64,000 nt of DNA from NCBI GenBank assembly GCA_051362555.1, contig CM120641.1, forward strand, positions 29,890,401-29,954,400, given 5' to 3'. This DNA is from Lingula anatina (taxonomy: Eukaryota; Animalia; Brachiopoda). The notes below the pieces were generated by a model. It made no database searches. It was given only the letters and a program-made list of their open reading frames with translations, and was not told the DNA's origin. Positions 1 through 64,000 of this stretch are shown here, piece after piece. Numbering within the stretch: the first letter of the stretch is position 1; every line of letters begins with the position of its first letter. Position numbers and translations under genes: made by a program.

Positions 1-941
1 ATATTCAGTCCTATAATTCTGAAATCGTTTTTACTGAGTGAATCGGGTGACCTCATTTCCATGTAGGCTACTATCAACGCTTTTTTCTCCCTAAAAGAAC
101 GGATAACGATGTATACGTACCTTCGAAGGTCAGGCCTCATTATCCTTGGTTCCTATATGAATAATTGTTCTTGAGAAAGGAGTCAGGCGTCCAAGTTAAG
201 CAGTAAACATTTTTCCTGCATGTTTACATGCGCTTGGCAGCGTGGACCGCCCTCGTGATAGCTGTCTGTGTGTCGCGGCCAATATACCAATGACGGGGCG
301 CGTAATTATCGAGAGCAGGGGGATTCCCCATGGGGAAGAACCCATTCGTTTGAGAGAGGGATAATACGATTGGCTAGCGTACTTTGTAAGTGAATGTGAC
401 CGAAATGTGGTCATTTTTACGTGTCACTAGATTAGTAAATGGAAGAAAAAATGATGTGGATTTTATATAATTTTATTTCTGAAGCACATCGAACGCTAAC
501 TGTTAATTCAAAATGGCGGCTCTTAAAACTCTTGTCGGTCCTTTGGACCGACAAAGTACAATATTTTACCGGTCCAGACAAATTTTGCCGGTCATGACCG
601 ATCGGACCGACAGTTTCAGCATGTCTGGTTGATTGAAAGAGACTGCCTTACTATGCTGTTTCACAATGCACAAATGATATGTTATTGTCAAGCACACAGG
701 TTAAATAGTTTTTTGATATTCAGACATTTTTATGGACAGACGCTTCTATTTTCTGGCTACCCCTGTTCTTCATTCTTCAAAATTATTTTGGTCCTTGTGA
801 CATTCTACAATGCACATTTCGTTAAGTAATAAACAACTTTTCTTGTACATAAAATTTCCTGTGTTAAATTTGTTACAAAGCGTATAAAATATATAGAAAA
901 TACTTTATTTTAGTTTATTTTCTATGATTGAAACAATATAA

Positions 942-1450
942 AGGGGCCCGCACACGGTGAGCATTTGGCGCGCGCCACTTGCGCTGCGCCAGATGCTCAC
1001 GCTCCTCAGCTCCCCGCAAACGATGCGCTCTTTGCTCAGCAGAGGTGCCTCCCGGCCTGCCCCTAGCGGACGCACTGTGAACTGTGGGATCATGTGTTTA
1101 AGGAAACATTACATATTGTTGTTTTTTCTGATAGTAATGGATAATGGTGACCACGTTTATCAATCAGACTAACTATAACTGTGTACATTTTTGTTGACTT
1201 TGCTGGGGGCTGCCATTTTTGTTTGTTTCCGGCTATTGGCACATGCGCATTGTTAGCATGGCGTAAGCAATCGGTGCTTGCACACCACACACGCTGAGAC
1301 ATTTGCCTCAAGAGACCAAAAAAATCAAACGTGAGAAATTTTGCTCAGCCGCGCGTGAGGCAAAAATCTCACCAAAATACCCCCGCACGCGATGAGAAAA
1401 CGGCGCAGCGCAAGTGGCGCGCACCAAATGCTCACCGTGTGCGGGCCCCT
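942..1450. mobile_element. Non-autonomous TIR element (MITE), PIF/Harbinger-like
   Basis: About 50-bp inverted termini AGGGGCCCGCACACGGTGAGCATTTGG... / ...CCAAATGCTCACCGTGTGCGGGCCCCT, with TAA on both flanks (939-941, 1451-1453). It sits between two copies of a ~160-bp AT-rich direct repeat (~785-940 and ~1497-1640). Confidence 0.85.
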
Positions 1451-1829
1451 TAAAATACAACTGAAAACAATTTGTCACATTTCATTCTTCTGTTGTATTT
1501 TGGTCCTTGTGTCATTCTACAACCCACATTTCATCAAGTAATCATGGAATTAATTTTTTCTTTCTGTAGATTGTTATAAAGTGTATGAAATACAGAAAAC
1601 ACTTTATTTTAGTTTAATTTTCTCGGATTGAAAACAAAAAAAAGTATGCCTGAAGACATGCATAATTTGTCATATGTCTGTAATTTTGCTTCGGTCTGAC
1701 AGAATTTTCAAGCTTGTCAGACTGAATGTCTGACGGAGTTTCTGGCCTTTCACAGAGTTTGTTCCACAGTATTGGCAGTAGAATGGATATTGAGTGATGG
1801 ACTTAGAAATACACTCTGTGTGCAACAGT

Positions 1830-2460
1830 TGCTGTGTTCAATTGTTTTCTTGCTCCAAAGGTTGTTCAGTAGCCCTGACAATCCTGGTAAATATCACATT
1901 TACGGATAGAATGATTTTTTAGCTTCTTCCTCCCAGGAAAATTGGTGTCAGTTGACAAGGGGCATGCAATACAGCCTTTGTAAGATAGATTTGAACTTCC
2001 AACAGTTCTTTTTCCTTGTTGTAGGTTGCTGTGAAAGATGGCTTAAGGGAGTCTGGAATCGTCTATACAAATGCAGTGACCTGTCCAGCAGAGTTGATCA
2101 ACTGGAAAGACAGAATATCTAAGGCTTGGTATGTTTGTAAGTTTTCTGATCTCCAAATTAGATATTCTGTCTTTCCAGTTGATGTTAAGCAGTTGCCTTA
2201 GACGGCACATCTGAACCCTTTGGAGTTTGCATATGTGCCACCTGTAGAGGGTGATTTTGATGAAAAAAGAAGATGGCTGAGTACAACAGCATGATAGACT
2301 TTGCATCTTGTATGTAGGCCGATGCCTGGTTGCTTCCAAACAGTAGTTTGAAGCTTAATTGCCTCCAGGGAGGTAAATGGGCAGTCGCCATTCACCAAAT
2401 GCCACTGCTGAAACGAGTTGGCGAGTACTATCTCTAACTGGTCCAAAAGGGTGTTTGCTT
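1830..2460 (-). mobile_element. Degenerate 3' fragment of an RTE-like non-LTR retrotransposon ORF
   Basis: Minus-strand frames give IKLQTTVWKQPGIGLHTRCKVYHAVVLSHLL and LRQLLNINWKDRISNLEIRKLTNIPS...LCWTGHCICIDDSRLP, resembling the post-RT region of RTE-clade LINEs. Frameshifted; boundaries approximate. Confidence 0.75.
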
Positions 2461-2599
2461 CTAAGCGGCAGCAAGAGAAATACTTGGTTTAAACTTGCCC
2501 TGTGAAAAAAAAACTGTCTGTACATGTATATAACTGTCACCTGTGTCTTTCGTCGTCATTGCGGTTTCAGTGATAACGCGATAAGTGGAAATAAGTTTA

Positions 2600-4406
2600 C
2601 TCTGAAGTGCCGAATAAGAGTGCCTACCGGAATAACAGTGCCCCCCGGAAAACTTTCCAAAATTAATAACAGGGCCTAGCGGAATAACTGTGCCCCCTGG
2701 AAAAATTCCCGATATTTAATAACAGTGCCTAGCGGAATAACTGTGCCCCCCGGAAAATTTTATCAATTTTAATAATTTCAATGAATAATTGTAATGGCAA
2801 TTTTAAATTATATTCAAATCTGGAAAAATTATGTTTATTAAACATAAAAGACACAATATCTAGACAAATTTACCTTTGATTTTATAGGCCTACACATAGT
2901 TTAACATATTTTAACTATTTAGAGTAATCTCTATCACCAAGCTCCCCCGGAAAATTTTTTCAATCAAGGTGCAATTTGGTGCATTTTAGGGTATTTATGT
3001 AATTTTTTTTTTACATCTTATGTGTCACTGAATTGTCTTGTTTTAGATGTTTTGAGGAATTAATTTAGTAATGACATAACAAAGGTTTAGACAAAATTTA
3101 TTTTCCTGTTTATGCATTCACTCAGTTTAGTCAATCTTGAAGTTTAAGGTTCAGCAGCAGCAGTTCCTATAATGCTAATTTAAACTTTCAAAAATTATAG
3201 AACATACTATTTCAAAAAAAAAAAAAAAATTAACTACTTTAATACTTGCAGGAATCAAGAAAAAGGGCTTCCTATATTGAATTATTTTTGGATTGACCAA
3301 AAAGTTGATATAATATGTTCTTACCATTTTTCACCTTTCTGAAAGTAACTGGTCAACTGACTTTGCGTGTGGGAGCGCTTCATCCTTAAATAAAACTGCC
3401 GTGAAAAATGTTCTCTCTCCTGTCGTTCAGCGCAAAGCGACTCCCGCTACTAATTATACGTAGTTTGAGATGTAATTTATAATCAACAACTTCAAACACC
3501 GTGAAATGAATTTTTCAGAATTAAAGAGATTAAAATCACACTTATCACCAATTTGAGTTCTTCATTTGTTCATTTATATGATTCTATTCAGTCATGGAAA
3601 TTTATATTCAATGCACACGAAAAACTGACGTGACCCAGTTTTACCATGCTACTGCTTTCACAAAACTAACCCGTAAATCAGTAGAAATTCTTCTCCAAAT
3701 TTATAAAATCAACAAAGTGCACTTAATTTTCTCCATTTTTATCAGTGAATAAACGTAAACTATAAAAACACACAACAGACGGTCTTAATTTCGGAACATG
3801 ACGAAGTGCCAGAGAAAGTGTATTTGTGACATGTGACTAAATGTTGTCGAGAGCAGTTGCCTCGTTTCGCTCTGTCTCGTATACTTCAAATAAAGCACAG
3901 AACTACGAAAACGAGGCACTCACAGGGAGATGGCATACGCGCATGCGTATTTTCGTTACTACTAAATCAAGTGCTCAGAAGCATGGGATTACGTACAGTA
4001 TGTAAATAGAATGCCATATTTGCTTAGAAATAAATATAAATTTCAGTTAGCATGAGTGAAAATATACTTTTTTGTTCCATTCAGCCCAGCGAGGGGGTGC
4101 TTTTGACAAATTTCAGCGCGGCGCCTCGCTCTTTATATGCTGGAGAAACACTGGCTTTTATTTACGCTAAAAACAAGTTCGAGTTTAGTGCTTGCGACAG
4201 GTCATTAATAATTATTAACTTGTCCAATGAAACGATCATCAACATTTCCGAAACGATCAAAAATATTTCCAACCGGCACAGTGAGTGCCAAATAACCGTG
4301 CCGTGTGGAAAATTATTAATCGTGCCGGGGAGAATAAGATCGTGCCGGGTGGAAAATTTCCAGAAAAAAAATAAACGTGCCGGCACGTTTATTTGGCACT
4401 TCAGAG
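2600..4406. mobile_element. 1.8-kb non-autonomous DNA transposon with TA target duplication (Tc1/mariner-pogo type)
   Basis: Termini CTCTGAAGTGCCGAATAA / TTATTTGGCACTTCAGAG, each flanked by TA (2598-2599, 4407-4408). Subterminal repeats GGAATAAC(A/T)GTGCCCCC...GGAAAA at 2628-2760 and CGTGCCG repeats at 4297-4385. No transposase ORF. Confidence 0.8.
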
Positions 4407-5090
4407 TAACCTTATGTCTTCAAGCTTACAGATCTGATGAATATTCGTAAAATATAGGTTGTGTTTGAAAAAATCTGCATGATTGAGCCATTTATAAATG
4501 CTGTTTTTCGCTTTTTTCAGCATATATGCAATACTGATAACACGTTTTAAGGAAAAACAAAAGACCGATAATAAAATACAGGTCTAGGTCAAAAATCAAA
4601 AATTATTTTTTGACTAATTTTCATTTGTTTGTTTTATGACTGCTGCTCTTGATAAATGTGTACAGTAGTTGTTTGTGTTATTATTAGATCTATAGCAATA
4701 AAATATTTTTATATGTTAACTTTCCTGTAATCTTGTTTTGTTAAAAAAAGCTGTAAAACTGGCATAGCCTGTTAAGTACCTGGAATTCTTTTTGAATCTG
4801 GATGATTATTTAGAAAAAAAAGTATTCCATTGCATGCTTAGTAAACCCCTCCCAAGTAATTTTAGTTTTAAATATGGTACAGCAACCAAGCCACTGGGCC
4901 TAGTTGCATTCAGTAGCAACAAAGTGAAAAGTTGATGTCGAGCCGCACCCAAGGTATATAAAAAAGAATTTTTGTTAAGTTACTTTTCTTCTGTGCTTCA
5001 TATATGTATTTAACAGGTTAATAATTTGTATATCTTAACTGTGGCAAGATTGATTAATTAAATTAATTATACCTTTTCAGATCTGTGTGA

Positions 5091-5108
5091 ATGTCTTATC
5101 GACTCTAA
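5091..5108 (+). promoter_or_regulatory. Five-codon upstream ORF (MSYRL*) overlapping the XPO1 start codon
   Basis: ATG TCT TAT CGA CTC TAA inside exon 5081-5233; its TAA overlaps the main ATG (TAATG, 5106-5110). Confidence 0.55.
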
Positions 5109-8100
5109 TGCCTCCGGCCAGTATGACAGCTTTGACAGAACAAGCAACAAAGTTGCTGGACTTCAACCAAAAACTTGATATCAATTTGCTTGACCATGTT
5201 GTGGGCTGCATGTATAGTGGCGAAGGACAAACAGTAAGTACGGTTCTTTCTTTGTTATTGAAGTCTTTATGATGGGGTATACCAACCCGCTTAATGCCAG
5301 ATGCTGCTGTCACACCACGAGTCCTGAAGTGGCCAATTTTGTGAAAGACTACTGGTAGTTTTCATCATAAAAATGACTCGGTATTGATGCTCAAATAAAT
5401 GTCGAAATGGACAAGGTGGGTATCAGTTTCTTAGCCACTCCTTATATTGGCAATTTAATGACCTTGAATTTGACATTGACCTAATTTTTACCATGAACTT
5501 GTCTTTGGAAATTAGCAGAGACATAAACATAGTTACTATTGAACTTGAATAGTGACTCTTAATGTGACCTTGGAATTTGACATTTGACTTATTAGTGACT
5601 TAGTACATTTTTTAGCCCATATTCCTCTACAACTAAAACGTGCATCCATAGCTACCATTTAATTTCATTGAGCTTAATCATTTTAAAATTTGGTGTTGAT
5701 TTTGGTGTTAAAGGGATAATAACTCTTCGTTTCCGCCATAAAATGAATTTTTCTGGAGTAAACAACAATTTTCCCATACTTACCAATGGTTAATGAATCC
5801 ATTTTTACATTCAAAGTTAGTCCCTGGTTTTTTTCTAAAAAGTTTGGTTTTTTGTTAAAATCCCTTAAGAGATTATAACAGAGTTACTCAGTATAGCCAT
5901 CAATGGAGGTCACGTGGTCAATAGACAAGCTCAGATATCAGAAAAAATAGCTACAACTGCCGTTTTTGTGGTAAAACAGAATATATTATATTTCTACGAG
6001 TTATTCGCAATGTTTTTATTGTGAAATGTAGATCTCACACTAAGAGTTATTATACCTTTAAGCACTAGGTAAAATTGCATCAAAACCAAAAAACTGTTTT
6101 GTGTATCATCATTTGCTTTTATGTCAGTACAATTTACAGCTTTGCTGCTTGTCTTTCAGTAGGCCTATGAAAGTCACATGCCTACGAAAGTTATCTGTAA
6201 AGTCGATTTTCCCAATTATATGGCTTATTTTTATGCATTGGTGTTGAAAATATAATGTGTAAGCCTTTTGGGTGCTGCCATTCGATGGGCACTGTTAATG
6301 ACAGGGTTTGGCAATTTGTGTTTGTTTGTGTGTATATAAAATATTGAAGCGGCAATCATAAATATTGATACATATGAGCAATTATGCAATTATATTAATT
6401 TTATAATTTTTCCAAACTTATACATGTATATAAATTTTATTTTTTCTTAAGCAACGTGTGGCCCAAGAGGTGCTTACAACACTGAAAGAACACCCAGATG
6501 CATGGACCAGAGTAGATACCATTTTGGAGTATTCAAATAATCAACAGACAAAATATTATGCCCTACAGATACTTGAAAATGTAATAAAAACAAGATGGAA
6601 AGTTCTGCCAAGAACTCAGTGTGAAGGTAAGGGTGTCTGAAATTACAGATAAGAACCCTAACTTAGTAGTCAGTTTTGCACCTTTGTAGATGAAATGTTA
6701 TTAACCATAAAGTATATTGGGATAATTTTGAAGCATTGCTTTGTAAATATCACTTTTTTTATTATTTTCTAAGAAGCAAATAGAGCACCTACTTATTAGA
6801 TATGATCAACATGATGACTGCTAAACAATGAGTTCATTTAACATTTGCATATGAAGTTCATGGCTATATTTAGAATAAAGTCAAACAATCATTGAAGATC
6901 TAATTTTAACAACATAAAGCATAAATTTTTAAATTGTTTCTCAAACAATTATTTTCATCAGAGGTCGGTGGGTAAAAAAAAAAACATATATAAATTATGA
7001 CGTTATCGTCGTTATGTTTACTAGTAAAAGAACATTTTAGACAATGATAACGCCCATTTTAACTAACTAAAGTCATATCTCAAAACAATAAAAACAGTGA
7101 TTCTTATTCAAAACAAGCCGGTTGCTTGCATGTAAATTTTAATCTGAAAGAATCACTCTGGTATTTTTTTTCATCAGAAACAGCTCGACTTTCCTAATAG
7201 AAATAATTTGTTCCTTAAAATGATAATAAAAGTGAGCTTACAGTTAATACCTCTATGGTTAACATGAACAGGCTTATTATTCAAACCAAATGACTGTTGA
7301 AAGTTATTGCCAAGCTAATAATAATGCAAATAATAGCAATAAAACAGAAACCCTACTGACCTTTTTACATATTACATTTTGTCTGTCATAAACTTTAAAC
7401 CCAGCCTAGTGGCTGGAGAATTGCTTGTACATATGGCTGTACATAGACTACTGCTTTAGCCTACATGGTTCTCCTAGGCCATGTTGCCTTCATTTGACTT
7501 AATATATGTTAAAATATTAATGAAGCGCTGATTGGCTAAAAAAATGAATCTGTAGTTTACTTGGGCTTAAATGACCTTGGCATTGAACTTACACAGTCAT
7601 ACGGCATGTGACAACTGTAAAAAAAGTTTTCATTTTATTTTATCCCAAATTGAACATATGATCAGTCAGACATTGTTAAAAAACAAAATAATAATTATTT
7701 TGGGCTGAATCTTATTTTATTTCTGTTCTGGCTATTTTGAGTTGATGGTAATTGAGAAATAAGTAATTCAAAATTATCTGCCTAAGAAGATTTTTCACCT
7801 ACTTTTTAACAAAGCATAAGCAGACAAATATTGTTAATATTACATCAAGGTTTTTGTTGATGGCAAACTTTACTATTTTGTCCTTTTGAATAATTTGCCT
7901 TCATATGCACAGACCAGTAGGTTTTTGTGGATACTAGGTTGAATCATATAATCATAAATCTATATGATGAACAGAAAAATGACCAGGTGTGTGCTAAAAT
8001 TATTGGGAGGTAGAAATTGTCCTTATGTAAGATTTTCTCTTGCTTATATGTTATAATAAGTGCAAAATTCAAAGATGGAGTGTTAAACAAGTAAGAAACG

Positions 8101-10971
8101 AGGAACAAAAAAATAACAGTAGTGTTCCCTCGACTTAGAAAATGGGAACTCGGGAGGTTAAGTAAGATAAGAGATCTCTTAGAGGTTGTCAGTTTGAAAA
8201 AATGCGAAATTAAAGTAAGTGGAAAATCTTGAAATTGGAACCAGTTAATTCCGGATTTGGAGTACTAGAATGGACCAGTTTCTTGAAGATATATGTCGAA
8301 ATGCTTTTAGTCTTGTGCTGTATAGAAAGTGGTAAAGGGAGAATATATTGAAGAAGTTAAAGATATATATTTAATTTGATTTTTTTTAAAAAAAAAGATA
8401 CTATTTCAAAATTAACTGTACAATATTTATTTATGCAGGTATCAAAAAATACATTGTGGGTTTAATAATCAAAACGTCATCAGATCCAGAAACACTAGAA
8501 AGAGAGAAAGTGTACTTGGGAAAGTTGAACATGATACTTGTACAGGTGGGTTTGTGTGTGGAATAAAATAATAAGGAAAAAAATGTAATATTGCTAAGTG
8601 TGATTACATTACTGAACTTATTTGCACTGACCCAATTTACCTCCACCACTATTACGGTTTGTTTGCTTAATGGAATTTTCCTACAATCACATGCTCATGT
8701 GGTGACAACTAGTGCTGTTTGTAAAGATTACTGGGCATGTTTACAGCAGTTTACTTATGCAGCAGTTATAAAGTTAACTTGTAATGCCATGTGAATTGTG
8801 TGTTTTGATAAGATAATTTTTTGGTTTGTTGATTTTTTGTGTGGCTGTGGGGACATGTACTTTATCCTTAACCACCTATCCATTAGATCTCCATTGTGTT
8901 CATTACTCCTATACTACAAGATAGATTTAGTTAATGCTTACACTTTTACTTGTGTTTTTATGCAGTTGTACTTACTTGACACTGACTTTTACTTTTGAAA
9001 ACATTGACCTACCTTCCACAATAAGCTGAACTTTTCCAAAACTAGAAGAGATCTACCCATTGTTGTTAATAAACTTCAATAGGAGATCCTTTATAAATCC
9101 AAAAGCAACCTTGAATTTTACCTTTGACCTACTTGCCGCAAAAAACTAGTCTCTTGCCCTTGTATCTCCAAAACAATAAAAGATACACCTATAATTGCTG
9201 TTGAAATCGAATTTTAAGTAATCGGGGATTCAAATCACGCCTTGAATTTGACTTTCCATCTACAGTGAAATTAACTTTTCCAATTTTCTAGCCCTTATAC
9301 CTCCAAAACAGAGATAAACCTATAGTTACTATTGAATTTGAATAGGAAGTAGTATATTTGGAATTCATATGTGACATCCATCACCAAGAATTTTACTTCT
9401 TGATCTACTTTCCGTCATTAAATTCACTTTTCCAATTTTCTAGCCCTTATATCTCCAAAGCAAGAAGAATTAAAACCCATAGTTCTATTGAATTATAACA
9501 GGAATTCGGATATTGAGATTTCATATTTTAGCTGGAGGTACACAATAACAATTATTTCTTGCAATATTAGACATGGGCATATCAGATTACATGCATGCAA
9601 AAATTGCACATGACAGTGATTTACAGACTTACAGGAAACCCTTTTTTCTTTGACATTCTTTGTCACCCTGTTGGTCAATACAGCAAGTTATTTGAAAACA
9701 AGTCAATATTGTACCTTCAAGCTTTGTAGCAAGTCTTGATATCATATGCCCCATATTTTACTGGTATTCCTTGCTCAACATGCCAGAAAAACAATTATTA
9801 TGTTACCATGCTGTTGGAAAATCTGCGTCGACTTGGCACTCATGTCTATTAGCTCCCGTGTTATTCCAGCTAAAAATGGCCAGCCAGCTTCACTTCCTAC
9901 ACCAATTAATGTCACAACTCCCAGCACAACCTAACACAATCTGTCTTATCCAAAGTCCTTCATTTACTAGTCCTTATATCTCTAGTGATACAAATTGTTA
10001 ATGATGGTCATTATGTGTGTTGATTGACACAACAATATACAGTGTTTTGCCATGTAATATCTCATTTAAATTATTTTGAAAGATCTTGAGATATTTCTTC
10101 CATCTTTCAGATTTTAAAGTATGAGTGGCCAAAAAATTGGCCTTCTTTCATCTATGATATTGTGGGTGCAAGTAAAACAAATGAATCCCTCTGCCAAAAT
10201 AACATGGCAATCCTCAAAATTCTCAGGTAAGTATATCATGCAACTTTTCCACTGTGTGGAATAGTGACCTTCACAGATGTCAAATTTGATCAAAGCTCTG
10301 TCATTATTTGAAGCATTTGTTGTATAATTATTAAAGATACAAAGAGCTACTTTTCAGTAACTTACTTAAAATGTGGCAATTAAAAAAATAAAAAGGTTGT
10401 TTGGCACTAATGTGATTTTTGATCATAGGTGAAATGAACATTGTGCAGAAAGGTCATTTAGCATATGATAAAATATATGCAATATTTTGATACAACAACA
10501 GTATGTTTATAAATTTTTTTATTTGATAAATATAATTATTTCTCAGTGAGGAGATCTTTGATTTCTCAAGTGGACAGATGACACAGGCCAAGGCCAAACA
10601 TTTGAAGGACAGCATGTGTACAGAATTTGCTCAGATTTTCACATTGTGTCAGTTTGTTCTGGTGAGTTTCACAATATTTTGCAGAATCATATATCAGTAG
10701 TTTAAAATTAAGAGATGGTGCTTGGAAGACTGGAATTGAACATTAGCTTGGTGGATGTATGATATAATTATGGAAAATGTTAGTTTACTTTTTTAAGGCC
10801 CTTTTGTTAACGATAAGCTTATACATGCAGGATAACTCGCAGAATGCCCCGCTAGTGGGTTCCACGTTGGACACTTTGATGAGGTTCCTAACCTGGATTC
10901 CTCTTGGCTACATATTTGAGACAAAACTCATAACCACACTCATTTATAAGGTAGGTTTTACTGATTGTTAA

Positions 10972-11059
<88 letters not shown>

Positions 11060-14000
11060 TGTGCATAGCATAAAAAGTGTACTTCAGCATCTTTGAAAAC
11101 ATTAATGAAATGCCAAAGGTAAAGTAAAAGTGAATAGGCTTTGATTTGGGAGTCAAATCATTTTTGTGTACTGATGTTGTTGAGGCAAAAGTTGCAGATA
11201 ATTTTGAGAATTAAAAAAAATCTACCATTCATCTCTGTATGTATACCGTTTCCTTTGAATTGGCTATATATATCCAGCTTTAGGAAGTATCACAAATTTC
11301 AGATATTTTAATTGGCCTAAGGTTGCCCTTCGATCTTGGCCTATTGAATATATGGCTCCATTGTTATGTGTTTACCTTTTATCTCTGGTCATTTCTAGGT
11401 CATCATTTTTGATGTAGTTTAAATCTTTTTTTTTTTCCTAGTTCCTAAATGTCCCGATGTTCAGAAATGTCACCTTAAAATGTTTAACAGAAATTGGTAA
11501 GTCCAATAAATGCTTATGATTTAAAATGCATTATTTCTGGGCTTTACACCATTTACATCATTAAATAAAATATTTTGCAAAGACTCGTGTTGTTCTGTAA
11601 TGAATTTTTAACCATTGTTTGCAGTAAGAATTTAACAGTAACTGAAGTAAAAACAATAGCACCTGTGTCATAGTAAACATATCAAAATAAGTGTACTGTT
11701 TTGATTACAGCTGGTGTTTCTGTCACACAGTATGATGAACAATTTTTACAGCTCTTTAATCTGACTATGACACAGCTTAAACAGGTATGAGTTTTTTTTT
11801 TTTTTTTTTTTTGTCTTTATTTTTACAGAATTTCATCTCTTTGTTATTTTCTTCTAAAAAAGATTATAATTTGTAACCATTTATTGACATTACTGTTATA
11901 TATATATTTTTTTTATTTTGTGAAAGATTATTTAGTGACTCTTTTTATTATTGACTTGCAAATTAAGCTTTTATTTTGTAATTGCCAATTTTCAGATGTT
12001 GCCCACCAGCACAAACATCAAAGATGCCTATGCTCATGGTCAGGATGATGAACAAAAGTTTATTCAGAACTTGAGTTTATTCTTGTGCACCTTTTTAAAG
12101 GAGCATGGCACTTTGGTAGAAAAAAAGCAAGAACTTCATGATGTATTAATGGAGGTAAGCACATTTTTATTTATGTACATTATGTGCTACGATTGTAGTA
12201 ATAAAGTAAGTACAAAACAGTACATTTGTTTACAAGAATTTTGACCTGAATTTGGTATTTAATATTGTTTGTGCATTTTATTTTACAGGTTTCATGAATG
12301 TAGAAATTGTTATTAAAGATGAACATTTTGTTTTAGGCTTTGCACTATTTGATTCTCATCTCTGAGGTGGAAGAGACTGAAATTTTTAAGATCTGTTTGG
12401 AATACTGGAATACTTTAGCTGCTGATCTGTACAGAGAAAGTCCATTCAGTGCTAGTCAGACTCCTCTGCTTATTGGCAGAATGGCTGACGTACCACCGTC
12501 TAGGAGAGCTCTTTATACTCCTGTGCTTTCAAAGGTTTGTAACAAAATGTAAAACTTAATGTTTTGTGATATACGTCTTGTTTAAATAGATAGAGAATTA
12601 GAGTACTGGAGTAGTGTGGTTTTATCTTAAAACCACCCTGACTAAATCAACCGTCATATGTTGGTTGATACAAGTCATGATTAATGCATCAATCTTCACT
12701 CCTTGCATTTTCATAAGATTAGCAGCCAGTAGATGCTTAAATTGAAAACTTTCAAATTTTAATTCTGTTAATCCTACAGAACTCTTGTTTCATTTTGTAG
12801 GGCTTGTCAAGTGCAATACTAGGAGTTTGTTCTTATCCAAAGTTATTATTGTATCGCCACTCTGAACCCCTAGTTTCAAAATCTTTGGTCCAGCTAACCT
12901 TTAAAAGAACATCTCAAGTAATCAGTTCATATGTGTTTAACAGTAAATGTTACTTTCTGCATTGCTTATTTTTTTTAAAGTGTACATTTTGGTTATGCCT
13001 AGGTGAGGCGGGTAATGATCTCAAGAATGGCCAAGCCAGAAGAGGTGCTAGTGGTAGAGAATGAACAGGGAGAAGTCGTGCGTGAATTCATGAAGGACAC
13101 AGATTCTATCAATCTGTATAAAAACATGAGAGAGACTCTTGGTGAGTTGATTTTGTATTTAGTATTTAACCAAATAATAATGCATTTATGCATGCATACA
13201 GGTGCAATAAAATAATAAAAGAAACTAGTTAAAGGTACATAAAAACCGAGCATCGGTGGAGCGTGGATTCCCAGTAACACATGTAAACCACTTTACTAGA
13301 TTCTTATATGGCTCAAATGAATTTGACATGTTAAGGGATAAACTGAATAGATCTCTCGATCAGCCATAAAAGACCTTTAGACTGCTCCTTTCTTTAAATT
13401 TATGGTTGTAAATTTAACCTACTTTCGTGACCTACTTTCCTGCCCCATTGACATACAGCTTAGAATGCCAGCAGAAAAATCTGTTCAAACATCATTTTCG
13501 GGTAAAATTAAACAATGCCTTTTGGTAATTCTCTTAGTTATACTACTTGAAACTATATGCTGGCATTTGGTTGGTTTTTGTAACAAAAAATTGACTTTGT
13601 ATGCATCTTTAAGTCTGTCCTAGTATGAATAAGATTATTTTGTATGTCATAACTATTTCAAATGTTAGCATTAATTATGAAAAGGCACTGTATTTGTACA
13701 GTATTTATAGAAAATTTAGTGTTGGTCGACAGCCTTTTTGTACGACACTTAAAAACTTCAATTCTGTAACATATTTTTTCCCCTTTCAGTATATCTTACT
13801 CACTTAGATTATCAAGACACGGAAAACATTATGACTGAAAAATTGACAAATCAAGTGAATGGTACAGAATGGTCTTGGAAGAATCTGAATACAGTAAGTA
13901 GGATATATGTATATCATTTTATGGACAACTTGTCTGGACAATTAGCCATTACCTGCATTTGCCGTCATACCATTAACATCAGACTTGACTTAAGCAGGCT

Positions 14001-14990
14001 TGTACACTTTCTTTGCTAACATCTTAAATGGCAAAAAATGTGTTGGTTACATTTCACATTTGAAATGACTTATTTTACTTCCTAGCATCTTGTTTACATC
14101 CTGTGAAATGTTTATCATTCCTTCGTGTCTTTCTGGCATATGTGAATCCTTTTCCTTAACTCATCAAATATAAGAAACGCCAGTAAAAATTTCAGCTATA
14201 GATAAATTTTGTTATGTTGGCTGTATAGTTGCCTGCTTTGCTGTCTAGTTTAAAAGTATTTGATATTGCTTCAGTTTAGGACGGCTGTAAATAAAGTGTA
14301 CTAAGTAATACAAAATTTCAAGATCTGGGTGATGAGAAACTTGATGAGAAAAAAATGGTTTTGAATGTATTGGGACGCTGTCATGTTTTAATAAAATGTT
14401 TTTTGTTTAATTATGTTATACAACGTCTAAATAACAGCAGTTATCATTGTAGTAATACACATTGGATGTTTTTTTCTCTTGTATTTATCATGCTGCTTCT
14501 AGTATGTGTATGTGTAAATTTTTTTTGTTTGTTTTTTTTAGCTTTGCTGGGCTATTGGATCTATAAGTGGTGCTATGCACGAGGAAGATGAAAAGAGGTT
14601 TCTGGTCACAGTAATAAAAGTAAGTTTGAATGTTTTCTATGTAGATGTGTGCTCATTGACAAGTTAAAAGATATACTATACAAAAGCAGAAATGTTCTTA
14701 TAAAAGCAAAGGTTAAGTGTGGAAAAAAGTAAGCAGTTTCAAACATTTTCAAAAATTTGACATTATTGGAAGTTTTAGCTTTTCCATTCATAAACATTCA
14801 TCTTCAGTAAATCGACCTTAAGACAGTGTGTTTTATAAGTCTTTTCAAACTGACCAAAGTCCTGAAATAAATTACAGTCTATCAAGGTAGATGAACACGA
14901 TGGTTAAAATGGAAAAGCCAAAGCTTAATTTAAACATCAAAGATGGTGCAATGACATACTTTTTATGTTTTCCACTTAGGGCCTTAAAAA

Positions 14991-15074
<84 letters not shown>

Positions 15075-16903
15075 AAATTATATTATATCTGATAAGTTTT
15101 CCACCATAATATACCTCCCTTGAATACTCTTGTCAACCTGCATTATTAAACTCTTGTCTGTTATTCTTTCCTAAAGAAAATTAAGTAATGATATAACAAC
15201 TATGAAGATTGTGGGAAGATAAATGTAAAGCACAAGTAGGACTCTTCAAGAAAATAGATAATGATAACAATAGATAATGGTTATGATGTCAATGCGGGGT
15301 TAAAAGCAGAGGAATGTGTCCAGTGTTGTCAGATTAAAAGCTTAGGTTGGCAGATGTATGAATCCCGCCCTTATGTCTTACACCCATTTGTTTTCCCACC
15401 CTTCAGGATTTGTTGGGTCTGTGTGAGCAAAAGAGAGGGAAGGATAATAAAGCCATCATAGCCTCTAACATAATGTATGTGGTGGGGCAGTATCCCAGGT
15501 TCCTACGAGCACATTGGAAGTTCCTGAAGACAGTTGTTAACAAGTTGTTTGAGTTCATGCATGGTGAGTATTACCTTGTCATTGATTCCGAGGTTTTATT
15601 CCATTAGGAGTTACTGGGTTTGGTTGAGCAAAAGCGGGGCAAGGATAATAAAGCCATCATAGCATCCAACATAATGTATGTGGTGGGGCAGTATCCTCGA
15701 TTTCTTCGAGCTCATTGGAAGTTCCTCAAGACAGTTGTCAACAAGTTGTTTGAGTTCATGCATGGTAAGTGAAAGCTTGTTGACAGAAGTGCTTTAGAGG
15801 ATGGGGTGAAATAAGGTGTGGCACTTTCAGAAATTTTTTTATTAGTGTTGTGTACCAGCATTTTCATTTCCTTTGAAATGATGCCTTTTTGCCAAATTTT
15901 GGATTTGCATATTGAAGACAGTGTTGTTATAAAGTAGGAACCTCTGTAGTGTATTTATTTGGTATTTATCTCTCCATTTATTGTAAAAGATGAACATGCT
16001 TCCATTTGCTGTAGAAACCCATGATGGAGTGCAGGACATGGCGTGTGACACATTCATCAAGATTGCCCAAAAGTGCAGGCGGCATTTTGTACAGGTTCAA
16101 GTGGGAGAAGTGATGCCATTTATTGAGGAAATTCTCAACAGTATTAACACCATAATATGTGACTTGAATCCACAACAGGTACATCAATGTAGTATATGCC
16201 TGCTGGTTTTAAGTAATTGAGAGTGCTAATTAATTGGTATTCTTGGTTTCCTGTTTTTCTTGTCAGTTTCTGTAAAACGTCGTGTGCTTAAAGTATTGTC
16301 TGAAATATCAGGTGCTATTATTTTAGATACGTGAATTCAGAAGTAAAATGTGCAGGGTTTTTGGCAGGTTTATAAAATCTGAAACAACCTGGTACTGTAC
16401 TTTATGACATACTAAAAGAAAATGTTTAACATTATCCAGGTGCATACTTTCTATGAAGCTGTGGGTCTTATGATCAGTGCACAAACAGACCAGGCAGCTC
16501 AAGAGCATCTGGTGGAAAAATATATGATGCTACCAAACCAAGTGTGGGACACAATTATTAATCAGGCTACACAGAATGTAGAGGTGCTGAAAGATCCAGA
16601 GGCAGTGAAACAGTTGGCCAATATTTTAAAAACCAATGTTCGAGCATGCAAGGCACTTGGACATCCATATGTATTACAGGTTGGTGAACCTTTTTGTCAA
16701 ATTTTTATGGCCAGACACTGGTGCACTATATTCTGAGAATGATTAGAGCTTAAAATGGTTGCTTATATGGAAGGAGTAGTCCCAAATATTTGCATGCATT
16801 TATCTTCAATTGAAAACAAAAGTGTACAACAATATCATTTTTTTATTTACAGTGGTAGCAAATACTTAAAGGTTTGTGGAAGGAACTCGTACATGCTTCC
16901 CTG

Positions 16904-16939
<36 letters not shown>

Positions 16940-19900
16940 TAACTAGTGATTATGCTAATAAGTATCATTTGTAATATTGCATCAATATTGAGAAAATAGA
17001 TTTCGTGCAATTTCATCTTTCTTCTTCACGTTTTAGTGTCACTGTATCTTATAGTTTGGACACTTTTATGTCTGTTCATTTGACAGCTTTTACTGAAAAA
17101 GTTTATGGTATTTGTAAAATTATTCAGTATTTTTTGTGATACTTGAGAAATTTCACTTGATGAAATTTCTGTTGAATTATTTTAAATTTCAGATATTTTT
17201 GTCTCGTGATATTTTAAATCTTCTCAGATTATAATGATGTATAAGGAAAAATATTATATACTTACTGTAAAAGCATAACTGGTTTTGTCTTAAATTTAGC
17301 TTGGACGTATTTACCTGGATATGCTGAATGTGTATAAAGTGATGAGTGAAAACATCAGCATTGCCATTGCAACAAACGGAGAGAATGTAACCAAACAGCC
17401 TCTTATCAGGAGTATGAGAACTGTGAAAAAAGAAACACTTAAACTTATCTCAGGATGGGTCAGCAGGTCTAATGACTCCCAGATGGTATGATTGCCCATT
17501 CATTGCCTTTGGTCTTTATGTTAAATTAAATGGAATATAGCTTGATGTGTACATTGTGCTTAAAGTATTGAGTATGATAATAGTTACTTTGACAAGTGAA
17601 GTTAGAAAAAAGGAAAAGTAACAAATAGATTTCTTGTGATTAAGTGCAATATCAGTACCAGCACTCCTGATATGTTAGACATTTTAGAGAGTGTTTATTC
17701 TTTATTTGTAATTGTATTGTCCTTTGGTTTAATTTGCAGTTGGTAATGTTATTTAAAAGTGATCTGTATTTCAGGTTGCAGAAAACTTTATCCCGCCTCT
17801 TCTTGAAGCAGTTTTGATGGACTATCAACGAAACGTACCACTTGCAAGGGAACCAGAAGTGCTAAGCACAATGGCAACAATAGTCAATAAATTAGAGGTA
17901 AGGCCAGATGATTGATACATGAAAAAATAATTCTACCTACCCTGAGGTTTCGAGTAAAACCAACACAAGCAGCTGTTATATATAATGCCTACAGGTAACC
18001 AGGTAAAATCCAAGCAAAAGAAGAAGAAAAAATACATTGGATAGCAATTTTATATACAATCATTGTATGTGTTATTAATATTTAGATCCCTCTGTCTGTC
18101 TATGTGATCATTGTTCCCATTGCCATCCAAAACACCAGTCCTTACTGGGGTGGCCCTAGCAATTTTTTCCTTTAGCCAAATTACTACTTTTTCACTGCTT
18201 TTTTTGTCCAAATGGTTTAAATTTGACTAAAATGAGTCAAATCAACCCTAATATTTTAGCCAATTTCAGTCAGTTTTAGCATTTGGCTAAATTGGCGAGT
18301 GTTAGCGCTACCCCAGCCTTAAAACTGCAATATCATATTTTTGTTTATTTTAATATACATTAGTAAGGCAGGTTCATTTTGATAATTGGCATGATTGGAC
18401 ATGTGTGTATCTCTCACACTGTTATATTATAGAAATAAAGTAATGATTGTAACTGATATTGATCTGCCATCTTGGAACTGGGTGTATGAGTCAGTCTCAT
18501 GGCATTTTTAAATGTTTCCAAAGATATGTCTGTGTCTTTCTTTCACTGTAACAGTTATTATTGAGAAATTAATAAAGTTTTGATGTTAAAGTCCTGTGAA
18601 AAGTTATAGACACTTGGCAAACTTAGTTCATAATGCAGAGGCTATGTCGTCTGTGTAGTCCATCCCAGGCATGCTCAGTGAGAGACATGTCTGGTGTAAA
18701 TGGAAGCCACGGAAGAGTCTGGTGTTGGTCCTGCTGCAGCTACACCTGTGCTATCTTTTAATGTTGCCAGTTTTGCTGTCTGCATGTTTGCCGCTTTGCT
18801 GTCTTGTTAAAGTTTTTGTTGTTAAGATCTACTAAAATGTAAATGTGTATTTGCATGGGGATGGGTTAAGGGAAATGTTTCCTAAATAGAATTTATGTTA
18901 AACTCGTTTACCCTTTTTTTACAGGGCAGTATAACTAAAGATGTTCCACAGATATTTGATGCTGTGTTTGAATGCACATTGGAGATGATCAACAAAGATT
19001 TTGAGGAGTTTCCAGAACATCGAACAAACTTTTTTCTCTTACTACAAGCAGTAAATTCTCATTGTTTCCCTGGTAGGTATCTGGATTTTAAGAATGCAGC
19101 ATTTGTATTATTATGCAAATTGTACTATTATAAATTGTTGTATCCAAACAAGTTGATGTGTTGGGATGTTTGGCTCATGACCTAGTTAAAATCCACTATA
19201 TACTAACTATTCAGAACTGAGCCCCTGAATATGTATGCTCTGACAGTGCCCCTTGCTGCAGTGCACAAGATGGATAAATGAATGAAGGCTAGCGCCCTAA
19301 AGTTTTTCAGCTAGAAAGTGGCTGTTCAGGCTGGTGTCTAGTCTTAATATGCCGAAGGTGCAAGTGAACCAAGACTATGGAGCTTAGCCTTGTGTCACTT
19401 TATGATCATTAAGTGACCTGCTGCAGCTGCATGGTAAACAAAAAAGGGGGGTTTGTGGGTTTCAGTTGGTAGTAATACTTAAAATTTGTGAATATAGTGT
19501 TGCTGTGAACCAAGTGATATTGGTAACAAAGATGGTTATTTAAGTGAACTGTTATCAGCTGCAAGCTGAAGAATTAACACTTTTGTTATTATTAACTATT
19601 TTTATAATTTTTTTACATGGCCCATCTACTTATTTCGAAATACCACTATTTGAAAAAATGCACATGCCAATCTTGTAAAAGGAATCCTTACATGCGGTTA
19701 TACCAACATAGACACTGCTAAATAAAAAAAAAAACCTAGTCTTTCATGTTTTCCGTCTATTGCAGCTTTCCTCGCCATACCACCTGCACAGTTCAAACTA
19801 GTGCTGGACTCCATCATCTGGGCTTTCAAGCACACCATGAGAAATGTGGCCGACATGGGACTGAGCATCATGTACACATTGCTACAGAATGTTGGGCAGG

Positions 19901-21090
19901 AGGAAAATGCAGCACAGAGTTTCTACCAGACCTATTTTACAGACATACTGCAGCATATCTTTTCTGTTGTAACTGACAGTTCACAGTCAGGAGGTATGGG
20001 TATTTATCAGTTTGATGGTCAATAAATTGTACCACCAGTCATTTTTCTGGCAATACCTTGGCTATGACCTGAAACACTGAGTATGACATTGTCCTTTTTT
20101 CAAAAATTTTAAATATAGCTTTGGCAACAATTTAGAGCATTTTTAAAAAGCTTTTTATGTGTATTATTATCCCTTAAGTGTGTCTTATCCAGCTGGTGGC
20201 AGATATCCAGGAGACATTATCTCCTCTATGATCCTCTTAGATATGTATTTTCAGCTCAAATTAGATTTTGTTCTTTTTATGTATTTTTACATATGTTTTT
20301 ATTACAGGTCTCACAATGCATGCCAGTATATTGGCATACATGTTCACATTGGTGGAGATGGGCAAGATCACCGTTTCACTTAGTCCAAACCACCAAGCAT
20401 CTCAAAATGTACAGTTTGTACAAGAATTTCTTGTTAATCTGCTAAAAGCTGCCTTCCCACATCTGAATGAGTGAGTACCAATACTTGTATTATATGCTTT
20501 TTTCATACAGGTATATATCTTTCTATAACAACTCTTAAAAGTTGGTATTCATACTTTTTTTTTTTTTTTTTTGCAAAGATCTATAATTTAACCCCAGACT
20601 TAAATTCTGTGATACATTTCTTGATGTTTGTTGCAGTTAGTGTTACTCATGTGGTATTTTTTTAAGAAATGAATTTGAAAGAAATGATGCATTTCAGTAC
20701 GCAGTTGCGAGTTTTCATTGAAGGGCTGTTCAGCTTTGACCAGGACATTCAGGCTTTCAAAGAACACCTTCGTGATTTCTTAGTGCAGATCAGGGTAGGT
20801 GGCACCCTCAGCATAATCAAATTATGATGATGATATGATAAATTAAGTTGAAAATATTGATTTAGTAAAACACAAAGACATGGCATAGTTAAGGTGAAAC
20901 CAATCAATATATCTTATCTAATTTTATTTATTATTATTGGCAGGAGTTTGCTGGGGAAGACAATTCAGACCTCTTTCTTGAGGAGCGGGAGTCGGCTATT
21001 CGAGAAGCTCAGGATGAGAAGCGAAAGCAACAGATGGCAGTTCCAGGAATACTGGGTCCTCATGAGGTAACAGAAGACATGCAGGACTAG
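5108..21090 (+). CDS. XPO1: Exportin-1 / CRM1, 1072 aa, 23 coding exons
   Basis: Exons: 5108-5233, 6452-6626, 8439-8545, 10111-10226, 10547-10661, 10831-10950, 11442-11496, 11711-11784, 11996-12154, 12337-12534, 13003-13141, 13790-13893, 14542-14619, [15407-15563 or 15608-15764], 16015-16178, 16440-16679, 17300-17485, 17775-17897, 18925-19072, 19766-19993, 20308-20470, 20698-20794, 20944-21090. All GT-AG, phases consistent, total 3219 nt. Hallmark peptides: [29 protein letters not shown], acidic loop [61 protein letters not shown]. The first coding exon begins at an acceptor (5081), so a 5'UTR exon lies further upstream and was not located. Confidence 0.97.
5712..6057. mobile_element. TTAA-flanked MITE (Kolobok-like AG..CT ends), copy 1
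   Basis: TTAA-AGGGATAATAACTCTT ... AAGAGTTATTATACCT-TTAA. A closely similar copy in opposite orientation is at 52110-52447 and a decayed copy at ~23040-23225. Confidence 0.85.
8975..9510. repeat. Degenerate tandem repeat (units roughly 130-150 bp) in an XPO1 intron
   Basis: Recurrent TGACCTACTT, ACTTTTCCAATTTTCTAGCCCTTATA(C/T)CTCCAAA and CCTATAGTTACTATTGAA blocks; related sequence at ~5450-5680. Confidence 0.6.
10976..11056. repeat. (TA)n microsatellite
   Basis: Uninterrupted TA run. Confidence 0.95.
13233..13608. mobile_element. TTAA-flanked MITE in an XPO1 intron; uninterrupted copy of the element split by Tc1 at 38.6-40.6 kb
   Basis: TTAA-AGGTACATA ... TATGCATCT-TTAA. The internal sequence aligns by eye with ~38640-38848 plus 40501-40575. 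Confidence 0.75.
14996..15069. repeat. (TA)n microsatellite about 340 nt upstream of the XPO1 alternative exon pair
   Basis: Uninterrupted TA run. Confidence 0.95.
15407..15563 (+). CDS. XPO1: XPO1 alternative exon A (canonical, Cys528), residues 523-574
   Basis: cttcag|GAT TTG TTG GGT CTG TGT GAG ... ATG CAT G|gtgagt; 157 nt; [52 protein letters not shown]. Confidence 0.95.
15608..15764 (+). CDS. XPO1: XPO1 alternative exon B (variant, Glu523 and Val528), tandem duplicate of exon A
   Basis: ccattag|GAG TTA CTG GGT TTG GTT GAG ... ATG CAT G|gtaagt; 157 nt, same phases as exon A, no stop; [52 protein letters not shown]. Confidence 0.9.
18145..18316. mobile_element. Short MITE in an XPO1 intron
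   Basis: Imperfect inverted termini CTGGGGTGGCCCTAGCA / TGTTAGCGCTACCCCAG; CCTTA on both flanks. Confidence 0.55.
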
Positions 21091-21323
21091 TCTGTGAATG
21101 AACCTCAGCCATTTCTTCATGCCATTCAATGAGAACATTTCATCATTATAGGGCATTCATTTGTAAAGATATTTTCAGACTTTTTTTTTTGGTTTGGTCC
21201 ATGTTCTGTGTTGTTTATTCATATTAATCCTAAAAAGCATTCAGAAGCTACATGTATATGAATCAGCGTTAGAATGTTATTTACTTTGAAGAATTTTTCA
21301 TGTAGATGCAAATATTATTTATA

Positions 21324-21860
21324 AATAAAAATGTAATTAGCTGCTCCATCCTTTTCAGAAGTCCATATCATTTGTAAATACTGCACATTATTGTAGTGTT
21401 TATATTGGTAGATCACTCATTATTTTTCAAAAAAAAAAAGTGATCTGTTCAATCAGTTCTGTGTGAGAGTTATGCTTGATAGAAGTTGGACGTCTCACAT
21501 GCTGATGGTATTGCACAAGGCAGCTTTATGTTATCTATTATCTTCATGCAAATTTTATTATATTAAGTGTGTTAAGTAAGATGAGGATTTTTGATGAAGA
21601 TTTCATGATTATAATGAAGTGGTATTTACCTTTGGAATTTATTTTGGGGTTTAAAAGTGAGCAAAAAAAATCAACACTAGAAAGGAAATTTGAACAGCTT
21701 AGGATAAGAGAATTGTATATGGGTCTTTTGAGTATTTCAACTATTTGGAGAACTTGAATTAAGAATTAGTTATGTAGTGTGAATTGAAAATGGATAAATT
21801 AATGGCTTGCTTTTTACTCGCAGTCTTGGCAATGTGTGGTATAATTTTAAGCAGAATAAA
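21324..21860 (+). promoter_or_regulatory. Candidate XPO1 polyadenylation signals
   Basis: AATAAA at 21324-21329 and 21855-21860 downstream of the stop at 21090. The hexamer is common in AT-rich DNA. Confidence 0.35.
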
Positions 21861-22539
21861 CATTTATTTTATATGCCATTGTATGTTATGTGGAGCTACT
21901 TAAAACTAGTAAAATATTCGGGTTAGATTTTTGATTATATGACATTTTCTCTATTCAATCATTTATTGATGAATTAAGTTATTTTGCTAGAATGTCAAAT
22001 TGTAAATATGCCATAAATGAGTGCTTGATGAAATTTCAGAAGTTTTAATGGTGAGGCTGTCCAACTTTGTGTGAATGACAATTATGAATGTTGTTAGCAG
22101 TATCTGCTATAACATGGTACACATTTTTTTTCACCATCACCCGGTAAATGGGTCATTATTTCATGACATTGTTTACAGCTGTACTGGAACACTCATCATG
22201 TACTTTTCGATTTGTTTCTTCATAACATTGGCGACATTTTCAAGCACCCATCAAGTCATAATCATTATGTTAGATAATAAAGAGAGTGATGAAATTTGTG
22301 TCAAAAGTTTGGTTGTTGGTGAAAAAAATGGTTCTCCGGATTGCACTGATCAGAGTCCTGCTCTCTACTAAACTTTCCAAACTTCACTTACCTATTTTCT
22401 ACACAAGAATTGCTTTGTTCTGTAAACTGAAGCAGTCTATGCCAGTTTAATGAGAGGTACTGTCAGCTCTAAAACCTAAGAGGATTACTTACAGACACAC
22501 AATGTAAGTTTTAAAACGCGTCCTAAGTGCATGGATATG

Positions 22540-23015
22540 TACAGAGAAAATATTCAGGGAAATTGAAGATGTGAATATAGGAAGAATTGACAAATACGCT
22601 GAGATATGCAGATGATACAGATGTGTTAACAGAAACCAATTCAGACTTGCAAAAGTAACATGAGTCAATGAAAAAGGAAAACCATACGGAGTGGAAATTA
22701 CAAAAACAAAAAGAACGATAGGGAACAGACAAAATCCTGTGCCAGAGGTTCATATCAGCATAGAAAATAGACCCAATTCAAAAGGTCGGCAGCATGGTGT
22801 ACTTTGGCTACATGAGAAATTAAAAAGAAAAATAGAAATGCAAGATCGGCATTTGTAAGCTTAACAAAATTATAAGATCAAGAAACATTAGCATAAATCT
22901 AAGGCTGTTTATAATTAAATGTTACATTTGGTCAACACTTTTTTACAGCTTGGAGACATTAACACGTAACAAAAACAACTGAAAAAATGGAAACATTTGT
23001 AACGTGGGTATATAT
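22540..23015 (+). mobile_element. Degenerate non-LTR retrotransposon reverse transcriptase fragment (RTE-like)
   Basis: Reads LTNTLRYADDTDVLTET (YADD motif near 22601-22616) and later IRSRNISINLRLFIIKCYIWSTLFYSLET; multiple frameshifts. Confidence 0.75.
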
Positions 23016-23787
23016 TTTGGCCCAAAAATGGACTTTTTAAGGTAAACAACAATTTTCTCATACTAACCAATGGTTATTGAATAAAATTATCTCTTTAGAG
23101 GTCGTGTGATCCCCTGGCAACCACAGATTCCAGTATTATTGCAATAAACACCGTTTTGGTGGTAAAATAGAATTATTTATTGTCGGTGAAACGTGGATCT
23201 CGTGGGAAGGGTTGTTATCCCTTTAAAACACCTTGGGTTCATCTACATTAGCATTTTATCAATCTGTGATATGAGCAAATCCCAGAATAATGGAACTGGA
23301 AAATCTAGCGTTCTTCAAGCATTTTACAGAAAACTTTCGTATTATCCAAAATATGATGCCTTGTGATGTCATCCTTGCAGTCCTTTGTCTTTTAAATAAT
23401 TTCATAATCTTCCTAAAAACCGACTTGCAGTCGTGACATAGATCCAAGATTTTTAGTAATGGAAAATACAAAATAAAACTAAAGCATAATTATATTATAT
23501 AAGTATTATATCATTATATTATATTAATTTCTTGCAAAGCTGCATATAATCTTTCATTCACTTGATTTTTAGATTTTCAGTAAATGTGCACTAGTCACCA
23601 GAATGGTAAGTTTTTTTGACAACAACAATTAACTGAAATGTTGTTGGTTGATCTCATAATTTCACCAAAATATTATCATTACAAATTTAACTCATATCTT
23701 GCTTCTGCAAGACTGGAAAAACCTTTTAGCAGCACTGGAAGACCCCATCCATTTGCATTTTCTTGATATTTCGGAGGCAATCGTATT

Positions 23788-26700
23788 TCAAAGATTCACA
23801 ATCTCCACCTGAAATGAATATCAGCAATGCTGATCAAATGGAAAATACGCTAGACAGCATATGATGTATACATGATTTTGAAAAAAAAATCAGTAAACAC
23901 TTAAAATCTATTTGTAGTTGATAAAGAGTAAACTATTGGTGACAGCAAATGGTATTTAGCTTTTCAATTCCTACTGGAAAATAATAACTGGATAAATATA
24001 AAGACAAGAAAAGGAAACTTGCAATGACTTGACACTTATCACATCATTAACAACAAAAGTAATGGCTATGCAGTTTGCAACTCTGTATAATAAAAGTTAT
24101 GCATGCCAGATGATGGTGCAGTACCATTTTTTGTTATCTTGGTCAGTTTGTTAAAATAAACCCATAATACATTTTGTTTGGGTTGGCATAAATAATTTTT
24201 AAAAATGGCCTCAACTGGACAAATATAAATCGACTTTATATCGCGTTTGTCAACTTTTTTTTGAAAATTGATTCCAATACTACAGGAGATGGAGGAGATA
24301 ACAACGTATTTCATCTAATGAGTCACACTCCTGCTTCAACATACCTGATATCCTTTGTCTGCAGGTTCAAAGCCAAAGACTTTGGCAAAGAAGTAGAACT
24401 CCCCATCTAAGCATTTCTCTATATTTTCAGACTTTCTGAAACCATGTTGTTCTCCTACATATAGATTAGAAATCAATTATTTACACATCTCACAAAGAAA
24501 TTATATTTAATGTTGAAATATCTCACTCTTTAAGTAACTAAACTGAAGCAATTTTAAAAAAATCTTTGATACTTTCATGTAAACGTAATTTCTTTGGATA
24601 TATAGAAAAACCTGTGTAAATTCATAAAAATAATCAATGAGATAGTTAACCCTCCGGGTAAAATAATACTGTTATATGTTCTCAATGTGAAAACAAGAGA
24701 AATAAAATTGAACTGAATTGAATTGGAGATGGCATATCCCAAAGTGTTAGATACTCAATACTAAAAATTGCGGTTATGGCCGCAAGATTTTTGAATAAGT
24801 TTTCACAACTTTAAGACATTTTAATGTTAAAATATCAGTTTTAATAATATGAAATGTGTCTTTTTAAAATATTCTACAAAAGTTAACATTTATGAAATAC
24901 ATCATTAAAACAAAGATACAGATACCATGTTGCCAAGTATACTTTGAAATATTTTTGAAACTTAAAAAATGCATCACAAAAATTCTTTATTTGTTCACCT
25001 TCAAACAATACATGTGCTGCAGGGATCCCTTTGGCTTTGATTTCGTCAAACATAAGTTTTGCTTGGTTTGGTGGAACAATCTAAAAGATAAGGGAGTAAA
25101 TAAAAGAAATTGGGGATTCAGAGGAAATCTGTCATCTACTGTATATGAATTTGATTAATATCATATTACAAAAGACCAAAACTTCAAAGATGCAAATGTC
25201 CAAATTTCCAGTGATACCCCCTTTACACTGGACGGCGTCCTTTCTGCGAACATGAAATTTGGCATCGCTGTGGTCTTAATAAGGAGGCACGAGCATCGAT
25301 TTTGAATCAGAATGGATGCTCAAAGATCGGCCAGTTGTCGGCACGTAAAGTATTATAATTTTTAAACTCTCAAATGAGGCCATACTGCTGGACGCAGAAA
25401 GGACGCCCTCCAGTGTAAAGGGGCCCTTAGTCTATAAGATACACATAACAATTTGAAACAAGCATGATTAAGCATGCATTCAAGAAAATATCCACAGAAA
25501 CAAAAGATGTGTGTGTGTGTGTGCGTTTTTAGCAGTACCTCATCTTCATCTCCTTGAAAGAATATAATTGGACAGTTAAATTTTTCAATATGTTTGATGG
25601 GAGATCTAGAATCATATATTGGGTAGTTTTCCGGGGTATATGGAGCAATGCAGGTGTCCAAATAACGGCTCTCAAATTTGTGAGTTTCTCCAGCAAGCAG
25701 TGCAACATCAGCCACACCATAAAAGCTGCAGCCTGGAAAATTGAATGATCAAAAACCCATTAAGATGTAGCTCCATCAAAGGGAAGCGTTACTTTTGGGA
25801 AATTAAAAAAATGCATAGAATAATTTCAAGTCATTTGCAGTCAGTTTCTGTGCATTTAGATCATTCTGGCATTAATAAGAGAGATTGTAGTTATCAATCA
25901 GGTAATGGCACCACAATCAACTTCAAAACATCTTATGTTCACTGTAACTTGATTGTATGTACCAAGCTGACTGTAAGCTAATGGTGTGGAAAACTTCCAG
26001 ATTGTACTAAATAATTATTATTATTATGTGATCCAACTACCAAGCTTATAAATATTTTTGCTCATTTATTAATCTGGTTATTTTAGTCAAAACAAGTCCC
26101 ACATGTGAACATGGTCTCATAGAAATATTACCTGCTTTGAAAACATCTCTGAAAGCCAGGCATGCCAGTGTGGTGTATCCCCCAGCTGAACCTCCATCAA
26201 TACACAGCTTATTCCTGTCAACTTTTCCCTGATCAGCCAAGTACTCAGCACCATGACAACAGTCATCAACATCATAAACACCCCAACTGAATAGGAAAAA
26301 GCAATTCTGTATTTTAGATCGTGTATTGTGTAATAAAGTGTCAAAAAAGTGGCAACAGCAATGACACAAACACATACGTTGCTCAGACTAGATACAAGCA
26401 CAGTCTATACATAAAAAGTTTACAATCTTTAGAGGTCTACCTACACTTTATTCAATGTCTTGAACAGAGCACTTTGAATACATTAATTTAATTGCCTTCT
26501 CACTTTCCATTAAGCAGCCCTCTATAGGTTCTCCCATAGCCAGTGCTCCCTCTGTAGTCTACGTCCAATACAGCAAATCCCCTGCTGGTCCAGTACTGCT
26601 GCTTCATATTCAGGGCACTGGAGGCACAGGAAGTAGGGCCTCCATGTGCACGAACTAAAAGTGGTGGTAAGCTATTTGGAGGTGCTTGAAAGTCCTTGTT

Positions 26701-29700
26701 CTAAAGTAAAACAAGGCAGTTGATGTGTTAAAAGTATAGACATGAATCAGAAAATTACAATGTGAGTGAACAATTTAGTTTTTTTGTCAATTTTGATGAA
26801 ATATTACATAATGCTTTACAGCATTATCACAACATGATAACATGGACATTCATAAAATGTAATTAGCATTGGGCTTCAGGCTTATGGGATTTCAAAGTCA
26901 CAACTTGCAATTGCTTATTTGTAGAAAACATATGTCAGTTTACAGGAGATTACAAAATCTTGAAATTGGCAACATTGACATGATGTAAAATGTTAATTAT
27001 AGGTAGCTTTATACCAAATTATTCATTCCTTTTCCATATGCAAGTTATTTTATGGAGTGAAATAGACATGAAGTGGCAAAATTAGTGTAAATATCATTCA
27101 CTTCATGTTTCTACCACAAACGTTTTTTTTTAACTTCATGGTAGTTGATAGCTCCTTCACACCAATTAAAAAAAAAACAGTCAAATAGTCCAGGAGGAAA
27201 AATAATATTTGCCATTTTATAAATGACCATTACCTTAGGAAGATAAAAGTATCCATATACTGACTGTCCTCCGGCAGTTGGCCAAGTAATTTTTTCTGGT
27301 ATGCTGATGTATCCACGGTCCACAGGGAGCTTTGCAGACTCCTTACATATGTCTAACTACAGAAGACAAAAAAGTGACTGTTTCTCTGATTACTTGGAAC
27401 AAATAACACTATGCTAAGTAACACAGTTCCAAAATGGTTCATGCTTATATATATATATATATATATAACAATTCTTATTTTAAAGACCCATCTGATGTAA
27501 ATTTTTTGCCATAAAACCTGACCAAATGGAACTGTATACTTTCAATTAGCATAACCAAAAAATATTGTTACATATTTCCTAGTAGAAGTGGTTTTTGTTA
27601 CAGGGAATCAACACTCGCTTCCTGTATCTTTAATAAATATTAGTAAGAATTGATTTAATTATGTAATTAATAAATATCTAATAATAATGAGAAATGGGTA
27701 AATTAATAACTTAATTAATAAGCAATTAATAATTTTGAGAATTATGACGAAATTTAAAACTGTTCAATTTCTACACAGTAAGCTGAAAGTGTACCTGAGA
27801 GCTTATGTCCCAACACATGGGACTTTATCAGTCACACTGAAGTTATGTGTATAGTGAACAGCTGTGAGAAAGGTTGTGCCTCACAAGCAACTTGCTACAA
27901 ACAACAAACTATAAATTTGCTTATCTAGCCGTTCAGTACATGACCTATTCTTACCTTCATGAATTCTTACCTTCCCAGATTCAGCATTGACTCGAATTAC
28001 ACATGGGAATTGTGTTGGGCTGGACGCAATACAACAAATATGTCCATCATGTAGGTAGTTGACGTAAGAATGGTTCTTAAACCCTGTATCCAGAGGCACT
28101 GTAGTTTTTGTTTTTGGATCTAAGATGCCCAACTCCTGAAAACAATACAACATATCCTTAAGATGATGGTTCCACCAAACCAAAACATACTCCTATAGGA
28201 TAAAAATGTTATCCCCTTGGTTAAAAACTCATAATAAAATTTCACCAACTAGAAATTTACATTTAATTAAGGGTCAGGATAACCCATGGAGCTTGTTCCT
28301 CTGAGAAAAAAATTTGCACAATGCAGATCACAATGTCCATGTATGCATTACGCCAATGTATAAATATCTGAGTGTTGATAAACAGTGTACAATCCAAATT
28401 AATGCTCAAAATTTAAAATATACAGTAACAGTTGTCTTAAAATTAGATTTTGCAGTGGTCAAGTCGCTCATAAGTTAAGGCTGGTAAACTGACCAATCAG
28501 CACATGCGCAATTCTAGTTAAAATTTGGTTGAATTATATTCAGCAAAGAGAGACAACAATTGCTATTCAGGTGTGAAACCTGGATTGTTTACAGCAAAGA
28601 ATTGTAAAGAAATATTTCATTTTTGTTACCTTTTTGGCAGTATGCGGCCAATCTTATTCCAATTTTTGCAACTACTTGTGTTCAAATTAATGCATGGGGA
28701 ATAAGTTTGTGTACAAGTTCTGCATTTTAAAATTTCCATTTTAGTGTGACCTTTGTAGGTCAGCCAAAACTTTGTCACATTACTTTGAGAAATTGATACG
28801 GTGACTCAAGGGCGTTTTTTTTTTAAAGTAAATCTGGATTTTTCTTGAAAACAACTTGTATAGCATTGTTATACATAGTTTGTCATTGACATGGAACTAG
28901 TAGTTATGTGAAATTACTGACACAACTGCAGTAAAACAACATGCGATACAAGTACAACATGACAAAACATGGATGGAAACATCCAACAGATGAGAATATT
29001 TTACTTCGTTCCATTTAATAGTTGTTTAACAAGATTAATCTATACTCACCCCTCCACAGATAGTAGCAATTTTACCACTACCACATGGATCCACGGCATA
29101 TGCATATCTTGCAAACGTCCAGTGAGGATTCCCCACTTCCTCTTCCTTCAGGGACAAGTTAACATGCTCACCAGATGGCACCACAGTGTAAAGGTTCCAC
29201 CACTCTGTCTGATCTCCAAGGTACAGTAACTGGTTGTCCACTGTCCACCCAGGGTACATCACACTAATTCCCTCACCTCCTGCTACCTGAGAAAGACAAC
29301 CACTTTCAGTAACATAACAAGACAATTGGCAAATGTACTAGGGCTATGAATAAGATAAGTGCCATGTGCACAGCCGTAATTCATTTAGACCATTAAAAGC
29401 TTCAATTCAAACATAACTTTTATGTGAAAAATAAGAATCTGGATTCATAGGATAGAATATTGTTGTCATCATCACACTGATGCATGCAAATGACATAACT
29501 GATAAATAAACAAAAAGGTTAGGTTTGAAAATGGATAAATAGTTCTGTAACATTTTCCTACTTGCACTTTCATTTTTGTTACCTTTTTGGCAGTGCCAGC
29601 AACTACTTGATCCCCTATTAAGTCTGCCATCCATATCTCAGTATTGTCCCATGGCTGAAAATAGTTTTGTGATCAATAATTGCACTGGGGAAAAATCCAG

Positions 29701-32700
29701 ATATATATATTTTACAAACTGACATTCATCTAGCACATAAATCCAAAATATTTCACCATTTCCCCAAATTATCCGTACTTATGTAAGGGTTAATATTTTA
29801 TATAACAAATGCTTGTGTGTCCCTAAAAGTAGTCCATTAATTCTTTATCCACACCAATATAGGCCATAACTATTCATAGCATTTATCTGTTTAAAAAATG
29901 ATCAAAAATTGGTGGTAACAATACAGGCAACTGTTGTGTAATATTGCATATAAATTGACAAATAAACAAGCTCCCATGCACCCGAATCCCTATGCTTACT
30001 AATAATTTCTGTATTTCCACTTACACAATAATACATATTCGAAAATTTATGATGTTGATGCTGTTAACCATTTTAGTGCACGATCATTGTTATTCACATA
30101 TTGAGATTTTCAGTGTGAATTTGAATTCCACGGGCCTGGAGCTATATTCTTATTGTTGGTATATCATGTTGTGCATTATCGAAATTTGGTGTTGATTTTG
30201 CTGTAAGGCATAATGTATTATCGCATCAAAATCGACAAAATTACCTATTTTGTGCATCATCATTTTCAGCTTTTTGTGTCCTATTTTTCTTATTGCTGAA
30301 AGCAGGATAAACAGTAGATCTAATGATCAGGAGTCCTCTTATTGAGGCAATTCTACAAGTACATTGTAAATTACTAATCTCATACCATGTTTGGATGAAA
30401 CCACTGCATCCAGCATAACTTTGTACCATCTGGTGACACTCTGGGACAGGAATAGAAGTCTGCTCCACTAGCCTACAAAATTAAAAACAATAATAAGAAG
30501 ATAAAAAATAAACACGTTCAGTTCACATCATAATAAATCATCAGCTCAGAAAGTGATATAATAATTTCCATTATAATTGTCATTCAAAACTAAAAAATTC
30601 AAAATATCAACAGTCAAAAGAGTTTAAAGTAAGAACAACGTAATCTTTTATTTAGTTTTGGAATTAAATGGGTGGCATCAACACAAAATGACATGTATAA
30701 AGAACACTTTGTTACACTATGCATAATAACCACTTATGAATATAACATTTACAAGAATCAAAAAAAGGCAGCAGTTAAAGAACGAATTGAAGAAACTGGT
30801 TCAGCAAAGATGGACTTATTACCAACACTTTCTGTTCCTGTGTTTCTAGATTGATAACAACTACAGTATTTTCCGCCTCTTTCCTGGACTTGTTCACAAC
30901 ACCACTGTGGTCTTCCCGCACACAGAAAATACAGTTCAGCTGCAGTGAAAAGAGTCAGCAAAACAAAGTAAATTATCAAGTTTTCACATGATCCATAGTT
31001 TTCATTTATAAGTAGAACAGAATTTTTTTAATGTAACTGTCCCCACCAAATGAAGATCTCATTGTGATCTACTTAGCATTGCAAGAGAAACACACAAAAA
31101 AATAAAATAATAAAATGATCCTATACTATACTACAGTATATGCACTTGAAAATGTCCCAAAATTACATTTCTATGTCGTAATATTTTGCAAATTTTCTCA
31201 CCAAAATTCATATTTAACAAATTTTCACAAGGTTAACAGCATTTTCCCTGACTTACCAACCTTTAACCTTCCTTTTCTGACACTCACCATGACTATAACA
31301 ATTTTAAAAAAGCAAAAAGATCTAAACCCCACTTAAACTGAGGTTTTCAAGATATGCCATTCATTCCACTGACATGAGGTCCAGATATTGTGGGACTCTC
31401 CTGCCTTGACCCACCTTATTTTCAAACTATGTCATAATTAAATGGCTGACTACTGAAGTTGGCAGGGGACGGCAAATATGACTATTTTTTTTAGATATCA
31501 AGTAAGGCTGTTTGTCTGTCAAAATCTGATGCTTATAAAGTTTTTAATGACCTCAAGTAAGTTCAAGAAGAAGCGAGTCATACATTTAGAATGGGTTCAA
31601 AATCCTGGCTTGGATTGCTTTAATTCTTCCATTTTGAACCTTTAAAATGATAAAATCTGTCAAGTTCAAGTACCTGATGTCCACATTTCCTTCTGAAATG
31701 TCTGTTCAATTATTTAATTAAAATTGATATCAAAAATCAAATCAAAGTACAGACACAACGTCAAGCAATGATTCATAAGTAGCAGAAATTTGCTTTTTCT
31801 TGAGAGGTACTAGAATTGGCACAAGTATTATGTATATAGAATATGTTAAGCTGAAATGAAATAAAACTTTATCTCACTTTCACAGAAAACTGCCCATCAG
31901 CATATCTCCAACCACAGCCCTCTGGAGTGAGCGGTTGAGGGGGTTCACTTGGGCTAGTTTGTTTGTACAACCTCTGGTCAGCAAAATTTGAGAAGTATAC
32001 CACATCATTATGCACAATAAAAGCACCACCTCCATATTCATGGACTCTTGTTCTTGCATTAAAACCTTGGGGGGTCCATTCTTGTATTTCAACTCCACCA
32101 TCACCTCCAACAGAAGCAGAGCACACAACATATCGACCCCCTTCCTTGGGTCTCAGCTCAGACCAGTACACTGTAAGATTGGAAAATATATGAACAGAAA
32201 CTTGAAATTTGAATATCATTTACTTAGTGTTTACAGGCCAATGGAACAAAAGGACATTACAGGTATTTGAAAAATCAACAAATAAGCACTACAGACTGTG
32301 AGACATGAGCCTGTTTTTTGTAACAGTAAAACTGAACATTTATTGTGGAGATAAATCTGGCAACATAAATTGATCTTAGGAAGCATCAGAACTCAATCAC
32401 TGAATTATGTGGAAGAAGTACATGTCTTGCACTACAGTATATATCCAATGACCCCACCTATAACAGTTTATCAGTATGGGCTCTTTCGGTGCCAATGTTA
32501 CTGATTCACATTAACATACAGGCAGCATGTGTCAATTCTTTACAAGTACAAAATGTGCTGTTTATTAAGCATACGATTAAAGCTTTAGTTTGTCTGACTG
32601 CAGCACAAAAGAATTTAATTATATGGTAGCATTTCTATTAATGGTAGACTAATGTGCAGGCTCGTAGCTACCAATTGCAAAACGGAGCTTCTTTTTCTGA

Positions 32701-33175
32701 AAAAGTGGACCTTTTGTCATTAAACCTGTTAACCTAGATCAAGTTTACCCGAGTGGGTCTTTTCCCAGCAAAAGGGGGGAATTCTTTCGAACCCAACCCA
32801 CCTACCCCCACCCCCCACGGACCTGGTGTGACTTGTGTGGCACCCTAAGATCATTTTGTTTTCTTTTTTTGTTTTTGTTTTTTTAAGCAAATGCACCCGA
32901 TTTCTTAATCATGTAGCGATTTTACTAACCAATCAAGGTGACAGCCGAGCGTGCTGCAAACTGTTAATAAAATGTAACATACAATAATGTAATGTAGTAG
33001 ACTCTACGTCTCTGTACATGTAGCTACCGGCACTGTTATACTACTTAGTACCTGCACTGTTACTTCCTGCAGAATCTACGTGCACTTCTGCGAGTGATAT
33101 GCTCCCTTCTGATACAATTGCACTAGAAACTGGCGATTTCCAAGACCCATATTCAGCAGTTTTAAAGACAGACAT
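23788..33175 (-). CDS. Prolyl oligopeptidase family S9 serine peptidase (dipeptidyl aminopeptidase / acylaminoacyl peptidase-like), 658 aa, 14 exons
   Basis: Exons in transcript order: 33175-33052, 32170-31878, 30939-30823, 30472-30386, 29654-29583, 29286-29050, 28135-27971, 27356-27234, 26700-26504, 26286-26132, 25732-25539, 25080-24999, 24454-24345, 23808-23788; GT-AG, total 1977 nt. Motifs: [39 protein letters not shown], nucleophile GGSAGG, QGDEDEIVPP (Asp), GEQHGFRK (His). Confidence 0.93.
25217..25426. mobile_element. Short MITE with ~30-bp TIRs in a peptidase intron
   Basis: CCCCTTTACACTGGACGGCGTCCTTTCTGCG / CGCAGAAAGGACGCCCTCCAGTGTAAAGGGG. Solo ends of the same family at ~35255-35278 and ~44838-44860. 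Confidence 0.75.
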
Positions 33176-33239
33176 GGTGAATCAGCACACGGAAAGAAGC
33201 AAAGTAGGTCTTCACCGACTGTGACATCTCAGTGACATC

Positions 33240-33325
33240 TAGGTCAGGTCACGTGCGCCAAGACGATCTCAAACTACAGCTGTATCACCAAAACCCAATA
33301 TCATAGAGGTGCATGACGTCACAGG
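33240..33325 (-). promoter_or_regulatory. Candidate proximal promoter of the S9 peptidase gene
   Basis: GTCACGTG E-box at 33248-33255 and a full CRE palindrome TGACGTCA at 33314-33321, 70-150 nt upstream of the ATG. Confidence 0.4.
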
Positions 33326-35135
33326 CATGCTCTTAAAAATATTTAGTGCACAGATTGCAAACTATGTTTGATTATTTTAGGGTCCCACATAAAGAAGTTT
33401 GTGTCAAAGTTTCATTCTCCTGGAACCATGAATAATAAAAAAAATAATTCATATTCTAACCCCAAAAAAACTAGAAAAAGGAACATAGGCTCTACGTTAC
33501 TGTGAATGCAAAACGTCCAGCTGTGAAACGTTTTACTCACTTTGAAAATTCAATCATTACTGCATGGTTTCGTTCTTTGATTTACCTCCTACAAATATGA
33601 CGTTGTTAAAATTTTTTAATAATCTTCTGTATAGAGCAGTTAAATGTTTTTGAGCGACTTAAGTTTGTTTGTTACTGAATATTAATAAAACTGGGAAAAT
33701 GCATCCTACCGACAGTAAAATAAGCATTAGGCCTAAATAAATCATTTTTCCCCTCGTGATCCAAATATTATATCAGAAATGTCAAGCTATCATGAAATCA
33801 CAATATATTTTCGGTCAGCAACAGAAAACACTATCTATTACACCAAGGAGTTTCAACAGACTGTTGAAACTCCTTGATTGCACCAAGTACTTGAACAAAA
33901 AGAAACTGACAATTTTCTAAGGAACAAACGTTACCGAATTTTAGCCATGACGCAAAGCCCCTTACCATGACTAATCAGTACAAAATATATCGGAACGCGG
34001 TATAAAAATTAAAAATAAAATTTGAATTTAAATTGAGACAGTTGTGGATTTTTGTTCTATACACATATATGTTTTAAAAAAATTGAATACAATTCATTCA
34101 ATTTTATTTTTGGACACTTCAGCCTGTGAAATGCACTTTTATATTGGATTTGAGTATTATACGGCAGGACATGTCAGAACAACGGCGGAAACAGGCATTC
34201 CAGACGACGTAAAACAAAACAGGCACCACAGACCAATTGTTAATATATGGCGCAGCGGGTTTAGAATGTCAATTTAAAAGCAAGTAGGCCTATTTCAAAG
34301 GATTTGGGATTATGTTTAAAGAAAATAATAATAATAATAATATTAACTGGCTACGGGACGTAAGCTTAAATGTATTCACGGCAGTTGGTAAGGAGCCATT
34401 TTCGCAAATCTACGCATATGCTGGCGGTTTATTGTCTTCTATACACTTTTGGAAAAATGATTTTAAAAAATCATGACCAGTGAATAAAATACATTTACAG
34501 TTTTATTTAATGTCATTTAGACTGAGATGTCTGAACAATCTTTACCAAACATTGATATAATATAATTTAAATGTGGAAGTTTGTTTAATGAAATTTAGCC
34601 GTAAAATCACCACTAAGACACTCACTTCGGTGACAGTAGATCATGTCATGAAACTATAGTAGCTTGAGTGATTTAATATCAAAAGACAGTCTTCCACATT
34701 AACTATCATCAGTTGTCAAGTTTACTAAAATGCCTGGTAGTTTATCAGGGATACGCTAAAGCTCGCAAACAATTAACTTGTTTATTATCACGCACCTAGC
34801 TCGCACTTCCCAAGCCAGGTACATGTAACTCGACCTGTAAGATTCTTGGTAGGCTTTAATATATTTTCAATATTTCTCCTTTATTTCATGAGGTAATGTT
34901 ATTGGTATTCTAAAATCACTTTTATATCGATACTTAAAACAGTCAGTTCGAATACGGCCGCGAACATTCATAAAAGAGATCGATCTCAGGGTATCAAGAA
35001 GCATGCGCATGTCCAGGCAATATTTCTGAGGAAAAATACAAGAAAATGTGGTTGAGGAAAAACTCAAAAAAGAGCGGTAATAAAAGAAAAGAAAAAATAA
35101 AATATTTGGAATAGCTTTAATAAAGTGGTTCGTAA

Positions 35136-35176
<41 letters not shown>

Positions 35177-35423
35177 CGCGTGCAGGGGTGGGGCAGTGCA
35201 GGATAAGCCAACAAAGATAATTTGGAAGACAGTCAGAAAATCTCTGGATCCACCCCGTCCAGTGTAAAGGGGGCTTAACGGTTACTGCATTCATCTGTGA
35301 GTGGCACAGTTAGACCTTTAGTGTCTTTAATATACATTTGTACCTGTGATTATGTAAATCGCTGCGTCCCACAGAAATAAAGATGTAAATTGGTATTTCA
35401 AAGAAAAAAAGGCATGTTGGACT

Positions 35424-35578
35424 CCGTTCACATGAAAAATCTATTTTCTATTCGCAGTATCTTGTGATCACTCCGAGCGAGTAATTACGCCGCGGGGTAT
35501 TCAGGGCACAGACTGTGATCACAAGATACCACGAATAGAAAATAGATTTTTAGAAAATAGATTTTGCATGTGAACGGT
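35424..35578. mobile_element. Palindromic MITE-like element
   Basis: CCGTTCACATGAAAAATCTATTTTCTATTCGCAGTATCTTGTGATCAC and its inverted counterpart ending CATGTGAACGG; related copy at ~45820-45985. Confidence 0.7.
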
Positions 35579-38500
35579 CCCTTGGTTACTCGGTTTAAAA
35601 ATATTGTGATACGTTTGTTGTGTTGCCCAACCGGGCCCAGGTTTTGAGCTAAGTTTGACAACACCGTTTGACATGAACCTTTTACATAAACCTATGACGA
35701 ATGTCCTAAACTTATATAATTTTGAACGCTTAATTCAAGCGTGGGCTCGAAATAGGACATTACGTTTTAGACTTACTTAGTGGATAACGCAATCCAAAGA
35801 TTCCACGGTTCGTGTCAGATTTACGTAAGGTCGCGCAAAGAAAACCCAAGTCTACATAATGACCAGTTAAACGATTTATTCGTTGACGCTCGGTAACTAC
35901 ATGTTCTATGTGAAGTCTCCAACTCCTAACTCGTCAGCTCCGTACTCCGTCGCTTCCAATCTCCTCCTCCGCTGCTTCCTTCTACATGATCCCCGTATAT
36001 CTCCCCAGGTATCGCTTATATACATGTACTTATGTTTTATCTACATGTATGGTCCATGACGCAAACTTTAACTACCTATAATTGTACAATTAATTTCTTT
36101 ACCTCGGCGTTTTACAAAGAGGCCGCCACATTACTAAAAGCATTTAAAGTCTTTCAATTGAAATCATGGCTCGTCGGTGAATGACAGGGCGAAGAACACA
36201 TCCTCTTTTCGTTGGCGGGGTCCACCATTCAAGGACGCAGGTCGAAGTGCTGCAAACTCTCATCTACGGACACGGGGCAGGCGAGGAAATGTCGTCACCA
36301 TCCAACACTCTGAGGGTCGAGGACACAGCCACGGCGATGTACAGACCACTTAATTTGACCTTAAACGATATGCAAGGAAAAATAAACTTTCTTCGTTCCA
36401 TAAAATTCCACTAATCTTTCTGTTTTATTATTAATTGCGCTGTTTCAGCTTTATTCATACTAATGCTGAACAGAAAACTGGCAACAGATCTCACAAAATC
36501 AAAAAGAATCCCGTTTAGACCTGGGAGATGGATCCTTTTCTCACAGATCCCCTTTTATAAGCACGTCCAGCGGGCCAAAGAAAGTTTGCTGAGAATCCCC
36601 AAGATAATGGAAGTTATTTAAACTGCCCTCCAATCTCTGACGTCATTGTACCATTTCTTTTTAAATCGTATTAAAAATATAAATTCACTTTGGATATAAT
36701 CATTTAATCCAGGAAAATTATTCCTTAACGAGCTCGCCTTAGAATTATTCTTTAAAAATAATTAACTTCAGTGCTAACAAAATAAGGAAAAATAACACCT
36801 AAATCAAAGAACACCCGTCCTATCCATTCAGTTATGGCTGGCTACTCAAGACAACAGCAAAAAAATTAAATCTTAATCTACCCAGCTCCAACAGAACACC
36901 CGTTCTGTTACCTAACCCTTCCTTGGGCAGGCCTCAACATAAAATCCCTGGTCTCTAATACCAGTTTCACCACTCCAACCCGGAGCGTGGTATCCTTAAA
37001 ATAAAATGTCCGGTCTGACTTTCTACCTAGCAACCAAGGACGTGTAGCTTTCCCACTAGCTCACTTACTAGCTCATTCGTTTTCAGTTTGCTAGGGCCTG
37101 ACTGTACATTGAGCTGAGCGCGGCTGCTTTTCGTAAGTCTTACTGCCCTCTGCGACCCAGTCGATAGCGATCTAGTCACTCAATCCCGTAGAGCTAACCA
37201 GGCTCCCAGGGAGCAACCGACGGTCTTATCCCGGCCCCACTGCCATGGGTTATCGTAACTTTGACCGTTTTCACCAGCCTTGCCTGTTCGCCACCGTGTC
37301 GGAACCGCATCAACATCGTCTGGCTATAGGTGAGGACTGTCGTCCCCGTACCACTCAGTGAACTCGTTAACACTGAGCCAACTAGACGGTACCACAGTAT
37401 CCTGTTAATTCAGGATTCGAGACACAGTGGGCCTTATGTCTCTCTCCCACAGCACTATAGATCCTTTTAATGTGCCCCTGGAGCCTTGCGACTCCACTGC
37501 CGCCTGCTACAGACAGCTTCGGGGAGCCTATCCCCCACGCTATCAGATTGCATTACACAGTATCAGACGCGACACCGCTCTTGCCTAGTACGCGATGTGA
37601 TAGTGACGATTCTCAGCGGGGTTGAAAAGCATTGCATCACCACTCAAAATTTGTTCAGCGTATGATACTGTGTAATGCGATCTGACACACACCTTGAAAA
37701 CGGGTAGTGTGGTCTGATCTACCGGTGAATTCAGGATCATTCGGTGCCGAGTCTGGTAGTTGGGTAGGCCTGTCATCTATATCATTTTTGTTCTTCCTGA
37801 TCTTAAAAATATGTTGTTTACACTATGTTATTTACGTATATTTACAAATATATATATTTTAGTAAGTTACAACTTTTGACGCACACCACAAGCTGAGTGT
37901 TGAAAGCGGTTTGTTTGAATGGTAGCATGGTAGCAGTAGAAAGCTAAGGGAGGGGGTGGCGACGGGAGAGGGTAAAATTTCAAAGAGTAAGCCTTGGTAT
38001 TTTTCCAAATACCAATGCACACTTTATTAGTTGATAAGCAGTATTTCTCAAAAATAATGAAGTCTATGATTTCATAAAATAAGTCTTTTATTTGAAATGA
38101 AATTCCTGCCTTGAAGAGTTCGTTTTGAGGGAGAATTTTGCCAAATTTGAGGAACTTGAAATAGGACATTAGTTGGCTGGGGTATCGGCCAGGGGTCCGC
38201 CATATAGATAAACGTCCTAATAAATATTCGTCCCGATAGATACGTCTCTATACATACGTCTCAATAGATTTACGTCCCGTAAAATTTACGTTCCGATAGA
38301 TCCACCAACAGATTCCTATAAACCCACGCATCTTTAGTTCCAGGTACCGCTAGATCCAACTATCTGACATCGTAATCGGCTAAAATGCCGATATCAACTT
38401 GAGATACAGGTATGAGGCTTTCGAGTGATAGCCTGACTGCGAAGACTGACCCACTTAGTGATCTGACTTAATTACAACCTGATATTTATTATTTATTTAT

Positions 38501-38848
38501 TTATTCATCTATTTATTAGGTGTTCAAACAAGACTTACATGTACGTTCGCGTCTACACGTCATTTACTCTATTCCGCAATGTACAGTGTACGCACGTAAC
38601 TTCATCACTGTAAATAACTTCTATACAGGCGTAATTGACGCCGCTCTACTAGTTTCTGATCATGATACGTCTCAAATAAATTTGACATGCCAAGGGATAA
38701 ACTGAATAGATTTTTGGTCGGAAATTTAACTTACTTTCGTGACCTACATTTCTGCCCCATTGACATACAGCATAGAATGCTAGCAGAAAAATCCGTTCAA
38801 ACATCATTTTTGGGTAAAATTAATGCATTTTGATAATTCTCTTACTTA

Positions 38849-40500
38849 CAGGGTTACTACTTAATATGGAATATTTTTTATCATTGTTAATTTTGAGTGC
38901 TGATTAAAATTTTTTGACTTGATTCATCAAAATAGTATGTCATTGAGTGATAAAAATATCCAGTCTTCTGTTGTGAGATACTTTGGTCAATAATATCAAA
39001 TCTGACATAAGATGTCATTCAAAAGAATAGAACACCCCCAGAAAACCATATCACCAGTGTGATGTCAGTATTAATTTTAGGCTAAGATATTAAAGAAAAT
39101 GATAAGCCTCTGGACAGTGATATGTTACACAGTCAAAAAACTCATTACAGTAAATCATGAAAAGTCATTAATAGTGGGCGTGACCTCCAGCACGCTTGCA
39201 GCGCCCTCATCCTGCATGGCATACCCTGTGACAAGTTTTTTAGAGTTTGGATGGGGATATCATTCCACGCAGTGATATTTGCATGTCGTAGTTCATCACC
39301 ATTTACCGACCGATGACCATAGCTATTAATTCTGTGAGTTATTTCCGCCCACAGATTTTCAATTGGATTTATATCTGGAGAGTTCGCAGGACACGGCAGT
39401 TGCTAAACCCATTGGTTTCGAAGAAAAACAGTGATTTTGCTAGCTCGATGTGGGGTTGGGCAGTCGTCTTGGTACACAAAGTTGTTCCTGAAGATGACTC
39501 TTACAAGTTGAAGCATTGTTTGCTGTAGAATGTCTCTGTAGGAACCCTGGTTGAGGTTGCCTCCTAGAAAAACCAACTGGTTCTGGGCACCGGCATGAAA
39601 TGTTCCCCAAACAGAGACGTTACCACCCCCTGCTTGCACCCTAGGCAGTACACAATCATCGTTTTATGCCTCTCGTACACGTCGAAGGACACAGATTCGA
39701 CCTTCAACCCTAAAAACTCCACATCCGGCCTCATCACCGAAAACGGCGTGATTCCAGTGTTTTGGCTGCAAATGCAAGTGGTCAACAGCCCATTGCAGAC
39801 GTTACTGTATATGACCTACTGTTAACAGTGGTTCACCCATTGGTCTTTGTGCAAAATAACCGGCTTGCATTAATCTCTAGTTCACGAGGGACATTGACAC
39901 GGGCGTTTGAATGACATTCTGCCACTCTTTTCTGAGGACGCTGGTTGTCTTTGTACGACCACCACGGCGCACTCTAAGGAGAAGGCGATCCTGTCTTCTT
40001 GGTGTGATACGCGAACACCCTGGTCGAGGTATTGGAGTAGGTACCCCTATTGTAGCATTTCTTTTGAGGACTTTACTAACGGTTCCCGATAAATGTTGCA
40101 TTGCCTGGCAATGGCTGTCTGTTTCTGGTCATTTTCTCCGAGAACAAGAATCCCATAGTAAGCTGCGTTGCTTAGCTGTCGAACCATATCTTCTCTAAGG
40201 CACCTGTCAAGTTTCAGACCCCTTTGTTGCTTCTCTAAATACACCCCAAAGATTTGCAAACCCATGCGTTTTTATACAAGGGCAGAAATTGCCGAAAAGA
40301 CCACCCCTCACATTACTGACCACAGAACATGCAACTGCATGCATCAATTGTTTCGAGAGTTGTGTGGTAATTAGGTAACTCACCTGGCTACACATGGAGT
40401 GACACCTTAGTTTTGAATTTAAAGTAGTTAGAGAGAAAATAAATATTTTGTAGAAAATTTTCTCGCCAAAAATAATATCCCATATTTAGTAGTAACCCTA
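38849..40500 (-). mobile_element. Full-length but inactivated Tc1-family (DD34E) transposon, 1652 bp
   Basis: TA-CAGGGTTACTACTTAATATGG ... CCATATTTAGTAGTAACCCTA-TA; transposase remnant inside. Confidence 0.92.
39168..40187 (-). pseudogene. Tc1 transposase pseudogene
   Basis: MVRQLS...QTAIARQCNI/SGTVSKVLKR (HTH), PRPGCSRITPRRQDRLL, FSDE-like motif, GGGNVSVWG, YQDDCPTPHRAS, SPDINPIENLW, ending GGHAHY*. The second D and the E are 34 positions apart; frameshifts and in-frame stops are present. Confidence 0.9.
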
Positions 40501-40587
40501 TATACAACTTGAAACTATATGCTGGCATTTGGTCGGTTTTTGTGGCAAAAAAAATTGACTTTGTATGCATCTTTAGTTGACGGGGGT

Positions 40588-40626
<39 letters not shown>

Positions 40627-41163
40627 CTGGGATTAATCGCTATATGAAAAGAAAATATAATCTTAGGTCCCTGTCAGAAGCCTTCGTAATCAAAACTAAA
40701 TGAATGTAACATAAAAATAACAAAACATCTAGTGAAATCAAAAATTTCTGTCAGATAATGCATTAGTAATGTAAATTACCCGAGTATTTGTAAAAACGAT
40801 CTAGTAGAATAAAAAATTGCTGAATGGATTAATATGTGTACTGTCTTTTTTAAAAATTGCATTTCATGTTCTGAGTGGTATACCAACCATTTTGAGCAAT
40901 AGTGTACCTGTAATGGATCTATCTGTATTTGGGTCTAAAAATACGTGGATCTATAGGTATGCGGATTTATAAGTACGTGGGTTTATGTGGACGTCGTATC
41001 TATAGGAACGTAAATATGTAGGACGGTGGTAAAAAATCGGATCTCTACGTATTTAAATCTAAAAAGACGTTTTTTAAAGTTTTTCTTTTATGTATCTATC
41101 GGTAACGGGAGTATAGGGACGTGTAATATTTTGGGACTAAATTTTATCGGTACGTCCCCATCG

Positions 41164-42346
41164 GCCAGTGCAAAAACATGCATGTTTCACCGGATTTCAT
41201 TTGTCTACGTTTGTGAATGTACAAGTATTAAATTGAAGGAAAATGACTTCAATCAGACATCTTCTTTGGTTCACTTTTTATTCAATAGATTTTAATAGCA
41301 CAAATTCAAATCATCTTCAGTTTTGCGCTCGTATTATTAATTCTAAAAGAGAAAAAATTTATCTTTTAAACATATAAACCACTTACGATAACCTTTTCTT
41401 ATTTCCATTTATTTGGGTAACTTTTTTTATTACTTTGAAATCTTCCAAAATATTTATGTCTGATTGTCCTCCTGCTGACAACTTCGTTTCCAGCCTCGCA
41501 CCGGCCGAGATGAACATAACTTCCGGACAGTTTATTACTCAAGCCAATCTAATTTGCATATAAGAGAAAAATACATTTTTTCTTGGTTTTGAGTTGTGAG
41601 CACATTTTTCATTTTCCCCAACAAAAGCAATGTCCCCTTACACTAAAAAAACTTCGAAAGATTTGATCGACACCCCCGTTAATTAATCAAATCAATATAT
41701 ATAACTTTCATATCACAGACGTGAATCTCGGTTTTCAAGCCCAAGTCATAAAATTATTAGATAGCGCCGATAACTGCGCTGGCCCAAAGTAGGTCAATTG
41801 CCTGTATAAAAATCCCATACGATTATCGATTTTTGGGTAATGACAGATTTGGGGGGTAGCATGCATGGAAAATTGTCAAGATACCAGCAAAATATTTGGG
41901 ACTCTTGAAACCACTTAGAAACAGAGTTTATTGAAAACTTTTTAAAAGGTTAAAAAAACTAATCATTTTCTTTCGTTTTGCGACTTACATCTTTGCAGAT
42001 ATCTTAGCAGAATCTATATTTCACCTATCTCTCCCCCAAAATGTTGCAGACCGCGTTAACTGTTTCGCTGTACGCGAAATACGACTCAGCAAACGATAGT
42101 GTTGAAGGAGCAAGGGGCAGGTACCCTGAGTATCAAGGCACAGTAAAGCTAGCTAGTTAAACTATTCATATCGCTTTACTGTTTGGTAGTGCTGATATGG
42201 GTTATATATATATATAAATCTAGAACGTAAGGTAGGGGCAGGATGGGTTGGATGTAGGGAGAGGGTGCTCACTGAACATTTCTAGCCACTCCAGTCTTTA
42301 GAGCTGGAAGTAACGAAGCGTGGGGGATGTCCATTTGTATGCTGCG

Positions 42347-42426
<80 letters not shown>

Positions 42427-44090
42427 CGCAGCCTGACGTACAGAAACCTCAATAAATTTTGCCTCATTTGAACTATTTATTCATCAAAGACTATCAAAAA
42501 TAAATTTAATAAATTTAAAATGTATAAAAATGTATATAAGCGTTTACATGGGATACTTACTTCATTTCTCAATTGACGTTTTTTGTGAACTTGTGAGCCA
42601 TCTGACATTATATTTGAAAAAAATAATGACGTTGCATACGTAGCTTATTTCATGGGGCTTACTTGAAACCGGTTTTGTTACTCTAACTCATTCCTAGTTT
42701 CATGTCAACAATAAAAATATTTAAAAAAATACCACGAAAAGAGGTATTTGATTGAAGTTTCATTTTTTTTTTATTTTGTTTTTACCATGGATCATGGACA
42801 TAATAAGAGATTATGTCCATGTTTTTACTTATATATTATATATAATAATAATTCTGGTGAGAATGATGCCATATAGTTGACTGGGGTCTTGGCCAGTGCA
42901 AACACATATGTTTGTTTCACTGAATTTCATTCATTTGTGAATGTTGTATAAAAAATCAGAAAATTTCTTTAGTTGACTCAGCACTTTGTTCAATAGCTTA
43001 AAAGGTGCAAATTAAAATTATTCTCAGCTTTGTACGTTTACAGACTAAATCTTAATTTGAAAATCTTTATTAAACACACTGGAATCCACTTCTGATAACT
43101 TTCTCATATTTCCGGTGATTCTGATTCTGATTTTTTTTGTATCTCTTTAAAATCTCCCTAAATACTTAAGTCTGATTGCCTTTCCGCTGACTTCTTTTGC
43201 AGCGTCATTTAGATTGTGCTTGCACCAGCCTCGTTACGGATCACTTCTGGCCAGTTTATAACTCAAGGCAATCCAATTTGCATATAAGAGAAAAATGCAT
43301 TTTCTTTTCTTGGTTTTGAGTTGTTAGCACATTTTTCATTTTCCATGAAAAGCAATGCCCCCTTACACTAAATAAACTTTGAAAGATTTGATCGACGCGC
43401 GCTGTTTATTTATTAGTCAAACCAATATCAATAACTTTCATATCACAGACGGAATCACGTTTTCAAGCCCAAGGAATAAAACTGTCAAATAGCGCCGTTA
43501 ACTGTGCTGGCCCAAAGTAGGTCAATTGCCTGTATAAAAATCCCATACGATTATTAATTTTTAGGTAAGGACGGTTTTGGGGGGAAGCACGCAAGATAAA
43601 AGTATCAAGATGCCAGCAAGATATTTGGGACTCTTGGAACCACTTAAAAGCACAGAATATTGAAAACTTTTTAAAGGACTAAAAACGAATCAAATTCTTC
43701 AGATTTGCGACTTTAATCTTTGCAGACATTGGCAGAATAGGTTTTCACCTATCTCTCCCCGAAATGTTGCAGACCGCGTTAACTGTTTCGCTGTAGAGAA
43801 ACCCGGGATATGAACCAGCAAACGATAATGTTGAAGGAACAACGGGCAGGGTTGTGTGGATGAAGGGGGGGGGGGGGGGGGGGCTTATTCCTGTCACTTT
43901 TACCAGTCACGTCAGTCTTTACAGGCAATTTTTTGCCCCGTGAAAAAATACACATGAGAATAAGACATAACATGTAATATCTTACAGTTAAATAATTTTA
44001 AAAACACCACTGGAAAAAGTGCTTGATTGAATGTTTCCTTGCTTATATATTCTTTTTCTGCTATTTTACTTATATTATATTATGATATTA
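41164..44090. repeat. Diverged tandem duplication of non-coding DNA, about 1.7-kb period
   Basis: 41164-42121 matches 42891-43850 (shared blocks such as AATTTGCATATAAGAGAAAAAT, GCTGGCCCAAAGTAGGTCAATTGCCTGTATAAAAATCCCATACGATTAT, AATGTTGCAGACCGCGTTAACTGTTTCGCTGTA). Weaker match of ~42720-42845 with ~43990-44085. Confidence 0.85.
42341..42432. repeat. Perfect palindrome: (TA)n core with GC-containing inverted flanks
   Basis: GCTGCGTGAA-(TA)n-TTCACGCAGC. Confidence 0.9.
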
Positions 44091-46221
44091 CTGCTAATCA
44101 ACTGAAAAAAGCTAAAGCATAACGTAAATATCCAGTCTTGAAGAAGGAATTCTCAACCCCACCCAAACCCCAACCTCTGCCCCTTTCTATGAATTTTTCT
44201 GTCATTCAAATCAAAGAGATAGTGTCTATTTCTTTGTTCAAATAAACAGTGTCAATACTCAAGAGTGCACAGTACGTGTCATACAGTGAAAACGAAGCCA
44301 TGCTTGGTATGTGCATTGTGGATGTGCCAACAAGGAAGGTAGATGTTGTAAATCACTGGCTAGCCATTTAGAACAAAATTGTGAAATCAAAAATTGGATA
44401 AAATATCAAATCCTAATACAGGGACTGGTCAAGAAATGATTCATATAGATTACCTTTGAATAGCAGAAATTTAAAGATTAGCTATTATTTACTACCTCCT
44501 GTCTTTTTTTTAAAGGATAACATCTCTTCATGCGAGATTCATATTTCACAATGAATACATTGTTAACCACTTATAGAAATATAATAAATTCTTTTCAACC
44601 ATCAAACCGCTGTTAGCACAATTATTCTGGAATCTTTGCTTGCCACTGGATCACATTACCTCCATAGATGACTAATCTCTATAATAATTTCTTAAGAGAT
44701 TATAACAAATAACCGAATGTAGAAATGAGGCACAAGCGTCGCTTTGGTTGCAAAATGAATGCTCAATCATCAGCCTATGGTCAGCATGTGAAGTATTATA
44801 ATTATTTTATCCCATACTTAAGGACAAAGAAAAGTCACCGTCCAGTGTAAACGGGGTTTAGGGCATCTTTTCTTTCAGATGTGTAGTAGGGTAAAATGCC
44901 CTTAAAATTATGTTTTTGAGTTATTTGTGTATTTATATTAATCAAAAAATATCTAACATTGGATGTAATTTTTTTTTTAATGTTTTTTTTTTAGTTTACA
45001 CAGAAAAATGTCTTTTGATGAGTTTTTGAATTGGCATGCGCCCCAGTCAGACTGACGAATGGGCCACACCTCAGTTGGTAAAGACCGTTGCCATGAGGGG
45101 GCAAAGCAAAATTAATGAGTTATAAGCCGATTACCTGTGTGGTAACAGGTCATAGGTCTTACATCGGCTAAGCAGTGAAGAAGTTGAGTAAGCCATGGGG
45201 AAGAGTAAAGTGTGTGTTAAAAGTACATTTCCTGAGGAAACAAAGAAAATTTTGAAAGAGAGTATGCGCTGCAGGTGGGGAAAACCACTTTTTGTTCAGT
45301 CGGACAAAGAAAGATCTACCAGGAGAAAAACCATATATAAATACCCCTGTACAACACGTGGTTCCTCAACACATCAGACCTAGTCATAAAATAAATTGAT
45401 AAATAACTTTATGTTGGCCTAAAGTACGGTGAGTGAACTGGTATTACACGCAATCTACTTCAAAAGATATGAATATATAGACTTTTTTTTGCAATCATCA
45501 CGTGGTTTCAAAACTCACCTACACCCTGTCATTTTAGCCAAAAGCGCCTTTCTTTTATCTTTGCTGCTATTTCGAGAGCTAGTACTCTAAAGTAATCACT
45601 GGATTTTTATGTTGAACTGACAATGACCAAATGCCGAGAAAACAATCCTACTTCGTTACCTGTCAAAAATTCATATTGACATAAGTGACAGCCACTTTCT
45701 CTGGACAAATACAAACAATTTCATCTGATCACTTTGCCGATAACAGAGAAAGTAGCTCCTGGGTAAAATTTCTCGATTAACGAGGAAAGCCCATAAAACA
45801 TTCAAATGCAACTGAAGGCTGCCTTCACATAAAAAATCTATTTTCTAAAAATCTATTTGCGGTATCTTGTGATAACGGTCTGTGCCCTGAATACCCCACG
45901 GCTTAATTACAGGTAGCGCAAGCCAGTTACTTCCAAAGCTGTAATTAATTCTCGGCGCTGCCAGTAATTACACCTCGGGGTATCTGCTGTAGTACTTTCA
46001 CCAAGCTTTTTGAATCACATGAAAAGCTGTCTTGGTTATTGAGAAAATCCCAAAACCGAAAACTATTTTTTCCCCCAAAAATGGCGCTACAGCTTCAACC
46101 GTTGGATACTGCACTTAATCTCTGCATTTAATTGGCCTTCTCAGAATAATTTATAAGAAAAGGGCATTGTTTCTATCCCCCCCCCCCAGTGTTAACCACT
46201 GGATTCATTTGAAAATATGTA

Positions 46222-46271
<50 letters not shown>

Positions 46272-46723
46272 GGGGATGGGGCAGTGCCCTAATATACTTT
46301 ATGTATACATCTAATGAGTCTTCAAAGGTAAGCCTGTTTAAAAAGAAATGGAAAAGTTTGCTATTCTTATTAATTTAGATTGAAAAAAAATGCTGTATGT
46401 CAAATGCAATGATTCCTATAAAAATCAACAAAACCTACTAATATTTTCTCTCATTACTTACATGTTAATCTAACATATAAAATTATTTGCAAGTACTAGT
46501 ATTATCTTTTTTTATTGTGAGAATAGGTATGTGGAAAGTGTCTTTGGCTATGATTGTTCACAAACTCTGGAATAAACTTTTTGTTTGAAATAGTAATAAT
46601 AATGAATACATAATTTGAACAGACTGAGACTATCATGATTCTGTTCATTAGAACACTTCAGCATAAAGGGGTCACACTGTTTTTATGGCAGCTATTATGA
46701 TCTGGTAATGGTTGCTTTCATGG

Positions 46724-49700
46724 TCAAATTGGTAGTTTCTTTCTGTCCTTTGATGCATTCTTTTTCCTCTTTTTGTTGAGATATTTTTCTAAGTTTCCGC
46801 TCTTTTTCAGTTCTTTAAACTTGTCAGCCAACTGCAATTGCTTTTGCTCAGCTGAAATAAAGGCAAAATTCTTGAAACTTGAAAGATTGTTTTTTAAAAT
46901 ATGGTTACAATCTCATTACTCATGGGAATTTTGTAGGGTAATTTTTTAAATAATCAAAAAAGCAAGGGTTGTTATTAACTGATGTAAGAAAGGTGAAGGT
47001 TTGAAATTATCATATACATTAGTTTTTAAAGCATCAAGTCAAAGTTATATATATTTTTAATTCAATAGCCAAGAAAAGAGCTTACATTTTCGCAGATAAA
47101 ATGGTTTCTTGCCCTGCTTTATTTCTTCATGTTCCTTCTTCCTAATTTCTTTCTGAAATTGTTTTTCAGATTTTTTCTGCTCTGCACTTCGTTCTTGTTG
47201 ATTCTGGCAAATAGAAATTAAAATCAGCATATATATTGAAATTTCAATAATTATCTGTAACTAGACTACAAGACATTACAGCTAGCAAATATACAGAGAT
47301 TTTACTGAAAAAAATTCATTCCCAGTAAATAAAGAAAAAGGCAGCAAAAGCGTCAAATGTACAGACAAAAAGCAGAAAAAAGTGATGAACAAAATAGATT
47401 ACTTTGTCAATTTTGCTGCAATAACACATAATGCTTAACAACAAGGTCAACATCAAAATTTAATAATGCACAAGTGGTAACACAGATGTTAGGAATATGT
47501 AACTAGCACAAGGCTTCTGGTCCATGAGAATACAAATTCACACATTGAAAATGAGAAGTATGAAAATTTCACAAAAAAATTGTTTAAAATTGTATAAATC
47601 AAGAAAAAAAGTCGGACATGCAGGGCAATATGTAAAAAAAAAAAACTTTACAAAAATGAGACAAGATTACATGTCCTTGAGGCTGAGGTATAATAACAAT
47701 TTAAAAGGCATTGATCTGATGTCTCTAGCTCAAAAGATGCATTTTTTAAAGCACATTCTAAATGACTGAAATTTCAGTCAGGAAAAGTTTGAATTCAACA
47801 AGTAAAAGTTTTTAGAAAGTTATCATCATTAAGATTATTATTAGAATTATTCTTTTCGTATAATTCAACAAGTGAAGTTGTTGATCACCCTGGCATACTC
47901 TTCTTTTGGTATGGGACATTTATTTTATGGGTGAACCATGCATACTGGGGCACAGCAGCCAAGACAAGGTGTTTCAGGGCCCCTTGCACTCTCTTTAATG
48001 CACGGCCTGGATGGCCATATTTAAACTATTAAAAATAATTGAACCATTTTAGTTTGAAAACGTAGGTTAGAAGGCAGGTGCTGTTACAGAGGAACATTTT
48101 ATTGTGGTGCTCAATAAGTTTTTGAAGGAAATTAGAACACTTTGTGGTAAGAATTGAGATTTGCCATGGTTCTAACAATATGGGGCTACTCCACATACAG
48201 CCAACATCATGATGACATGGCTTGACTATAGATTCTATTATCGGCTGATCAGCAGATGGTGCAAACCGAATGGTCTCTGCATTCACCTGATCTGAACCCC
48301 CAAGAATTTTACCTCTGCAAGGCCTTTATTCCTGCACCCCCATTTTCATAGCATAATAACCAGTCAATCCACTATATTTTTAACCTGCTGCCTCTTTTAA
48401 AACCAATCAAGAGTAATTGCCCAATGGTCAGTTGCAATTTAAACAGCGGAGCAGCCGCAGCAAGTTGTCAATGTCAGGAGTTGAAAAATGTCTCAAGCAC
48501 GAATGTGTCTTGTTTCAATGACTCTTAAGGGGCATACCTTGGCAGAGTACATGCAAAAATTTAAATATCAATAAATTCCCTAAAAACAATCCAATATAGC
48601 TGATTTTTTTAAGTGAACAATTTTCAACCAGCAATGATATTTAGATGAAAGTAAATTTAAAGCAAAACAAAACAAGGGAGCAAAACTGTCAAACGTACGG
48701 ACAGAAGGCTTAAAATAATATGCTTGTGCATAATGCAGCTTTTTATCAACTTTGATACAATATTACAAACTTCAAGAAAAATCATCCAATTGAGCTTGCT
48801 TTTCAATTTGAGCTGTACTAAAGTCATAAGAACCCTTATAGTATGTTTTGAAAATAATAAGTAACACGGTTTTCTTCTAATAGTTTTAATGGTGGCACAA
48901 AATAGTTGTCAAATGTCCAGACAAAAAGCAGAAAATTATGATGTAAAAAAAGGTTATTTTGCCAATTTTGATGCAATAATACATTATGCTTAAGTCAATG
49001 TCAAATATTAATTATGCACATCAGGGAACAAGGATGTTAGGAATGCTTTTCCATGACTGTGGTATGTCAATTGTATAAAGTATAATAAATGCTGAAAGAA
49101 AAGGATAACTTCAAGAAAAATAGTCAGATCAAGCAGGCTTTCAAACTCAATCTGTACGTAAGCCACATTCATCAGCCCTGTAAGGCAACAGGTCAAACAG
49201 TTTTATGAAATGTGTTATTGGTACTGCATATAGTATAACATATGCTAAAAAAGCATAATTTCTAGAAAAAATGATCTGATCAAGCTGATTTTTTTATCTG
49301 TAATTTAGTAACATTGATCACTCCTATAAATTTGAAAACAATAGGCCTATTGGTTTTCCTTAAAGTTGTATGTCTGTAGTGCATATAGTATAATATATGC
49401 TGAAAAAAACATTTTATCTGATCATAAATTCATACAAAAAGTTTGAGTATAATAAAACACATTTTCAACAAAAATAAAATAATAAAACAAAAATTGTGTA
49501 AACGACAAAATGTGCACGGAAACGTCGCAGATGACAACAAATGCAAGTGATGGTATGTGTAAAGTATCTGGACATAAAAAATGTTAGGCACTTATTGAAC
49601 TGATTTTTCTGAGAGCGAATGAATCAACAGGGACAGACACAAGAAAATAAGTGTAACAAAGCAGTTATTCAAAATAGCTATTCAATATAAATTATTTCCA

Positions 49701-52700
49701 AGTATAAATAATAAAACATTGGCAATTATTATAACATTGATACTTACCATTCTATTAATAAGGTAATGCAGCTGTTGTTTCCTATCATTGTCCTTTTCCT
49801 TTTTCAGCTGCTTTAAGAGTTTCTAGTTAAATAATCAAATTGGAAGTGAGAATTTACCCATTTATAGTTACATGTAAAGAGAGCTTGGATTCTCAATAAT
49901 GCATATAAACCACTTCTACTAGTTTATAAATGACTAAACATCAACATGCCACGTCATAAACCAAATTTAATCCTTGTGGAGTGACAAAAAGTTTTAAACT
50001 GCATCTTCAAAAAAATTAATGGTCAGAAATTGTTTTATTTATCTGTCCCTTCATTTTGTAAAAGTCCCCTTAATGGCACAGTACTGAATGTGCATTGCAA
50101 AATCTTTTCTCTCTCTCCCTCCCACATATGAATGTAGCTGCATGCACAATGCAAACTTTTTCAAATGTGTCTGCTGTGAGATTTATATAGCACAGAGAGA
50201 AAGCAGAAACTATCCATTCATACATCATTTTCCTGGGGAATATGTTGATGTCCTTTGGTATTTTTCTAAGTTATACTATTTGCTACTATATGGTGGTATT
50301 TGGTTGGGTTTTCTTGCAAAAATTCAACTTCTAATGCACCTTTTAAGCAATAATTGTTCAAATGGACAAAGTAAATATGGTAATGTGCCTTGAATTTCCA
50401 ACACCTCATAAACTTCAAATGATCTTAAAATTGGCCATCTGGAGTTTTTTTGGCTCTTGAATTTTGAGGTTACATAAGGTGCCAAGCCAGGAACAGACAC
50501 TCTGGTCCAAAACAACAGAATTTCAAAGAATACAATGTCTGGAAGTTCTCAGCACCTCCCATTGAATGAACTTTGACCAAAACAATATTTTCCTTATTTA
50601 AATCAGTTTCTTCTGTACAAATTTCATGACACATTACCATATTGATATGTGCAATAACAAGATAAAATTTTCCATTTAACAATTCCAATTTTCCCCCGTT
50701 GTTTGATCTCAATCACATAACAAATTTCAAATTTGACTTACATTTTTTTCTCTTGATTTCAAATCATCCAGAAATGAATATGTTTGGTGAAATATGGTTT
50801 GACTGTATTCTCCTGAAAGATCATCAAACCTCGGGTCTCTGTTTATCTGCAGTTATGAAACCCAAGTCAATTTTTTTATTAAGGGTTTATATATATATCA
50901 GTAAAAAATCTTTAAAAAATTTTTACTTAAGAAAAAATCTTTTTAAAAAAATTTGACTGACGAAAAGTTTTTCAAAAATATTCTTTTAAAAAAATTGTGG
51001 ACCTGGTTATCGATTTCTACATGTATTTTGTTCTGGTAAATATAAAAAAGGACTTTTGAATCTTATACAGACATAATAAATAGGTGCATGTGGTCACTGA
51101 CTTAAACATCTTGGTTCAGTAAAAACAAGCAAACCTAAAATGTACATTAACATTACTAAACTTTTAATATAAAAGCTATAAACATGTTCAAACCTTCTTC
51201 TTTACAGAAACAATTTCCCTGAATCTGCCAACAGGTTTCTTGGCTGACATTTCCATAGGCCTGGAAAATATTATAGATTGATTTCAGTTTGTTCATTGTC
51301 AACGACTGATTTATAATAAAGAAGCAATTTCATCTTGAAAATTATACTTAAGTCTTATTAATTAAGAGTCAAGGACTGAACAATATACCTGTTTTTGTTT
51401 TCCCTTTTAAATGTTTTCTTTCCATTTTCTTTCTTTTTAGCTTTCCCATGCAAGGCCTTTTTGTACCTGAATTATAAATTATTATTTTTATTTATACACT
51501 CTAATAATGAAACACATTTTTCCAATAAAAAGCAACAACTAATTTTATATCAACTTACAAACCTACGAAACAAATATTGCTTGACAAGAGATCTTCATAA
51601 AATTAAGATAGCAACAAATAAAATTAGATCATGTCAATGGGTACCCAATGCATATTCCTGCACTTCTCCACATTGTAAAGGATAGGTCATTGAGTAGAGA
51701 TAGTCATTAGTGTCTATGGTAATTACTAAATTTTAATTGAAAATGCTTAGAGTGTTCAATCTCCCTACTTTTTGGATATTTATCTTTTTCACACAATAAA
51801 AAGTTTACTTTCTGACTCCTTTTATAATAATTAATTCATGTGGTTCACATTTTTGGGGTAATTACCATATTTTTCCTTGTTTGCTATACATTATATATAC
51901 TATATATACTATACATTTTCAGACATCTTTTTTCACATTATAACTGGTGTCTCCCTCTTTTTTCTTTCTCAAATTCTGGACAGAGTTACACTATTAATAA
52001 TTAAATATCACTGACTTACAGTTTTGACCCCAGTCTTTCTTTGAGTTTTTGCAATTCTTCAAATGGCATGTGAGACAATTCTTCTTTTATGGCTGCCTGG
52101 AAATATTAAAGGGATAATAACTCTTCGTATGAGATCTATATTTCACAATAAAAACATTTGTGAATAACTCATAGAAATATAATATATTCTGTTTTACCAT
52201 AAAAACGGCAGTTATAGCTATTATTCTGATATCTGAGCTTGTCTTTAGACCACGTGACCTCCATTGATGGCTATACTCTGTTAAAATCTCTTAAGAGATT
52301 TTAACAAAAAACCAAACTTTTTAGAAAAAAACCAGGGACTAACTTTGAATGTAAAAATGGATTCATTAACCATTGGTAAGTATGGGAAAATTGTTGTTTA
52401 CTCCAGGAAAACTCATTTTTTGACCGAAACGAAGAGTTATTATCACTTTAAGTTTAGAATCAATCATAAAACTACAAGGCTGTTTGCATATATTCTGATC
52501 ACTGTATCTGTCCATATATTTGTTGTTGCCATCAGACACATCTTTTCTTTACTGTCTAAGTAACAAATTATATTATTTGCTTTATATTTGCCCAATTGTT
52601 TTTTTGGTAAAAAGGAAGGTTAATTTAAAAACCAACATGGTTGGGTTATTTTCCAAGTTATTTAATCTTTTGTGCTATCTGCATGTACTAGTATTTGTGT

Positions 52701-53455
52701 ATTTTGGTGATGTTCAAGGCTTGTCTTAAAGTGCTAAAAAGTACTTTTTTTTTACTTCAAATTTGCTCAGTTGCTGAGACTGAGTTGCTTAATTTGGTAA
52801 AAATGCAGATGCAGTTAAAATCAGCTTGATAGGTAAAAGGTTTCACAATTGTTATACTTCTGGTGTTTTACAACCTTGTTGTCCAATGTTTGCTTAATCT
52901 GTTTATATAATAGGCTGTGTAAGAGCCTGTGACATGTCAGTAAAATTGTTGAAATAATACTAAAATACAATATCAACATTAAAATTTTGTCATCATTAAT
53001 TATTTTGACATATTTTCTGCTGAAGTAATTTTTTCACTTTGGAAAATTCACCAGAATACAAAATAGACTAGTTTCAGTTTGAAAAATTCTCTCATCGTGC
53101 ATAGTCACATTGTCCACCCAAGCTGAAAGGCAAAAGAACTTGAGGTAAGAGAGCCTTGCTGATAACAATCTTGATTGGAAAAATAGTGGGTCCCTTTGGA
53201 CAGTTACTTGTGTGTTTCCACACATGTACACCTAGGCATCTAAACATCTATAGGGTCAACTTACAGTGTTTTCTGTCTACAGAATCTTTTACAACATTTT
53301 GGAAAATATATGAAAATATTGTTTGCACAGTATAGTATACCCACCAGCTCTTCTGGTTCTTCTTCTTGTTCTTCATCCTCATTTTCGCCTTGCTTTCCAC
53401 TGTTCTCTCTCCATGGAACTATTTCAGAAGTGGCAATTTTGTCGTGTACATCCAT
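46724..53455 (-). CDS. RRP36: Ribosomal RNA processing protein 36 homolog, 252 aa, 8 coding exons
   Basis: Exons in transcript order: 53455-53345, 52096-52020, 51466-51389, 51260-51194, 50846-50742, 49822-49748, 47203-47086, 46851-46724; GT-AG, 759 nt. Peptides: [100 protein letters not shown]. The ATG directly follows an acceptor (TAG|G ATG), so the start is slightly uncertain. Confidence 0.92.
47352..49050. repeat. Two copies of a dispersed ~150-bp repeat (47352-47500 and 48908-49050)
   Basis: GTCAAATGT(A/C)CAGACAAAAAGCAGAAAA...AATTTTG(C/A)TGCAATAA; reverse-complement relatives near 30190-30280 and 60815-60900. Confidence 0.6.
47930..48315 (+). mobile_element. Decayed Tc1/mariner-superfamily transposase fragment (DD41D/rosa-like spacing) in an RRP36 intron
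   Basis: From 48167 reads WF*QYGATPHTANIMMTWLDYRF..RLISRWCK/EWSLHSPDLNPQEFYL, matching the WFQQDGATPHTA...WPPxSPDLNPxDFxLW pattern; about 41 positions between the inferred catalytic sites. Confidence 0.7.
52110..52447. mobile_element. TTAA-flanked MITE (Kolobok-like), copy 2, next to an RRP36 3' splice site
   Basis: TTAA (52106-52109)-AGGGATAATAACTCTTCG ... CGAAGAGTTATTATCACT-TTAA (52448-52451); reverse-orientation homologue of 5712-6057. Confidence 0.85.
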
Positions 53456-54392
53456 CCTATTCTAACAAGATTATGACAAATACAGGTTTAGAACTGAACA
53501 GGGTTCTTGCCAATTTTGGTGTATAGAAAACTGCTTGTAAAAGAATCAAAGAACCAAAATATTTTGATATGTTCATAAAGAGTAGCAAGTACCCCTCCAA
53601 AAAAGTCTAACATCTAAAGAAATTCACAGAAATATGTTATTTAGGGATGTATTTTTAAGTCTGGCAAACCTTTTAAACTTTTTTTATTTATCTCTTATAA
53701 CAAATTAAAAGTAAAGCACTTGAGAGATTCATAGTAAATGGTCCCCTTTGAAATTGCAAGCTACAAGCCTGATAAGAGTGCTACATGTACATGGAATGCA
53801 TTTATTATCACGTTAAGATATCCAGCACTCGATATTAATGGTAGCTAAGCCCGCTAGCCGGGTTAGTAGACTACCAGGTCTGGCTACCAGTGCCTGCCTG
53901 CCAGTGGCCTGATCAGGCTACCTACAATTTTATAGATGTTTCCAAGATATTTCAACCATTTGAAACAATTTCTGTCTCCAATTTGTTGATTGTGCTGCAT
54001 TTTTTGTTCAGACATATATTTAAACTGACTGTTAAAAACACCCTGTATGTCCAAATCAGCACTGCGGTATTAATGATGATCTATTATCTATACTAGTAAA
54101 AAGCACTTGTTACAATTTCTGTGCAATTCTTCAGACATGTCAGATGACGCAAGAGGAAAATTTATTTATATAACAGGTATGGAGGTATACCTTACCTTAA
54201 AAGTATCATGATATTCCATTATTTGCAATTACGGGGACGTAAAAACCAACACAGTAAAATTAGGTCAACATCATAAAAGCTTTTGGGTACTTTTGCAGTA
54301 TTCCCCCTCCCTGTAACTCTTTGATTTTTAATGCTAATCAAAATTAAGTTATGTGGTCACTTTATTAGTTTGATCAGTGCATCGGGCCCAGT

Positions 54393-54996
54393 CACCCTGA
54401 GCTTCAGAGATAACTTGACACTAACCTCTTCACTATAGCCCATCTTCATCGTGTCAAGTTACCTCTGACGAAAATAGTTTGACCTAGTTTATATAAGCCA
54501 ATCGAATCCATGTTTCAAAATTTTTCACCAAAGTTTGGTGAAAACGCTGATTGGTTGACCGTCAATCGGCAATCCTCGGCTGATTCCGCAAGCTCCATAC
54601 TAACAACATAGTTATTGTCGAGTGCGGAGACATCCGAGTAGTTCCGAGTGCATAACCGTACACAAAGAAAGCATGGAGTATATCGGAATTGAAACCAGAG
54701 CAGTTTGATGCCCTGCATAATTATCTACTGAGGGATGATGTATTTTGCGTGCTGCCCACAGGTTACGGCAAGTCCCTGATATTCAGCCTTATCTTTGATT
54801 GGTCCGGATTTGAACAAAGCGCGCTTTGACTCGTTCGCGTTTATTGGCTAGATCGTTCAATGAGGCATTGAGTGCGGGCTTTAAATTTGATTGGCGGGCG
54901 GCGGAGGCAATCGAATGTGGTCAGAGGTAACTTGACACGCTGAAGATAGGCTATAGTGAAGAGGTTAGTGTCAAGTTATCTCTGAAGCTCAGGGTG
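54393..54996 (+). mobile_element. 604-bp TIR element with 8-bp target duplication, carrying a RecQ-type helicase fragment
   Basis: About 77-bp near-perfect TIRs CACCCTGAGCTTCAGAGATAACTTGACACTAACCTCTTCACTATAGCC...; TSD GGCCCAGT at 54385-54392 and 54997-55004. Internal frame 54686-54787 reads ELKPEQFDALHNYLLRDDVFCVLPTGYGKSLIFS. Confidence 0.88.
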
Positions 54997-55627
54997 GGCC
55001 CAGTGCATCTGCTATTCAAAAAAAAAATTACTATGGAAGTATACTAGCTTATTTTTTTTATCTTTTTTTAATAAACCTTTAGTTCTACAACCAATGACAC
55101 TTCAGCAAATTTTCACTTAGGGAATAACCTCAGCTCTCATAATATTTGGAAGGCATAAATTTTCAAGTAAAAAAAATCTTAAAATTAGTTTATGCATTGC
55201 CAAACTAATTTATCTGAGTAGCGCAGACATTGCTCAAAGTCAACACACAAATTCATTGAGAAAAGATGGTGCTGGTGGAAAGTAATGCCCCAAAACAGTT
55301 TTTGCCCCCCCCCCCCCCCCCCCCCCCCCAACACACATCATTAAAAAGTTACTTGTTAACAGTGTACAACTCCCCTCTCCCCTCCCCAAACTGAAATAAA
55401 AAAATGATTTTGGAATAGGACAAGTCTATTTTGACACCTTTTGTGCGACTGGGCAAGTGCTTGAATTAAGTCCTGGTATAAAACAGCATATTCTTCCAAA
55501 AACCTTGGGCTACCAATGGCTCACTAGTACCAGTACCACGTACATCTTGGCAGCTGGTAGCCCTACAGCAGAGAGTTGAGGTCGGGCCCTGATTTCTTGT
55601 GACATACACACAGTCACTAACACCTAC

Positions 55628-56130
55628 CTTACCTTATCGTAAAACGGCTTTCCTATAACGTGATTACAAATAACTAAACACAGACAGAGGCGTCAAAATA
55701 GTTCTCGTGGAGTATTTTGCAATTTATGGTCTCTGTATTAAAAAGAGTGCTCTTTTACTTTGGAGGAAAAAGGATTTGTCTTCAAGGGCGGCTTTGTACG
55801 GTGACTGGTGAGTAATTTATTTGCAAATTAAACTATAGCACAAGTGGAAGCCAATGTAGAAGGGGCAAGCGATTATCCTGAGCTATATTCACAAAATATT
55901 CGGGGTTATTATTCTTATATAACAAGTAAATGTGGAAAATTCTTTCGCAAAGCTAACATCTGCCTCAAACATTACGTTTTAATGTAAGTTCATATTGCCG
56001 TCAATTTTAAATTAGAATTACTTAAACTCTGTGCTTAGGAGATATATAACCAATTATAACCCTCTGTTAAATGTATTTTATATCTAGTTTAGCTTGGGTT
56101 AAATGCCGACGAAATTACAAGGGTAAGTGT
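55628..56130. promoter_or_regulatory. Candidate RRP36 non-coding first exon and possible bidirectional promoter
   Basis: Strong minus-strand donor AAG|GTAAG at 55633/55632. Plus-strand donors CTG|GTGAGT near 55808 and AGG|GTAAGT at 56123. Locally more CpG than the surroundings. Confidence 0.35.
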
Positions 56131-59100
56131 CGTGATACGAAACTGTCAATAGATGGCTGTACTAGTCTGAAGCCGCAGTTCCATTAGTCTTAGGTTTGGT
56201 AGCAATCGTCTTGGCCAAATTGGAACGTACGTGCCCAGTTTCATCAACACTGCATGGATTGGGCTTTTGATGGAATAAGTCTATCCATTAGATAAAATTG
56301 TTGCAATCTGGGCAGTTATCTTGTGGGTAATGTTTTCAAACACTAAATATTTTTCTCTGATATTGCAATATCCAGTGGCAATAATAATAATAATCATAAT
56401 AATAATAATATTATTATTTATTTCTTAAAAACCACACTACACTACTCAGAATAACAAGTGAGGTGATTGAATAAAACATTAAAATAATAAATACTGGTTT
56501 TATTAGTAAAAGTCTAAATAATGAAACTTTTTATGATAAAATGACTGCTATCCTATCCATAGGATAACATTTTTATTTAATGGAAAGTGTTATTCATAGG
56601 ATAAAGATATCCAGTTTTGGTGAAAATGGGCCCTTTGGTTAACAGGTGTGAAAAGCAGACAATTTTCATTTTATTCAGCAATAATTTATTTCAAATCATT
56701 CAAATAGATTGATAAAGTAAAAGCCACATTGGGTAGTTAATTAAGGGGTGACATGAGATAATTAAGAATAATTTAGATAAAGGAACAAAGTGTAAAAATT
56801 AAAACATTTACCACTTTTTTAAACTTACCTGAGTATAAGTAATACTGTCTGATCATATAAACAGGTAAATGCCATGAAATAATGCAGCCTAAAATAATCT
56901 ATTACCAAGCCCACCACCTGCCAATCATGTTCTGTTTTAATTAACTTGGATTTTAATATTCAGTAATAATAATTGATATAAGATTTACACTAACCAAATC
57001 CATGTTGTTTGACCTATTGATTTACTGAAAGTTATACTTTTAAAAATTTGTAACCTTCAACCTGTTCATAGTTATCCCAGTAACCTAGTTTTGCGTGCAT
57101 TTTTTCCTGTGCTAAAGTGGATAGGATAAGTTTTATTTCTTCTGATAGGTGGCGCTATCATGAATTGGAAAATACAGACCTGTCCACGATTGTTACACAT
57201 TGGTTGAGACCCTTGCAGTATATCATGGTAATTTTTCTTTATTGTAGTCACACAGGCCTATTTTCTTTTTTTTTAATCATTACTGATGGTGGTAGTGGCC
57301 TATGGTTTATGTTTAATGAGATACTACAATTGGCAAAAATAACATGAAATAAAGAAGTGAGGAATACTAACATTCTTTGACAAATAAGCTTGTGGAATTT
57401 ATAAGTTGTAAGACCTGTGGAATAGCAACATTCTTTGACAAATAAACTTATGGAATTTATAACTTTTATTGTCATAAAAGTTTGCCGTCCTGTCTGTTTT
57501 TTAAAATAATTTTTATAATTTTGAAAAAGACATGGATTAAAGCAATGAGTATATTTTTTTTTTTGTTTTTGTTACATCATTTTTCAAAAAAAAAAGTTTT
57601 GAATGCTGACATCATCCAAAAATAGTAATAAAAAGAGCAAAGCCATTTATAATAAGAACAAAAAGAAAAATAATTTTTCATCAGATCTATTTACTTTTTT
57701 CAGTGCAACATTTAAGGCATTATTAATGAGAGAGAGAGAGAGAACGGTTGATGTGTGCCAAATTATCTTAACTTAAAACTTTCCTTTTAAATACTGTGTT
57801 TTCTAATATACTCCAGTATGTATAAAAGAACCTTTCTAGGTTGATGTATGAGGCTCTATTATTATGGTCCTAACATAAGGTTTTGAAGTTTAGAGACATG
57901 GACAATCCCTTTCAAAATAGTAATTTCCCCTTGCATGTTGTGAATGATCAATCTCCTCTTTATGTAATTTAAGATTGAGTCAGCCCACTTTAAAGAAAAG
58001 AGACTTACTTCTATTACTAGTAACCCAAGCTTTTCATCCTATGCAGAGTCATTAGATTACACTGAAGGCCATCAACCGTATTGTAGTCTTTTTTCCAGTA
58101 TCTCCCACCAGCATTTTATAACAATACCCATATACAGTGCACATGTAGAGGTATACAAATTCCTGCAGAGGTGCTTTAGAATAGCTATATATCTAATTTT
58201 ATACGTATAATACTTGATGTAGAGAAATAATACATGCCCCCTGATGTAAGAAGACCAGCTTAGGCATATAATTATCAAATCTGAGGAAAATTACTGTGGG
58301 AACAGCAGAAAAAAAAGGACTATTCTATTCGATTCTGAGATTGTGGTACAAATATTGTGGTCCATCAGGTTTTAGTTGGTAATTGTTTTAATAGGGTTGG
58401 TCAACTGAATGACTGGGCTTAGAAGGGCCACTTAACCAGGATTATCTATTCACATTGTAAGTAGTCTTTTTGTGGTAGTTACCCTTGAAGAACACCTGGC
58501 CTATTTTCCCACACTTTCAAGCTTGGTCCCCAGTAATAAGCCATTCTAGCAGACATATTAAAGATGATTATAGGACTTTACATGGGTCAGGTAGAGTGAC
58601 TATAGGTATGGGCTTTTGTCTTGCACCTGCATGCTGTGGGATGCTATTACAAATACCTTGAACAGTCACCCTGGGCAAAGCATTGTAATCCTTACTTGTT
58701 CTTGTTAATCTCTTTGAAAATTGCTGTAGTCTTGCCTCATTCAACTGTTACATATTGGGTAGGTGTGACAAGGGCTTATGAACGGGAACTTTTGGCAATG
58801 TTGACTCTGGTGGTTAGTGTCCTATAAAACTTTGTCATTGTTTTTAGTAATCCTGTTTACATATAGGTTTATTAGTTCCAGGTGTGACACATATATTTTT
58901 AAGACTCAAGGTGATATGTGTATAGACCTATAAGACCAGGTTATATGAAAAGAAGTTTTAATGCCTAATGGATGTTCAAATGTTTTAATTTTCAACTTGT
59001 CGAAACTTGGTACTTTACAATTTATGGAATTTCCGAGCGCTTTTCTGCTATATGCTTAGTTTATAGACATGTAATGGAATTTGTAATTGATCACAAGAGC

Positions 59101-61066
59101 CAACTGAAAAGGTATTGATTTTTGGATGTCTCTCTGTCTTTAAGTGCCATGGGAAAAGAAACCAACTCACGTTCTCAACTTTGTGACAAATTTGCAACAG
59201 ATGGTGGAGATCATACAGTCTCCTGTATTTACACATAAAAATTTCTCCTTGCTCTATAAAATGTGGGCATTCCTTTGAGGGAGATAAGTAATAGTGCCCA
59301 AGTAGTTATTATTCACTACTTGGGGCACTGATTCACTGTTGTGAAATGTAATTACTTTTCCAAAATTTTATAACAAGTTCTCCCAGTTTATTTTACCAGA
59401 CACGGAATTAAGCATGTAATTTAAACTTAAAAAAACAAGGTTATTTTTTATTGCAGTGGCTGTTGTTATTATGTTTTATCCTCTTTTTAAATCTTGCTGT
59501 GTATAATCTTTACTAACTTTACTTGATATTTAAAGTAATGTTATCATAATTATCATAATTTCCATCTGTTTATTTCCCCCACGTATGATCATTTTCAAGA
59601 TGCGCTTAACAGTACATTAGACAGATGATGAAGGATGCTTTTTTCCTGAGACAGGTGCTGTAAACAGTGCCGGTTCACTTATATTTGAAACCAATAGTGC
59701 TCAAACCAGTTATATGATCATATGATAAGCTGAATGACCAGCTTTGTGGCTGTTTGCCCTACTTGAATATTTTTACGTCAACTCAAATCAACCAATGTAA
59801 TGTTTTTTTTTACCTGTCAGAGAGCAGAAATGTTTATAAGTAGCAGGGCTTGCTTGGTGTAGACCCATCCCAGAGAAAATTCAATCACCCCCATCAAAGA
59901 ATACCAACTGGTAGACAAACTGAATTCATTGTCACCTTTTAAAAATTACTTAAATTGTGTCATATTAAACACATTGATGTTATTCAAATCCTTGAGTGAA
60001 TATTGAGACCTCCAAAAGTTGCTTATTACTTTGGTGATTACTTATTGATTTAAGATAATGACATAACATTTGAAGTGTAACTGTGATATTAAATGATATT
60101 TAAGTATTATGGTCCCTTTCCTGTGGAGGCATTATTTTGTTCTGTGAATAATAGATACCTCAGTGGTCTCTATGTAATGCAATTCTTAAGTACCCAATAT
60201 CTTTGACTTTGAAGTGGTGTCACACTGTCCGGATTCATTTCTAGGCCAGCATTAGTGGTATCTGTCACATTACGAGACTCAGGAATATGTTGAGATAGTT
60301 TTCAACTACCACACCTTCACGACTGCTACCAGTATATAAATGCTGTTTAAAAACGGCGTCAGCCTCTGTTTATATGCCATCAGGTAGCACTTTTCAGTGT
60401 TGAGCTAATACATGTTACCTAAAGTGATACCCTTATAGAGAAAAAATTACACATAATAAAAAGTAAACCAAGGACAGGGACATTAACTTTGATCTAAAAT
60501 TGTTATATATTTTTCTGAACAGCTCCTTATTTTCTTGAGTTCTGTCCAAAAGCCCTTCTTTTCATGAATGATCTCCTTTTATTGGACCGATCCTATAAGT
60601 GTGTAGACTCCTGTAGTTATCACCTGTGCCTGTGGTCATCGTAGCTGTCGCTGTGCCCCCTTTACTGATGAACACCATAAAAAATTGCTTCTTTCCGTAT
60701 TATACTCCTCATGGGTATAAAGCTCTCATGGATATAAAGCCCTATGCTAGTTACATTATCTGAATGTCCAGGGTAGCAGTATTACTATACACCATTAAAT
60801 TGGTTATGATGATGTTGTTGAGCATAATGTATTTCATCAAATTGACCAAAATAACATTTTGTGCTTGTCATCAATGAATTGTTTGTTCATCATTTTTTAA
60901 CTGATAAGATGTCTTCTTAAGTTCTTACAGTTTTTTATTTCATTTAATGTCTGTCCATTTGGAAACCTTACTGCCTTATTTTTTCTTAAGCTAATAGACA
61001 TACTTTAAATAAGCAGCTTAACATTTGCCCTATGATGCTGACTATCCTTTAGTGCTACAATTATAA

Positions 61067-61984
61067 GGGACCAGTAATTGTTTAAGTCAGAGAGGGGAGG
61101 GTGGAGAGGAAAATGCCTGTAATCCAAAGGTCCCATTCAGAATAGGGGACTAACTAGTCCCAGGGTCAAATATGGTGACCCACTACAAAACTTGCTTTCT
61201 AATCTGCTAATAGACACTGAATAGATATTTCATGGCGAAGTATTCAAGCGGGTCGGCCATATTTGACCCTCAGACTAGTTAGTCCCATATACTGAATGGG
61301 GCCAAAGAAAATTTCAAGCCCCATCCCCGCAACAGCATTAAAATTTTTCCAGGAACCCACTTATGGATTGATAGAAAAATTTAAAAATTCAGCCCCCTCC
61401 CCCTCCTTCAATAAAGAATATATATGAACCGCATGAGAAATATGCATGAGAAATATATCAAAAACACTCCACTCATGTGGGCAATTCAATGAAAAACTTT
61501 CATGTGCAAATTGAATTGCTTTACAAAATAAATTTTGAATGTTATCATTATTTTTGTTTTTTCTCTTCACTGTACGCACTCTATATAGATAGTAAATACT
61601 ACAGAATTTATTCATTCTAAAAAAAAAAAAGAAAACTGGTACAGGGTTACCAGCTTACTTGATAAGTATGAGGGAAAATGATTTTTTCAAGGTCGGTGAA
61701 TTGTCAGGGAAATAAGCATTTAAGTCAGAGAAAAATTGAATATCAGACCCCCTTATCTCCCATTTTCAAATTTCAAGACCCCCCCCCTAATTTTCACTTA
61801 AAAATTCCAGGGGCCTCCAATGTTAGAAAGCGTGATGTCTGTGTTTAAGAATAAATGTCAAAAGTGGGTGATTAAGAAGAACAAATATGATTAACAGAAG
61901 GGGGTCTTCATTAGAAACCATGGCAAAGATGCCAGGAAGATTATCAAGTTTCCTTCCCCTCCAACTTAAATAATGACTGGTCCC
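61067..61984. mobile_element. Non-autonomous PIF/Harbinger-like element
   Basis: TAA-GGGACCAGTAATTGTTTAAGT ... ACTTAAATAATGACTGGTCCC-TAA. Confidence 0.75.
61129..61303. mobile_element. Small MITE nested in the previous element
   Basis: About 55-bp imperfect TIRs GGTCCCATTCAGAATAGGGGACTAACTAGTC... / ...GACTAGTTAGTCCCATATACTGAATGGGGCC; AAA on both flanks. Confidence 0.75.
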
Positions 61985-64000
61985 TAAGTCCTACTTCACT
62001 ACCTCTGAACATAAATTGGACCAACAATAAGTCTACCTTACAGCAAAACAAGACCCTGCTTAGTATGGTATAAGGTAAATAGTGGCTGAAACTGTACTAT
62101 TAGCCTTGCAGGCTGTTTTGGTAAAATCTTTGGAGAGATTAGTTTACTTAGGTCCCTTTATTCTGAAACTTTCTCAAATGTGTCTACATTTGATTTACTC
62201 TGGTTTTATCAGTCTTAAGAAATCACAGAATGTTCTAAAATAATTTGATTTTATTCTGATAAGTACAATGCTAACTGGTCCTGGAGAGACTACTATTTGA
62301 TGTGTTGTTTGATGGCTAAGTTTCCACCTAGCCTGAAGGAAGGCTCATTTTGCTACTCCATTAATGGACAGATTGTTTCGAATGACTCTGGTTGCTTGTG
62401 GAACCATGTAGTACAATAATGTTATCACCTATATAAACTTCTTGGCATCTTTGCAATGGTTTCTTATGAAGACCCCTTCTGTTAATCATATTTGTTCTTC
62501 TTAATCACCCACTTTTGACATTTATTCTTAAACATGGACATCAAGCTTTCTAACATTCTCAATAATAAACAAAGAATGTGCCTGATAAATAAATGACTGG
62601 ACTGGAAATTTTCAGTATTTCTATTTAAAACGATCTATTCCAGTTTGGAACATAATTCGTCTTTTATTCACAAAAGGTATAAAATGATCCTGTTATGACC
62701 CTGATGGTAGGTATGCCATTTTCCCCCTTTCAACAAAAGCTGTGTTCCGCTAGTATGACCCTAAATAAGTACTATTATGTGTTAACTGTCACGAGTCTTG
62801 CAGGATGTCAGATTTTGTATGTTGTATGCTAAGAATAACTTTTCCATAATTTCTTTAAAAATAACCTTATTCTTTGATAGCTGATAAAGAAGGCAAAACA
62901 CCCCAAGCAAATAAACTGGAACTTTTTATTTGCCCTAGGTAGTTAGAAGTCTAAAAGCTGCCACTTGATATTCCAAATGACATGGTTCTGATTTTGCATA
63001 AGAAATGCTGCTTCCTTTAGGCATTTTAGACCAAACATGCTTGATATGGGTCAGTTGAAGTTTTAAGTGATTGAAAAAAAATCCCTGGCTTTTATTTGCA
63101 GCAGTTGAAATTTATCTGCTGTATGAAGAGAATACCAATTGTGTACCTTGTCATGAAAAGAATTATCAGCTACATGCTAATGCACAAGTGTAATGTAGCG
63201 TAGATATAATTTATTTTAAATGAAATTGTAAGTGCTTGTTTTTTCATTATCATAGATCAGAAGATTGTGCTGACATCCTTATTTATGGGAAATGAGTTTG
63301 GAAACATTGACATTAACTTGACATTACTTTCTCAATATCAGTCAAAAATGCTTTAATGTGATACAGATGAATCTTCACCTAGCTCTCTGATCTTAACACT
63401 TGGCAAAAAGTTACTTCTCAATGACTTCATTATTGAACACTTAATATGTACTCTTCTTTGTTTTGGCAACAAGTTGCATTACTTCTCAATAACTTCATTA
63501 ATGAACACTTAATATGTTCTCTTCAGGCTCTGGTCCCTTCTTTATGAGGTTGGTATCAGTCAGGCACTAGCACATGGAGCTCAGCAGCCAATTTGCTTGT
63601 AGTTGTTGGACATGACACATGCAGCAGGCAAGTGATGCAAATAACATGGAAATGACAGTACCAAGTGGTCTTTGCAATGATGTGGTAAATCCCCCCTCTT
63701 CATCCTTCAGCAGCTTGGCCACAAATACACATCACAGGTATTTTCTAAAATGATAAAACAGATTTTGCAATCCCTGATTAATTTGATATATTTGTGTGTC
63801 ACATGTACAGATCTTCACTCTTTCTCTCTCTCTCTCTCTTGTTTATTAAGTGTAACACTGAGGATGTTTTTAACGTTATCCATTTTGTTATGTACAGACA
63901 CAGATGTGTCTGTACATATAGCTGTCACCTGGGCCCGTCACCTGTGTCTGTCGATGCATCGTTGCCATCATCACCGTTGCTGTGCACTTTCACCGATAGC

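Follow-up and report, generated by a model that had tools for sequence, protein, structure and literature searches.

Mutually exclusive exons in Lingula anatina XPO1 encode either cysteine or valine at residue 528

The exportin-1 gene (XPO1, CRM1) of the brachiopod Lingula anatina splices in either an exon encoding Cys528 or a tandem copy of it encoding Val528, and both exons are expressed. The pair is a known splicing device, mutually exclusive exons, acting on an unexpected residue. The exchange of Cys for Val falls on position 528, where published reports place the covalent target of leptomycin B, the ratjadones, the SINE drugs and plant compounds (PMC6262578, PMC4752587), and it needs two base changes. 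An approved drug and several compounds from microbes and plants target Cys528, which gives the residue its importance, and the Lingula isoforms, two residues apart, lend themselves to asking why this cysteine has been conserved and at what cost it is lost.

The XPO1 locus and its twin exons

The window, by which we mean the whole 64,000-nt stretch of L. anatina DNA analysed, holds the complete XPO1 coding span (Table 1). The 23-exon chain has GT-AG boundaries at 22 of 22 introns and no internal stop, and its codon 523 is aspartate, so that the cysteine of exon A is residue 528. The exon peptide could be matched without gaps to residues 523–574 of the 1071-aa chain 3gb8_A, which we take to be human, and likewise to 4bsm_A. 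K568 and E571 are exon positions 46 and 49, the same in A and B; the sequence-only reading had placed the cysteine at 528 and these two residues in the same exon, as is borne out by the chain and by the ungapped match. The CRM1 domains PF03810, PF08389, PF18777, PF18784, PF18787 and PF08767 were found in protein P0061. Long (AT)n runs lie in two of the XPO1 introns, at about 10977-11056 and 14994-15069 of the window. A neighbouring gene, presumably peptidase S9-like, has exons with a GGSAGG motif at 25362-32219 on the minus strand.

Table 1. Features of the XPO1 locus, numbered from the first letter of the window
Feature	Position	Strand	Remarks
XPO1/CRM1 coding span	5108..21090	+	23 coding exons with one twin exon used; 1072 aa
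Common upstream exon, residues 497-522	14542..14619	+	phase 0 donor; joints lead to A and to B
Exon A, residues 523-574, D523/C528	15407..15563	+	157 nt; 60 entry and 36 exit reads, 4 runs
TGT, Cys528, covalent target residue in NES groove	15422..15424	+	exon A; role according to papers
Spacer between A and B	15564..15607	+	44 nt, GT..AG; no joint across it listed
Predicted exon B branch point TTGAT	15582..15586	+	A at 15585; 22 nt from A donor, 22 nt from B acceptor; motif match alone
Exon B, residues 523-574, E523/V528	15608..15764	+	157 nt; 30 entry and 9 exit reads, 4 runs
GTT, Val528, two base changes from TGT	15623..15625	+	exon B
Common downstream exon	16015..16178	+	phase 1 acceptor; joints arrive from A and from B

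Both exons are preceded by AG, are followed by the donors GTGAGT (A) and GTAAGT (B) and keep the same open frame. They differ at 19 nucleotides, and a recount returned the 14 synonymous and 2 non-synonymous codons of the sequence-only reading, the latter being GAT>GAG at codon 1 and TGT>GTT at codon 6; the peptides are thus identical at 50 of 52 residues. The excess of synonymous change, from which purifying selection on both exons had been proposed, is also upheld (NG86 dS 0.81, dN 0.025, ratio 0.03; binomial p 6e-9 against equal rates). A search of the 64,000-nt window for further copies of the exon found none. AlphaFold, run on the single sequence of the Val isoform, gave a model with a mean pLDDT of 45, which was left out of the conclusions.

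With exon A in place, the window protein differs at one residue, 418, from L. anatina exportin-1 isoform X1 in RefSeq (XP_013415269.1), and with exon B it differs at the same single residue from isoform X2 (XP_013415271.1); D523E and C528V are the sole differences between X1 and X2. A third RefSeq model, XP_013400816.1, departs from the window at 648. Because the window disagrees with X1 and X2 at 418 and with the third model at 648, it represents another haplotype. The RefSeq pair is the same two isoforms, given as automatic models without comment on mechanism or function. The earlier supposition that such exons had not been described for XPO1 thus stands for papers, none having been found, and falls for annotation, where the isoform pair was already present. 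The literature search, with supplements and most subscription journals outside its scope, found nothing on XPO1 twin exons, Lingula exportin-1 or a natural Val528, and neither 'C528V' nor 'Cys528Val' occurred among the matches listed.

Expression and either-or splicing

Use of the two exons was followed in RNA reads from four of nine listed runs, drawn from three studies (X1, X4, X7 and X8; X2, X3, X5, X6 and X9 were left out), 6-26% of each run being read. Reads were mapped to window positions 14450-16549, and a joint was listed when it had at least 3 reads from 2 starts. Entry joints into A and B numbered 46:13 in X1, 5:4 in X4, 3:10 in X7 and 6:3 in X8, and exit joints 24:2, 11:7, 1:0 and 0:0, respectively. 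Reads bridging the upstream exon and exon B were therefore present in 4 of 4 runs, and reads bridging exon A and the downstream exon in 3 of 4. At the same threshold and depth of sampling (at least 3 reads from 2 starts; 6-26% read), neither an A-to-B joint nor a joint skipping both exons was listed in the four runs, and read depth in the bin holding the spacer was about that expected from the portion of exon B in that bin. Mutually exclusive use, as the sequence-only reading had proposed, is supported by the junction reads for both exons, by RefSeq X1 and X2 and by the recurrence of the pair in a distant animal. A lack of reads into or out of exon B, named in advance as one outcome that would count against it, did not occur.

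The ratio of A to B across the four runs, compared without regard to tissue or condition, differed with p 0.002 by reads and, only weakly, with p 0.06 by distinct starts; with four of nine runs sampled, this variation is poorly measured. In X1, exon B made up 22% of the entry joints and 8% of the exit joints; X7 and X8 gave almost no exit reads. These last two runs carried several fixed differences from the window, yet the variants listed include none at the Val codon. In 29 of the 30 exon B entry reads, across all four runs, positions 15608-15610 read GAA in place of the GAG of the window, a synonymous change, and the G of the window at 15610 is either a rare allele or an assembly error. For the same 29 reads the entry joint was printed as 14620 to 15611 plus 'AA', which equals the normal 14619-15608 junction with GAA. 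Use of a NAGNAG acceptor at 15610 was considered and rejected, as the reads retain the Glu codon.

The spacer between the exons is short beside the 22 XPO1 introns in use, which span 149-1812 nt. A donor-to-branch distance below about 50 nt is described as a recognised mechanism of steric exclusion (PMC5740500, PMC7969005). Given a spacer of 44 nt here, and of 38 nt in the two metagenome contigs described below (L007 and L017), any branch point inside it lies less than 50 nt from the donor. Exclusion of A by B and the reverse is, from the sequence, most likely steric and backed by frameshift. With the donor of A and the putative branch point of B so close, U1 on A and U2 for B would be unable to load together. 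Joining A to B shifts the frame. The rare transcript with both exons, with neither or with the spacer kept would meet an early stop, which may serve as a second safeguard. Spacer retention was rejected as a functional form on account of a TAG stop at 15605-15607 on read-through, as was double skipping, where a stop falls at residue 555.

Among known systems, exons 4a/4b of OGDH (PMC7969005) resemble the XPO1 pair in being a duplicated exon with a donor-to-branch distance below 50 nt and in giving one isoform that responds to a small ligand, Ca2+ in OGDH, and one that does not, as is predicted for XPO1. The property switched in XPO1 is a covalent-target thiol. In the human atlas of mutually exclusive exons 57 steric cases are reported, and its main text holds no mention of XPO1 (PMC5740500). 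In the steric cases as described the intron is longer and its branch point lies far off, in contrast to the XPO1 pair, whose whole spacer is 38-44 nt.

The exon pair and residue 528 in other lineages

Metagenome contigs were scanned for acceptor-led exons whose 528 codon does not start in T, a design blind to TCN serine. This returned 23 loci, of which three (L005, L007 and L017) have Val and the other 20 have Thr at 528; the Thr loci we take to be fungus-like. Contigs L007 and L017 each contain a D-C exon, a 38-nt spacer and then an E-V exon, which is the full Cys-then-Val pair in a second animal lineage, and their best branch motif lies 14 nt from the donor. Absence or decay of exon B in close relatives, another outcome held in advance to weigh against the pair, did not come up in the comparisons made. 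The donor of exon B is GC in L007 (1498-1503) and at the same place in L017, and GT in the window.

At silent sites the two contigs differ from each other by pS 0.19-0.25 and from the Lingula window by 0.82-1.04, which is saturation. Between A and B, pS is 0.93 in the L007/L017 lineage (L007:1146-1497) and 0.49 in Lingula; five silent sites are common to species versus one common to exon type. The closer A and B of Lingula would be explained either by gene conversion that spared codons 523 and 528 or by two separate duplications. A WAVGS marker of L007 and L017 was present in none of 445 fetched proteins, and no other named brachiopod or phoronid XPO1 protein was among the matches. Among cluster members that carry the motif, 31 from molluscs and 22 from echinoids, holothurians and asteroids, no Val528 model occurred (one cluster covered for 15 of 17 members), though these are annotated gene models in which an exon could be missed; single bryozoan and annelid models and two hemichordate models have Cys only. 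As the mollusc and the echinoid, holothurian and asteroid models are all Cys, the twin-exon pair need not be widespread.

The motif could be recognised in 408 of the 445 proteins, a redundant sample enriched in Val by the queries, with Cys in 367, Val in 41 and nothing else at the first motif. E523 accompanies Cys528 in 77 of the 367, so D523E need not be functional. A profile search built on Val proteins only was dominated by vertebrate Cys proteins and added two with Val (P0319, P0329). In a FastTree tree of 62 proteins (midpoint root, no clade test), Val rows occupied six places, namely Lingula X2, Amphiura filiformis, Ephydatia muelleri, Adineta-type rows, a Brachionus-type clade of 10 and one non-animal row. 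As judged from sequence, either repeated independent origin of Val528 or an ancient exon pair with losses could give this pattern, and the midpoint-rooted tree does not decide between them. Val stands at 528 in A. filiformis (P0143) and in E. muelleri (P0153, P0305, P0306, P0308, P0309), with no Cys model of either among the matches; Adineta steineri has Val and A. ricciae has Cys.

In Brachionus-type rotifers, residues 1-695 of XPO1 divide into a Cys clade and a Val clade (99/99), and residues 705-1067 show no such split. Three Cys/Val pairs were compared (P0440/P0438, P0042/P0324 and P0114/P0234). Between P0440 (Val) and P0438 (Cys), the sole full-length pair found from one species, 83 of the 532 positions in the front part differ and none of the 363 in the rear part. 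In the named B. calyciflorus and B. plicatilis pairs the differences end at about 702, with an overlap of 15 and 29 residues beyond, and this end coincides with an intron position in the window gene. In these rotifers the Cys form and the Val form seem to be built from alternative 5' blocks on a shared 3' part, or else the models are chimeric assemblies. Whole-gene paralogy was rejected as the full account, the 3' parts of P0440 and P0438 being identical. Three algal gene models (P0020, P0033 and P0041; two of them named Spirogloea muscicola) have two copies of the groove helix in a row, the first with Cys and the second with Ser, which may be alternative exons that an annotator fused.

Cys528 chemistry and the proposed role of the Val form

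A C528V point mutant is said to have been tried once in a structural study, with NES binding kept. In published work, C528T and C528S blocked conjugation and degradation (10.1101/2024.10.07.617049), and the inhibitor-resistance data found at 528 concern C528S, C528T and C528A. Heterozygous C528S gave human cells a selinexor resistance equal to that of the homozygote, and C528S mutants grew slightly more slowly (PMC5356594). Prostaglandins, itaconate and NO are reported to modify Cys528, in a role stated there as not known, and at the ASB8 interface D523 was mutated together with five other residues (10.1101/2024.10.07.617049). The roles suggested earlier for the exon pair, resistance to toxins or oxidative stress or a shift in cargo preference, would fit this body of work, as we infer by analogy.

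We consider it probable that the Val form is a dominant, electrophile-insensitive isoform kept beside a regulatable Cys isoform. Lacking the thiol at 528, it is predicted to escape alkylation and nitrosylation there; 15 other cysteines remain in the protein, C585 among them. Its groove would not be closed by Michael acceptors, such as polyketides of the leptomycin or ratjadone type or derivatives of prostaglandin or itaconate; S-nitrosylation at 528 would be impossible, leaving the groove open; and the protein would not be marked for ASB8-type degradation. A partial pool of the Val form could then keep nuclear export running under electrophiles, as the dominance of resistance in human cells suggests that a partial pool suffices, and the ratio of A to B would set the extent of a cell's export response. 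To our knowledge, no natural XPO1 inhibitor has been described from the habitat of Lingula.

Val528 might instead serve cargo choice, reshaping the hydrophobic groove so as to alter NES affinity or preference, with loss of the thiol a side effect. The papers place residue 528 in the NES groove. Where Cys is replaced, all the animal proteins examined have Val and 20 of the 23 metagenome loci have Thr; as both residues are beta-branched, the position seems to demand a certain shape. The exon ratio, too, may vary between runs. However, the preference for Val or Thr is equally expected from selection for thiol loss with binding kept, and the other groove positions of the exon, 568 and 571 included, are unchanged between A and B, where a cargo switch might touch more; we regard tuning of cargo as unlikely. 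More improbable still is near-neutral redundancy, whereby the short spacer locked a tandem duplicate into either-or use and Val is tolerated drift. A low dN/dS is expected of any used exon in so conserved a protein, some animals seem to be Val-only (the A. filiformis and E. muelleri models), and A and B are closer to each other in Lingula than either is to the other lineage, pointing to homogenisation or a younger duplication. Yet one splice-site mutation could lose an exon, and the pair stands with the same two differences in two lineages saturated at silent sites; codons 523 and 528 escaped the homogenisation in Lingula, rotifers retain both forms by another gene layout, and Cys-to-Val takes two base changes.

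That exon B is an assembly artefact or a dead pseudo-exon is largely refuted and scarcely credible. The mismatch at 15610 in nearly all exon B entries could be read in its favour, but exon B-specific reads join both neighbours, the Val isoform in RefSeq stems from a haplotype distinct from that of the window at residue 418, and the tandem layout recurs in L007 and L017.

Beyond a dominant insensitive isoform in Lingula, a wider reading can be put forward tentatively, with one rather doubtful standing for all its parts together. Cys528 may be a natural electrophile switch, and eukaryotes may repeatedly have arrived at a single locus that yields two exportins, one switchable and one not: the twin exons of Lingula and the second animal lineage, the 5' blocks of rotifers and possibly the Cys/Ser tandem of Spirogloea. 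Exon choice would then tune the export response to microbial toxins, immune metabolites and NO, and E523 would also loosen ASB8-type degradation. If repeated retention of both forms is true, XPO1 would join the few essential proteins with target-site insensitivity, here by way of splicing.

The engineered C528S and C528T alleles share with the Val form the loss of the thiol at 528 (PMC5356594, 10.1101/2024.10.07.617049), and heterozygous engineered cells hold a mixed Cys/non-Cys pool, as Lingula would with its isoforms (PMC5356594). The Lingula form differs in being natural, in having Val rather than Ser or Thr, in arising from one gene by splicing and in being coupled to D523E. The duplicated Na,K-ATPase alpha of milkweed insects is, as described, similar in its substitution at the toxin-binding site of an essential conserved protein, with sensitive and insensitive versions both kept, and perhaps in the repetition of that substitution; there, gene duplication, known toxins and measured resistance stand against exon choice and a predicted resistance in Lingula. 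In practice, leptomycin B may not block export fully when used as a tool in brachiopods, in rotifers, in some brittle stars and in freshwater sponges.
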